Positions 1 through 61,278 of a stretch of 61,278 bases of DNA are shown here, piece after piece; position 1 is the stretch's first letter, and each line of letters opens with the position of its first letter. The notes under the pieces were generated by a model, which was not told the DNA's origin, ran no database searches, and saw only the letters and a program-made list of their open reading frames with translations. Made by a program: the position numbers and the translations under genes. Origin of the DNA: Prasinococcaceae sp. CCMP 1430 (lineage: Eukaryota > Plantae > Prasinodermophyta); contig RQSC01000020.1 in the NCBI GenBank assembly GCA_013416795.1, positions 142,535-203,812 on the forward strand, given 5' to 3'.

Positions 1-507
1 CACGCGCCGCTGATACGTGCGCGTGCGCGCGTGCGTGTGGGGTCGCGCACCGACGTAGAATCCGCTCGTGCGTGGCGCGCGGGGCGCGCGCCACGCGCAA
101 GGGGCGGTTGCTGCGCAGACGCTTCCGCGTGCGATGGCGTCTGCGGCAGGGGGCCGAGCACAACCCACGCCGGACTCGCGCACCACCTGCGGACGACCTT
201 GCCTCCGCCCGACGCACTCGCAGCCCCCGCAGCCCCCGCAGCGCCCCTCCCCTCCCCCTGACCCCCCTCACCGGCCCGCGCGCGCGCCCCCTCGTGCGGG
301 CAGCGCTCTGGCGCGCCGGCCGGCAGGCGGCGCGTCCGTTGTGGATGAGGCGCGGGACGACGGCCCTGGCCGACGTGGCCAACACACACCAACGCACACG
401 TACACTGCACAGTGTACGGTACGTCAAATTGCGGGCACCACGTTTCGGTTAGGCATTAGGGCTGCCCTCGTTCAGGGTTAAAATGCGTTAAAACGCCCGA
501 ATCGCGT

Positions 508-566
508 ATACTTTGACCTGCCCATATCAAAGTATGTTGAAAAGGGTAGAATTGGACCCTTTTCAA
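508..566. repeat. Two adjacent perfect inverted repeats in an AT-rich island
   Basis: ATACTTTGA (508-516) pairs with TCAAAGTAT (527-535). TTGAAAAGGGT (537-547) pairs with ACCCTTTTCAA (556-566). Confidence 0.8.
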
Positions 567-736
567 ATCCCCAAAATACGTAATTCTGCGTACGTAACCC
601 AAAGGGGGGTGTTGGGCGCGCGCGCGGCCCTCGGTGACCGGGGCGACGCGCGCTGCGCGCGCTGCGGGGCGCCCGACTTAAGGTTTTTGAAAAAAATAGG
701 GTTTGTGCGCTGCGTTTTGGGAGGTCATCAGGGGAG

Positions 737-885
737 GCGCGTTGCGGGCGGAGGCGGAAACGTTTTCGTCAGGCCTTGCGCACACAGACAGCGGGAAATG
801 CCCCCGAAAGGCGGCATTGACCCGGATTCAAAACAGGCTAGACCAGGGATGGTGGGTGCGAACCCGGAGGCTGATCGGCGCTTTT
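737..885 (+). ncRNA. Candidate structured RNA with three GNRA-tetraloop hairpins and a T4 end; family unknown
   Basis: Hairpin 747-770 (10 bp, 4 G-U pairs, GAAA loop), hairpin 792-824 (GAAA loop at 806-809), hairpin 854-865 (GCGA loop), then TTTT at 882-885. Folded by eye only. Confidence 0.25.
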
Positions 886-923
886 CGTTGCATCGGAGTT
901 AGGGGTTGCGATGCGTTTGGCGC

Positions 924-1007
924 CACGTGCGCCACGACGTCACGAGCGCCACGTGGCGGCCGAGAGCGCGCGCTCGGGCGCACGGGACGGCTGTCCGTGC
1001 ACACGTG
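924..1007. promoter_or_regulatory. Cluster of ACGT-core (G-box/C-box) elements upstream of the SixA-like gene
   Basis: CACGTG at 924-929, GACGTCA near 936-942, perfect GCCACGTGGC at 948-957, CACGTG at 1002-1007. Confidence 0.3.
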
Positions 1008-1247
1008 CGGCAGCGTGCAAGAGACAGACCAGGTGGCGGCGGCGGGGCGCCGATCGCGCGCGCGCGCGAGCGCCGGGGGTGCGCGTGCGCGTCGCTATCG
1101 ACCAATGCAGCGCGAGCGTGCTCGTCCGTCGTCGTCGAGGAGGTCGCCAGGGTTCACAGGGTGCACTTGGAGGGCGGCCGCTCGAGCGCTGCCCCCTCCC
1201 CTCGCTCGCAGCTCGGACAGCTGCGCACGCGGCGTCGCATCGGCCGA

Positions 1248-1835
1248 ATGGGCGTGCGGCTCATGCTGATGAGACACGCCAAGTCGTCGTGGGACGACCC
1301 CCAGCTGAAGGACAAGGACAGGCCGCTCAACGCTCGCGGCTTGCGCTCCGCCGAGAGGGTGGGCGCGATCCTCTGCCAAAACGAGGCCGCAGACTGGATC
1401 CCAGACGTGATATTGTGCTCCGATGCCGTGCGTGCACAGTCCACGCTGGAGCACATGGTGCTCGCAAACCCCGGGCTGAGGAGCGTGCCAACGTCCGTGT
1501 TCCCGGAGCTCTACTCGCGCTCGGGCTCGGGCGCGGACATCGTCGATGTGCTCCAGAAATTGCTGCCCAAGACGGCCGACAATGGCAATGGCACGGCACA
1601 TAGCAAGTGCGCCCTGTTGATTGGCCACAACCCTGGCTGGGAGGAGTCGGCGGCCTGGTTGTGCGGCGACGATGCGCTGCGGCTCAAGACCGCACACGCT
1701 GCGCTGCTGCAGTCCGATGCGGACGGCTGGGCGGATGCCCTCAACGGTGGGGCCGGCACGTGGGCGCTCGTGGGGATGCTCACGGTGAAAAGCAGAAAAA
1801 AGAAGACGCGAGCCGGAGTGGATTTTGAGGACTAG
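1248..1835 (+). CDS. SixA-like histidine phosphatase (phosphoglycerate mutase superfamily)
   Basis: LMLMRHAKSSWDDP...DRPLN.RG, VILCSDAVRA and LLIGHNPG are SixA-family motifs. The true start may lie further upstream. Confidence 0.85.
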   Translation: MGVRLMLMRHAKSSWDDPQLKDKDRPLNARGLRSAERVGAILCQNEAADWIPDVILCSDAVRAQSTLEHMVLANPGLRSVPTSVFPELYSRSGSGADIVDVLQKLLPKTADNGNGTAHSKCALLIGHNPGWEESAAWLCGDDALRLKTAHAALLQSDADGWADALNGGAGTWALVGMLTVKSRKKKTRAGVDFED

Positions 1836-2211
1836 GCGCTCAAACAAGACCCGACGATCGCGAAGGCGGCGAGCATGCGTCGCACTCATGATGGTATGCG
1901 CACGCAAGCGCGTGCGCACAGCGGATTGGACGGTGCGGTGACGGTGCATGTGGGGGGTTGGTGGGTGTGATCGTGGGTGTGGTGGTGGTGGTGGGTGGGG
2001 ATCGGGAGGGCCGGCGCTGCCGAAAGGTGCGCAGTCAAATCGACCAAATCGCGGACGCTTTCGACACGAACAACGAGAGCACGTGCTTGCGCGAGTAAGG
2101 CACAGTCGTTCATACAGCACGCCCTCCATTCTATCGCCGAGACAAAAAAAAAATAACTTTGCACTGCGCCAAAACCTCGCTTACGAATTCGTGATAGATG
2201 TCCCAGCGCGC

Positions 2212-4080
2212 TCATTGCGCGAGAGCGCAGCCCACGGCACGCCGGGCGAGGGCTGCCGCCAGCAGCACGCCGTCCGCACGCCAGCGCAGAACGTCGCCAA
2301 CGAGCGGCTTCGCCTCGCTGCGGCTTCCATCATGCGCCGTGCGCTCAGCGTCATCGTCCCACACGCCGAGTAGCGGCCCGAGACAGAGCAGCTCCGCAGC
2401 ATGGGGGTTGCAGCCGGCCGGGGAGTCGCTCGGCGCGCTCGCTCGCTTGCACCGCCAGTCGTCATGGGCCGTGCATCCGGCAGCGAGCGCGGCCAGCGCA
2501 TCCTCGGAAGTGCGCCCAGCGCGTACGAGGCACACGCGCACAAGCTCCTCGAAGCACGCTGCGAACGTGCGGTAGCACTCAGACCGGTAGCATGCGCCAT
2601 TGGCAGTCTCCACGTGGGCCATGTGCCTCAGCTCCGCCGCGAGTGCCATTTCCAGCGCGCCCGCGCCGGGTGCGATGCCACCCTCCCCGAGGGACGTGCG
2701 TGTGGCGGCGAGCGAGCGCGCTGCGCTCGCCGCCGCCTCGCGCGCCCCGAGCTCCGTCGGAGCGCACATGAGAAGCGTGGCGACCGACTCAGGATCGCCA
2801 ACGGTGGGCGGATCGCTTCCCTCGCCCTCGCCGCTGAAGCACTCCGCACGTCCCACCACGAGCACGCCGCACGCCTCGAGGTCCTCGCCGAGGCCTTGGA
2901 GGTGCCCTGCGCGGCGTGGCGCGACCAGCAGCGTCGCGCGCGCGCGCGCGCGCGACGCGCGCACGAGGCGAGGCGACGCGCTTGGGACCGCGCCGCACGC
3001 AGCGGCCGCAGCCTCCAGGTCGGCCATCGGCAATCCATCCACCAGCGTGATGCCCTCCGATGCACACGCACTGGTGACTCCCTCATGCGCCTTCCCGAGG
3101 CACAGCACCAGCCCCACGCCGAGCTTCACCATGCGCTCAACAAAGCGCTTGGCGAAGGCCTCTTCACGCGCGGCCGCCCCGCCCGCAGCCAGTTCGTCGG
3201 CAAGCTCAGACGCAGTCGACACCTCTCTCGCGCACGACGCGGCGCCAGATTCAGCTGCCTGGCCGAGCACCTCACAGGTGAGCACTGCCACACGGCAGCA
3301 CATCGACTGCTCGTCGTCCTCGTGCGCGCCCGCGATTATACGCGCGTCGCCGCTGGTACTCTGTGCGCGCACGAGCTGCAGCTGTCGGGCGTGCCTGAGG
3401 GGCACCGCCGCACCGGCGATCGCTGACGACGCCCGCCGCGGCCAGCCCGCAAGCGCAACGACGCGTGTGGCGTCAAGAACGTCCAACACAGCCTCGTGCG
3501 GGTCTCCCGTCCCGAGTGCAGCGCTCTCAGCGGCCGCGCACACGAGCGCAGCTGTGTGCGGGTCGCGACTTGCTGCGACGTAGTGCGCCGCAGCGCGTGC
3601 GTCGGCGAGCGCGCCGTGGCCGCGGTCGGATCCGAAGCCGCCTCGCTCTTCCGGAGATCCTAGCGGATCCTCCACCCGGAGGCTTGAGAGGGGCACAGCG
3701 AGTGCGAGCGTTGCATCTCTGCAGGCCTCTGCCGCGCGCTCGAGCGCGTCGAGCACCTCATCGAGTGGCACGCCGCCTCCATCGGCAAGCGTGGCTGCCG
3801 CGGCCGTCAGCGCGCCGGCGAGCGCGGCGACCCAGCCACCGCCACCACCACCGTGCGCACGCTCGAAGCACTCGCATCCCTCCGCAAGCTGTGTGGCCAC
3901 CGGATGCGCCGTGGCCTCCGCCACCGCTGCCACAGCGTCCATTGCCGACAGCGCCAGCTCAGAGTCGCCGTGCGCGAGCCGACCAGCTGCGTGCAGCGGG
4001 CCGAGCCGGCCGCGGGCGGCCGCGGCGGCCGCAGCGAGCGCCGCGCACGCAGCGCGGGCAGCGGCCGAGAGCTCGCACAT
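2212..4080 (-). CDS. Highly divergent group II chaperonin-like protein (CCT-derived; BBS6/BBS10/BBS12-type)
   Basis: RLGP...HPVATQLAE...WVAALAGALT...GVPLDEVLDALERAAE aligns by eye to the CCT equatorial domain. KLGVGLVLC, APTE...A and IAPGAGALEMALA are also present. GDGTT is replaced by GGGGG. Confidence 0.55.
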   Translation of the reverse strand: MCELSAAARAACAALAAAAAAARGRLGPLHAAGRLAHGDSELALSAMDAVAAVAEATAHPVATQLAEGCECFERAHGGGGGGWVAALAGALTAAAATLADGGGVPLDEVLDALERAAEACRDATLALAVPLSSLRVEDPLGSPEERGGFGSDRGHGALADARAAAHYVAASRDPHTAALVCAAAESAALGTGDPHEAVLDVLDATRVVALAGWPRRASSAIAGAAVPLRHARQLQLVRAQSTSGDARIIAGAHEDDEQSMCCRVAVLTCEVLGQAAESGAASCAREVSTASELADELAAGGAAAREEAFAKRFVERMVKLGVGLVLCLGKAHEGVTSACASEGITLVDGLPMADLEAAAAACGAVPSASPRLVRASRARARATLLVAPRRAGHLQGLGEDLEACGVLVVGRAECFSGEGEGSDPPTVGDPESVATLLMCAPTELGAREAAASAARSLAATRTSLGEGGIAPGAGALEMALAAELRHMAHVETANGACYRSECYRTFAACFEELVRVCLVRAGRTSEDALAALAAGCTAHDDWRCKRASAPSDSPAGCNPHAAELLCLGPLLGVWDDDAERTAHDGSRSEAKPLVGDVLRWRADGVLLAAALARRAVGCALAQ

Positions 4081-4631
4081 CGCGCGCGAGCCGCAGCGTC
4101 GCCCTTGAGGGACTGTGCGCCTCTACGCCCCACCTCGCCCCACCTCGACTCGTGCTCGGCGTCACCGCCAGCGCTCTGGCCACGCGGCACGCATCGCGCC
4201 GCGCGCGCGGGGCCGCCGCCGCAAGCAGGAGCGCGCGCCCGCGGCGAAGGGGAGGGAGGCTGGCCCGACGAGCTTGCGCGGTCGACGCCGTCGCGCACGC
4301 GCACGCGCGCGCCCTGCGTACGTGTGGAGCCTGGGCGACGCCCGCGAGCGCGCGCGCTGTCGCGGCGCGCGCCGGCGCAGTGAGAAACAGAAACCTCAGT
4401 GAGAACGACATTTTCGGGTTTTAGGGTTTAATGGTGAGAGGGTTCGTGGTTTGTGTCAATTTGCATGCGTGGAATGCGTGCGGGGGTGGCGCACGCGGCC
4501 GGGGCCGGCCGCCGCGCATCGCTCCCCTGCCGACACACACACCACGCACGCACACACGTCGCCACACGCTGTGCGTGGGACGGCCGGTGGTGGCGCGGGC
4601 GTGGGCGCGGGTGCGGGCGCGGGCGCGGGCG

Positions 4632-6454
4632 ATGGCGGCGGCGGTGGCCGCCGACAAGGGCGCATCCGCGGCGGCCATTGCCGCGGACTATCCGCGAACG
4701 TACGACGGCACGCTCGCCGCGCTGAGCTCGCTCATCAGCGGGCGACGGCGCGGCTCGGGCATCGCGTGGGAGGAGACGTTCGGCATGATGGGGGTCTACC
4801 TCGAAACGCTCGGTATCGCCGACGATATCAAGGCGCTGCCAGTGGTGCATGTGGCCGGGACGAAGGTGCGCGCGTGCGTCCGCTCGCGCTCGGCCGCCGC
4901 TCGCGGCCGCCGCTACTCGCGCGTGCGCCCGCTGACCTCGCCCGGCCTGCCCCGCCCGGTGCGCCTCCCTGTGCGACCGCTGGCGATCTCCTTCCCGCCC
5001 GGATCCCTCTCTACCAGGGCAAGGGATCGACGTGCGTGCTCGCCGAGTCGATCCTGCGCTCGTCGGGCCGCCGCACGGCGCTCTTCACGTCGCCGCACCT
5101 CGTGGACGTTCGCGAGCGCATCCGCATCAATGGCAGGCTCATCTCTAAGGCCGAATGGACCAAGCGATTCTGGGAGGTCTGGGACAAGCTATGGGCCGCA
5201 GCGCAGTCGGCTGGCGCCGACGCGGGTGGTCCGCCGCTGATGCCCGCGTACTTCCGCTTCCTGACGCTGCTTGCGCTCTACGTATTCGTCAAGTCATCCG
5301 AGCCCTTCGACGCGGTCCTCCTTGAGGTCGGGCTTGGCGGGCGTCTGGACGCCACCAACGTAGTGAAACGTCCTGTGGTATGCGGCATCACGCACCTCGG
5401 GCTCGACCACGTCGAGCTGCTCGGCGACACGGTGGGCAAGATCGCGTACGAGAAGGCAGGGATAATGAAGCCAGGCGTGGACGTGGTGACCGCTGAGGGA
5501 CAGGAGGCCGAGGCGGATGAGGTGCTGCGCGCGCGCTCGGCCGACGTGGGCGCGCCGCTATCGGTTGCGCGACCGCTTCACTCGTATGCTGGCTGCGCAC
5601 CGCGCAGCATCGAGCTCGGGCTCGCGGGCGCGCACCAGCACGAGAACGCCGCCGTAGCAGTCGCGTTGTGCCGCAAGCTCGCGGCGCACGAGCGCAGCCA
5701 CGGGCCGGCGAGCAGCGAGGCGCGCGCCGCCGCTGAGGAGGCGGCGCTCGCGCGTGGCGAACTGCCCCACGCGTGGCGCACAGGGCTCGAGAGTGCGACC
5801 TGGCCAGGGCGAGCGCAGATTGTGCCGGACAGCGGATATGGTGGGCCGGAGGACGGCGACGACGATGCTGCCGAGAGTGACGACAGCGACGGCAGCGGCG
5901 ATGCGATCGACGAGCACCCACCGCCTACGAAGTCCGCGGCGCCAAACCTGACCTTCTACATGGATGGCGCGCACACGCCGGAAAGCATGGTGCTCTGCGC
6001 GGAGTGGTTTGCGAAGGCGCAGAGTCGCCAAGCGGCGCCAGGGCCGCGTGACGAGGTGGCGCTGCTGTTCAACATCATGGACGAGCGCTCGCCCGAGGAG
6101 CTGCTCGCGCCGCTTTCGGCCACGCTGGAGGCCAATGGCGTACGCGTGAGCCGCGCACTCTTCACGCCTCCGAACTCCTCGTACAAGAGCGTGTCATCAG
6201 CCTCGCCCGCGGTGGCGGACAACCTCGAGCGCTCCCTCGTGTGGCAGGAGCGCCTACGGAGCACGTGGGACGGCCTGCCGCGCCGGCAGCCTAACCAGGG
6301 GAGCAGCGCGGTGGTGCCCTCGCTGCGCGACACGCTCGCGGCGCTGCGCGCGCGCGCGGCCGAGGTGCGCCCCGCCAAGGTGCGCGTGCTCGTCACGGGC
6401 TCGCTCTACATCATCGGCGACCTGCTGAAGATGCTGAGGCGGCCGCCGCGATGA
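4632..6454 (+). CDS. FPGS: Folylpolyglutamate synthase; exons 4632-4865 and 5018-6454
   Basis: VHVAGTK|GKGST is joined across a GT-AG intron (4866-5017). FTSPHL..VRERIRING, EVGLGGRLDATNVV, WPGRAQ, DGAHT and VTGSLY are present. Confidence 0.95.
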
Positions 6455-6462
6455 GCCGACTC

Positions 6463-6467
6463 TGTAA
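6463..6467 (+). promoter_or_regulatory. TGTAA poly(A) signal (green-algal type) after FPGS
   Basis: TGTAA lies 8 nt after the stop. The same pentamer follows NSE4 (23434) and the Pmp-like gene (50361), and overlaps the guanylate kinase stop (15967-15971, minus strand). Confidence 0.6.
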
Positions 6468-7051
6468 TTTCCCGGTTTGTCTGGAACCACCATCACGAGC
6501 TTTCAATACTCACAATGAAAATGCGGATCGAATACGGTCTGCTCTGCGTTTTTCTGTGTGTGATGAGTGTGTGTTTTGATCCCGGCTCCACGGGGAACGC
6601 GCCGAATCGCGACTCGAACGGGTGCGGCGCAGGAAGGCGCGAAGGGGCACGGGCGACGCGCTCCGCGCAGCGCGCAGCACGCACCGCGCCTCCATGTCCC
6701 TCCACCTCCCGTGCCCATGGATCCTCCCGCATCGCTCTCCTGGGGTCGAACACACGAACAAGGGCTGCTGTTGTTGTTGTGGGTGTGTGGGTGTCGCGAG
6801 GGGTGGGGGAGGGCTGAAAGGGTGGCAGGTGGCGGGGGGCACGCGCGCGTTCGAGGGGGCGCGGGCGCGTTCGAGGGGGCGCGGGCGCGGGCGCGGGCGC
6901 GGCGCGCCACACCGTGCGCGGCGCGACGACTGCCACGCACGCAGCCGCGTGCAGGTGCGACGAGCCGTGGCCACTGGCCGAGCTCTTGGGGTCGTCCTTC
7001 GACGAGGCAGAGTTGAGGAGTCGTCGCAGCCGGCACTGAAGCAGCAGCCCC

Positions 7052-8695
7052 ATGTCTTCCTTGAAGGTTCCAATTGCGGTTACTATTCCTGACCAAGCAA
7101 GTGGGGCGCTCCCGCCCATTGTGCCTGCGTCGGAGGGCGATGAGGTCAACGTCGCCCCGCAAGGGCATCGGCCGCCCTCTTCCGTGGACACAACGCCGCT
7201 CACAGGTCTCAGAGGACTGGCCGCCATCCACATCATGGTGAGTCACTACCTCCTCTTTACGACAACTAAGCACGACCTCCTGGGAGGCGCCTCAATGCCG
7301 CTCTTTTACCTCATGTCGGGTCTGATCATGACGCTCGGCTACGGAAAGGATCTCTCGCGCCGCCCTTATCCAGGGGAGCCCGACCCTTCCCCGCTCGCGC
7401 TCGGGCCTTTCCTTCGCAAGCGTATCGCTCGCCTGTACCCGGTGTACATGCTCGTCAACTGTGCCGAGCTGGTGATCTACTCGCTGGGCATCGGCCCCAA
7501 CCTCGCGCTCAAGTGGCCTGCTGCCCTTGCCAACTTCGTCCTTACCGCGTTTGGACTGAACATGTGGCTCCTCCCCTTCACGTGGGTCTTTCCCTTTCCC
7601 ATCACGCTGCCCACAGCAGGTGTCACGTGGACCGTGCAGACCATGTTCTTCTTTTACGTGTGCTTTCCGCGCGTGCTCGCCTGGCTTCGCGAGCGCCGTG
7701 AGCGCGGCACTTGGGTGGAGGGTCTGTACCACGCGCAGTGGGTGGCATTTATCTTCATTCTCATCCTCGTGACGATCAAGACCCAGGATCTGGGTGATGT
7801 GGGGGCATGGGTCGCGTACTTCTCGGCGCGTGGGTGGCCACCATCCCGCCTGCTTGTCTTCGTCATGGGATGCGCGGTGGGCGCCGACCTCATGCACGCC
7901 GAGTCCGAGGGCTGGTCCGTGCGCTCGTGCTTTTGCGGCGTCTGCTATCCGCTCACGGCGCTCGTCGACGTGCAGCAGCCCGCGACGCCGAAGACTTGGG
8001 GCAAGCGTGCGACTGTCGCGGGCGCCGCGTATGCCGTCGCGGTGGTGCTTCTCTCCTTCGCGCCGAATTCGTCCGTCACTCGCCTCGCCACCGAAGCGCT
8101 CGGCCCTCTTCTTTTCATCCACATCATGGTGTGCCTGTGCCGCAGCGGGGGCGTCGGCACGCTGGCGCGTCTCTGCAACTCTCGCGCCATGCAGCTGATG
8201 GGAGAAGTTTCCATGAGCGTGTACATGCTGCACTTGACGGTGCTGCTTGTCCTTGGGGCCGCCGTGAAGGGCTACAGTGCTCACGACTGGGCGGGCAAGC
8301 GCATCGAGGGCATTCAGTGGGCGGACAGTGAGTGGACGTATCCCGACAAACACCACTGCCGTGATCTTTGGAAGGATGACCCGGCCCTGCAAGTGGCACT
8401 TGGCAAGGGCTCCGATGCGGAGGTCGACATGGAGCAATGGCGCAACGCCACGGGCGCGTGCGAGCAAGTCTTTGACGACGACTACCAAAGCAAGCTTGCC
8501 CCTGCTTGGCTCATCCCCGTTTGCCTGCTCGTGTCACTGCTCTTGGGATTCCTCGTGACACGTTTCTATGAACAGCCTGTCGCCCGGCTGATGCGCCCGG
8601 GGCGGGCCGTCACGAGCGTGAAGGGCGAGAGCAAGGGCGTCCTCCAGGAGACCTCGCCGAAGGACCTCACGGCCGTGCCAGACGTCGAAGCCTGA
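7052..8695 (+). CDS. Acyltransferase-3 (OafA/OatA-like) multipass membrane O-acyltransferase
   Basis: LTGLRGLAAIHIMVSH, LFYLMSGLIM, RKRIARLYP, WTVQTMFFFY, GEVSMSVYMLH and RFYEQP are present, with many hydrophobic helices. Confidence 0.85.
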   Translation: MSSLKVPIAVTIPDQASGALPPIVPASEGDEVNVAPQGHRPPSSVDTTPLTGLRGLAAIHIMVSHYLLFTTTKHDLLGGASMPLFYLMSGLIMTLGYGKDLSRRPYPGEPDPSPLALGPFLRKRIARLYPVYMLVNCAELVIYSLGIGPNLALKWPAALANFVLTAFGLNMWLLPFTWVFPFPITLPTAGVTWTVQTMFFFYVCFPRVLAWLRERRERGTWVEGLYHAQWVAFIFILILVTIKTQDLGDVGAWVAYFSARGWPPSRLLVFVMGCAVGADLMHAESEGWSVRSCFCGVCYPLTALVDVQQPATPKTWGKRATVAGAAYAVAVVLLSFAPNSSVTRLATEALGPLLFIHIMVCLCRSGGVGTLARLCNSRAMQLMGEVSMSVYMLHLTVLLVLGAAVKGYSAHDWAGKRIEGIQWADSEWTYPDKHHCRDLWKDDPALQVALGKGSDAEVDMEQWRNATGACEQVFDDDYQSKLAPAWLIPVCLLVSLLLGFLVTRFYEQPVARLMRPGRAVTSVKGESKGVLQETSPKDLTAVPDVEA

Positions 8696-8910
8696 GTCCG
8701 ACGAAGGCGTACCAGCCAGGCAGCCGCCGCCAAGCAGTCCAACGACCCCTCACAGACCGGAGGATGGCGGTACACACACGCGCGTCAAGATTCCGGGCTC
8801 AGCGTGGTAGACAGCGCTCAGAGGGCGTTGCGGGGCACGCACGCACACGCGCATTTAAAGTGACCCGCGAGCAATCCTTGAATGCCATTATAGCAATTTA
8901 CGCGACACGC

Positions 8911-11900
8911 TCACGCGGCGTGCGCGAGGTCAAAGAGCATGACGTTCTGCTCTGCCATCGCCGTACGCAGCTCGCGTCCGGCGCCCGCGAGCTCCTCGGC
9001 CAACGCTTCGCGCGCAGCGCGCACAGGCGGCGCAGAGCAGCCCTCCCCGCCGTGGTTGAGCAGCGCCGCAAAGACGGCGCTCGCCCAGGCTGGCAGCGCA
9101 CCTGCGTCGCATGCCGGCCTCAGCATCGAGCTGGTCACATCAACGTCAGGCGCAGCGTCGAACGCAGAGGTCTCAAGCTTCACGCCTGCGTCAACGCCCT
9201 GTAGCATGCGATGCACCACGTCAACTATCGACATGGCGTCCAGCGAGAGCGCCGCTGCCGCCGAGGTCGGTGCCTCGGGACACTTAGGCGCGCCCATGTC
9301 ACCGGCACACGCTGCCAGCGCGTCGCGCACCGCCGCGTCTGCCTCCCCACTCAGCGCGCCCAGCTCAAGCGAGCGCTCCCATGATCCGACCGACACTCCA
9401 ATGTCGGACCAGGGCCCAACCTCGGCGGGCGTCCAGTCTGTCGCCCCTACCTCGGCCGACAGCAGGCCGAGCACGTCCGGCGCGAGGCCGCAGTGCGCGA
9501 ACCCTGCCGAGTGGACTGCCGCCATACCGTCGAGTAACCGCAGGGCGTAGAAAGCAGCCAGCGGCGACGGCATAGTGCCGCCAGCCACCGAGTACGCTCG
9601 CAGGGCGCACGCAAGCGAGAAACCTCTGCCACTTTCGTCCATGGCACTGCCACCAGATGCCTGCGCGAGAGGCACGCGGCTGATGCTCGCGTCGCTGAAG
9701 CAATAGCACATGCCCGCAGCGGGCACGAATCCCCTGGGAGCGCAACAGCGTGCGGTCGACAGCTGCGCATTAATCGCGCTGGTGACGCAGTGAGCCCACG
9801 CGCCGTGCACCCACGTGCCCGTGTGTACCTCCAGTGTGCACTGCTCGTCATCGTTCCCAAGACCCATGGCAGCGAGAGTCACGTCGTCCGTCGCGAATGC
9901 AGAGAATACGCGCGCGCCGCTGGTGCGGCTCGCACGCAGTGCGGCAGTCAGGATGTACGTGTCATCACCGAGTGTCAACGGTTCGACCGACGCAGAGTCG
10001 CTGCCAGCTTCGCACGCGGTCAGCACGTGCGTCCCATCGAAGCTCTGACCAGCACAGACGAGCGATGCCAACCCAGGCGCCGAGTCGGGCCGCGCACCCA
10101 GCAGCGCGGAGCGTGCCTCGATGCCCCAAGGATTGCTCGCGCTGGCGCTCCCATCGCTCGAGGGCAAGCACGCACGCAGCTTTCCGAGACCGGCATGGCC
10201 GCAGGTCGCTCCTACGCCGCCATCTTCGAGCGCATCGGCTTCCGCGGGTGCTTCGGCCGTGCTGGCAATGTCCTTGAACACATGCGTCACCGAGAAGGGC
10301 TCGGCGCCCTCATTCACGGCATCGTCCTCGTTCTCACACTGAGGGGCGGCAGCCACCACGTCGTGAGCCGCGCTCTCGACCGGTCGCGGAGAGTCTTCGA
10401 AAACAGCCAGATTTTCGGCCGCATCTACAGCGTTCTCATCACCCTCGAGCGTAGCACCTGACGGGAAGTTCTGCGCGGGCGCGTCCGCGTCCGCCGGAGG
10501 CGGCGCGTTCTCTGCGTCGTCGTTCTCGACGGCGGCCAGCGGGGCACGCGGCGGCGCGGGTCCTGCACTATCGCCGCCCGGCGCATCCCCGAAAACCTCG
10601 AAAAGAGGATTCATGCTGATGCGAGAGGGTTTTGTGTTCGCCCTTGGGATCGCAGGAGACTCGGGTGTGAGCTCACCCATCGCGTCATTGGCGTCTTTTT
10701 CAAGGTCCTTGCCTGCGCAGAGGTCTTCAAAAACATCAAGTGGTGCGTCGTGACCACTGGGGGCACCATCCGCACCTCCCTTGTGGCCCTGGGGACACTC
10801 GTCCTCGAACACGTCTACGGAGAATGATTTAGGGTCGCCGAACGTATCGTCATCGGCGTCAGCATTTCTTGACGGCGCATCTTCGTAAACAGCCACCGCA
10901 TCGCCTTCGCCGACGGTAACAGATGAAGCAACGGGCGCCGCAGGCGCAGTGTTGGTCCCCCCTCCGTTGTCGCATCGCATGGTGCCCTGGCACGGCAGAT
11001 CCTCCTTGAACATCGACATGATGTCATCCATGGCCTCCTGCGTGTTGATGGTCATGTCATCCGCCTGTCCGCGCTGCATGGCCTGGCGAAAGTTCAGCGT
11101 CGGCGACGGAGGCTGAAAGATTTGGAAGCCGTCGCTGGTGTCGTCCTCTTCCTCAACAGCGTCGTCATTGGCACGGCCGCCTTCCATGTGCTCCTTCACA
11201 GCCGACAGGGGAGGCGCGACACTCGCCGCCGCGCCCGGCAGCTGTGCGTCGGGTGCACGCGAAGCATCCTGCGCGGGCGCCGCGGGCGGCTTGGCATTCT
11301 CGTCGTCCTCGAACACATCGAGCGGTTGGACTGCGCGGGCATCGTGCGTGGGCGCGGCGTTCTCGTCGTCCACGTAGACCTGAAGGGGTTCGCCCCCTGC
11401 ATCCAGCGGCGCAGCACCAGACGTGTGCGCGGCGTTTTGATCCTCTTCGAAGACCGCAATATCCTCGGCGAGGGGCTCCGGGCGCTGGGCGGGTGCCGTG
11501 GCGGCGACAGGCGAGTCGTCCTCGTCCATCTCCATCTCAACGTCGCTGCCGCTGCTCTCTTGCTCCCGCTCCTGCTCACACATAGCCTCGCGCTCGCGTG
11601 CGGCGCGCGCGCGCCACATTGCCACGCGGCGCTCCTCAAAGCTAACCTCGTTCCCGTCGGCGCCCACAAGCGCCGCTGGGTCGAACGCAGTCAGCGCACC
11701 GGCGTCGGTCCGGTAGACGCGGACGCGGCGCTTCGGTGCAAACATCCTGGCGACTCCCACGGGTGCCGATGCCGTTCGCTCCGCGGCAGCGGCAGCGGCC
11801 GCGACCTCGTTGGTGCGGGCCTCGGCCGCGTCCCTGGCCTTGCACGCGTCGAGGCACCTGCTGGTAGAAGTTGCGTTCTTCTCGTCGGGCTTTGCCTTGC

Positions 11901-12906
11901 CCTCGAACTCGGGGTCGACGAAAATCGCGAGCGAGTCGGCCGCGGGATCCACGGCTGCAGCGGCGGCCGCAGCCCCGGCGGCGCCCCCAAGCGTGGTGCC
12001 CGCCCACTGTGCAGGATTGGCGGCGTTCTCCGAGTTGTTCTGGCGCTGCGTCTGCAGGTGCTGCCACGGCCCCGCGGTGGCCCCGACGGCGCCGCTACCT
12101 GTGCTCCCGCCCACCCCATCGTCGGTGAATACCTCGAGCGGCGCGGCGGGGACGTTCGCGTCTGCCGCACCGAGCGGCTCGCCGCCACCGGCACCCGGCG
12201 CGCGCCGTGTCACGCGGCCGGGGGCTCGGAGATCGCCGAGCATGGCCCGCGAGGGGCCCTCGGCGATGGCCTCGGCGCTCGCGCTGTGCTCCTTCTTGGC
12301 GCGGGCGCGGCGCTTTGCCATGCGCACCTCGAAGCCCTTGCGCTTGGTGCGCAGTCGGTCGATCGGCTGGGCCATCCTGTCGATGCCCTCGTCGTAGACG
12401 CGCTTGGCCGCCTCGTGGTTGCCGCGCAGCTCGAGGAAGGTCGCGTGCGCCTCGTAGAACACCGCGAAGCATTGGCCGATGCCGTTGGCGCTCAAGTAGG
12501 AGAAGATGTCCTTTGGCTCGGGCACCCAGTCTGCGTACAGCAGCCACACGCGCAGGTAGCGCACGTCCTCCTTGTACTTGTCGGCGTGCGTTTCGCCCGG
12601 CGCGAACGCCTTGGTGCAGTCCTCGAGCAGCGGCACGAGCTCGGACTGGAGGCCCGCGGCCGGCACGGACTCCTTGGTCCACTTGATGGCGACGAGCCAC
12701 GGCGCCAGCGGATCGTTGCCCTCGTACGACTCGATGGACTGGCGCAGCAGTCGCCTGTGCTCCTTGTGCTTGCTGCTGACGCCTCCACCGCCGCTCGCCG
12801 CGCTGGCGAGCGCCGCGAGGCCCTTGCCGCCGCGGCCCGCCTTGAGCGGCACGACGTTCTCCTTGGCGCCCTCGAGCGCCGACGCGTCCGCCGTCGTCGC
12901 GGCCAT
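8911..12906 (-). CDS. BUB1: MadBub (BUB1/BUBR1-type) spindle checkpoint protein with degenerate kinase domain
   Basis: KENVVPLKAGR (KEN1), TPR region DPLAPW...YKEDVRYLRVWLLYAD, GLEBS-like EVSFEERR, CDI-like TINTQEAMDDIMSMF and a C-terminal kinase-like fold. The ATG is at 12906; the ORF extension upstream looks non-coding on this strand. Confidence 0.9.
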   Translation of the reverse strand: MAATTADASALEGAKENVVPLKAGRGGKGLAALASAASGGGGVSSKHKEHRRLLRQSIESYEGNDPLAPWLVAIKWTKESVPAAGLQSELVPLLEDCTKAFAPGETHADKYKEDVRYLRVWLLYADWVPEPKDIFSYLSANGIGQCFAVFYEAHATFLELRGNHEAAKRVYDEGIDRMAQPIDRLRTKRKGFEVRMAKRRARAKKEHSASAEAIAEGPSRAMLGDLRAPGRVTRRAPGAGGGEPLGAADANVPAAPLEVFTDDGVGGSTGSGAVGATAGPWQHLQTQRQNNSENAANPAQWAGTTLGGAAGAAAAAAAVDPAADSLAIFVDPEFEGKAKPDEKNATSTSRCLDACKARDAAEARTNEVAAAAAAAERTASAPVGVARMFAPKRRVRVYRTDAGALTAFDPAALVGADGNEVSFEERRVAMWRARAAREREAMCEQEREQESSGSDVEMEMDEDDSPVAATAPAQRPEPLAEDIAVFEEDQNAAHTSGAAPLDAGGEPLQVYVDDENAAPTHDARAVQPLDVFEDDENAKPPAAPAQDASRAPDAQLPGAAASVAPPLSAVKEHMEGGRANDDAVEEEDDTSDGFQIFQPPSPTLNFRQAMQRGQADDMTINTQEAMDDIMSMFKEDLPCQGTMRCDNGGGTNTAPAAPVASSVTVGEGDAVAVYEDAPSRNADADDDTFGDPKSFSVDVFEDECPQGHKGGADGAPSGHDAPLDVFEDLCAGKDLEKDANDAMGELTPESPAIPRANTKPSRISMNPLFEVFGDAPGGDSAGPAPPRAPLAAVENDDAENAPPPADADAPAQNFPSGATLEGDENAVDAAENLAVFEDSPRPVESAAHDVVAAAPQCENEDDAVNEGAEPFSVTHVFKDIASTAEAPAEADALEDGGVGATCGHAGLGKLRACLPSSDGSASASNPWGIEARSALLGARPDSAPGLASLVCAGQSFDGTHVLTACEAGSDSASVEPLTLGDDTYILTAALRASRTSGARVFSAFATDDVTLAAMGLGNDDEQCTLEVHTGTWVHGAWAHCVTSAINAQLSTARCCAPRGFVPAAGMCYCFSDASISRVPLAQASGGSAMDESGRGFSLACALRAYSVAGGTMPSPLAAFYALRLLDGMAAVHSAGFAHCGLAPDVLGLLSAEVGATDWTPAEVGPWSDIGVSVGSWERSLELGALSGEADAAVRDALAACAGDMGAPKCPEAPTSAAAALSLDAMSIVDVVHRMLQGVDAGVKLETSAFDAAPDVDVTSSMLRPACDAGALPAWASAVFAALLNHGGEGCSAPPVRAAREALAEELAGAGRELRTAMAEQNVMLFDLAHAA

Positions 12907-13122
12907 CCTCTCCTTTCCCTCCCTTTTCGGCCCTCGCCGCCCCGCAATTTCCCCCGCCCTCCGGCTCTTCTTCGCCCGCGCCTCCTTCTCCTCCTCCCGA
13001 CGAATCCCCTTCGCAACCCTCCGAAAGCGGCCGCCGCGGCGTGCCGCGCGGGGGAACGCGCTGCGCGCGGCGGTGCAAGCGGCTGTCTCCAAGAGCCCGC
13101 AGCTGGCGCAGGGTCCTTGCAG

Positions 13123-13647
13123 GTCGTCGCCGAGGCGGAGGCAGAGGCCGTGGGCGACGGCGGCGAGCAGCTGGCCGCGCACCGAGCGGCGGAGGAGGGC
13201 GGCGCCGGGGCGGACGCCGGCGGCGACGTCCCGCAGGGGCCGTACTGCGACCTGCACGACGCCCGCGCGCGCGCCGCCTTCGAGCGCTGCCTGCAGGAGC
13301 ACCCTGAATGCCACCTCGCGGCCGTGAGCTACGCGCAGTACCTGCGCTGGCGCCAGGAGGAGATGCAGAACTCGTGCAGGGCGCGCGCGCGCAATTGGGT
13401 TGAGGCGGCGTCGCTGGACGCGGGCGACGCGGGCGACGAGGACGCGCGAGCCGCGTGGGCGGGCGCCGGCGCCGCGCGGTCGCGGCCGTACGCGAGCGCG
13501 CGAGAGAGTGAGTCCCGCGCCTCGTGTGACGCCGCCCCCTTCCTGCGCCCCTCGCCCCCCCCACACACACACCGGCGACCCGCGTCGCCCCAGCCGCACT
13601 GGCCGTGCGCGCCTCCGGCCCGCTGCTGCGCGGCGGGCGTCCGGTAG
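13123..13647 (+). other. Orphan coding-like segment (TPR/HAT-like helix) lacking an in-frame start
   Basis: Strong GC3 codon pattern: AAFERCLQEHPECHLAAVSYAQYLRWRQEE. There is a possible TTGCAG acceptor at 13122. No in-frame ATG occurs between the BUB1 start and this motif. Confidence 0.35.
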
Positions 13648-14192
13648 GTGACCCCAGGCTGCCAGTACAAAACGCATTGTGAGTGGCGACCGAGTGTGCC
13701 ACGCCATGAAGTTGCATTGGATTTCGAACCCTACCCCAAATATTTCACCAACCCTAACCACGCCGCGCGCGTCGCCCGCGCGCGCTGTGGGCGCCGCGCC
13801 GCGCGCGAAAACCGAACCTCCTCGCCGGCGGGAGCCAAGAACCCAAACCCACGCGGGGAAAACGCATTCACGACGCAGGTCAAACATCCAATTTTACAAA
13901 CCCTACATATCCAGAAAACACTCAAAACCGTAATTCGGGCGCGAAACGGTCACAAGCGCGCGCGCCCCCCCCGATGGCGTTTGATATGCGGAGATGGCGT
14001 TTGACGGGCGAGCGCGTTTTGACGGTAAGGGGATGGTTTCGCAGCGGCGGCGCGCCGGAATCGAGGTTCGTTTGCATCAATAATAATCGCGGAGAGATAT
14101 TTTGGTTTGTGTGCAAAATAGACTCCGTGAAAGTGGTCAAATGGAATGTAAAAGGGCCTCAACGATTCGCTGAAATGAAAGGAAGTATGCAT

Positions 14193-14343
14193 GGATTCAA
14201 CGGAATCCCTTTCGCGCCCCCGTCCGTCCTCGTCAAACCGCACGCGCGCCCGTCACACCGCACGCCGCGCGGCCCCGTTAGGGTCGCGTGCGATTTCGGA
14301 ACCCATCGGAGGGATTCCATCTGGTTTCGGAAGTGGATTCCAT
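14193..14343. promoter_or_regulatory. Cluster of GGATTCC/GGAATCC motifs in an AT-rich intergenic island
   Basis: GGATTCA at 14193, GGAATCC at 14202, GGATTCCAT at 14312, TGGATTCCAT at 14334. Confidence 0.35.
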
Positions 14344-15211
14344 AATGTCACGGGAGTTTTCATTTGGGAGCGCGAGAGTTGCGTCGGCGCCGGCGGCGTA
14401 TCCGCGCGCGCGCGCGCGCCGGCGGCTGGTATGGCGGTGAAGGTCGATGGGGGCAGCGGGACTGGCGGGCTCGGTGGGGGCTGCCCAGGAGCGCGTGGCT
14501 TGCTCGGGTGCAGCGCGAGGGGGCTAGGTGAGGCGGGCGGGCTCGTGGCCGAAGACTGCGCATTGGAAGGCGGGCGCCGCGGCACACGCGTGGCGTGCCG
14601 GCGCACGGTGCGTGCAGCAGGTCGGGTCGGCGAGGGCGGTTTCGAGAGCGGAAGTGTGCGCCGTGCACGACAGCGGGCGCCTGCGCCCACGGGCGGATGA
14701 GGGCAGCGATGGTATGTGCAANTCGCGACGAGCAAGCGGCGGGCGGCGCAGCGGCCATGTGCGCCGGCCGTGCCTTTGTCACGCATGACACGCACGGCCC
14801 GGCACGCGTCGCCCTGTCAAGCCGCGGCCGCCAGGAGACCGGGGCCGGCGCGTGCGCGTCGTTTGCCTGTCGCGGACCAGGGGGCCGCGCGGGCCGCGCG
14901 CTACGCGGCCGGCGGCGGCGGGGGTTGGATGGGTCGACGCCAATCCTATGCCGGCGGGCGTCAGCGCGACCAGCGATGTCCGCAGCTCCGCTCCCCCGCC
15001 TGCCCTATGTTTTGTGCTCCCGCTCGCCCCACTCGCTCGCTCGCTCGCGCGCGCGCTCGCTCGCGCGCTCGCTCTCACGCGCGCCGGGGGGAAGGGCGAT
15101 GCGAGGCGGTGGCAGCGCCTCCTCGGCTCGTGCGCTGACATGCCGTGTTCCGCGCTGCCCCTGTGCGGCCGCACCGCGATGCCCGTATCGCCCCGCTACG
15201 CAGCTGCAACC

Positions 15212-15778
15212 ATGGCCGCCATGCAGCGCAAGAAGATCGTCAAGGAGGGCGGCGCTGCCCCCTCCGACTTCGAGGAGACCGTGGCGCAGGCTCTCTTCGA
15301 CCTCGAGGCCACCAACGCCGAGCTCAAGGCGGACCTCAAGGACCTGTACATCAACGGCGCGAGCGAGGTTAATGTGTCGTCCAACCGCCGCGCCATCGTG
15401 ATCAAGGTGCCCTTCAGGCTGCTGAAGCAGTTCAACCGCGTGCAGCAGCGCCTCGTGCGCGAGCTCGAGAAGAAGTTCTCGGGCAAGGACGTCGTCATCG
15501 TCGGCAACAGGCGCATCATGCGCCCCACCAAGTCGCTGAAGGACCAGCGCCCGCGCAGCCGCACCCTCACCGCCGTCCACGACGCGCTGCTCGAGGACCT
15601 CGTGTACCCCGTGGAGATCGTCGGCAAGCGCATGCGCTACAAGCTCGACGGCAGCAAGCTGCTCAGGGTCTTCCTTGACCCCAAGGACCGCAACACCTCC
15701 GAGTACAAGCTGGAGACGTTCGCGGGTGTGTACTCTAAGATGACCGGCAAGGCCGTCACCTTCGAGTACGGCAACTAA
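15212..15778 (+). CDS. RPS7: 40S ribosomal protein eS7
   Basis: [43 protein letters not shown] are present. A probable 5'-UTR intron acceptor (CTACGCAG) lies just upstream. Confidence 0.98.
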
Positions 15779-15966
15779 GCAGCAGCAGCGGGTGGGTAAA
15801 TACACATTATCTTACTATCGCGAGCGGCGCGGGCGCCGCTCGAGGGCACGAGCACGCGCCGCCGCCGCCGCTCGACGGCGCGCGCCTCCGGCGCCGCGAG
15901 CCACTCTGGGAGCGTGGACCTGGTTCCGTCCGTCGAACAGCAAATGCAGAGCAGTGCATCTCTATG

Positions 15967-16626
15967 TTACAAAATGTAGTGGCGCTCGCGAGTGCGCAAC
16001 TTCTCCGCGTCGATGATCGCGCCCAACTCGTGCACGGTGCGCTCGAGCTCACCCTGGGCGTTCACGACGACGTAGTCGAACTCGTCCATCTTGGTGAGCT
16101 CATCTCGCGCCGTGCCCACCCGCTCGACGAGCTTGTGCGGCGGCTCGGTCTTGCGCCCGACCAGCCGTGACGCAAGCTTCGCCTCGGACTCGGCAGTGAT
16201 GAAGATGCTGACGCTCTCCGGTAGCAGCTTGCGGATGGTCGCGGCGCCCTGCACGTCCAGCCTGAGCACCACGTCGCCACCCCTGGCGATCTGCTCGGTG
16301 ATCTGGCTCTTGGGGATGCCCTTGTAGTCGCCATACACGTTGGCATGCTCGAGCAGCTCGTCATCGGCGATCATGCGTTCGAACTCGTCGCGCCCTACAA
16401 AGAAGTAGTCCACGCCATCGACCTCACCCGGCCGCGGGGGGCGGCTGGTCGCAGTCGTCACGAAGTGCAGCCTGTCCCCGCGCAGCTCCTGCAGCCGCTT
16501 GATGACTGAGTCCTTGCCCACGCCCGAGGGTCCCGAGATGATGACGACCAGCGGCGAGGGCGCCGGCACCAGCGGCTGCGTGGGCAATCCCTCGAGCAGG
16601 TCCTTGATCTCAGCCGAAGAGGAGTC
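15967..16626 (-). CDS. GMK: Guanylate kinase (organellar type); 5' exon(s) upstream or in the gap
   Basis: VIISGPSGVGKDSV, TATSRPPRPGEVDGVDYFF, LLEHANVYGDYKG and FDYVVVN are present. The acceptor AG is at 16628-16627. Confidence 0.92.
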   Translation of the reverse strand, partial: DSSSAEIKDLLEGLPTQPLVPAPSPLVVIISGPSGVGKDSVIKRLQELRGDRLHFVTTATSRPPRPGEVDGVDYFFVGRDEFERMIADDELLEHANVYGDYKGIPKSQITEQIARGGDVVLRLDVQGAATIRKLLPESVSIFITAESEAKLASRLVGRKTEPPHKLVERVGTARDELTKMDEFDYVVVNAQGELERTVHELGAIIDAEKLRTRERHYIL

Positions 16627-16943
16627 CTGGCGTGCGCGCGCGGGGGCGCGCATTGTCGGGCGAGAACGGATGCGCGCGTCCAGATGAGTGCGTGCGCGCT
16701 CGGTCAGGGCGAAGCAACACGCGCGGAGCGCCGGACCAGGGCAGGCGCATGGGTGCACGGGTGGGATCTCGCTCTGTGCGCTGGCGCAAATCTAGGACAA
16801 ACGCGTGCGGGGGCCGACCGGCTGGCGATTGGCGCGCGGACGTACACACACGCTGGTCGAGGCGTCCGACCCGCTCGCCGCCGTCCTCGCCGCCACTCCC
16901 CCCAGCCGCGCGCGCAGCGCAGCGCACGGCGCGCGCCCCGCCG

Positions 16944-17585
16944 NNNNNNNNNNNNNNNNNNNNNNNNNNNNNNNNNNNNNNNNNNNNNNNNNNNNNNNNN
17001 NNNNNNNNNNNNNNNNNNNNNNNNNNNNNNNNNNNNNNNNNNNNNNNNNNNNNNNNNNNNNNNNNNNNNNNNNNNNNNNNNNNNNNNNNNNNNNNNNNNN
17101 NNNNNNNNNNNNNNNNNNNNNNNNNNNNNNNNNNNNNNNNNNNNNNNNNNNNNNNNNNNNNNNNNNNNNNNNNNNNNNNNNNNNNNNNNNNNNNNNNNNN
17201 NNNNNNNNNNNNNNNNNNNNNNNNNNNNNNNNNNNNNNNNNNNNNNNNNNNNNNNNNNNNNNNNNNNNNNNNNNNNNNNNNNNNNNNNNNNNNNNNNNNN
17301 NNNNNNNNNNNNNNNNNNNNNNNNNNNNNNNNNNNNNNNNNNNNNNNNNNNNNNNNNNNNNNNNNNNNNNNNNNNNNNNNNNNNNNNNNNNNNNNNNNNN
17401 NNNNNNNNNNNNNNNNNNNNNNNNNNNNNNNNNNNNNNNNNNNNNNNNNNNNNNNNNNNNNNNNNNNNNNNNNNNNNNNNNNNNNNNNNNNNNNNNNNNN
17501 NNNNNNNNNNNNNNNNNNNNNNNNNNNNNNNNNNNNNNNNNNNNNNNNNNNNNNNNNNNNNNNNNNNNNNNNNNNNNNNNNNNNN
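16944..17585. other. Assembly gap (642 N)
   Basis: Run of N. It probably hides the divergent 5' ends of GMK and the purple acid phosphatase. Confidence 1.
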
Positions 17586-19805
17586 GCGCCGGGCGACCGC
17601 GCGCCGCGGCTGCACCCGCTCACGCGCGTGCCGCCGTGGCCGGTGCACAACGAGCTCGAGGCGGTCGCCGGAGCGGTGCTCTCGCAGGGCGCGCTCGGCG
17701 CCTCGGCTGGCACCGTGGCCGCGGCCGGCTGCAACGTCACCGTCGGTGCCGCGGAGGAGACGCCGCTCGATGACGGCGCGGTCGTGTCGGTCAGCGTTCG
17801 CTGCGCGGCGCCGGCGAGCACGCACTGGCTGGCGGCCTACTCACCGCCTCGCGCCAACGTCACCGCGCAAGCGCCGACAAAGTACGCCATTCTATCAAAA
17901 GTGAACTCGAGCTACCCGCAGACTGGCGAGGCCTCGGTGCATTTCTCGCTGACGGCCGCGCGAGCGGGATTCGACTTCGTGCTGTTCGCCGCCGACCCGC
18001 TCGCGCCGCACGTGTCCGAGGCCCTCGCGCGCTCCGAGGTCGTCGACTTCGCCGACGCCGATGCGCCGCTCAGACCGCGTGCCGTCTTCCTGCCGGGAGG
18101 GCGCCTGGGCGTGGCGTGGTCCTCCGGCCGCGGGGAGGAGCATGCCCCAACGCTCGGGTGGCGCGTCGAGGGGAGCGACGAGTGGACCGAGGTGGACGCG
18201 AACACGTCGACGTATTCCGCTGTGGACATGTGCGGCGGGGTCGCCGGTGGCCTCGGCTGGCGTGATCCTGGCTATGTGCACGTGGCCGCGATCGAAGGGG
18301 CCCCCGCGGGGGTGTCGCTGGACATCCGGCTGTCGGACGACACCGGGGCCACGTACGATGCCCCAACTGCGCTGCGCGTGCCGCCGGCGCCCGGGTCGGA
18401 GGGCACGCGCCTCGCGCTCTTCGCGGACATGGGGCGCGGGGACACGGACGATGCGCACACCTGGATGGAATACGGCCCTCCAGCGGTCAATGTAAGCGCC
18501 GCGCTCGCCGCCGACGGCCCTTTTGACGCCAGCTTCCTCTCTGGCGACCTGTCCTACGCGCAGGGCTTCGCGTCTGTCTGGGACGACTGGCTCCGCATGA
18601 TCGAACAGTTCGCGTCTGCCGCGCCGCTCCTTGCGAACCTCGGCAATCACGAATACGATGCACCCGCGCAGAGCTGGCCGGCGGGACGAAGGCGCGACCT
18701 GTTCTTCGGAGAAGATTCGGGCGGCGAGTGCGGCGTAGCGGCCGCTGCTCAGGTGCCCACGCCGCGAGTCGGCGTCGACCAAGCATGGTGGGCGCACGCA
18801 GTGGGGAATGTCATGATCGTGAGCATGAACACCGAGGTGGATTTCGCCTGCGGGTCGGCGCAGTGGCGTTGGCTACAGAAGACGCTTGCGGGCATTAACC
18901 GCACCGAGACGCCCTGGGTGTTGTTCGGAGGGCACCGGCCTGGTTTGATTGACTCCACCTACGACCGCGCCGCCGAGTGCTGCGGATATGGCCGCGTGCC
19001 TCCGCACTGTCTCGCGCCGCCCGATTGCAAGCTTCCCGGCGAAGACCCCTCTGATGCAGGTGTGATGGCCAGTCTTCAGAAGGAGATTGGACCGCTGCTC
19101 GAGTACTACGACGTTGATTTCGCGCTGTGGGGCCACAACCACGTGTATCAGCGCCATTGCGCGTACGCGAGGGGCCAGTGCGTGCGCAAGAGCGGCGCGG
19201 GGGGTGTATACGATGGCTCCTCGGACGTCACAGCTGGCGATGCGGGCGTGGTGCACCTCGTGGTCGGCGCCGCGGGTGCGACGCTCACCAAGAATGCGTG
19301 TGGCGCGGCATTCTCCGAAAAGGTGCACAACACGTGGGGCTACGTGCGCGTGGTGGCTCACAACGCCACGCACCTGAGCGGCGAGTTCGTCGAGGCCAAG
19401 GCCGGACCTGGCGGGCGCGTGCTCGACACTTTCGCACTGGTGCGGCCCTCGACCCCACGCGAGAAACCCACGTCACGAGCGCCGTACTGCGCGGGCGACG
19501 CGTGCGTTTGCGACTACGTCGAGGAGCGCCCCGAGGCGTTGATAGACTGCATTGGAGGCGGGGGCGGTGAGGACGACTCGACGGGCGAGCTCGTGCCCAT
19601 CATCATCGGGGCTGTGATCGTGCTCGTGGCCACTGCGGCGGGCGTATACGGCGCAATGAGACTCGTGCGGCGGCGCCGAGCGCGCGCATACGGCGCCATC
19701 GACGACAGCGCGGGCGACCTAGACGCGGCGGCCGCCGCGCTCGGCGTCGATGGGGTCGATGCGCGCACCGTCAACCCGCTCGCAGTTCCCGCTGATGAGT
19801 CCTGA
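17586..19805 (+). CDS. Purple acid phosphatase / nucleotide pyrophosphatase-type metallophosphoesterase with C-terminal TM helix (5' end in gap)
   Basis: All metal-ligand blocks are present: ADMG, GDLSYA, GNHE, GGHRP and GHNH. An FN3-like region (WRDPGYVH) precedes them, and the TM helix LVPIIIGAVIVLVATAAGVYGAM follows. Confidence 0.9.
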   Translation, partial: APGDRAPRLHPLTRVPPWPVHNELEAVAGAVLSQGALGASAGTVAAAGCNVTVGAAEETPLDDGAVVSVSVRCAAPASTHWLAAYSPPRANVTAQAPTKYAILSKVNSSYPQTGEASVHFSLTAARAGFDFVLFAADPLAPHVSEALARSEVVDFADADAPLRPRAVFLPGGRLGVAWSSGRGEEHAPTLGWRVEGSDEWTEVDANTSTYSAVDMCGGVAGGLGWRDPGYVHVAAIEGAPAGVSLDIRLSDDTGATYDAPTALRVPPAPGSEGTRLALFADMGRGDTDDAHTWMEYGPPAVNVSAALAADGPFDASFLSGDLSYAQGFASVWDDWLRMIEQFASAAPLLANLGNHEYDAPAQSWPAGRRRDLFFGEDSGGECGVAAAAQVPTPRVGVDQAWWAHAVGNVMIVSMNTEVDFACGSAQWRWLQKTLAGINRTETPWVLFGGHRPGLIDSTYDRAAECCGYGRVPPHCLAPPDCKLPGEDPSDAGVMASLQKEIGPLLEYYDVDFALWGHNHVYQRHCAYARGQCVRKSGAGGVYDGSSDVTAGDAGVVHLVVGAAGATLTKNACGAAFSEKVHNTWGYVRVVAHNATHLSGEFVEAKAGPGGRVLDTFALVRPSTPREKPTSRAPYCAGDACVCDYVEERPEALIDCIGGGGGEDDSTGELVPIIIGAVIVLVATAAGVYGAMRLVRRRRARAYGAIDDSAGDLDAAAAALGVDGVDARTVNPLAVPADES

Positions 19806-19893
19806 GGGAGAGTTGCACATTCATATGTACAGTATGGTTCCACATTATTATCCCTCCCCGGCCGCCGCTCGCTTGCGCGGCTGCACACTGCGC

Positions 19894-20567
19894 TCACTTG
19901 CCTGGCGCCCACGACTCGGGCACGAAGTTGGCGCCCGCGCCCGCTGTGGGGTCGACACCCGAGCGGCGCTTGAGCGGTTTCCGCACGTCGTCAGCGCGCG
20001 GCGCGTCCAGCGCCGCGGTCGGCGCACCGACGCGCTTGAGCTCCTCCTTGCGAAGCGAGCGTTCGGCGAAGACCGCGCGCTCGCGGGCGAGCGCGACGCC
20101 TCGCGCGCGTGCAGCGATCAGCTCCCGCCGCGCCGCGAGCTGCTTCTGTTCCTCGAGCGGCACGGGCTCCTTGCGTTGTCCCACGAGCCACGACTGCCAC
20201 TCGACGGCCAGCTCCGACGTCGCACCCACGCCGCCGTGGCTGTACTCTACCCACCGCGCCTCGCGCTGAAATTCCTGCGGTAGGGGCGCGCGCGGCCGCG
20301 TGCGCGGCAGCGCGTGTTAGCCGCGCGGCAGGACGCTGCGGGGCCAGGCGAGCGCCCGGGCCCAATCCCGCACCCCCAACCCCAATCCAAAGCTCCACAC
20401 CCACACCTTCCCATCCCACCCCACCGCACTTCCTCGCGCGCGCCCACCTTGGTCTTCGGGATGTAGAAATACTCGTTGCCCACGAGGTCCGTGCCCGCCT
20501 TGATGGCACCCTTCTCGCGGTTGAGCGCGCGCAGGAAGCGCAGCGAGCGCGCCACGAGCCCCGACAT
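19894..20567 (-). CDS. NDUFA12/NDUFAF2 (mimitin)-family complex I assembly factor; intron 20275-20447
   Basis: GTDLVGNEYF...|...RWVEY...LAVEWQSWLVGQRKEP, ending in the typical NFVPESWAPG. Confidence 0.75.
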
Positions 20568-22137
20568 GGCGCGGGGGGCGTGCGCGCGGCCGCTGCGCCC
20601 GCAGCCGCCCCCGCAGCGCACGCGGCGCGCGCACACCAGGAAGGGGGGGGGGGGGGACTGTGTGCGTGCGACGCGCGCCTGTCCAGGGGCAACCAGCAGG
20701 GCCCAAAGTGCCAAGGAGCCTCCGGGGTTGCGGGGTGGTGGGGACCCGGGCCCGGCTGGGCGCAGGGGGGAGGCGCCCTCACGGGTGCGCGGGTGCGCTG
20801 CGCCGCGCGCGCTGTGCCGCACCCCCGCGGCGCGCGCCGCCTCGCATCGCACGCGCGTGCCAAAAAAAGAAAAAACGCGTTGTTTGGGTCATTTCAGGGT
20901 TTACTGTGCTCGCTCCGCGTCTTTCTTCGAACTTCGATGTGGGTTCGAATGCGAATGAATGCGTGGGTGGATTTCGCGCGCGCGCGCGCAGAGGGGCGCG
21001 CGCGAACGACGCGCGGGGCGGCCGCGGGTGCGCCAAGCCTGCGCAAGGCGTGCAAGTCGAGCGCCGAGCTCGTCTTCGTGGAGCCGCCGCAGCCGCCGCC
21101 GCCCGCCCCAATCCGCGGGAATCCGCGCGCGACGCCGCCGGCATTCCGCGTGTTTCGTTGGCGCGGAACCCACGCATGCCAATGGTAACGTCGGTGTTGC
21201 GCATCGGCGCATCCAAACTCTCCCGTGGCTCAATAATACATACACATGAATGTTATTATTTTTCATGCACGCTCATCCGTTTTTTAGAACCATCGGTCGC
21301 TTTCACTGCAAAACACGCAAAAACCTGGATCGCGAGCCGCGTGCGGTGCCGGTCCGATGGCGCAGCGCGGGAGCGGTTTGGGGTTGCGCATATTTAGGGT
21401 GTTTACGGTAGGGTTACATTGAACGCGAAATATCCACAGGCAGGATTTCCCCCCCCCTTCCGATCCGCCACGGTGGCGCTGCGCTCCCGCGAAAAGTGCA
21501 AGATAAGGACTGCGCGGCCGGGGCGAGCGGGGGTGGGGATGGGGAGAGGGCGAGCGCGGTGCGAGCGGCCAGCAGCGGCATTCCTGGCGAGCGCCACCCA
21601 GAGCGCGATTCCCAGTCCGGCGACGAGGACGGCGCCGCCGACGCGGACGCGGACGCGGCGGACGCTTCGCGCGCGCGCTCGCGGGTCGCGAACGGGGACG
21701 CCGCGGCCAAGTCCGCGGAGGCGGCCGAAGCGCGCGCGGCTGCGGCGGAGCGCGACGCAGCGGACGCGGAGGCCGCGCTGGACGACGCGCGCGAGGAGAA
21801 TCGCGCCCTGCAGGCGCAACTGACGGAACTGGTGGGCGTGTCCATCCGTCTGGACGAGGCCGTCGAGGCCAACGCGGCGCTGCGAGCTGAAGCGGAGCGC
21901 CTGCGCGCGGACCTCGCGCGGCAGGCCGAGACGGCGGCTGCCGTCGAGCGCGCGCACGCCGCGGCGCTGGCCTCCAAGGACGACGTCGGCGCCGGCCTGC
22001 AATCGAAGCTGCTGCAAGTGCAGGCGGCGCTGGGCGAGGCCAAGGCGAGGGCGGATTTGGCGCGGACCCAGTGCGCGCGGCACAAGGCGCTGCTCGAGGC
22101 GAAGGACGCCGAGCTTCGCGCGGCGCGCGCGGCGGCC

Positions 22138-23376
22138 ATGTCGGCGCCGGAGGGGATGGACCCCCTGCGCGAGAAATTCCTCCTCTCGCAGGACAACAGG
22201 CGCAACATCCGCAACAAGTACCGCAACCTGGACCGAGCGGCGGCCGGTGCGTCGGCGCGCGCGCGGGGTGGGGCTGTGCGCGTGGGGCAGCGCGCGAGTG
22301 GCAGCGCCGCATGAGCCTGGAGACACCGCCAGACGAGGCTCGCGCGTCCGAGCAGGGCGCGCTAGAGCCCCCCCTGCGCGCGCCGCGCTCCGTTCGCACG
22401 CTGACAGACGCAATGCGCCGGCGGTGCCGTGCCGAATTGGCGAATGCGCGCGCGCCCGGCGCTGTGGCGCCTGCTCCGCCTCGCACACCGCTGCCGCCAC
22501 CCTCGACGCGACACGCACGCAGCGAACAAAGACCAGCTGACGCAGCTGGGCACCTCCGAACTGGTGGAGATGATCCAGGAGGCCAACGATATCAACAACG
22601 ACGTGGTGCACCTCCGCGAGCAGGCGACTGACTCGAGGGTGATCCTCAAGTTGAGCGAATACGCGTACGACATCGTCAAGAAGCTCAAGCCAGGGGCGGC
22701 GACCGCGAACCCGCGCGACGTCCTCGCCGGGCTCAAGCGCAAGCACGCGAGAGGCTACGACGGCAGCGACGCGGAAATTGCGGCGGGGGCATTCGACTGG
22801 GTGGGTCTCGGCGCGACGATGACCAAGTACTTCCGCGTGGCGCCGTCGCAGGGCTGCATGATGGGCCCCCTCGACGTCGAGCCCAAGGCAAAGAAGCAGC
22901 GGCAGGCGGCGCGGTACGGGCGCGGCGAGCTGGCAGAGCTCGCGACCGCTGACGAGGTGACCGAGCACAAGGAGGGCCCCACCGATACAGACCGCAACAT
23001 GACTATCATGCGGAAGGCACACAAGGCCTTCCTGAGAGAGGAGGCGCGCCAGCCCACGCTGCCGCTTGCCATCAACAACAGCTCGAGCTTCGCGCAGACC
23101 GTGGAGAACATGTTCGCGCTCTCGTTCCTGGTGCGAGACGGGCACATGGGGCTGCACGACGGCGACAGCGACGAAATCTGTGTGCACAAGCACGCGAAGC
23201 CGACCGAAGATAATTGGGCGCGGGGCGAGGCCAAGTCCACACAGTTCGCCGTGTCGTTCGACATGAAGACGTGGCGCGCAATGCAGGCGGCTGCGAGCGA
23301 GGGAAATGCCCTCATGCCCCACCGCGAGCCGGCCGACATAGCCCAGAACGCTCGGTTGATCGCCGACGATGAGTGA
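22138..23376 (+). CDS. NSE4: NSE4 kleisin subunit of SMC5/6; intron 22247-22522
   Basis: RRNIRNKYRNL, REQATDSRV, FDWVGLG...FRVAP...MMGPLDVEPK and SSFAQTVENMFALSFLVRDG are present. Confidence 0.8.
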
Positions 23377-23620
23377 ACGCGCGCACGCGCGTGCGCTGGT
23401 GCCCACTCTCCCGGGCATGTCGGCGGGTTGGCTTGTAATATTCCATGTGAGCAACGATGTGCCGCTCCCGCCTTCGAGAGCAGCGCTGTGCGGGTACGGT
23501 CCGTGCGCCCACGTCCACGACCCTGCAACTCGCTTGCGCTCGCGCGCGCGCGCGCGCCTGGCTTCTTCACCTACCCCACACGCATTGATTACTCCGCTCC
23601 GCAGCTGCTCGCTCGTGCGC

Positions 23621-24275
23621 TCACTTCGCGGCCAGACCCGGCACGGAACCGATGAGATCCTTCAGGCCAGATTTGACCTCGTCGAGCTTCGAGTCGAAAT
23701 ACTCTTTGCTCTTCTCCAGCCCCGCCACGTCGGTGTCGATCTTCGAGTTGGCCTCGATGAGCTCGTCCTCAACCGTGGTCTGCACGCCGCAGAGCGCAGC
23801 GGGTAGGGCACGAGCGCAGTGTTCGCGAAGACGATCTGCTGTCAGTCCTTTCTGCGCGCACCCGATGCCGGCATAGCATCCACACAAGGGGTTTTGAGCG
23901 CATTCACACGCGTGGCATTGTGGCGCGCCCGTGTTCTCGCTCGCGGCGTCGCACGCCTTTGTGCTCGCTCGCTGCGTCCGTAGCGCACGCCCCGCTCGCC
24001 GCTGCAAGCAGCGACACGCGACCACAGTGCCGTCGGCGCGTTGTCGCCGCGCGACGCACCTTGTCGCGCAGCACAAACATCTTGCCGACCGCCTGGTACG
24101 TCTTGGTCTCCTCTGGCAGCTCGTTGAGCTCCGAGAGCACGAAGACGTTCTGGCGCTTGTCCTTCATCTTGTTCTGCGCTTGCATGACTGTCTGCTTCTG
24201 TTTGGTGGAGAGCTCCATCATGCGCTCCTGAAGCTCCATCAGCTGCTCACGCTTCTCCTGCGGCAGGGAGTTCAT
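23621..24275 (-). CDS. PFDN1: Prefoldin subunit 1 (beta type); intron 23780-24059
   Basis: Coiled coil, ELNELPEETKTYQAVGKMFVL, second coiled coil LEKSKEYF. Confidence 0.8.
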
Positions 24276-25125
24276 GGCTGCCGGCCGGAAGTGGTTGGGG
24301 GGCAGGCGGCGGATGGCAGCAGCCGCGAGTGAGGGGCTCTTGGCGGGTCTCGCCGGGCGCGGGCGCGCGGGGTGCGTGCGTGGGCCGGCGCCGCGATGCC
24401 ACAGCCACCTTCCATGGTGCTAGGTGCGACAGTGTCTCGCTAGCTAGCTCCCGCCGGCCGCGCCGATCGCGCGCGCGCGCCCCGCATGCGTTTCGAGCTG
24501 CAACTTTTCGTGTCAAAACTGGTATCGCGGAGGCGACCGCGTGCGCTGCCGGTCAATGCAACAAAATGCGCCTTCCGCCGCCTGCCGAGCCACACCATGG
24601 GGGGAAAAATGTAAAAACGCGGATTACGTGCGTGCGAGCGCCCTGGAATAGTCTCACTCATCCATTAGTACGACTAATAGAAATGAATGCGCAGCCCGGT
24701 GGTGCGGCGTCAGGCCCATGCGAAATCTCTTCCGCGAAATGAAAGTCGCTGCATTCTCTTGTGCGTGGGCGCGCATGTGTTTTGATGGCGGTCTGAGGGT
24801 CGCCAATTCGTTTCGAGGGACGTTGCCGTTCCCCCAGCGCGCGCGAACGCGCGCGCCTGGCAGCGCCGCCCGGCCCGATGCGGCGGCGCGGCGCGGCCGC
24901 CAGGCGTGCAGCGTGGTGTGTGCGTGGGGGGAATGGGATGGGATGGAATGGGATGGGGTGTGGATGGCGCGGTCCGAGCGGCGGGCGTTCGTCTGCCTGT
25001 CGCGGCCATGGGCCGGCGCGACGCCCTCCGTCGCCACACGCGCGGAGAGGTGCGGGCGCCGCCGAGGCGAGCGGCGCGGAGGCGCGCGGCACGCCCGCGG
25101 CGCGCCCGCGGCAGGCCGCGTGGCC

Positions 25126-25935
25126 ATGCCCGACTATGGCGACAAAGGCTTCTGGGACGCGCGGTACGCCGACATTCCCACCGGGGGCAAGCTCGACGGA
25201 CTTTTTGACTGGTACAACGACTGGGACGCCATTGAGCCAGTGGTCGCTTCCGAGGGCATGCTCGAGTCGCAGGAGTTGGTGGCGCTCTCCGTTGGCTGTG
25301 GCAACTCGTCGCTCAGTGAGAAGATGTACGACGCGGGCTACCGCCACGTGGTGGGCGTGGACTTTTCCGAGTCTGTGATTGAGCACATGCGCGCGCGTGC
25401 GAGGCGGGCACGGCCGGAGCTGAAGGTACCGAGCGCAACCGCTCATGCGCCCCAGCGAGCGCGTGGCGAGGCGAAGGGCCCGTGCCCGGCTCTTGACATG
25501 CAGGCGCTGACGCACGCCCCGACACCCGCATTGCGCCTGCAGTACGAGGTGATGGACGTGCGCGAGCTCCGATTCGGCGACGAGGCCTTCGACTTGATCG
25601 TCGACAAGGGCACGCTCGACTCTGTGGTATGTGGAACAGATGTGAAGAAAGCTGTCAGTGAGTACCTGACGGGGCTGAGCAGAGTGCTGCGCTCGGGTGG
25701 CCTGCTGCTGGTGATGAGCTACGGCCGCCCCGACGACCGCAAGTTCTATCTCGAGGAGGACAGGTACGACTGGACCGTCGAGGCCAAGACTATCCCAAAG
25801 CCCAAGCTGAAAAACCTGCAAGAGGGCATATCGGAGGACTTCACCGTCGCGGACTATTCGGCGGCAGGTGGCGGAGGCTCGGACGAAGACACCCACTTCA
25901 TATACAAAATGCGCAAGCGACAAGCGCAGGACTGA
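25126..25935 (+). CDS. Class I SAM methyltransferase, EEF1AKMT4/METTL13-N-like; intron 25426-25542
   Basis: YGDKGFWDARY, FDWY, VGCGNSSLSEKMYDAGY, VDFS, MDVREL and FDLIVDKGTLD are present. Confidence 0.85.
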   Translation: MPDYGDKGFWDARYADIPTGGKLDGLFDWYNDWDAIEPVVASEGMLESQELVALSVGCGNSSLSEKMYDAGYRHVVGVDFSESVIEHMRARARRARPELKVPSATAHAPQRARGEAKGPCPALDMQALTHAPTPALRLQYEVMDVRELRFGDEAFDLIVDKGTLDSVVCGTDVKKAVSEYLTGLSRVLRSGGLLLVMSYGRPDDRKFYLEEDRYDWTVEAKTIPKPKLKNLQEGISEDFTVADYSAAGGGGSDEDTHFIYKMRKRQAQD

Positions 25936-26037
25936 GCGCGCGCGTATAATATCCCTGTGCCACCCGCTGTGCGCGTGGGCGCTTTTTGCACCAATGAAGC
26001 ATTACTATACTGCCTGTCACGCCCGGCGCGCCCATCC

Positions 26038-27494
26038 TCATTCGCCAGCTCCACCTAGCGCCTCGAGGAGCGTGGCGCATCCCTTTGTGGTGTGTGCCCG
26101 CTCGCCGAGAGCGCGCCGCAGCACGGGTAGCGCCTCGGCAGCGAGAGCAGCCGCAGCGTCGACGTCACCAGCGGCGGCAGCAGCGGCAGCGGCAGCGTAC
26201 AGATCCGCCGCAGGTCGCGGATGGCCCTCTGGATGAAGTGCCGAGCGCCTCGCAGCATTTTGGGAGTACTGAGAGGCTGCGAACGCGAGCTCGCCCGCGG
26301 CGAGCGCTGCAGTAGCGGCCGCATCGCCCGCGCGCAGTGCGTCCGATCCGCCCGCGCGCTCGAGCGCCGGCAGAGCGCTGCGTAGCAGCGCCAGCTCCTC
26401 GGCAGGGTCTTCCTCGGCCGCAGCTTTGTCTAAGCTGGCGCGCGCTTGGCGCAGGGCATCGTCGTCAGCGCTGTTGACAAGTCCCGCACCCGCCGTTTCT
26501 GTCTCATCGCTCTCGTCCGCAGCTGCCGCTGCGCCATTTGCCTCGGCCACGCAGCGCTCGCATTCGCAGTCGAAGCCGTAATCTGAAGACAACTCCGCGC
26601 GCCGGGTGCCGCGCGCCGCCTCAGCGTCCACGTAACAGTGCGTGAGCTCCTCTCCCTCGCCAATGTCGCGCAGTGCTCGGAAGACCTGCACGCGGCCAAC
26701 TTTCCCGGCGCCTCCGTTCTCGGGCGGCTCGTAGGAGAGGAAGCAGTTCGGCGAGCACGAGCTATTGAGCATCGCGCCTTCTGGGTACACAGCCGCGGCG
26801 ACGACCTCTTGCGACGCGAGCGCGCCCACGAGCACGCCAAAATTGTTTGAGTCGAAAGCCAACAGGCAGTCGTATGGTTTCGGGAGTCCGGCGGCCTGCT
26901 CGCCTTCCGGAACGAGCTTGGCGGCCGTGGCTATCTTGTACGCTGTCATGCGCGCTTGCACGCGCGCGACGTCCGCAGGGGAGACCTTCGTCATCGCCCC
27001 GGCCTTCATCCTCTCCTCCGGGCCATTGGGAGCCGGTCGCAACGCACACAGACGCTCGCGGGCGGCCGCATCGGCGGATGCCGCGCGCAACGCGCGGCCG
27101 AGGAGCAAGGCCTGCGTCTTCGCACTTGAGTCGGCGTCCGCAATGTCGGCGTTGCTCTTGCCAACGCCGTACTCTCGCAGCACCCTCAGTCTGGAGCACT
27201 CGAGCTTGTGCCAGCCCTTCCACGCCGCCATCTGGCACGCACGCGAGCAATACCTTTCCTCCTCGCAGCGCCCGCACTTCGAGAGTGCGCCGGTGCCGGC
27301 CCCGGCCGCCGCCGTGTCAGCATAGCACACAGCGCATCTCGCCGCGCGCAGCTCCCATCGCAGCGCCGCCGCGAGCGGCCACCGCGCGAGCGCTCGCTCG
27401 CCGGCGGCAGCGCGGCGAGAGCCGCTCGGCCGCCGCCGCAGCCCACCGACCGGCCGCACGCCGCGTCGGGGCCCAGGTCCAGCGCTGCTGCCAT
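26038..27494 (-). CDS. SET and MYND domain (SMYD) lysine methyltransferase; apparent frameshift near 27410
   Basis: MYND finger CAVC...CGRC...YCSRACQ..AW..WHKLEC, SET motifs NSSCSPNC and ELTHCY, and post-SET YGFDCECERC. Confidence 0.85.
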
Positions 27495-27846
27495 GACCAC
27501 TCCCGCCGGCCCCCGGCGTGCCGGCGCGGGCGGGGGCGGGCCGCCGGGAGCGTGCGTGCTGTGGCCACTCTCAAATTTGATGGCGTTTTTGCGTGCCTGT
27601 TCTGAAGCTCCTCTCGGCGCCGCGCCAGAGGGCGCGCGCGGCGCGTGGGGGGAGCCCCCCCACCCCCACCCCACCCATCCACCGACCCACACCGGCCGCC
27701 GCGAGCCAGGCCCTCTGCCCTCGCTGGCGTGCCCTCGGGCGGGGCGGCGCGGACGAGGGGCGGACCCGCAGGGCGGGTTGGGTGGGGCGGCGGGGCTGCC
27801 CGGCCCTGCGGAGGGCCGCACGGGGCCGGTGGTGGGGCGGGCGGGC

Positions 27847-30475
27847 ATGGGGACGCGATGGAGCCCGCTGTCCGTGCTGCTTGCGCTCGGCTTCGTGCTG
27901 CAGCTCGGCACGGTGGTTATGCTGCTGACGGGGCTGGACGGCTTCGGCCGCGGCGGCGGCGGGCCGGACGCGCTCGCATTTGCCGCGGATGACGCGCCGG
28001 CGACCGGCCTCGAACCTCGGCGCAAGCACAGCGGGCGCGCAGCGCTCACGGGGGCGATGCTTACGGGGGGCGCGACGGCCGGGAAACTAGCGCGCACAGA
28101 CGGCGGCAGGGGTGGCGGTGAGCGCGAGCAGGGGCTGTCGACCAGCCTCGTCTTTCCTGCGCCGGCCTTCGGCACCGTGCCGGCGTACGACCCACGCCTG
28201 CACAACGGCGTCGCGATCGCGGTGAAAGTGCGTGTGCCCACTCGTGCAGTCTGAGCGCCTGCGCCCATGCTCGCTCTTCTCTGCGCGCGCTGACGTCCCC
28301 GCTTCACTCCGTCGCGGCACCGCGCGCCGGGCGTTGCCCCCGCGCGCCGCCCAGACCTTTAACAGGCCCGATTGCATCGCGCGCTCTGTGGAACGCTGGC
28401 GGTCCGTGCTGCCGCACGTGCCGTTCTACTACCTCGACGACGGGACGGAATCGACAGAAGCGAGCCTGGCGGCGCTCGCAGCGCATCCGCGAGCGACGCG
28501 CGTCGACGCCGGGGGGTTCGACGTTGGCACGGCCGCGGGGCGCAACATGCTTGTCGACGCGATCGCGCGCGATGGGTATGCGTACACCATCATGGCCGAC
28601 GAGGACTTCATGGTGGACGAGCGCTTTGACCTGCGCACGCTGTGGGGGGCGCTGCACGAGGCCGGCGCCGACATTGTTGGCATCAACCGCTGCGAGACGT
28701 ACGGACAGTGCCGCGGCCATCACGCGCTCGTGCGCGCCGAGGGGCGCATCTTCGTGCTGCCCAATGTCACGCGATGGGGCGCGCCGCCCACTCCCACCGG
28801 CGCGTGCGTGCGCACAGACCTCGTGCAGCAGATTTTCCTGGCACGCACGCAGAGCCTGGTGGACTCGCCCTGGGACGACTCGCTCAAGAACAACGACCAC
28901 TACGACATGTTTCTGTCTGCGCAGGCCAACGCTCTGAAGGTGTACTACTGCCCGGGCATTCAGGTCAGCCATGAGCCCCTGTGCCAGTGCACGGGCAAGG
29001 CGGCCGTGTCGCCGCAGGCCGCCGCGATGGGCGCGGGTTGCGCATCCCGCGGCAAGTACCTGCAGACGCGCGGGCGGCGCTGGGAGACGTTCGTGCCGTA
29101 CCTCGCGCAGAAGTGGAACTACAGCGAGCTTTGGGACGAGGAGTCAAAGATCATCAGGCCCCGCAAGGATGGCGCCACGGTCGTGCGCACGCCCTTCAGT
29201 CCGGCTCGCTTGACCGTCAGCGCAAGCGTGGGCGGCTCTCGTGCCGCCGCAGCGCTGCGCCATCTCGCGCCCATGCGGGTCCAGGCGCACGCTGCCGCTG
29301 AGGCCCTCGACGGCGCCAAGACTCTCAAGAAGGCAGAAATGCTACAGGTTGATAGATGCAGGTTCAGACAGACGATTGGAGACGGTGAAAACTCTGTGAG
29401 CTGGTCTGGACTCGGGACGGACTCGCTGTGCCCTTACTTGTCTACCCTCTTGCATGTGGACGACGCGAGCGGCGTTGGCGGCGTCCAGACAGCGCAGGTC
29501 GCAGAGACCAGTGCCGGCGTGGCTGTCGCACCTCGCATCACCATCGTGCTCCTCGCGCATGTCACCTCGGACGCGTCCAACGCACACGTGGGCGACCTCG
29601 TCGAAGCCGACCATCGTGACGCGCTCTCGGCAGTGATGTATGTGCAGGAGAGCGCGCGGGTGCTGGCAACCGAGCTGGGCGACGCCGCGGCAGCCGTGGC
29701 GCCCGCATTTCTTCTTGACGATGCCGGTGGGAGAGTCGCGTCGGAGCGGCTGGCGGACATGCACTGGGAGTGCTATCACGTCTTGTCAAGCGGCGACCCC
29801 GGAGTCGCAGCTGAGGCCGCGCGGGATGTTGCCCGCGCCTGCGGCAAGCACGCCTCTGCGGGCGGCAGCTCAGAGGTGATCCTGGTGGTGCTGCCCTCGC
29901 CGTGGGTGCGTGTGACGGGCGAGGCAGCGCGCGGCGTGCGAACCTTCGGCGCAGCGGATGGGTTCGCATATGCGCCCGTCGCGCCCTCATGGGCGGTGGG
30001 ACTGCTCGCGGCGCCGGTAGAGGATGTCGTGGCCGTGCTGGCGGGGGCGGGCAAGGGCGCCAACACCAAAGGCGTGCGCAAATCCGGACTAGGTGGCCTT
30101 CTCGCGCCTGCAGCTCGAGCACTGGCGCAATCCGGCTGGGTTTTGCTTCGAGACCGCCCCGCCGACGGGCTGAAAGACTTGGTGCGCTCGCCAGGACTGT
30201 CGCACGCGGAGCTCGCCGCGGCGGCGCTCAGCGAGCACATCTCCCTGCCACTTGACGGTGTGCTCGGCCACGCTGTCGCGCAAGCCGTCGCGCGCGTTGC
30301 GCCCGGGGCGGCCATGCGGAGCCTCAGCGTCGTCCGTGTGTTGGATGACACGAGCGGCGGGAAGCCAGTCGCGACCGAGACGCTCGTCGCCGAGCTGTTT
30401 GGCGTTGGCGGCAGAGCCGCGCGCCTCGCGCGCTTGCAACACCCCGTCGGCGACCGTCTCGTCGAGCTCAAGTGA
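27847..30475 (+). CDS. Type II membrane GT-A glycosyltransferase, B4GALNT1/2 (GT12)-like, with C-terminal extension; intron 28228-28354
   Basis: N-terminal TM helix, then AIAVK|TFNRP, YYLDDG, AGRNMLV, MADEDF, CVRTDLVQQIFLART and HYDMFL. Confidence 0.7.
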
Positions 30476-30561
30476 CGCGTGTGATGAATACCACTAATAA
30501 TTTACTGGACTATAATTACATCACCACGTCCCGCCGGTGTGACCGAGCCCCTGCGGTGCGC

Positions 30562-31253
30562 TCAGTGAGGCATCTTGTCGCGCACATCACGCATTATCCT
30601 GCGCATGAACTTGAGCCGCGTGGTGGCCTCTGCCGCCGCGCGCACGTCCTCGCCCGCGAATGCTGCGCTCAGTGCGCTGACCTCGGTGGACACGCGTCCG
30701 TTTAGGCGATCGTGCATGTCCGTGAGGGCGTCGACACCCTTCGAAGCGGCGGCCTCGGCCTCCTCGTCAAGCTCCATCACCTCCATGAGCAGCGCCGGCG
30801 ACGTCGCGTTGCTCCCAGTCTCGTCACCCCCAATGAGGCCGAGCAGTGCCTCGGCGCGCTTGAGAGGGTCGCGCAAAGCGCCGACGGCGAGATTGACGGC
30901 GCGGGATGCCTCCTCGGCGGCAGCGACGACGCGGTCGCCGCCGCTTGCCGCGAACTTGTCCGGGTGCAGCTCACGCTGCAGGCCGCGATAGGCGGCCTCG
31001 AGCTCCTTTTCGTCGATGTCGAAGGTCCTGTCAAGGCCGAGGAGTGCGAAGGGGTCGTCGACATCAAATTTCCTGTCGAGGCCGAGAAGCGCGAAGGGGT
31101 CCCTACGCGCCATCTCCTCCGCCGCCTCGGCTGCTGGCTGCGGCACGTCGCAGCCGCCTGCGGCCGCGTTGCAGTACGGCGCTCGCTGGATGCGCGCGCC
31201 GCAGCTCGCGCACTCGGTGCGCGCGCCGCCGCGCACGGCTGCGGCAGCAAGAG
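30562..31253 (-). CDS. HSCB: Fe-S cluster co-chaperone HscB/HSC20 (5' end in gap)
   Basis: Cys cluster CASC...C...C, J-domain YRGLQRELHPDKF, VN.A...LRDPLKRAE.LL, and C-terminal LMEVMEL.E. Confidence 0.9.
31012..31101 (-). repeat. Diverged 45-bp tandem duplication within the HSCB J-domain
   Basis: DPFALLGLDRKFDVD followed by DPFALLGLDRTFDID. The copies differ at 8 of 45 nt, 5 of them synonymous. Confidence 0.9.
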
Positions 31254-31335
31254 NNNNNNNNNNNNNNNNNNNNNNNNNNNNNNNNNNNNNNNNNNNNNNN
31301 NNNNNNNNNNNNNNNNNNNNNNNNNNNNNNNNNNN
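31254..31335. other. Assembly gap (82 N)
   Basis: Run of N between the divergent HSCB and LysM genes. Both start codons are missing. Confidence 1.
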
Positions 31336-33074
31336 CGCGCGGCAGCGCGGGCGGCGTTCGGCAACGCCGCCGCTGCGCCCCCGAGCGCGCGGCCCTACAC
31401 CGTGCGCCCGGGCGACACCGTGTCGTCCATCTGCAGAAAGAGAGGCTTCGATGAGAAGCAGGTGCGGGTAGGCAGGGTGGGGCGCGATGCAAGAGCTCGC
31501 GCGCGCGCGTGCGCGGTGCCTCGGGTCCCGCCTGCCCGCACCCATCCCAGCGAGCGTTTGCGCCCGCTCAAAATACCGCCCGCATGCGCTGGCGGGGGAT
31601 GTTGCCGTGGCAGCACACGCGCACCCACGATGATGTCCGCCGCACCGCCAAAATGCTGCAACAGGTGCACTGCGGGGAAGGGATTGGGGCGCGTGCATCG
31701 CATCGCGGCGAGGCGCGCTTGCCGCACCCCTCCTGCTCCAACCCCCCGCTGGCTCGCTCCCCTCGGGCAGCGCGTGAATGTTTGTGAACCTCAAAAGCGT
31801 GTACGCATCCTGGCGGCCCCTCCGGACCGTTTGAGAGGTGCTCGAGGGGCGCGCTCGCGGCCGTGCTGTGCTAGCCTAGCAGTCGCCGCGTCCTGACGAG
31901 CCTCCCTGCGCCCGCCCGCCCGTGCCCGCCCGTTTCGCCGGGTGCGCGCTCAACAGGTGTACGCGATGAACCCGATGCTGCGAGGCGGGGAGGGTGCGTC
32001 GACGCTCTCGCCTGGCCAGACGATCCTCGTGCCGGGCGCCAAGTACAGCGCCCGCGACATGGAAATCCTCGCGGGGCTCGCTGCGGGGGTCGGCAAGGGA
32101 GGCGTGCGTACGTACCCCGCGCGCGAGGGCGAGACCGCGGAGGCGGTCGCCTCGGTGCGCGACGTGACGATGGCGGAGCTACGCGAGCTCAACCCAGGCC
32201 TGAACGTGCGAAGGAAGCTCAAGGGTGGAGAGACACTGGTGCTTCCGCCGGGCAAGTTTTCCGAGCGCGAGTTGGAGATGCTTCAAGGGATCTTGCCGAC
32301 GAGCTCGTACACTGGAAAGGACGCTCCCAACCTGATCACGGGCCTTGTGAATGCGGTGACCAAGGCCAAGGCCGGCGCGGGCGCGCGGCCCTACACAGTG
32401 CGCGCTGGCGACACGGTCGGCTCGATCTGTGCGAAGCGCGACATCCCGATCGACCTAGTGATTTCGCTCAACCCGGTGCTGAAGGAGTCGGGCGGCGACG
32501 TCCTGCTGGCGGGCGAGAAACTGCTCATCCCTGGCCACCGCTACAGCGCTCGCGACCGCGAAATCATGGCGGGCATCGCGACGGGTGTCGGCAAGGGAGG
32601 CACGCGCACGTATCCGCTGCGCGAGGGCGAGCGCCTCACCGACGTACTGCGCGCGAGGGACATTAGCATGGCTGAGGTGGAGGAGCTCAACCCTGGCGTC
32701 AACCTCAAGCAGCTGCCAGCGGGGGCGACCATCATCCTGCCAGGCAAGGTCCGTCTCGTGCGCGCACCCGCACGCTGTGCTGGGTGCTCCGCCGGGTGCT
32801 GCCCTGGCGCCTGCTCTCGCGACGTCGCTTGTCTCCCTGTGACGCTGACCGCGCCCCCACCCCCACACACACACACACACTTTCAAATGACTGGCGGCGG
32901 GCGCCGCAGTTTTCTCGCCGCGAGCGGGAGGTGCTGTCGGGTCTGATGCCCGCGCAGGTCACCGGCTCGGCCAATACGCCCCTCGCTGGATTCGCGACGG
33001 TGTCGCTCACCGCTGCCGTTGCCGCAATCGTCGCCGGTTCGTGGCTCTCAAAGCGCTGGAGCTCGGGTAAATGA
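31336..33074 (+). CDS. Four-LysM-domain protein with C-terminal membrane anchor; introns 31462-31956 and 32749-32909; 5' end in gap
   Basis: YTVRPGDTVSSI...NP...PGQTILVP, a second LysM, YTVRAGDTVGSI..., a fourth LysM, and hydrophobic tail FATVSLTAAVAAIVAGSWL. Confidence 0.85.
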
Positions 33075-33206
33075 CTCAGAGACATCTCCAATACGCACAG
33101 TATCAATCATGCACACCTTGGCTGCGCGCTGGCGCTTGTGCGCACATGTTGGGCGTGCCCTGCAACGCACACAGGTCAATTTTACCACCGCGGGCTCCCA
33201 CGAAGC

Positions 33207-33830
33207 TCACAGCCCCTGCAAGGCCTTCAACCGCTTTGCAGTCTCCTCGTCGAGCTCGTCCTCGACATCCGCTTCCGACGCCTTGCGCTTCCCCGCGCCC
33301 GCCGCCTCGGCCGCTGCGCCGGGCGCCTCGGCCTCGAGCTCGTCCTCGTCAGGCAGAGGGGTGTTCCACCAGATTGGCGCGCCCTTGTCGCTGCTGCAGC
33401 ACGACACGCAGCCCGTCGTGGCGGCCGGGGCGAGCTGCGCGTGGTGGCGCTTGTGCAACGGTATGCGGCAGATCGACGTCGTGCCGAAGTTGGTGTTCTG
33501 CGTAGAGATGGCTTGCAGCGAGCACAGCTTCTCGTACCCTTGCTTGCGCCACTGTTTCATGAGCGGCATGTCAACCACCTTCTCGCGCCCGAGCCACTCG
33601 TACAGCTCGCGCGAGATGGCCTTCTTGCGCCAGAAGAGGTCGTAGACGTAGCGGCTCTTCTCCCAGTGCAGCCGCGTGATGCGCCACGTGAGCTCGTTCT
33701 TGCGCTTGCCAGAGTGGTCCTCGTTGACGGCGTCGCGCAGCTGCTCCTCGTACTGCTGGATCGTCTCACGCACGAGGTCGATGCCCGGCGGGGGCCGGCG
33801 CGTGGCAATCTTGCGCTTGAGCGTCGACAT
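33207..33830 (-). CDS. Divergent BUD31/G10-like protein
   Basis: PPPG.DLV, EDHSGKRKNE, SRYVYDLFW.KKAISRELYEW, WRKQGYEKLC and NTNFGTTSICRIP. Several Zn-ligand cysteines are missing, and there is an acidic/basic tail. Confidence 0.85.
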   Translation of the reverse strand: MSTLKRKIATRRPPPGIDLVRETIQQYEEQLRDAVNEDHSGKRKNELTWRITRLHWEKSRYVYDLFWRKKAISRELYEWLGREKVVDMPLMKQWRKQGYEKLCSLQAISTQNTNFGTTSICRIPLHKRHHAQLAPAATTGCVSCCSSDKGAPIWWNTPLPDEDELEAEAPGAAAEAAGAGKRKASEADVEDELDEETAKRLKALQGL

Positions 33831-34399
33831 GGCGTCGGTCTTCCTTTGAGGGCTCGATGCGCGAGGCTAGTGCCTCGTCGGCTGCGCACGAGGGCAGCGC
33901 CCCGCCCAGCGCGCGCCGCAGACCGCTGCGCGCGCCCCGCTTCGCCCCAGCCCGCGAGCGCCCGCGCGCACCGGGGTCGCCGCCCGCCCGCCTTTTCCCC
34001 GCCTCGCTACCTCCAACTCGCGCGCCCCGTCGTCCTCAAAGGCGGGCTGGCACACCGCCCGCCCCGCCCGCACCCGCCTCGCCTTCACCCGCGCGCGGTG
34101 TGGCGCGCGGCCGCCCCCCGTGTGCTGCTGCGGCGCGCAGACATTACGGATGGGACGACAAATGTCTCCGAGTCTTCACACTTTCGATCTCGAATTCCAT
34201 AATAATTCACACTCAAAATTTAAAATGGGGAAACGACGCGACGCGGAGGCAGACCCTTCACATCGCGTGGTCGCGGCCCCGTGTTCTTTTTGGCCGGCGC
34301 TCGAGCTGCGGCCCGAGGTCGGAGTCGAACCCTCGCGCGGCGCGAGGCGCGGCGGATGCGCGTTTGATTTGGATTTGTTTTGATGGACTCCAGGGGTTG

Positions 34400-34429
34400 G
34401 GGTTTGGGTTTGGGTTTGGGTTTGGGTTC
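34400..34429 (+). repeat. Telomere-like (GGGTTT)4 GGGTTC tract in the BUD31-like/NOP14 divergent promoter
   Basis: Read directly from the sequence at 34400-34429. Confidence 0.85.
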
Positions 34430-34527
34430 GGTCGCGGCGGCTGCGGCGGCGGCTGCGTCGCGCGCGCGGGCGGCGGCACAGCACGCACGGGCGCGGGCGC
34501 GGCGGGCGCAGGCGCCGTGCGGGGGGG

Positions 34528-37491
34528 ATGGGGCGCAAGCAGAGCAAGTCCTCGGCGAAGGCGTCGCGAGGCGGCGGCGGCGGCGGCAGCGGGGGCCGTC
34601 GCGCGGGCGCGGGAGCGGATGGCGAGGGCTCGCTCTTCGACCGGCGCTTCACCAAGAACAAGTTCAGCGTGCTGGGTCGGAAAGTGAAGGGCGCGGGCGA
34701 CGGCACCAACGTGGCGCGGCGTCGCTCGGAGGCACAGGCGAGGCGCTCGAAGACGCTGCTCGACGAGTTCCGCCGCGCGGGCGAGGGCCGGCGCAACGCG
34801 TTCGACGACCGCCGCCTTGGCGAGCGCGACCGTGACCTCGCGGGCGATGAGGACGCCAAAGCAATGCTGCGCTTTCAGCGACTGCGCGCAGGCGGCGGGC
34901 GCAAGGCGCGCTTCGCGCTCGGAGAGGACGACGAGGGCGGCAGTGGCAGCGGATTCTTCACGCACAACGGCCGCGCGCTGGGCGAGTCGCTCGACGCCAC
35001 CGAGCTTCTCGACGGCGGCGGCGAGGGCAGCGACGGCGACGAGGATGACCTCGACCGTGCTCTCGACGGCAAGCTCACCGACGCGCTGCAATTTGGCGGC
35101 GGCTATCGGGAGGCTGCGGCCAACGCCGCAAACGCCGGCGCAGACCCTGGCCGCCAGAAGACCAAGCGCGAGGTCATGGCCGAGCTCATCGCCAAGAGCA
35201 AGGCCTTCAAGCACGAGCGCCAGAAACTGAAGGAGGAAGACGAGGAGCTGCGTAATCAGCTCGACGAGACTTTCCGCGAGCTCGCGGCTTCGGGCGCTCT
35301 GGCCAAGGGGAGCTCAAGGGGGCCGATGGGCGCCACCCCTCGCGGCCGCGAGGTGCCGGACGAATTTGACAAGCAGGCGAGAGCGCTCGGCATGGAGGCG
35401 CGCGGCCACGCGGGCAATCGCACCAAGACCGCCGAAGAGGTTGCCGAGGAGCGACGCGAGCGCCTGGAGGAGCTTGAAGCGCAGCGGCAGCGACGCATGC
35501 GCGGAGACCTCTCTTCTGACGACGAGGACGGCGCTGACTCAGACGGCGGGGCTGATGGGCGCGCCGGCCGGCCGGCGCGCAAGCCGCGCAAAGAGAGCGG
35601 CGACGCCTTGGATGAGAACTTCGTGCTCTCCGACGAAGAGGGCGACGAAGATGCCGACGAAGACTCTGAGGATGAAGACGATATGTCCGGCGAGGAGGCC
35701 GATGGCGAGGCGGGCGCTGGGCCGGGGTCGGATGAAAAGGAGGATATGGACTCCGGGGAGGACGAGGACTACGATGACGACGAGGATTACGACGAGGAGG
35801 CGGAGGCAGCAATCGACGCGCGCATCGCCGAGGCACTGCGGCAGAGACGCGCGATGGAGGCCGGAGCGGCCACCAAGCCCCTCGCCAAGGCAGGTGACGG
35901 CGCGGGCGAGCCCGCATTTGAGCAGGACGACAGTGACAGCGAGGGCGCGGGCGACAGGAGCGACGCAGAAGCTGGCGGCACGCGGGGCGGTCGCGGTACG
36001 GGTGCGGAGGGAGCGAGCATAACAGCCGAGGCTATGGCCGCGGCGCGCAGTGCGCTGCCCTTCACCATCGCCGCGCCGGCAACGTACAAGGAATTCGCAA
36101 TGCTCGTGCGCGACAGGCCAGCATCGGAGCTCGCCGAGGCAATCGAGCGCATCCGCGCGTGCACGGCAGTCGAGCTATCCCACGAGAACCGCCGCAAGTT
36201 GCAATCGTTTTATGGTGTGCTGCTGTCGCACTACGGTGCGGTGTCGGACGCTCTACCCTTGGACCAGCCGATGCTCGACGCAATGGTCACGCCGCTGCTT
36301 GAAATGACCGCACAGCTGCCGCTGTACGCGGCGACGGCTGCCCGGGCGCACCTGCTGCAGGCACACACGAAGCTGTGCGACGCGCTTGAGGCCAAGGGTG
36401 GCTCGCACGCACGTTGGCCCGCGCGCCGCACCATGCTCATGGTGAAGCTTTGGTGCATGGCCTTCCCAGTGTCGGATGCGCGGCACCCGGTGGTTACGCC
36501 CGTGTCCCTGCTGCTCGGCCACGCACTGTGCATGTGCCCACTGGAGCGCGCGCAGCACGCAGCACACGCGCTCTTCTGCGCGCAGCTCGCCACTCACATG
36601 GCAACGCCCGGTGGCAGGCTCTTTCCGGAGGCCATCGTCACGCTCGCACAGCTGCTCGAGGGAGCCGCCCCCGAGGGCGCCGTGGAGCCAAATCCGACCG
36701 CGGAACCGGCCCGAAGAGCGAAACCATTGCTGCGCGTGGACGCGGGCGCGGACCACGCCGATGCGGACGAGCTTGCTGAGCTCGTCGACACCAACGCGGG
36801 ACCTGCAGAGCTGGTGCTGGACTTCGGGGAGGTCATGGACAGCGCGGAGCTCATGGAGACGGGCGCCGACGCTGATGGCTCGGCAGAGGATCTGCTGACC
36901 TCGGTGCGTTTCCGGCTGGGCGCGACCACCGCAGCAGCGGCGTGCGCTGCGCGTCTCGCCGAAGGGCTGCGTGAGCTGCCGAGCGCCGCCGAGGCGCTCG
37001 AACCGCTGGCAGTTGCGCTGCGTGCGTGTGAGGACGCCGAGCACTGGCCAGTGGCCCTGCGTGCGCACGCCGGGGCGTGCGCTCAGCGCGTGCAGCACGT
37101 GATGGACAGCTGCGTGGCCGGCCGCGTGCCGCTCAGGATGTTCGCGGATAGGAAGGCGGTGCGCAGCATCAAGCAGTTCACGCCGAGATTTGAGGAGGAC
37201 TTCAACCCTCTGCAGAACTATGACCCCGATCGCGAGCGGGCGGACGCAAAGAAGATGAAGCGCCAGATTGCGAAGGAGGCGCGCGGTGCGGCGCGTGAGC
37301 TTCGCAAGGACAATCACTTCCTTGCAGATGCGCGCGAGGAGCGGCAGGAGGCCAACCGCGAAGAGATCGCCGCCGGCCACAAGCGCGGACGCGCGCTTCT
37401 TGAGGAGACAGAGACAGCATGGAAAACAGGGGGCGGCAAGCGCAAGAAGGCGAGCAGGCTGCGCGACCTCAAGGCCGCCGGCAAGCGGTAG
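34528..37491 (+). CDS. NOP14: Nucleolar protein 14 (SSU processome)
   Basis: KFSVLGRK, F.DRRLGE, KTKREVMAELIAKSKAFKHERQ, P.NRTKT.EE.A, FPVSDARHPVVTP and PRFEEDFNP..NYDPDRER are present. Confidence 0.93.
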   Translation: MGRKQSKSSAKASRGGGGGGSGGRRAGAGADGEGSLFDRRFTKNKFSVLGRKVKGAGDGTNVARRRSEAQARRSKTLLDEFRRAGEGRRNAFDDRRLGERDRDLAGDEDAKAMLRFQRLRAGGGRKARFALGEDDEGGSGSGFFTHNGRALGESLDATELLDGGGEGSDGDEDDLDRALDGKLTDALQFGGGYREAAANAANAGADPGRQKTKREVMAELIAKSKAFKHERQKLKEEDEELRNQLDETFRELAASGALAKGSSRGPMGATPRGREVPDEFDKQARALGMEARGHAGNRTKTAEEVAEERRERLEELEAQRQRRMRGDLSSDDEDGADSDGGADGRAGRPARKPRKESGDALDENFVLSDEEGDEDADEDSEDEDDMSGEEADGEAGAGPGSDEKEDMDSGEDEDYDDDEDYDEEAEAAIDARIAEALRQRRAMEAGAATKPLAKAGDGAGEPAFEQDDSDSEGAGDRSDAEAGGTRGGRGTGAEGASITAEAMAAARSALPFTIAAPATYKEFAMLVRDRPASELAEAIERIRACTAVELSHENRRKLQSFYGVLLSHYGAVSDALPLDQPMLDAMVTPLLEMTAQLPLYAATAARAHLLQAHTKLCDALEAKGGSHARWPARRTMLMVKLWCMAFPVSDARHPVVTPVSLLLGHALCMCPLERAQHAAHALFCAQLATHMATPGGRLFPEAIVTLAQLLEGAAPEGAVEPNPTAEPARRAKPLLRVDAGADHADADELAELVDTNAGPAELVLDFGEVMDSAELMETGADADGSAEDLLTSVRFRLGATTAAAACAARLAEGLRELPSAAEALEPLAVALRACEDAEHWPVALRAHAGACAQRVQHVMDSCVAGRVPLRMFADRKAVRSIKQFTPRFEEDFNPLQNYDPDRERADAKKMKRQIAKEARGAARELRKDNHFLADAREERQEANREEIAAGHKRGRALLEETETAWKTGGGKRKKASRLRDLKAAGKR

Positions 37492-37587
37492 AAAGAACGC
37501 CGAGCGCACACACCCCCGTTTGGATGCCCCTCGCTTGGGATTCAGATGCTGCAGATTAATACTTGTGAGTGACGCACAGGCACACGC

Positions 37588-38709
37588 TCACCTCGCGGGC
37601 GCCCACGGCAACTCCTGGTCGAACCAGCGTGGTCCACAGTAGACGAGCAGCTCGGCCATCGCCGGGCATTCGGCAGTGTTGACGGCCGCAGCACGCGCGT
37701 AAGGGTCACGGCCCGTGCGCTGCGAAGCGCGGAGAGCACCAGATGGGGGGGGGGAGTGCGTGGGCGCGCAGCGCGGGCGAGCACGTGGCAGGCGAGTTGG
37801 AAAAGGTCAGCACGCATTCCCGCGCGCCTCGGGAACGCCAGGCGAGCGCGAACACACCTTTCCCCCCAGCTCTCCTCCGCATCCGTAATGATCTGCACGC
37901 CATGCTTCCAGAGTGCGCTCCTCTGCCCGCTCGGCGTTCTCACGTGCCGCGGGTGCTGCCGCGAAACCCAAGTAATGGAAGCGCTCAGTCGGGAAGCGCA
38001 CCGCCGCACGGTGCACCTCTTCGAAGCGCGTGCGCTTGAAGTCATAGCCGACAACGGTGAAGCGTTCGGGGTAGTGCCCCGCGAGCTCATAGAAACGACA
38101 GAGCGCAAACAAGACGTTCTCATACGAGTCACGCGCACCCTCCTCGGTGACCGCGCGCCAGCGAACCGAGTCGCGCGAGCCATACCAACCCGCGGCGTCC
38201 GCGACACTCCAGTAGCTCGTCGCCTCGGAGCGCGGGCCGGCGTCGATGCGCGTCTCACCGCCTGAGAACATGAGCATGGCAGTGTCATCCGCGGCTGTGG
38301 CCTCCACGCCTGCGCGGATGTGCTCGACGAACGTCTCCGCCTGGCCTGGTACGCGCTGATAGCTCTCGAGCAGCCACGCGCTGTTCCGCGAGGCAGCGTC
38401 TGGTGAGAAGTCGTGGCCCATGTACACCGCGTGCCCCGCCACCAGCACGAGGTGTGTGAGGTCCGCGTAGCGGTCGAGGTGGGTGTGGCTGCGCGTGCGA
38501 ACCGAGGACGCGCGTGCACGGCGCGGGGCGACCCGCCTGTCGTCACTCGCGCCACCGACCGAGGCGTGCAGTTCCCCCGTCACTAGCAGCACGAGGCTGA
38601 CGAGGCCGAGTGCGGCAAACGCAAACACCAGCGCGAGCGCGAGCGCGGTGCTGCGGCGTGCGCCATGGCGAATCGAGGGACGCGGTGGGTACACGGGTGC
38701 GAAGGGCAT
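37588..38709 (-). CDS. DUF218-like membrane-anchored protein (yeast YOR238W / S. pombe C57A10.07-like); intron 37720-37857
   Basis: N-terminal TM helix, HLVLVAGHAVY, LMFSGGET, SEATSY, EEGARDSYENVLFALCRF, FKRTRF...H, and exon 2 RDPY...C. Confidence 0.75.
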
Positions 38710-38978
38710 CGTCGAGGGCAAGCTCACCACCGGCGGTGCGCCCGCCGCTGGTGCGGCGGCCGCCCCGCGCGCCCTGTGGCCCCGCGGTCGCGGTGGGCCC
38801 AGGCGGCAATCACCGCGCAAGTGCGCACTTTCTGGCGCGCAGCAGCCCGCAACAGACGCAGATTCGCCACAAATGCCGCGCGCGGCGCGCAGCCCACGCG
38901 CGCCGCACGCAGCGCGGCGCTCGCCCTAGCTTGTCTTACCGCGGGCGAGCGGGGCGGACGCTGCCAATAACGGGTGCG

Positions 38979-41900
38979 ATGCAGCGGCGAGCGCGCCCGC
39001 TCCTACCCAGCCAGCTGCGCTTGCACGATGAGCCGTCGGTATGCGGCGCGCGGCGCCTGGGCCCGCATGCGCCGCTGCTCCACCTCATGGCGCACGAGAC
39101 GAACGTGATGTCTCTCAACGGGGTGGACTGGTGGCTGGCAGTTCGCCCCTCGCCGGATGCCGTCACTGAGGCCGACATCTGCGCCGATGCCGGCGCCGGC
39201 GAGGGCGATGCGGCCGGCGATGAGGGGAGATTTGTGCGCACGCGCGTACCTTCAAACTGGCAGCTCGAGCCCGCCGGACACGCAGCGCAAGACAGGCCGC
39301 TGTACTCGAACTTCACGTACGCCTGCGCGCCGACGCCGCCGTTGGCACACCTCAGCGGCGCGTGGCGGGAGAAAGTCGCCAGCGACGACAACGCGGGCGG
39401 CGGCGAGCCCGGTGGCATGCTCAAGGCGTTCGTGTGGAGCGGCGAAATGCCGGCGGCCGGCGAGGCGCCTGCAGCCCCCCTGGATGCAGCAGCCACGCCG
39501 GCGCCGATGGACGAGGGGCAGGGCAGCGGGCAGGGATTGGAGGCGGAGGAGGGAGCGCGGCCCCACTACGCAGGCGGTCCGAATCCCACCGGCATATATC
39601 GCCGCTCTGTAGCGCTGCCGCTGACTTGGGCGGAGGCTGAGGTGGGGAATGACGGCTGCTCAGAGGGTACTCTACGCCCTGCGCAGGCATTCACTCTCAC
39701 ACTGCACGGCGCCGATTCGTGTGCATACGTATACGCCGACGGTGAGTTCGTTGGCTTCGGCACTGACTCTCGGCTACCATCCGAGTTCGACGTGACCCGG
39801 CAGGTGCGCGCGGCGATGGCGGACGCCAGACGACCCATTGAGCTTGCGGTAGTTGTGCCGCGGCTCAGCGCCGGAACCTACTTTGAGGACCAGGACCAGT
39901 GGTCACTGAGCGGCCTACACCGTGGTGTCACGCTCACGCGCGTACCCGAACGCGCTATTGGCGACTACAGCATCGTGCCGCGCCTCGAGTTCGAGCAGCA
40001 GGACGACTGGGGTATGGATGAGGCAGAGCCGCGACTGGCTTGCGCATTCTTCGACATCAAGGTTGATGTGCTTGCTGCCCACGACGGCGGGGCGACTTTC
40101 GACCCGGCGGCGCAGGCGTGGTCGCCGTCCGCGGCAAATGACCTCGCTCTACACGTCTCGGTGTTCGACGCGCAAACCAGTCGCATGGTGACCAGCACTG
40201 CGGGCGTCGCCGTCGACGGCATGGTTCGCCGCGGTGTGGCTACGAAGTCCCTGACCATCGATGTGCCGCTCGAGCGTGCGCAGCTTTGGTCAGCCGACGC
40301 GCCACATTTGTACAGGATTGTGCTCACGCTCGAGCACACAGCCACGGGCGAAGCAGTGTCGGAGGAAGCGCTCGTCGGTCTGCGCGAGGTCCGTATCGAT
40401 AAGGGCGTGCTGCGCGTGAACCGCCGCGCGGTCACCATACGTGGCGTCAACCGTCATGAGCATGATCCCGTGGGTGGCAAGGCGGTCACGTACGACAGCA
40501 TGATGGACGACGCGCTTCTGATGAAGCGCGCAAACTTCAACGCAGTGCGGTGCAGCCACTATCCTAATTGCCAGCAATGGTACTCCATCTGCGACAAGGT
40601 GGGGCTCTATGTGATCGACGAGGCCAACATAGAGACGCACGGCTTCCATGATGGTGGATACCCGAACTCGGAGCTGACGGGCGACCCGCAGTGGGCCGGC
40701 GCTCTCATGGAGCGTGTGATGCGCATGGCTGAGCGCGACAAGAACCATCCGTGCGTGATCGTGTGGTCCCTGGGCAACGAGGCTGGATTTTCCTCCGCGC
40801 ACGCCGCGGCCGCAGCATGGCTGCGAGCTCGCGACGCGTCGCGGGTGGTGCACTACGAAGGCGGCCTAAGCCGCACGTGCGCGACCGACATCATTTGCCC
40901 GATGTACAGAACTGCCGACGAGCTCATGGCTTGGTCGGACGAGGAGGCCGTAAAGCCTGCCGAGAAGCGGCGACCGGTGATCGCATGCGAGTACTCGCAT
41001 GCGATGGGCAACAGCAATGGGCGCCTGGACGAGTTTTGGCGAGCGATTTGGGAGCGCGGCAACTACCTGCAAGGCGGCTTTATTTGGGACTGGGTCGACC
41101 AGGGACTCCTGGACGTTGCGACGACGCCTGAGAATGCGAGAAGGCGTCGGAGCAGCGGCCATCCATCGCTGCGCCAGTATTCTCAGCAGGACTTCTTGCA
41201 TGGGGGGCACCACGACGACATGCCGCATGATGCCCAGTTTTGCTTGAATGGCCTACTCGCGCCCGACCGCACACCGCACCCCGGCCTCGTGGAGGCTGCC
41301 GCTGTTATGCAACCGGTGGCGTTCGATTTCGATGCAGCCGCCAATCCACCTGTGCTGGGCGTGAGCAATCGCTTGGATCATGCGACCCTCGCCGATGTGC
41401 AATTGCTGGTGATCGCTCGTGCGATGCCATGCAACGCTTGGGAAGCGCTCGCGACGGCCGCGAAAGTGGGCAATGCGCCCGCCAGGCATCTCAAACCTCT
41501 GCGCTGCATGCTTCCAGTCTCTGGCGAGCACGCGGGGGCGCTTGCGTCGCTCTCACCCGGCCAGCGCATGCGTTTTCCCCTCCGCGAAGTGTTCGAGTGG
41601 AGGGCTGAGCTGGAGCGGAAGGCCGCAAGGCTTGGTGGCGAGAGCGGTAGCGGCGGCGGTCCGCCGCGGTGGCAACTTCAAGTGTTTGCGCTGCGCGGCG
41701 ATGTGGTGTTGGCACGCGACTTCTTTGACGTGCAGCCGGCGTGTGCACCGCTACCGCCCGCCCCCGTGCGCCCTCTGCGGCGTGGCGGCGGCTATGTATG
41801 TCCTGTCACGCTCACCCGCGACACCAAGAATGGCGAAGTGCGCGTCGTATCCGAAGGGTTCTACGAAGCCACGGTGTGCCTGAGCACTGGCGCACTCACG

Positions 41901-43129
41901 CGCCTCGCGAGTACCCCGCAAGTCCGTGGCACGTTCGCGGAACCGCCTGTCGAGCTGATTCACAGAGCGTTTGATCGGCCGAATGTCTGGCGTCGTCCGA
42001 CAGATAACGACATCTGCCCTGGCTCGCGCAGCTACGCGGCGCAGTGGAAACGTCACGGCCTTGACAGGATGGAGCCTTCGTCTTTCCGGGCAGATGTGGA
42101 TACGCAGGTACGTCGCGGACCGCGCCCTGCGAGACTGTGGGTGGGCATGTGGGTGGGTAGTACTCACACTCGCGTCGGTAGGCCGCTTTCTTCACCCCAC
42201 GAGGTGAATGCATGCAATGAGCGCCGCGCTAATACCGCCACGCGCGTGCGCGTAGGCCCTCACGGTGATATGTAGATGTGCGTTCGAGCCAGGGCCGCCC
42301 GATGCCAGCGGGGGCGCGTGCATCGGCGGTGGTGAGACATATTCTGATTCCGGACACCGGTGTTGGAAGGCTCACGTCATGCATACGGTTGAGTACTCAT
42401 TCCAGCGTGACCGCGTGTCTGTTGGCGTGACGATGGCTGTGAGTGACAGCAATCGAGACGAGGCGGACAGGTTGAAGTCGTGGCCGAGGGTGGGCGTAAG
42501 CTTGGAGCTGGCAGCAGCAGTAGGCCAGGTCGGGACAACATACCTCGGCGAAGGTGCGCCCAGATCAGCCACAGATTACTGCTGCTGCCTTCACGCAACC
42601 CCCGCGAGCGCCGCACGCGACCTCCGGGTGGCCCTTCCTCACACTTGCGACAGCGTGCTGACACTGCCTCGGTCGCAAACCGCGCGCTTTCCTGCGGCGC
42701 GTCTGTCTCCGCATCCCAGGGCCTCATGAGTGCTATCCAGATCGTCGGGCAGCGGCGCACCGTGGCATCCACGCGCTAGATACGTCCTTGGAATGCCCGT
42801 ACGTTGTGAAGCAGGAATACGGCGGGCGCTCCAACGCCGAGGTGGTATGGGCGCCCGCTGCGGGCAACGATGGCGTCGCGGGTGGCCTCGGCGTGCACGT
42901 GCGCAGCGCGGTGGCTACCGGCGCGCAGCAGCCGGGCGCGCAGCTGGGCTTTGATCGTGTCGAACACAATGTGGGCGGGCACGTCCGGCTCGACATTGAT
43001 GCGGCGCACATGGGCGTGGGCGACAACAGTTGGATGCTCAGCGTTGCACCCGACCACTGCATCAAGAATGGGGTGTACAAACTCGCTCTCGATCTCCTGC
43101 CTATGGGCAAGGCCGACGCACATCACTAG
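38979..43129 (+). CDS. LacZ-type GH2 beta-galactosidase; introns 42108-42255 and 42554-42719
   Basis: LHGADS, EDQDQWSLSGLHR, IRGVNRHEH, NAVRCSHYPN, DEANIETHG, WSLGNE (acid/base), CEYSHAMGNS (nucleophile), GGFIWDWVDQG and GPHECYPDR are present. Confidence 0.93.
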
Positions 43130-43197
43130 GCGCGACTGAAGCTCTCTGGTCCGTAACTTAATTTCGTGAGGTGCATGTCTGTCGCTCGGCGCGCGCG

Positions 43198-44979
43198 TCA
43201 CAGGCAGCGCCCCCACAGCGACATAGGCCCGGGCTCATTTTGGAACACCTCCTCGTACCCGTCCACGTACCTCTTTGCAGGAAGCTCCTCTTCTCGACTT
43301 TCAAGCACCGCGTCTTGGCGCGCGTGCCGGTGCGCGGGCGCAGAGTGGAGTGAGGTGGGCGCGTTGGGCATTGTATTAGCGACACGACGTCGCTCCTCGC
43401 GAGCGCAAAAGTGCTGGCACGCGCACATGTGTGACTGCGTTGCACTCTCGACACGCACCACAGATGGAACCACCGTACATGACCGACCTATCCCAGCTCC
43501 CCGGCGCCCACGCAGTCGTCAGTCTTATCTCGAGCTCGCCAAAAATCTTCTCGACGCGCACGTCGTCCAATCCTTCTGTATCATCGAACGGATCTTCAAG
43601 ACCAATGGCAATGTTGAAGAGCCCCTGAGAGAGTTGCGAGAGCGCGGAAGCGTATGTCGCGCCGTGCAGAGCCACGAATCAGCGCCACAGCGGTGCGCTC
43701 TCCCTCTCTCTTTCTTTCTCTCTAGCGAGCTATCGGCTAGGGAAGCAATACAAATGGCGCGGTCCTTCAGCGCGCAAATGGCACGCGTTCTCACCTGCAT
43801 GGCCACCCCCGTAAAGATCGCCAGCGCGATAGCAAAGCCCAAGTTGGCCTGAAACGGCCACTGGGATGCCTCGACGCGCCCAGCTCCCGCGACCCAGGCA
43901 TAGTACGGGCCGATGAAAAATGGGTGCGTGAGGATGTAGAGCCTGCCAAATGCTCGCAGGCCTGTGGGCGTACGGTAGCCCTTGATGGCGCGGCATTGCT
44001 CGAACTCCTTCGTGAGCAACATGAGGTATTGATTCATGCGCGCGGCCTCATTTCCGGGCAATCCCACGGCCTTCATGCGCTCGACGGCCAGCGAGAGGCG
44101 CGACAGCTCGGCGTAGATCTCGGCGAGGCACCGCCGCTGCACTGGGCGAACGTGTTTCCGCATGCGCTGGCCACTGCGCGTGAACATGTGCTTGCTGCGG
44201 TTGGCGAGGGGCAGACGCAAGAAGTCGCGCATTGCCCGCGTCATGCGGATGAGGGTTTCTCGGACCTCAGCCACGTGTTGGTGCGCAGCAGCACCGCCTT
44301 CGTAGTATTCTGCAGCGGGCGACGACTTCTCCTCGCTGGCAGCGCGCGTGCAATCGACCCCTCCTTCACAGGCGCCGTCGTCGCCGCTCTTCCCGCGGGC
44401 GCCGGCGCCACGCTCCCCCTCGCCGCCGGCCTCGGCTGCTGCCTCCTTCTGATTTCCGTGCTGTGGGTAGCGAGGGGTGGTGGCGAGCAGCCTGCGCCCG
44501 ACGAAGTCCCCCTTGACTGGCCATGACCACGAGTTGTGCGCGAGGTAGAGATGAAAGACGAGCGACCTCAGATCGGCTAGCGCGGCGAGCGCTCTCTCGC
44601 GCCGCACGAAGGCGTAGCCTATGTTCGCGGTGATCGGAAACACTATGATGAACGAGAAGAAAGAGAGCGATAGCTTCGCAACCAGCGGTTCCTCGTCGGG
44701 ACGGTAGAAGAAGTAGAAGCACGTGGCGCCTGCTTGCAGCGAGCAGACGAAGATGGTCTCGGGGGTGATGAGGTGCGCGACCGCCACCTGTAGCGACACC
44801 CAGTACGTCAGCAGGGTCTCCCATACCGACCCCAGGGGTGAAGCACGAAGCAGCGCGGGCGTCGGCTGCGCGTCGTCCATGTCGGACTTCACCGAGGCCG
44901 TCGACAGCGTGGGCGCGCGCGGATGGGAAGCGCGTCGGTCGACGCCGGCCTCGCCGTTCGCGTCCCCGTCCGGCGCCAT
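43198..44979 (-). CDS. Bestrophin/UPF0187-like membrane protein; intron 43625-43794; 3' end uncertain
   Basis: TM helices, AFVRRERAL, YRTP.GLRAF, and GLFNIAIGLEDPFD (bestrophin-type EDPF motif). Confidence 0.65.
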
Positions 44980-45508
44980 TTCCCGCCGCGCGCCACAGGG
45001 TCGCGGCGTGGAGCGCGGGGCGCGACGCCGTCCTCATCTGAGGCGCCCGAGCGACGCGCGCTCGGCGGGTCCGCCCCGCGCGGGGCGTTGGGGGTGCGGG
45101 GCGGGGACGCGCTGTGGCGCCGCAGCACGCCGCTGCCAACGCCGCTGACGTGGCGCGCGGGTGCGCGCACCCGTCCTCTCCCCTCGCGAACGCCCGCCGG
45201 GCAAACTCGCGCGACAGTTGGCATTTGCCATTTCCACCAGCAACACAAGCACACCTACACCTTCAAGCACTTTACATTACCCCACGGGAGACTCCATACC
45301 ATCGATGCACCTGGCCTGCTCCCTTTCGTTTTGATAGCGACGGAGTCGCGAGCGCGCCAGCACGCCGTGGTGCGTTTGAGCGGGGTGCCAGAGGGCGAGG
45401 CGAGCGCGCGCGCGGGGGGAGGGGGGCTCAGCCTGAGGGGGGTCGCCCGAGCGGAAGGCGGGGGGAGAGAGAGGGGGGGGAGGCGAGCATGGGCGCGCGG
45501 CAGCCGCG

Positions 45509-48500
45509 ATGACGGACGCCGCGGCGCGAGGGCGCGCTGCGGGCGCAGCTGCTCTCCAACCCGCACAGCCCGGAGGAGTACCGGGTCAACGGCATCGTGC
45601 GGAACATGGACGAATGGTATGCCGCTTTCGGCGTGAAGCCCGGCGACAAGCTGTATTTGCCGCCCGAGGAACGGGTCCACGTCTGGTAAGCCAGCGGGAC
45701 AAAAGGAAAAAGGGGCGCCGGGATCCGATCCCTGCGCCCCTTTTCTTTGCTCCGACCATACATGCCGATGAAATAAAACATTCAAACCGAAATGGCGTCA
45801 TTTTCATCAGGCGACATTACAGACGGCGCGCACGCCGACGCCACGGCGGCGCCGCGGTCGCGCTCGCGGCAACGGCGGCGTTTGCGGCAGCAGTGGCGCT
45901 CGCCGCGGCGCCGCGCGTGATCGCAGCGCCGACGAACGTTGCCACAGAGGGTGTGCGCGTGGCTTCGAACGCCAACGAGCTGCAGGAGCTCATCGACGAC
46001 TCCGATGCAGGGGAGACGCTCGGCGTGAGCGCGTCATTTGCGCTCGACGGCGAGCCGCTGCACGTGACGCGCTCGTTGCGCATCGAAGGTGAGCGCGCAC
46101 GCGCCACCAGCTCCGGCGCCTCGTTTCCGGCGCACGCGCACGTCGCGCTAACCCCTCCTTCTGCCTCTCCGCGCCACCCATCGCGCGGCATGCGCTGCGG
46201 CGGCGACGGCGTGCGCGCGCGCACGCGCTCGCTTTCATGCGCGCGCCCGCGCGCCCGCACCGCACGTCTCAAGGGATCGGCCATGGCTGCAAGCAGCTCG
46301 TAGGCTTCTTCCTTGAGGACGACCGGTGCGTCGTTGACGCTGGGTCGCTTTCGCGCGTGATTGAGGTCGCAGAGGGGGTGACGCTCTCCCTGTGGGGAAT
46401 AGTGCTCGCCAACGGAAATGCCAGCGACGCCGACAACGGCGTGCATGCGGGCGATGGGGGGTGCGTGTTGGCAAGCGCTGCATCGATCGTGCTCATGGAC
46501 GGTGTCCTGGTGACGCATTGCGATGCCTCCGACGGCCGCGGCGGCGCTGTCTTTGCTGCGGGTGGCGCCGTCCTTCGCGCAGTCGACACCACATTTGCGC
46601 ACGCCCAATCGACGTTCGGCGGTGCGGTGTACCTTGACGGCAACGCCGAGGCGCGCCTGGCGCGCGCCGACGGCGACCGCCGCATCGATGCTGCCTACGT
46701 ACACATCGAGACTCTTTGCGTGGTTGCGAACAACACCGCGAGCGACACGGGCGGCGCAATTTTTGCCGTGGGCGCAGCGTATGTTTCCATCGCAGGCTGC
46801 GACGTGACAGGCAATTTGGCCTCGGAGGGCGGCGCATTCATGCTCGACACCGCGGCCGCCTTCGTGTACCGGTCGGTTCTTGCAAACAACACGGCCACGC
46901 AGGGCGCGGGCGGCGCCATATTCACCGGCGGAGACACCATTCTGCAGCTCCGCAAGGGCAACTCTGTCATCAACAACACTGCGGAGACGTATGGCGGCGG
47001 GATATTCGGCTGCGGCACGTGTGCCGTCGACGTCGAAGGCACGCTCTTCGAGAGCAACAGCGCAGGGATCGCTGGTGGTGGGGTGTACGCCGCGTCCGGG
47101 TGCGCTCCTAGTCTCATGGATCAAGACGGACTCTGCGACGATTCGACCGGCTGCACGCGATACGAGTGCCGGCTCAGTGGCAACGAGGCGCCGGCTGGCG
47201 GCGGGCTGTACGTCAGCGGGTCGCTGGCGCACAGCGCGCGTATCGCGCGATGCACCTTCTCGCACAACAACGCGACTGTGACGGATGGCGGGGCCATCTG
47301 GATTGGCCAGGGCGCGAACGTCAGCTTCCTCGACGGGCGCATCGAGGGCAATGCTGCGACTGGTCACGGCGGCGGTGTGTTTCTGGACGGCTCGGACTCG
47401 TCGCTCCTCCTGTCTCCCGACCCCGACCCCCCGCGTGAGAGCACGCTGGGCAACTCCCAGGCCGAGCTCACGATGCATGAACTCGTGGACGTGGGCCTCG
47501 CGCACCAGCCCGACGAGAGCTACGGGGCGCCAGAGGTGTACGACGCTTCGAATGGTGGCATCCTTGGTCCTCTGCTCCGAGGCTACTCCGAGCTCGAGCT
47601 CGCTACGCGCGTGTACAACAACTCCGCGGGGGGGTTCGGCGGGGGGCTGCGCGTCGGCGGGGGGTCACTGGTGGCGCTGAGCACGCGCTTCGAGGGAAAC
47701 TACGCGCGCTCGGGCGGCGGCGGCGTTCATCTCGCGGCAGACACTTCTGACTCGCTGCCGTCAGTCGCGGCGCTGTGGGGATGCAATTTCGTTTCGAATC
47801 GCGCCTCCCTCAATGGAGGCGGGGTGCACGCGAGCTCGGACTCGCGCCTCGTGTCGATTCACACCAACTTTTCCGCCAACGAGGCGAACGTGTATGGCGG
47901 CGCGCTGTATTCTGAGGCCGCTCACATGTACCCAAGTGTAGACGCGCGCTTCGGATTCGTCCTCGGCAACACTGCCAACAGCGGCGCTGGCATCGCGGTG
48001 GCCGGCGGGGCCTCGCACATCTTCCGTGTGACCATTACTGGCAACCAGGCGGACTCGTACGGCGGCGGCGTCCTCGCGATGCCCTTCGCTTCAATCACGC
48101 TGAACTCGAGTACCATGGTACACGAGGATGCGCCTAACTCAGCGAGCGATTCCGGGACGTCCGGCGATGGCGGCTGGGCCATGGCCGGCGGTGTCATTTT
48201 TAGATTCAATCAGAGCTCCAGCCCAGGCCATGGGGGCAACATAGACGGAGTCGAGACGGTGCGCTTTTGCGGGCCATGCGCGCCCGGACAGTTCGCTACT
48301 GGTGCGTGCACTGCCACCGAGGACGCCCCTTGCGGGCCGTGCGCGCCGTGTGTGGACGAGGACCACTTCATCTCGCGGGCGGGCGGCGTGCCGACAATGT
48401 TCGACGACACGTTGTGCGTGCCCTGCTCGGCTGCCTGTCCCGCGGGCGCGGTGATATATGCGCCCTGCCGCAGAGGCAGCCTCGTGTTGGCTGGCCAAGA

Positions 48501-50265
48501 TTTGGAGTGCGGTCCGCAGCCACTCAGGGCTGAGGGTAGTCAGGCGGATCCGCTGCCTCCCTATGGCGGGCACGCCGAGGTCTTGAGTGCCGCGAATACC
48601 GTACGCCCTCCTGACGCGCTGGACTCGGCAGCACCGCCGACAATCAACTTCATCCACCCTCGCTCTGGCCCCGTGGAGGGTGGCACGCTGATCACCATCG
48701 ACGGCGCCAACTTTCAGCGGCGCTTACACATTCGATGCCGCTTCGGCTCGGCCAATGAGCTCGACGAGGTGCGCGCCACGAGGGTGAGCGGCCAGCGCGT
48801 CGTGCTCTTCACACCTGCGCGCGACTACCCCACCACCGCTCTGGTGTCGTGCTCAAACGACGGCACGACCTGGAGCAATCCCCCGGTGAGCTCCGTGCAG
48901 GGCGGCGGCTCGTTCACGGTTTTCACGTTCGTGCACGCGGTGCCTGCGGGCATTTTCCACCTGGATAACACCACGGGCCCTTTCGAGGGCACCACAGTAG
49001 TGTCCATCAGCGTGGAGCCACCTGCGTACGGCAATAAGACGGACTGGGTCGATCCTGAGCTCCGCCAGTGGGAGTGGGAAAATGGTACCGAGGCACAACC
49101 CGCGCCCGTAGGCATCCCGCTCGCGAGGTTCCAGCCGAGCGAGCGGCTGCTGTGCATGTTTGGCGACAACGTGGTGCGGGCGAAGTGGCGGACCTACCAG
49201 AAGATTGAATGCACGGCCCCAGCGTACGATCGGAGCGCGCAAATCTCGGGCACGATGTCGTCCACAGTGGATGTTCAGGTGACCAACAACGCATTCCACT
49301 ACGTCAAGGTCGGAGAGTTCACCTACTTCCACGGGAGGCCCACGGTCAGGAACGTGTACACGCTCAACGACGCGGGCTCCTGGAAGGCGCGCGGCACGTT
49401 TGAAGGCAACACGGAGATGTTCATCAATGGCACGGGCTTCTTGCCTTCTGAGCGCCTCACTGCTCGGCTCGTCAAGTTTGTGCCTGAGGGCACCGAGTAC
49501 AAGTACATGAGGTGCTCGTACGACAGCGCAGAGCAGATTCGCTGCATTACGCCGCCGTGGGCACCGAAGAGCATCGAGCCGATGTTCTCCGGAGCATTTG
49601 ATCCGTGCTTCAAGGTCGCCGTCGACGTCTCGAACAATGGCGAAACGATGTGGAGCCTTCCAAGTGAGGAGCGATTTCTGTACGGCGACATCTACGTCTC
49701 TCTCTCAGGCAGCGACCTCTGGGGGGACGGGACTCCCAAATTGCCCTACCGAACGATCTCGCGCGCCATCATGGCCGCGAACAGCAACCCGCGCGCCCAT
49801 TGGGTATTGAGGTCGCGCAGTGGAGACACCGGCATGCTGTCCACGGGCCGCGAGGTGCGTGGCGTGGGCAGAGGCGGCGCTGGTAGGTACATCAACCGCG
49901 ATGTCATTCGACTCACGGATGGCATGTACCGCAACGGGCTGGGCTTCGACGGTCTGGAGCAGAACCTCATGCTCTCGCCGCACGGCAAGTTCATCGATAT
50001 CAAGCCGGTGAATCCAGGGATGGCGTACATCGACTGTGAGGACGACGCCTCCGACGATTGGACGCTGGGCGAGCTGAACGACGACCCCAACGCGCCCGCT
50101 GGTGAGACCAATGGGATCATCACGCTCACGGGCGTGGGTGTCGTGCGCTGCAGGCCCATGAATATCCTGGAGCACCTTGACTCGCACTCGCGCCCCAGCT
50201 GGTACGTCGAGGACGACGACGCTTCGGACTACAACGCGACGTCGAATGCGACTTCGAATCTCTAG
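45509..50265 (+). CDS. Large secreted protein: Pmp-like beta-helix repeats, TNFR-like Cys repeats, IPT/TIG domains and DUF1565-like motif; intron 46089-46273; start uncertain
   Basis: Signal-like AVALAATAAFAAAVALAAAP, many GGA(I/V)...N.A repeats, CGPCAPGQF...C...CGPC, PPTINFIHPRSGPVEGGTLITIDGANF, and IYVSLSGSDLWGDGT..LPYRTISRAI. Confidence 0.75.
45525..45689 (+). pseudogene. C-terminal fragment of a bacterial-type M13 (PepO/neprilysin-family) metallopeptidase
   Basis: Translation not shown in the ORF track: REGALRAQLLSNPHSPEEYRVNGIVRNMDEWYAAFGVKPGDKLYLPPEERVHVW*. An in-frame TGA lies upstream at 45510. Confidence 0.85.
45701..45748. terminator. Bacterial-style bidirectional Rho-independent terminator
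   Basis: AAAAGGGGCGC-C-GGGAT-CCG-ATCCC-T-GCGCCCCTTTT, flanked by A and T tracts, 12 nt after the M13 stop codon. Confidence 0.8.
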
Positions 50266-50415
50266 GCTACGGCGAGGGACGGACCTCAAAGTGACGGCAC
50301 CCTGACCCTGCCGTATGGCTTGCATCCGCTCACGACGCAGCGCACGCGCGCGGTGAATCTTGTAAATACTGTACGCTACTTCAGACAGCGGCCCCTCTGG
50401 CGCGGCTGTATGCGC

Positions 50416-51538
50416 TCAGAGCTCCGACGCCGGCGTCGGCTTGGGCACGTAGATACCCTCCGTGGCCTTCCAATTCGAGTCGACCGAGTGCCCGCGCGAA
50501 CCCACCACCTCGAGTTGGCCTGAAATAGGCCGGCCGAAGCGGCGGCTGGTCATGGAGAGGTACGCATTCGTGGCCACGTGCTGAATGTGCACCTTGCTCT
50601 CCTGCTTCCACTTCGAGTTGGGGTCCATCACGAGGCGCCATACGTCGTTGGCGTCGCTGCGGAGGCGCATTCGCGCGACGAGCCGGCGTGTTGGTTGGCG
50701 AACGGTGCGCGAGCGAGTCAGAGCGCGCGCTCCCGCTGCAGGATCTGCAACGATGGCGCAAACACGCATCGAGGTGCAGGTGGGCGAGAGCGGGCGGCCG
50801 CGGAGGTCGCGCGCACCTGTTGTCGTGGTCGCCGTGACAGCTGACCTCCTGCTGGTTTGAGAGCGGGCTCTGGAAGTTGTGGGAGTGAAGCCACTTCTTG
50901 CTCGAGGCGTGCATGAGGCGGAACTCGCTGTTGTGCGTGAGCGGCTCGCCACTCTCGATGGAACTGCGCGCATCGGCGAGAGCGCGCGGGCGCCGATGGG
51001 TGCGTTGCGGTGGGGCGGGGCGTCGGGTTTGCGGATTAGGTGAGGCGTTGCGTAGGGGAGCAGGACGACAGAGCGCAAAAGCGGGGCCGGAAACGGGGGC
51101 AAGTGGGTGGGTGGGTGGGCGGGTCAGCGAGGCAGCATGCGCCGCGCGGTTGCGCTGCGCAGCCACCACCACAGGGGCAGCGCAGCGAGCACCGGCCCTC
51201 GTGAGCCGCGGATCAGCTGTTCAACACGTCCGCGACCAAAGTGCAGATTGGCGCGCGTCGGCCGCCGCTCACCTCCCCTCGACGGGCTTGATCATCCAGA
51301 GGTCCTCCTCGTCGCCTTCGTTGGCCGTGCCTGTCACGCTCTGCTGGCCGCTACCCGACCCGTACGAGATCTCGTGCGAGTGCAGGTTGAAGGCGTGCTG
51401 CGTGGAGGCGAGCTTGACGGCCGAGCCGTAGGTGACCAGGTGCCTTTCGAGCGCCGCGGCGGGCGAGGCCGCGGCGGCCACGAGCAGCGCCGCGACGGCC
51501 CCTGCAGCTGCCACTGCCCGCGCCGCCAGTCCCGCCAT
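50416..51538 (-). CDS. SDF2: Stromal cell-derived factor 2 (MIR-domain ER protein); introns 50964-51272 and 50657-50816
   Basis: Signal peptide, VTYGSAVKL...LHSHEISYGSGSGQQSVT, LHSHNFQSPLSNQQEVS, RFGRPISGQLEV and WKATEGIY. Confidence 0.95.
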
Positions 51539-51949
51539 CGCGCGCCCTGCCTGCCGCCCCGCCCAGCGCCAGCAGTGGCACCGCCCCGCAGACGCTCGCT
51601 CGCGCGCGCGCGCGATCGGCGCATGCCCGAGCCGAGGCCGGGGCGAGTCGGGCGGCAAGGCTTCGAATTGCTCGCCCGTGGTGAATTATTCTCAATTTAT
51701 TGATTGTCTATCACCACAGCTCTTTTTTATGAGGGCTTTGGCGAGGCGGATGGGGATGGAAAAGATCGGCGAGGCGGTGCGCGCTGAGTCACCGGCGCAC
51801 AGCAGCGCGGAGGGAGGGAGGGGGAAGGGGCGGGGAAGGGGGCGGGGGGCACACCCGGGTGCGAGCGCGCAGAAGCGTGAGTGAGGGCTGGTGGTCTGGC
51901 GGGTGTGGGGGTGCGCGGGGTGCGCGGGGTGCGCGGGCGATCGTCTCCG

Positions 51950-53887
51950 ATGGTTCGCTCGCTGGGCGGGAGGCTCGCGCTGCTGCTCGCGGCGGCCGCG
52001 GCCGCGCTCGCCGCGTACACGGCCGCGCCGCACCGCAGCGCGCGCGCCGGCGCAGCGAGGCGCGCTGCCAGCCTCGAGTGGGACGTGGTCGTGGTCGGGG
52101 GCGGCTCGGCGGGGGCGGTCGTGGCGTCAAGGCTCAGCGCCGACCCCAGCCTGCGCGTGCTGCTGCTGGAGGCCGGCGGCGAGCTCGAGCCCAACTGGAT
52201 GACCAGGGTGCCGCTGGTGAGCGCTTTGCTGCAGCACTCCCGCATCGACTGGGCGTTTGACACGGTGCCGCAGGAGCACAGCTCTCGCGGCCTCAAACGG
52301 AATGTGTCGCAGTGGCCGCGCGGCAAGGTGCTGGGAGGGTCGAGCGTGCTGAACTACATGGCGTGGGTGCGCGGAGCGCGCGAGGACTACGAGCGTTGGC
52401 GCGACGAGTTCGGCGCCGAGGGGTGGGGATATGAGGACGTGCTGCCCTTCTTCAGGCGCGCCGAGCGGTGCTACTTTGGGCAGGGCGCGAGCTCTGCTGA
52501 GCGGGAGTTGTCGCCGCTGCGCGGTGCGGACGGCGCGCTGGCGATACGAATGGAGCAGCCGACGCTGCGGGAGGCGTCCAAGCGCTTTCTGCGCGCTTGC
52601 GCGGCCGACGAGCGCATCGGCGCGGTGGACGACTACAACGGCGAGACGATGCTCGGCTCGGGCCACACGCAGTGCAACATCGACGAGGGTGGGCGCCGGC
52701 AGGACACTGCCAGGACGTACCTCCGCAGGGAGCTACGACGAGGGAGGCCCAACCTGCACGTGGTGACGCGAGCGCACGCGGCGCGCGTCGTCTTTGGGAG
52801 GGAAAGCGGCACGGGCGAGCCGGTTGCGAAGGGTGTCGAGTTCATTGCGGATGCGCTCGGCCCCGAGGCGCCGCTTATGGCGCCCCTCGCCGCGGGCGGT
52901 GAGGTCGTGCTGTCGTCCGGCGCCGTCGGCACGCCGCTCATCCTGCAGCGCTCGGGCGTCGGCCCTGCCGATCTGCTCAAGAGCACCGGCATCGATGTCG
53001 TCGTCGCGAACGACAACGTTGGGGCTAACCTGCAGGACCACATCTTCACGCCGCTCGCGGCGGACACAAACGCACTCTCCCTCCACGCCGGAATGATCAA
53101 CCCCGCGACGATCAGCGACTACCTGTCCGAGGGCTCGGGCCCACTGGCGTCCGATTTCATCGAGGTGACCGCCTTCCTGAGCACCGGGGCGCGCCCCGAT
53201 TTGCACGGCGCGCCCGACATCCAGCTCCACTTCGTGCCTGCCCGTGGAGACACGGTGTATTGCAAGGCAATGGGTTTCGGAGAGGAGTGGTGCGACGCCA
53301 TGTGGCGCGCCCAGATGGGGGGCGTGGACTCTTACAACATGCTGCCCACGCTGCTGCACCCGCTGTCCACTGGCCACGTCAACGTGAGCTCCGCCGACCC
53401 TCTCGCACCGCCGCGCATCGACCCCAACTACCTGTCGGACGAGCACGGCACTGACGTGCGCACGCTGAGGGAAGGGCTTAGGATCGTGACTGGGCTCATC
53501 GCAAGCGAGCACTTCCGGGACATCAACGTGGGCCTCACAATGCCGTTCAATTACCCGCAAGCGTTTCGTGAAGAGGTTGGGCTGCCACTGCGCCCCGGCG
53601 ATGAGCCGACATGGCTTCTGCCGAACGCGACAGACGAGGCTTTCTGGGAGGCGTACATCCGCCAGGTTGCGCTCACGGTGTACCACCCGACGAGCACGTG
53701 CGCGATTGGCGCCGCGAATGGCAGCTCGTGCGCGCTGCCGGACATGAGCGTGCGTGGGGTGCGCGGCGTACGCGTGGCCGACGCCAGCGCGATGCCGGCA
53801 ATCACCTCGGGAAATACCAACGCACCGTGCATCATGCTCGGTGAGCGCGCAGCGGAGCTCGTCGCCGCGGCGCTGCGCGCACGGTGA
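51950..53887 (+). CDS. GMC oxidoreductase (choline/glucose dehydrogenase-like) with N-terminal signal anchor
   Basis: DVVVVGGGSAG.VVASRLS, LLLEAG, WPRGKVLGGSSVLNYM, VGANLQDH, catalytic VYHPTSTC and GNTNAP. Confidence 0.95.
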   Translation: MVRSLGGRLALLLAAAAAALAAYTAAPHRSARAGAARRAASLEWDVVVVGGGSAGAVVASRLSADPSLRVLLLEAGGELEPNWMTRVPLVSALLQHSRIDWAFDTVPQEHSSRGLKRNVSQWPRGKVLGGSSVLNYMAWVRGAREDYERWRDEFGAEGWGYEDVLPFFRRAERCYFGQGASSAERELSPLRGADGALAIRMEQPTLREASKRFLRACAADERIGAVDDYNGETMLGSGHTQCNIDEGGRRQDTARTYLRRELRRGRPNLHVVTRAHAARVVFGRESGTGEPVAKGVEFIADALGPEAPLMAPLAAGGEVVLSSGAVGTPLILQRSGVGPADLLKSTGIDVVVANDNVGANLQDHIFTPLAADTNALSLHAGMINPATISDYLSEGSGPLASDFIEVTAFLSTGARPDLHGAPDIQLHFVPARGDTVYCKAMGFGEEWCDAMWRAQMGGVDSYNMLPTLLHPLSTGHVNVSSADPLAPPRIDPNYLSDEHGTDVRTLREGLRIVTGLIASEHFRDINVGLTMPFNYPQAFREEVGLPLRPGDEPTWLLPNATDEAFWEAYIRQVALTVYHPTSTCAIGAANGSSCALPDMSVRGVRGVRVADASAMPAITSGNTNAPCIMLGERAAELVAAALRAR

Positions 53888-54046
53888 AGCGGCATTCGCG
53901 ACTGTGGCGGCTTCTAGCTAGAGTATAGCTGCGATGTGGGATTTCAAGGTGGAATATCATACAATAGAGATTGCGCGCTGTCGACCGCACGACACGGGTC
54001 CGGCGCGAGCCACGTCTAGCGCCACCGCTGTGCTCGGCGCACGACT

Positions 54047-54304
54047 TCAGCGGAAGCCCGGCACCACCAGCGGCGTCATGCCTAGCACGCACCCGACCAT
54101 CACCCCCGCGGCGCAGCCAAAGGCCTTCGCCTTATTTGCTTGTGCGCTCTCCATCATCTGGGGGGAGATCGGCGGCAGGTGGATGCCGAGCTTTGAGGCG
54201 CCGCGCTCGATGTACTTGGCCTGTTGTGACGTGCGCGCGTGTGCGGCGCAGAACACAGGGTACGGGTCAGGTTGGGTCAATGTTTGGGCGTGCGTGCGCG
54301 TGTA

Positions 54305-54342
<38 letters not shown>

Positions 54343-55187
54343 GGGTATGAGCTGGCGAGCGCGGGGTGCATCACCACGCGCGTTGTGGCGCAGTGATTTT
54401 TTTTGGGGGGGGGGTGATGAGGGGGGAGGGGTATGAGCTGGCGAGCGCGGGGTGCATCACCACGCGCGTTGTGGCGCAGTGCGTTGCCCAGTGCCAACAG
54501 CCGCGCCGCGCGGCGGCGCACCAGCGAGATGCCTAAGACGTCCGAAACCAAGTTGCCCATGGCCGCGGCCCCCATCGTGCTAAGACCCATCGCGACGCCA
54601 AGATGACTCTCGATGATGTCGCCGCTCATGATCATGATCATGTTGTCGCAAAATCCGAAGCCCACGAACGGCACGCTGCTCACGAACGCCAGCGCGCGCA
54701 TCTCGTCCCAGGTGAGGTCGCGCAGGCATGGCTTGCGGCCCCTTACGTTGCCGATACCGTGCGCCGCGTTCCACTCGTCGCGGTCGATCACGCCGTCCTC
54801 GTTTGCGTCGTGCGCCGCGTTCCACTCGTCGCGGTCGATCACGCCGTCCTCGTTTGCGTCAATGGTGTCGAAGTCGCCACTCGCAAACGTCGTGCGGATG
54901 GGCGACGCGGCGCGCAGCCGAGCGCGCAGAGCGTCCGCGGAGCCTCCATCGAGCGCGCGCACGAGCGCGTCAACGTCCTCCGGCGTGCGCACCCGCCTTG
55001 CGAGCTCCCTCATCGCCCTCTGCCCCTCAGAATCCCTCCCCCCCTCCGCGCCCGTCGCGTACCCCCCCGCAAGCCACCCGTGCCGCCCGCCCGCTCCGCC
55101 AGCGGCGGCTGCGCCCGCGCCCCGCCCGCAGCCCGCTCGGTGAGCCCTATCAAACAAAACGCATGCAATCCCCACGCCCGTCGGCAT
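54047..55187 (-). CDS. TMEM65: TMEM65-like mitochondrial membrane protein with N-terminal EF-hand; intron 54221-54521; start uncertain
   Basis: SSVPFVGFGFCDNMIMIMSGDIIE..LG...LSTMGAAAMGNLVSD, exon 2 G...GV.VGCVLGM.PL, and EF-hand DANEDGVIDRDEW. Confidence 0.8.
54305..54481. repeat. G37 homopolymer plus an exact 53-bp direct repeat in the TMEM65 intron
   Basis: G run at 54305-54341; identical copies at 54343-54395 and 54429-54481. Confidence 0.9.
54759..54860. repeat. Exact 51-bp tandem repeat duplicating the EF-hand loop of TMEM65
   Basis: Copies at 54759-54809 and 54810-54860 are identical (DANEDGVIDRDEWNAAH x2). Confidence 0.95.
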
Positions 55188-55286
55188 TCATACCCAATCA
55201 TTAACAGACGTATTATCCACACACGGGAGACTTATCACTCACCGCTGGAACCCACGTCATTTTGATTTGGAACCCTTAAGTTTTAA

Positions 55287-55986
55287 GGAATCCATTCTTT
55301 CCATTTATATGTACACTTTCACCAGATTGTGGATTCCATTCGGTGAGATCTTTCGTCGTTGACTTCCGCGGCTTCGCGTGGGATAGATACGTGCACATAC
55401 ATTTCATGGAGAAACGTCGGTTGAGATTTCGATTTGCATTTTCCCGTCGCCGCAGGGCCGCGCGCGCGCGCGCACGCGCGCACGTCGCGCGCATGGAGAG
55501 CCGCCTCAGCTGCGAGAGGGGTGGGTACGTACGTAGCACGGCACAGACGCACACACACGCGTGCGCACACACACACACAGGGTACACACACACCTACACA
55601 CACACGCACACACCTACACACACACACGCACATACACACACACACACACACGCACACACACGCACACGCACACACACGCACACGCACACGCATACGCGCA
55701 CGCACTCGCACGCGTACCTTATCTGGTCGGCCCCGGCGGCGCGATCCCCGCGCGCCCCGCGGATTCGCCCGCGGAATGCGCGCCGGCAGCCTGCGCGCGC
55801 ATGGCAAACGGCGGGTCGAAATGGGGTCGAATTTGGTTCCGGCGAAACGGAGCGGGGGCGGGGCGCGCGCGCGCGCGCGGGCAATGGGGTTCCAAACGCA
55901 TCGAAATATCTTTGGATTCCATTATCTGGTTAGATGTATGTACATGTAATGCGGATAAGGATTCGGTATGAATTGTTGGATTCCGT
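55287..55986. promoter_or_regulatory. GGATTCC/GGAATCC cluster and I-box-like GATAAG upstream of the LHC-like exon
   Basis: GGAATCCAT at 55287, TGGATTCCAT at 55330 and 55913, TGGATTCCGT at 55977, GGATAAGG at 55953-55960. Confidence 0.4.
55547..55714. repeat. Compound (CA)n/(CACG)n microsatellite
   Basis: About 170 bp of mostly alternating purine-pyrimidine sequence between TMEM65 and the LHC-like exon. Confidence 0.95.
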
Positions 55987-56090
55987 GTAGTGGGGGGGAT
56001 TGAGGCGCGGATTGCGCCCGCGCGGCCCCGCACGCCACACCGCGCGCGCCAGGCCCGACCCCCCTCCCCCCCCCTACGCCACCCGACGCC

Positions 56091-56208
56091 ATGGCGTTCG
56101 CCGCGAAGAGCTTCATCGGCTCGGCCGCCCGCGTGGCGGCCACCACCAACGGCGGCAAGACCCGCGCCATGGCCGCCAAGCCCTCGGGCAGCCTCTCCAA
56201 GTTCTACG
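56091..56208 (+). CDS. First exon of a probable light-harvesting complex (LHC) gene; downstream exons not found
   Basis: Transit peptide MAFAAKSFIGSAARVAATTNGGKTRAMA followed by SGSLSKFYG (compare the LHC L.KWYGPDR motif) and a GTGCGC donor at 56209. Confidence 0.5.
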
Positions 56209-56989
56209 GTGCGCGAGCGCGCGCGCCGCGCGGCGGCGGGCACGCTCGCGTTATCTGCGTGCGCCCGCTTTTTTTTTTTTTTTTTTTTACGGTCTCCACC
56301 TGCTTTAGCCGCGTGTCGCAGCATCGCCGCCGCCTCGCGCGCCCCGAAATCCCGAACCGACCGACCGCCCCGACCCACAGCGGCGCGGAGCGGCGCGGCA
56401 GAGGCAGAGGCGGAGGCGGAGGCGGCAGCGCGCGCCACCACAGTGGCGCCCCCCCGCGACCCCACCCCCTCCCCCTCCCGTCCCGCGCAGCCGCCGGTCA
56501 GATGCCCACGCGCCCGAACAGCTCCGCGCCCGAGAGTCGCCCGTGGTGTCAGATGATCTCACTCCAAGATGTTTATCTTTTAGAGACCCTCTTCGTGGGA
56601 CCTTACCTAAAAATGCCGATTGCGCTCGGGCGGCGAGTGTTTGAGGCGATTTCATTTCGTTTTGACGCGCTCCCTGCCGTTGGGCTCGCGCTCAAACCCG
56701 AACCCTCGGCGTTCCCCGATCGCGTGTACGAAACATCCGTGCGCGCGCTCGCGCGGCGCTGGTCCAGGCCCGCGGGGGGAGCACGGGAGTGGGGACGTGT
56801 AGCTCTGGCTGGTCGTTGGAGGTGAGTGGGGGGGGAGGTGGGTACCCGCGGGATGTGCGGCACAGCAGCGTGCGGGCCCGCTGCGGGCCACGGCCGGCCG
56901 CGTCGCGTCGCGTGGCGGGCGGCGCGGCAGGGCGGGGCGGGGCAGGGCGCAGCGTAGCGCAGCGCTAAGAAAGTCAGGGGGCCGCTGCG

Positions 56990-59017
56990 ATGGACAGCTC
57001 TGCCGCGCCGGCGGCGCGGCTGGCGCAGTCGTCGGTGGTGATGGACGACCTGCTGTCCGGTCTGAACGAGTGGCGCAACATTCAGGATGTGGTTCGCCTG
57101 ACGGTGCGCGTAGGCGTGGGCGCTCGCGCGCCGGGCACGCACGAAAAGGAAGCTCGCAAGCCGGCGCACGCTGACGCGCGCATGGCCTCATCCAATCCCA
57201 CACACAACCCCATCCCTGCGCGCGCTCCCCACTCGCCCGACTCGGCGTGTGCGTGCGGGCGCGGCGCGCGATACAGTTCAAAGCATTTTATGACGTGCTG
57301 CGCGCGCAGGGCGACACCATCCGGTCCCTTGAGGCGCAGCTCGAGGACAAGGCCAGCCACGCGCAGGTGACGCGCATCGCGGAGGCGCTGGGTGCGCCTG
57401 GCACACTGCGCGCGACGCTCGCGGAGCTCGGGGGCGCGCTCGCCGACAAGGTAGACGCGGCCGAGCTACGTAGCGCGCTCGCGCGGCGCGTGACTCGCGC
57501 CGATCTGGAGGCTGCAATCGAGGGGCGGCCCCGCCTCGCCGAGGTGCAGCACGCGCTCGATATGAAGGCAACCACAGAGGACGTCGACGCGCTCGCCGCG
57601 CGCGTGGTCCAGCTCGGCGCGGAGCTCGAGGCCAAGGCCGACGCGCGAGAAACCGAGCGCGCGCTTAGCACCAAGGCCGAGGCATCGGAGCTGCGCGGGG
57701 CGATTGCGGATGCGACCAGCGCCGCTGACATGGCCGTGCGCATGGAGGGCATGGTGCCTCGAGAGCATCTAGCGGGCGCCATGGCGGAGAAGGTCGACAG
57801 GGCGGACCTCGAGATGACCGTGTCGTCTCTCCGCGACGAAATCTTGCAGCTCGAGCACACGAAGCTGCGCGCGGGTCGGGAGGAGACCGCCGCGCTGCGC
57901 GCCGAGGTGAAGCGCCAGGGCGCCGAAATTTGCGCGCTGCGCGACGAGCAGCGAAGGATGGCAGAGCGCGCCCGCGAAGACACCGACACCGCCGCCTCCG
58001 CGCTGCGCGCCTTCAACGCAAATTTCGATGGGGCCCTGGCCGACATGCGTCGGCAGCTTGCGACCGTCGAGGAGGCCGCCGCCAGCGGCGGAGGTCGCGC
58101 AGGCGCTGAAGCACTAATGGACGCGCTTGACGAGAAAGTCGATCGCGAGGAGATGCGTCACTGGCTTGAGCTCAAGTCGGACGTCGCGCAAGTCAACGAG
58201 GCGCTGGCACAGAAGGCGAACATCTCGGCCGTCAACGAGGCCCTCGAGCGCGCTGAGAGCTCGCGCGCAGCGAGTGGCGCGACCGCCAATAGTCAGCTGG
58301 CGGACAAGGCAAACCTCAGCGACGTGTGCGCGCTGCTCGACGCCAAGGCGGGCATCGACGACGTCAACCGCGTGCTGTCCGAGGTCAACTCAGAGCTCGA
58401 GGCGCGCGCGACGGTGGACGACCTGCGGCGGACCGTCCAAGACCTTTGCTCGGAGGCTGCGGTGGCCAGGTGGATATGGAAGACCGGGAAGACCAAGGCC
58501 GGCAACGCCGTGCCATGGAACGTGCAGAGCGTCAACACGGACCCCTCCAACTTCCTGTGGGAACGCGACAAGGCCACTGTGGTCGCGGTGGCGCCGGGGC
58601 TCTACGAGGTCACCTTCGGATTCTTCACGCGACGGAAGCCCTCTGTGCGGCTGCTGGTGAATGGCGAGCCTGTGTTGGCGGCTGTCAACAGCGCGAGCTA
58701 TGTCGTGCACCATTCGAGTGGGCGGCTTACCAACGGTGCGTCAGACAGATTGCGCGCGCACGAGTGTGCGTGGGCGTGTACCCTGGGAAAAGCTCAGCGC
58801 TACAAGCGACTGTCCGTGATGCTGACCCTGCACCTGCCGGTATAAACCCACGCCGCCCCAACCCGCGCCCCCGCTTGCAGTCGGGCGGCACCCCGCTGGG
58901 AACGTCACAGGCCTCACCCTCATTGACTTTCTCGCGCTGCCGGCCAAGGCGAGGGTGGCAATCACGTATGCGGGCGAGGAGGGGGGCGAGGGATTCCTTA
59001 GCCTCAAGAAGCTCTGA
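56990..59017 (+). CDS. Conserved coiled-coil protein with C-terminal C1q/TNF-like beta domain; introns 57104-57276 and 58736-58880
   Basis: WRNIQDVVRLT|FKA, repeated L..KAD coiled-coil units, and WIWKTG...VPWNVQSVNTDPSNFLWE...PGLYEV.FGFF...NGEPVL. Confidence 0.6.
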
Positions 59018-59379
59018 CCAAGCTAGGATCCAGCGCCGGCCTTCCAAGCCGTCAGCTTGGTCACCGCGCGCCGCCTGCCATGCATGTGTTGCAGCCCAGT
59101 AAGCGAGGACCTTCCGCATGCGCACGTCGACGCGCGGTGGCAAAATCGAACGAGTCTCTTATCCGCGGCGCGCCCAGCGCGCGCGCAAAGCCCACCCTGC
59201 CACGCGCCCGCTGCCGAAGTGAGGTGCGCGCACGGGGCTGCGCACATGCACAGTCACATATGCGCAGCGATCGCCGTGCCATCGCGACGTCGACTCCGTG
59301 TGCCTGAGATGTACCTCAGGAGTCCAGCGCCGCCGCCGCCTCCTTCTTGGGCGCGAGGGGTCTCGTCCGGCGCCTTTTG

Positions 59380-61278
59380 TTACGGCCGCACGGGCTTCTC
59401 CAAAACGGCTGCAAGGCTTGTGTTGCCGGTGGAGAGTGTGGAACCTCGGCGCCCCTCGAGCATTTGAATGAGGCTTTGTGGGAGCTGCGAGCTGAAGGAC
59501 CCACGCGTCATCCCTTTGCCCACGCAGGCATCATCGAGGGGAGTGAGCTCCGTGGACAGCTCGGCTGCGGCGTGCAGCGCGCCGATCTGACTGATGTGAG
59601 CGGCGTGTGCTGCGGCCATGTTCATGGCCGCACCGTTGGCAAGCACGGAGGGCAGAGGCGCGGTCGCCGTGGTGGCGGGTTGAGCCCCCGCGGCGGTCGA
59701 GCCGTTGGCGGTGGCCAACGCAGGCATCTGCATGAGGTTGGGGTACAGCAATGGGTTGAGGCCTAGCGGCGGTTGCACGGCCACCATGGGGGGCGCTGCG
59801 GTCGCCGTTGCCGCCTTGCTGGCATCCCCGTTGGTATCTGCCGGCAAAGCCGCGCCGGGCGCGCCTGGAGCCGTCTGCCCCGCCGCCGCACCATTCCCCC
59901 CTTGCCCCGCAGCGTACTGCTGCAGAGAGCCTGCGCTGCCCACGCCGCCTACGCCCCTCACGCCCCCCACGCCCGCAGGGCTCAGAGCCCCCATCGGGCC
60001 ACCTGTGCTGGCAATTGCCGCGACGTTGGAAGCGCTGAGTGGCGCGCTCGCGCCCAGGTTGTTGAGCTCGCCCGACTTGAGCAGGTCAGAGATGGTGCGG
60101 TCGGGGTCGCATGCGGCCAGCTGCGTGAGCACCTGCATGACAGCGTCCTGTGCCGCTTTCGATGCGACGCTCGCGATGGTCGATTGGATGGAGGTGTGCA
60201 GATTGTCTGCCGCGCCGGACAGCGAGGGCGCGGCGCGGTCCTGTTGTTGCATGGCCGCCAGGGCCGCGCGCGGCGAGGCCATGTCGGCGCCCGCCGCGGC
60301 CGCTTGCGTCTGCGCGGTCGTCGGCGGCGGGGCGGTGGGAATTGGCGCCGTGAAGGAGCCGCGCCGACTCTTGTTGGGGAGCGGCGGCGCGTCCGGGTCG
60401 GCCGTCGGCGCCGTGGGTGACGGGACCGAGATGCCCGGATGGTGGGACCCGACCGTCGCTACCGGTACCGCGAGCGTCAGCGCGCCACCCGCCTGCGCGT
60501 ACGCGGCCGGCTTGCGTTTGCGCGGCGCGGAGGGGCGCGGGGCGCCGCCGCCCGCGGCGTCCTTCCGTGGCCGCTTCGCCGAGCCCGTCGCCGCGGCTCC
60601 CCCCGCCTTCCCACCCGGGACGGGGGGGAACGAGCCCCGGGCGCCCGCGCCGCCCGCCTTGGCCGCCTGCCACGCGGGCGCCTTGCCACCAGCACTGCTC
60701 ACCGCCTGGAGCGCCGCTCCACCGCCGGCGCCGCCCGACGCGCCCGCCTTGCCGCCGTTGGCCTTCGCCCGTGCCGCCGCCGCCTGCGCCGTGCTGTGCC
60801 GCTTCTTTCTCTGCACGCCCGTGTGGCACGTCACCGGCCCGTTCGAGCACCAGCACGCGTTCGAGCAGCGCGGGCACAGCGCCGGGTCGATGGTGCAGCC
60901 CGTGAGCTTGTAGCGGCCGGCGCAGTCGAACGTGTGGTAGCGGCACTGGCACAGCGGGCACTTGGCCGCCTTGTTCGGATCGGTGAACGACGCGCTGCAC
61001 TTGTGGCACGCGCCCTTGAAGACGTCGGGCGCACCCTCGCCGCCGAGCGCGGCCGTCTTCTTCTTGCCGCCCTTGGCCTGCACGGGCGACGGCGGCTGGG
61101 CAGCCGCGCCACCCTTGGCCTTGCTGCCGCCCTTGGAGCCCTGCGCCACCGCGTCCGGTGGTCTGACCCCTACGAGTACCGCCGCTGCCGTCGCGGCGGC
61201 CGCCGCCGCGCCCTTGCCCCCGTCGGCGTCGCTGTCGCCAGCCGCGGCCTGCAGCGGCGCACTCGCCTGCACCGACTG
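59380..61278 (-). CDS. Low-complexity nuclear protein with zf-4CXXC_R1-like (RING-like) zinc finger; runs off the window
   Basis: CHKC...CPLC...YH..DC..RY...CPRC..ACWC, basic NLS-like patches (KKRH, KRPRK, RKRK) and an Ala/Gly/Pro/Gln-rich remainder. Confidence 0.55.
   Translation of the reverse strand, partial: QSVQASAPLQAAAGDSDADGGKGAAAAAATAAAVLVGVRPPDAVAQGSKGGSKAKGGAAAQPPSPVQAKGGKKKTAALGGEGAPDVFKGACHKCSASFTDPNKAAKCPLCQCRYHTFDCAGRYKLTGCTIDPALCPRCSNACWCSNGPVTCHTGVQRKKRHSTAQAAAARAKANGGKAGASGGAGGGAALQAVSSAGGKAPAWQAAKAGGAGARGSFPPVPGGKAGGAAATGSAKRPRKDAAGGGAPRPSAPRKRKPAAYAQAGGALTLAVPVATVGSHHPGISVPSPTAPTADPDAPPLPNKSRRGSFTAPIPTAPPPTTAQTQAAAAGADMASPRAALAAMQQQDRAAPSLSGAADNLHTSIQSTIASVASKAAQDAVMQVLTQLAACDPDRTISDLLKSGELNNLGASAPLSASNVAAIASTGGPMGALSPAGVGGVRGVGGVGSAGSLQQYAAGQGGNGAAAGQTAPGAPGAALPADTNGDASKAATATAAPPMVAVQPPLGLNPLLYPNLMQMPALATANGSTAAGAQPATTATAPLPSVLANGAAMNMAAAHAAHISQIGALHAAAELSTELTPLDDACVGKGMTRGSFSSQLPQSLIQMLEGRRGSTLSTGNTSLAAVLEKPVRP

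What the first reader, a model, noticed from the sequence alone, without database searches (positions are those of the whole stretch)
45509..45830. Bacterial DNA fragment (M13 peptidase 3' end plus intrinsic terminator) embedded in the 5' end of an algal gene
Seen: 45525-45689 encodes a Cys-free, bacterial-type PepO/M13 C-terminus (NPHSPEEYRVNGIVRNMDEWYAAFGVKPGDKLYLPPEERVHVW*), missing from the ORF track. It is followed by a textbook bidirectional Rho-independent terminator and an AT-rich tract with a GATGAAA/TTTCATC inverted repeat. The ~300-bp block is flanked by CGGCGCG on both sides (45522 and 45824; a common word here, so weak as a TSD). It is open in another frame, linking ATG 45509 (MTDAAAR) to the signal peptide of the large secreted protein. 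Established: eukaryotic nuclei do not use such terminators, and animal neprilysins end in C..W. Inference: either a very recent bacterium-to-alga DNA insertion caught before decay, possibly exonised, or a chimeric join with a co-cultured bacterium.
Basis: partly seen in the sequence, partly recalled or inferred. Interest (0 to 1): 0.8.

Follow-up and report, generated by a model that had tools for sequence, protein, structure and literature searches.

The report
Bacterial patch: reference assembly artefact
A 302-base piece of this algal reference sequence really is bacterial DNA (the tail of a Sphingomonas-type peptidase gene plus its terminator), but independent sequencing of the alga shows 74 other, GC-only bases at that spot, so it is almost certainly an assembly error and not a gene transfer.

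Summary
Window 45525-45689 encodes the last 54 residues and stop of a bacterial M13 peptidase (Pfam E 3e-11). The closest kin are Sphingomonadales (96% protein, about 85% DNA identity). A strong hairpin with a T-run follows.

The "fresh insertion" reading fails:
- In two independent DNA runs of the same organism, contigs match the flanks with 0 mismatches but carry 74 other letters in place of window 45546-45847.
- All 17 DNA runs hold 0.93 of the sampled words, which fits all of them lacking the block.
- Two wild-population contigs leave the window at the same base (45847/45848) and show GGC-type repeats there. Seven more stop at or just before that tract.

The left joint lies in 21 bases that the alga and the bacterial gene share. 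The last 38 bases of the block match another algal locus. No RNA contig covers the block.

The organism is most likely Prasinoderma coloniale CCMP1413, which is haploid. The 2024 runs fit a mutation-accumulation study of that same strain.

Verdict: a patchwork error in the reference at a GC-only tract that is hard to sequence. It is not a real feature. First-stage notes list at least seven similar short bacterial fragments in this genome. None has been checked, and all need the same test.

The parts
45546..45847 (.). The 302-base block that exists only in this assembly. Independent DNA of the same organism has 74 other letters here.
   Evidence: X1 contig 1 (19,658 nt, depth 50.5) matches 45040-45545 and 45848-48000 with 0 other letters and has 74 letters between them. 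The two X4 contigs overhang the joints by 80 and 24 letters, and 80 + 24 - 30 = 74. Depth is 0 over 45608-45741 in all four runs; wild contigs L081 and L082 diverge from the window exactly at 45847/45848.
45525..45689 (+). 3' end of a bacterial M13 (PepO/Zmp1-type) metallopeptidase gene: the last 54 codons plus the TAA stop. There is no catalytic motif; it is a fragment only.
   Evidence: Differences from the closest loci are mostly at third codon positions (15-22 of 24-28 differing bases; 2-8 amino-acid changes).
45525..45545 (.). A 21-base word that fits both the algal locus and the bacterial gene. It is the left joint of the chimera.
   Evidence: The algal contigs match up to 45545. Homology to bacterial M13 genes starts at 45524-45525. 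Relatives L005 and L006 differ from this word at only 1 of 21 bases.
45705..45748 (+). Bacterial-type intrinsic terminator: an A-run, a GC-rich hairpin (GC stem 45712-45740), then TTTTCTTT.
   Evidence: -28.5 kcal/mol, z -4.45. Not called by the simple scanner.
45749..45809 (.). AT-richer spacer with the GATGAAA/TTTCATC inverted repeat. Presumed to be bacterial intergenic DNA; the source was not found.
   Evidence: No match in 80 related bacterial loci, in plasmids, or in metagenome scans for the adjacent terminator.
45810..45847 (.). The last 38 bases of the block. They match another locus of the same alga, not this locus.
   Evidence: 45810-45866 matches separate contigs at algal depth with 2 mismatches: X1 record 3 (depth 56.8), X4 record 13 (83.9) and RNA contig X19 record 10 (depth 205.6, its positions 12-68). 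The true locus shares only 45848-45866 with that stretch.
45509..46088 (+). Predicted exon 1 of the large secreted beta-helix/TIG protein as it reads in this assembly. The true exon is 228 bases shorter: ATG 45509, an Arg/Gly-rich stretch, then the signal peptide.
   Evidence: Homolog exon 1 in L085 (4477-4713) ends VRVEG before a GT donor, as the window does at 46088/46089. The last bases before 45848 in L081 read GGGRRRRRAR in this frame.
46089..46273 (+). Predicted intron (GT...AG) between exon 1 and the long exon.
   Evidence: Reading, compared with the L085 exon junction ...VRVEG|IGHGCERLVGFF.
46274..50265 (+). Long exon of the algal surface protein (right-handed beta-helix with Chlam_PMP repeats, a Cys-rich region, IPT/TIG domains).
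   Evidence: Wild contigs are 98-99% identical.
45025..45039 (.). A second place where the assembly differs from independent DNA: these 15 bases are replaced by 50 letters.
   Evidence: both X1 and X4. Wild contig L095 also departs from the window here.

Best explanation
Window 45546-45847 is not part of the alga's genome. It is a patchwork error in the reference assembly.

The true sequence here is a tract of about 74 bases made only of G and C (GGC-type repeats). It codes for the Arg/Gly-rich start of a signal peptide in exon 1 of a large surface protein. Such a tract is hard to sequence and assemble.

At this weak spot the consensus was filled with foreign reads:
- About 264 bases come from a Sphingomonas-like contaminant (the end of an M13 peptidase gene, its terminator and some spacer). 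They are joined through a 21-base word that alga and bacterium happen to share.
- Another 38 bases come from a different algal locus. They rejoin the true locus through a shared 19-base stretch.

Shown: the block is absent and the 74-letter form is present in independent DNA, the breakpoint is the same in wild contigs, and the joints lie in shared words. Inferred: which step made the error. Short-read polishing or patching of the long-read draft is my best guess. In-vitro template switching during library preparation would leave the same signature.
For: 1; in DNA runs X1 and X4, contigs match 44000-45024, 45040-45545 and 45848-48000 with 0 other letters. X1 bridges the site with 74 letters instead of 302. 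The two X4 contig ends fit the same 74-letter form. Depth over 45608-45741 is 0 in all four runs, although the alga stands at about 50x and 90x.
2; all 17 DNA runs hold 0.93 of the sampled words. Losing the words that touch the 302-base block and the 15-base site predicts about 0.92.
3; nine wild contigs (Tara metagenome assemblies and Logan; 98-99% identical downstream) all stop within 32 bases upstream of 45848. The two that reach past it (L081, L082) read ...GGCGGCGGCGGCGCGCGCGG before 45848, not the window's sequence.
4; bacterial homology begins at 45524-45525, while the algal contig still matches to 45545, so the two sources overlap by 21 bases.
5; chance sharing of such words is common. 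There were 34 shared 18-mers and 2 shared 20-mers between 61 kb of alga and 453 kb of Sphingomonad-type DNA. Scaled to whole genomes, that is thousands of shared 20-21-mers.
6; 45810-45866 matches another algal locus, so the block has at least two sources.
7; 15-22 of the 24-28 differing bases against the closest relatives are at third codon positions, so the fragment evolved as a working bacterial gene until very recently.
8; the neighbouring gene is 98% identical to Prasinoderma coloniale PRCOL_00006401.
9. PMC7455551: the reference is a long-read draft polished with short reads, contamination was screened only at contig level, and the raw data are not in SRA.
10. PMC11884799: the genome is haploid, and mutation-accumulation lines of the same strain, CCMP1413, were sequenced at JGI. 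That fits the 17 runs of 2024 filed under separate studies.
11; first-stage notes list at least seven more short bacterial fragments (123-673 letters) and a nuclear/plastid junction in this genome. These are unchecked leads.
Against: - The original reads behind the assembly could not be examined, so the faulty step is not shown.
- Logan contigs show presence, not absence, and drop rare variants.
- The link between the coded runs and the CCMP1413 mutation-accumulation study is inferred from year, study structure and zero mismatches. It is not stated by the tool.
- The published reference culture was reported as axenic (PMC7455551), so the source of bacterial reads is unexplained. Reagent or cross-library contamination is assumed.
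- The window contains N runs, which the published assembly method does not obviously produce, so the exact assembly version and its processing are unknown.
- The exact bacterial source was not found, so the 21-base overlap is inferred from relatives.
Confidence: 0.9

Rival explanations
1. A real insertion, but private to the single-cell-derived axenic subclone that was used for the reference. A break in the fragile GC-only tract would have been repaired by capturing a piece of bacterial DNA plus a piece of another locus (template switching at microhomology). Other cultures of the strain and the wild population would then lack it.
For: The reference culture was re-cloned from single cells out of a stock that had carried bacteria (PMC7455551). 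The block is flanked by shared words, as microhomology-mediated repair would also leave. The fragment is undecayed.
Against: Overlaps of 21 and 19 bases are far longer than usual repair microhomology and fit overlap or k-mer joining. The block has at least two sources. It sits exactly where every short-read assembly breaks. The closest kin are soil and plant Sphingomonas, not marine associates. Several similar fragments are noted across the genome; that many private insertions in one subclone are unlikely. No RNA covers the block.
Confidence: 0.06
2. A polymorphic or minority allele within the strain. The block exists in some cells or copies, and the contig builders dropped it as the rarer path.
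For: Logan contigs drop rare variants (tool note). The X4 contigs break inside the tract.
Against: The genome is reported haploid and homozygous (PMC7455551, PMC11884799). All 17 runs show the same 0.93 share; a mixed state would be expected to give some runs that keep the block. The lines passed single-cell bottlenecks (PMC11884799), which would have fixed the block in some of them.
Confidence: 0.03
3. A fixed horizontal transfer in the species that has been exonised into the 5' end of the surface-protein gene.
For: The frame from ATG 45509 is open through the block.
Against: Same-strain DNA and wild contigs lack the block. The open frame follows from 302 - 74 being a multiple of 3. There is no RNA coverage. 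The existing gene model starts inside the long exon. The homolog in L085 has a short, ordinary signal-peptide exon.
Confidence: 0.01

Closest known systems
Contaminant-derived chimeric patches in eukaryotic reference assemblies (false horizontal gene transfer calls, as in the tardigrade Hypsibius dujardini controversy; recalled from my own knowledge)
   Same: Undecayed bacterial sequence inside a eukaryotic assembly, absent from independent sequencing of the same organism. It looks like recent gene transfer.
   Different: Here it is not a whole contaminant contig. It is a 302-base patch inside a chromosome-scale sequence, joined through shared 19-21-base GC-rich words, so contig-level decontamination (as used in PMC7455551) cannot catch it.
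Bacterial M13 metallopeptidases (PepO; Mycobacterium tuberculosis Zmp1, PDB 3zuk/7k1v)
   Same: The 54 encoded residues align to the extreme C-terminus, ending ...RVxxW. Annotated M13 genes on Sphingomonadales plasmids match at 72-76% DNA identity.
   Different: Only about 8% of the protein is present. There is no zinc-binding motif, no N-terminal domain and no start. It is a gene fragment with no possible enzyme activity.
Genuine insertions of foreign or organellar DNA at nuclear double-strand breaks (NUMT/NUPT-like capture)
   Same: A short foreign fragment in a nuclear gene region with microhomology at the joints.
   Different: Real insertions are present in independent DNA of the same strain. 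This one is not. It also replaces a hard-to-sequence tract instead of being added to intact sequence.

Membership tests
Peptidase family M13 (gene fragment) | Significant match to the Peptidase_M13 catalytic-domain profile | tested here: met
   Pfam PF01431, E 3.1e-11, profile positions 160-205 of 205. PDB Zmp1/PepO, E 2e-11 to 2e-8.
Peptidase family M13 (functional gene) | Full-length protein of about 650-700 residues with the zinc-binding motif and the N-terminal domain | tested here: not met
   Bacterial homology starts at 45524-45525 and covers only the last 54 codons. The sequence upstream is unrelated to bacterial genes that are conserved there.
Intrinsic (Rho-independent) terminator | GC-rich hairpin directly followed by a T-run, placed just after a stop codon | tested here: met
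   -28.5 kcal/mol, z -4.45, tail TTTTCTTT, 22 bases after the TAA. The simple scanner did not call it. Function cannot be tested here.
Real bacterium-to-eukaryote DNA insertion | Present at the same site in independent DNA of the same strain | tested here: not met
   X1 and X4 contigs carry 74 other letters. Block depth is 0. All 17 runs hold 0.93 of the words.
Real bacterium-to-eukaryote DNA insertion | Present in the natural population, or an intact empty site otherwise | tested here: not met
   Wild contigs L081 and L082 read GGC-type repeats before 45848. No wild contig holds the block. The block replaces 74 bases instead of sitting in an intact empty site.
Real bacterium-to-eukaryote DNA insertion | Target-site duplication or other integration signature | tested here: not met
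   CGGCGCG is a common word (78 copies on the + strand) and does not lie at the true joints.
Real bacterium-to-eukaryote DNA insertion | Transcribed as part of the host gene (exonised) | tested here: inconclusive
   The RNA contigs of X18 and X19 have no coverage from 45072 to 45741, but they cover none of the host gene either.
Assembly chimera or mis-patch | Joints fall in words shared by the joined sources | tested here: met
   Left joint: 21 bases fit both sources. Right joint: 45848-45866 is shared between the true locus and the other algal locus. Such words are common by chance.
Assembly chimera or mis-patch | Sits at a place that is hard to sequence or assemble | tested here: met
   All nine wild contigs and the X4 contigs break at the GC-only tract.
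Assembly chimera or mis-patch | Not supported by the original reads of the assembly | not testable with these tools
   The raw data are at CNGB (CNP0000924; PMC7455551), not among the runs served here.

The most novel reading that the evidence does not exclude
The block is a true insertion that arose in the single-cell subclone sequenced for the reference. A break in a fragile GGC-repeat tract would have been repaired by template switching onto bacterial DNA present in the nucleus and onto another chromosome locus. It would then be one of several such captures in this clone. That would be direct observation of bacterial DNA entering a green-lineage nuclear genome within a few years of culture.
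Probability: 0.05. Interest if true: 0.7.

Novelty: not a real feature. Interest (0 to 1): 0.12.

Why it matters
As biology it is ordinary: an artefact. As a warning it has some practical weight.
- This genome (most likely Prasinoderma coloniale) is the reference for a deep branch of green plants. It has been used to argue about bacterial gene transfer and about which pathways are missing.
- Short bacterial patches inside chromosome-scale sequences escape contig-level decontamination. They can create false transfer calls, false exons and false reading frames.
- First-stage notes list at least seven more such fragments in this genome. One is a thiE piece, in a genome whose lack of thiamine synthesis genes was cited as proof that the assembly is free of contamination (PMC7455551).
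- The same cheap test used here (contigs from same-strain resequencing) can settle all of them.

Tried and rejected
- **Finding the exact bacterial source.** Two metagenome scans, one for the terminator 29-mer and one for the stop codon plus a variable gap plus the first bases of the terminator, both found nothing. GTDB species representatives reach only about 85% DNA identity. Plasmids match only the coding part, at 72-76%. The non-coding part of the block has no match in the 80 related loci. The right end of the bacterial piece is therefore set only by where the other algal locus begins to match (45810).
- **Reading the 74 true letters.**
  - Exact look-ups of the window's ORFs, and later of P0081, found nothing.
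  - Partial ORFs of wild contigs are not in the collection.
  - A protein search with the exon-1 ORF found nothing.
  - Every wild contig fetched stops at the tract, and the one coming from the left ends near 45433.
  - Only the last 32 letters, from a wild allele, could be read.
- **Rfam:** nothing meaningful.
- **Organism.** I first guessed a pelagophyte, from the diatom-like kin of the neighbouring bestrophin-type gene and two paper searches. I rejected that guess: GC 63% and a gapless assembly do not fit Pelagomonas, and a cluster look-up named Prasinoderma coloniale.
- **Target-site duplication.** Rejected; see the observation check.

Full report
**What is in the sequence**

Window 45525-45689 translates, in one frame, to the last 54 residues and stop of an M13 metallopeptidase. 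Several results support this:
- Pfam Peptidase_M13 matches its positions 160-205 of 205 at E 3.1e-11.
- The peptide aligns to the extreme C-terminus of the solved bacterial enzymes Zmp1 and PepO.
- A scan of one genome per bacterial species found 410 loci that encode kin. The best are a Sphingomonadales MAG (96% protein identity) and Sphingomonas mali (94%).
- At DNA level the best identity is about 85%.
- Of the 24-28 differing bases against the five closest loci, 15-22 lie at third codon positions, with only 2-8 amino-acid changes. The fragment therefore evolved as a working bacterial gene until very recently.

Twenty-two bases after the stop lies a hairpin with a T-run (-28.5 kcal/mol, z -4.45). 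After that comes an AT-richer spacer carrying the GATGAAA/TTTCATC inverted repeat.

**Where the bacterial likeness begins**

In alignments to the relatives, homology starts at 45524-45525. The sequence upstream is unrelated to the strongly conserved bacterial coding sequence.

**The decisive test**

Seventeen DNA runs of one organism each hold 0.93 of the sampled words of window 43500-48500. I laid the contigs of two of them, from different studies, together with two RNA runs, on 44000-48000.
- In X1, a single 19.7-kb contig at depth 50 matches 44000-45024, 45040-45545 and 45848-48000 without one mismatch. It has 74 letters where the window has the 302 bases 45546-45847.
- In X4, one contig runs 80 letters past 45545 and another starts 24 letters before 45848. 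With the 30-base overlap of a 31-mer graph, that is the same 74-letter form.
- Nothing in either run matches 45608-45741, although the alga stands at about 50x and 90x.
- The share of 0.93 is what one expects if all 17 runs lack the block and the small 15-base site at 45025-45039. This last step is inference from arithmetic.

**Wild populations agree**

Near-identical proteins of the downstream gene led to nine contigs, seven from Tara metagenome assemblies and two from Logan. They are 98-99% identical to the window from 45848 onward. All of them stop within 32 bases upstream of 45848. The two that extend past it read GGC-type repeats there and diverge from the window at exactly 45847/45848. 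The true sequence is therefore a GC-only tract that breaks every short-read assembly. In the gene's frame, the last bases before 45848 encode GGGRRRRRAR, directly before the hydrophobic core of the signal peptide.

**Anatomy of the block**

- *Left joint.* The algal contig still matches up to 45545, while the bacterial likeness has already begun at 45525. So 21 bases fit both sources.
- *Right end.* The stretch 45810-45866 matches, with 2 mismatches, separate contigs at algal depth in both DNA runs, and also the 5' end of an abundant RNA contig. The last 38 bases of the block therefore come from another algal locus, which shares 45848-45866 with the true locus.
- *Overall.* The block is a patchwork of at least two sources stitched at shared words.
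- *Are such words plentiful?* Between this 61-kb window and 453 kb of Sphingomonad-type DNA I counted 34 shared 18-mers and 2 shared 20-mers. Scaled to whole genomes, that is thousands of shared 20-21-mers.

**The open frame and the flanking repeat**

The frame from ATG 45509 stays open through the block. The 74-letter form keeps the same frame, since 302 - 74 = 228 bases, which is 76 codons. The open frame therefore gives no support for exon use. CGGCGCG occurs 78 times on the + strand of the window and is not at the true joints.

**The host gene**

It encodes a large secreted protein with a right-handed beta-helix, a Cys-rich region and IPT/TIG domains. By comparison with a 58%-identical homolog whose first exon encodes a short signal peptide and ends VRVEG before a GT, I read the gene as follows:
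- exon 1: 45509-46088, which is 228 bases too long in this assembly;
- intron: 46089-46273;
- long exon: from 46274.

The existing gene model in EukProt starts at an internal Met of the long exon and lacks exon 1. RNA contigs cover the neighbouring minus-strand gene up to 44978, but neither the block nor this gene. Transcription of the block is therefore unsupported, though not formally excluded.

**Which genome this is**

The neighbouring ORF is 98% identical to Prasinoderma coloniale PRCOL_00006401, and the window's GC fits that genome's 69.8% (PMC7455551).
- The reference for strain CCMP1413 was built from long reads, polished with short reads and screened for bacteria only at contig level. 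The culture was reported axenic, and the raw data are at CNGB (PMC7455551).
- A later mutation-accumulation study sequenced many lines of the same strain at JGI and describes the genome as haploid (PMC11884799). That fits 17 runs of 2024 in separate studies with zero mismatches to the window; the link is my inference.
- A haploid genome and single-cell bottlenecks make a hidden second allele very unlikely.

**Mechanism**

At a tract where reads are scarce, the consensus was patched with foreign reads that shared a short word with the flank. The patched piece is of short-read or read-pair size. I cannot show which program or library step did it. The N runs in the window are not explained by the published method, so the processing history of this assembly version is unknown. 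In-vitro template switching on a stalled product would leave the same signature.

**Other notes of this scan**

First-stage notes on other parts of this genome list bacterial fragments of 123-673 letters inside or next to algal genes (thiE, SEL1, mltA-smr, sdhA, a heavy-metal operon piece, carB, trbL) and a sharp nuclear/plastid junction. I could not test them. They are leads pointing to a systematic problem, and each can be tested as this one was.

**Verdict**

The sequence feature is real in the file. The remaining chance, about 5%, is a true insertion private to the sequenced subclone.

Noticed in passing
window 45025-45039: A second discrepancy. In both DNA runs these 15 bases are replaced by 50 other letters. 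Wild contig L095 also departs from the window here (about 74 window bases missing). It is either intergenic indel variation or another small consensus error.
   Followed up: partly
window 45509-46273: The existing gene model for the large beta-helix/TIG protein (EukProt member P0069, 1256 aa) starts at an internal Met. A signal-peptide exon (ATG 45509 to 46088) and a 185-base intron seem to be missing from it. A homolog in L085 has the same two-exon start.
   Followed up: partly
window 45810-45866: This stretch matches another locus of the same alga with 2 mismatches. In RNA run X19 it lies at positions 12-68 of a 1270-nt contig of high depth (205.6), i.e. near the 5' end of an abundant transcript. 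In the window's frame it encodes an Arg-rich stretch like a signal-peptide start, so it may be a paralog's 5' end.
   Followed up: no
window 14722; 16944-17585; 31254-31335: There are N runs of 1, 642 and 82 bases, flanked by very GC-rich sequence. The published long-read assembly method does not obviously produce gaps, so this assembly version has had other processing.
   Followed up: no
window 45848 and upstream (L081-L084, L090-L094): All nine wild-population contigs that cover the downstream gene end within 32 bases of the same GC-only tract. It is a universal short-read assembly breakpoint.
   Followed up: yes
window about 50426-50480 and 51867-51888: Wild contigs L081 and L082 align to the window in two pieces here, with about 100 and 195 unaligned letters and overlapping window coordinates. 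That suggests repeat-number or indel differences between the reference and wild alleles.
   Followed up: no
window 43525-44979 (- strand): The neighbouring gene is bestrophin-like (protein atlas: Bestrophin_2 clusters). RNA contigs end at 44974-44978, so the first ATG of the long ORF (44979) is probably not the start codon. One wild contig has an ORF 69 codons longer.
   Followed up: no
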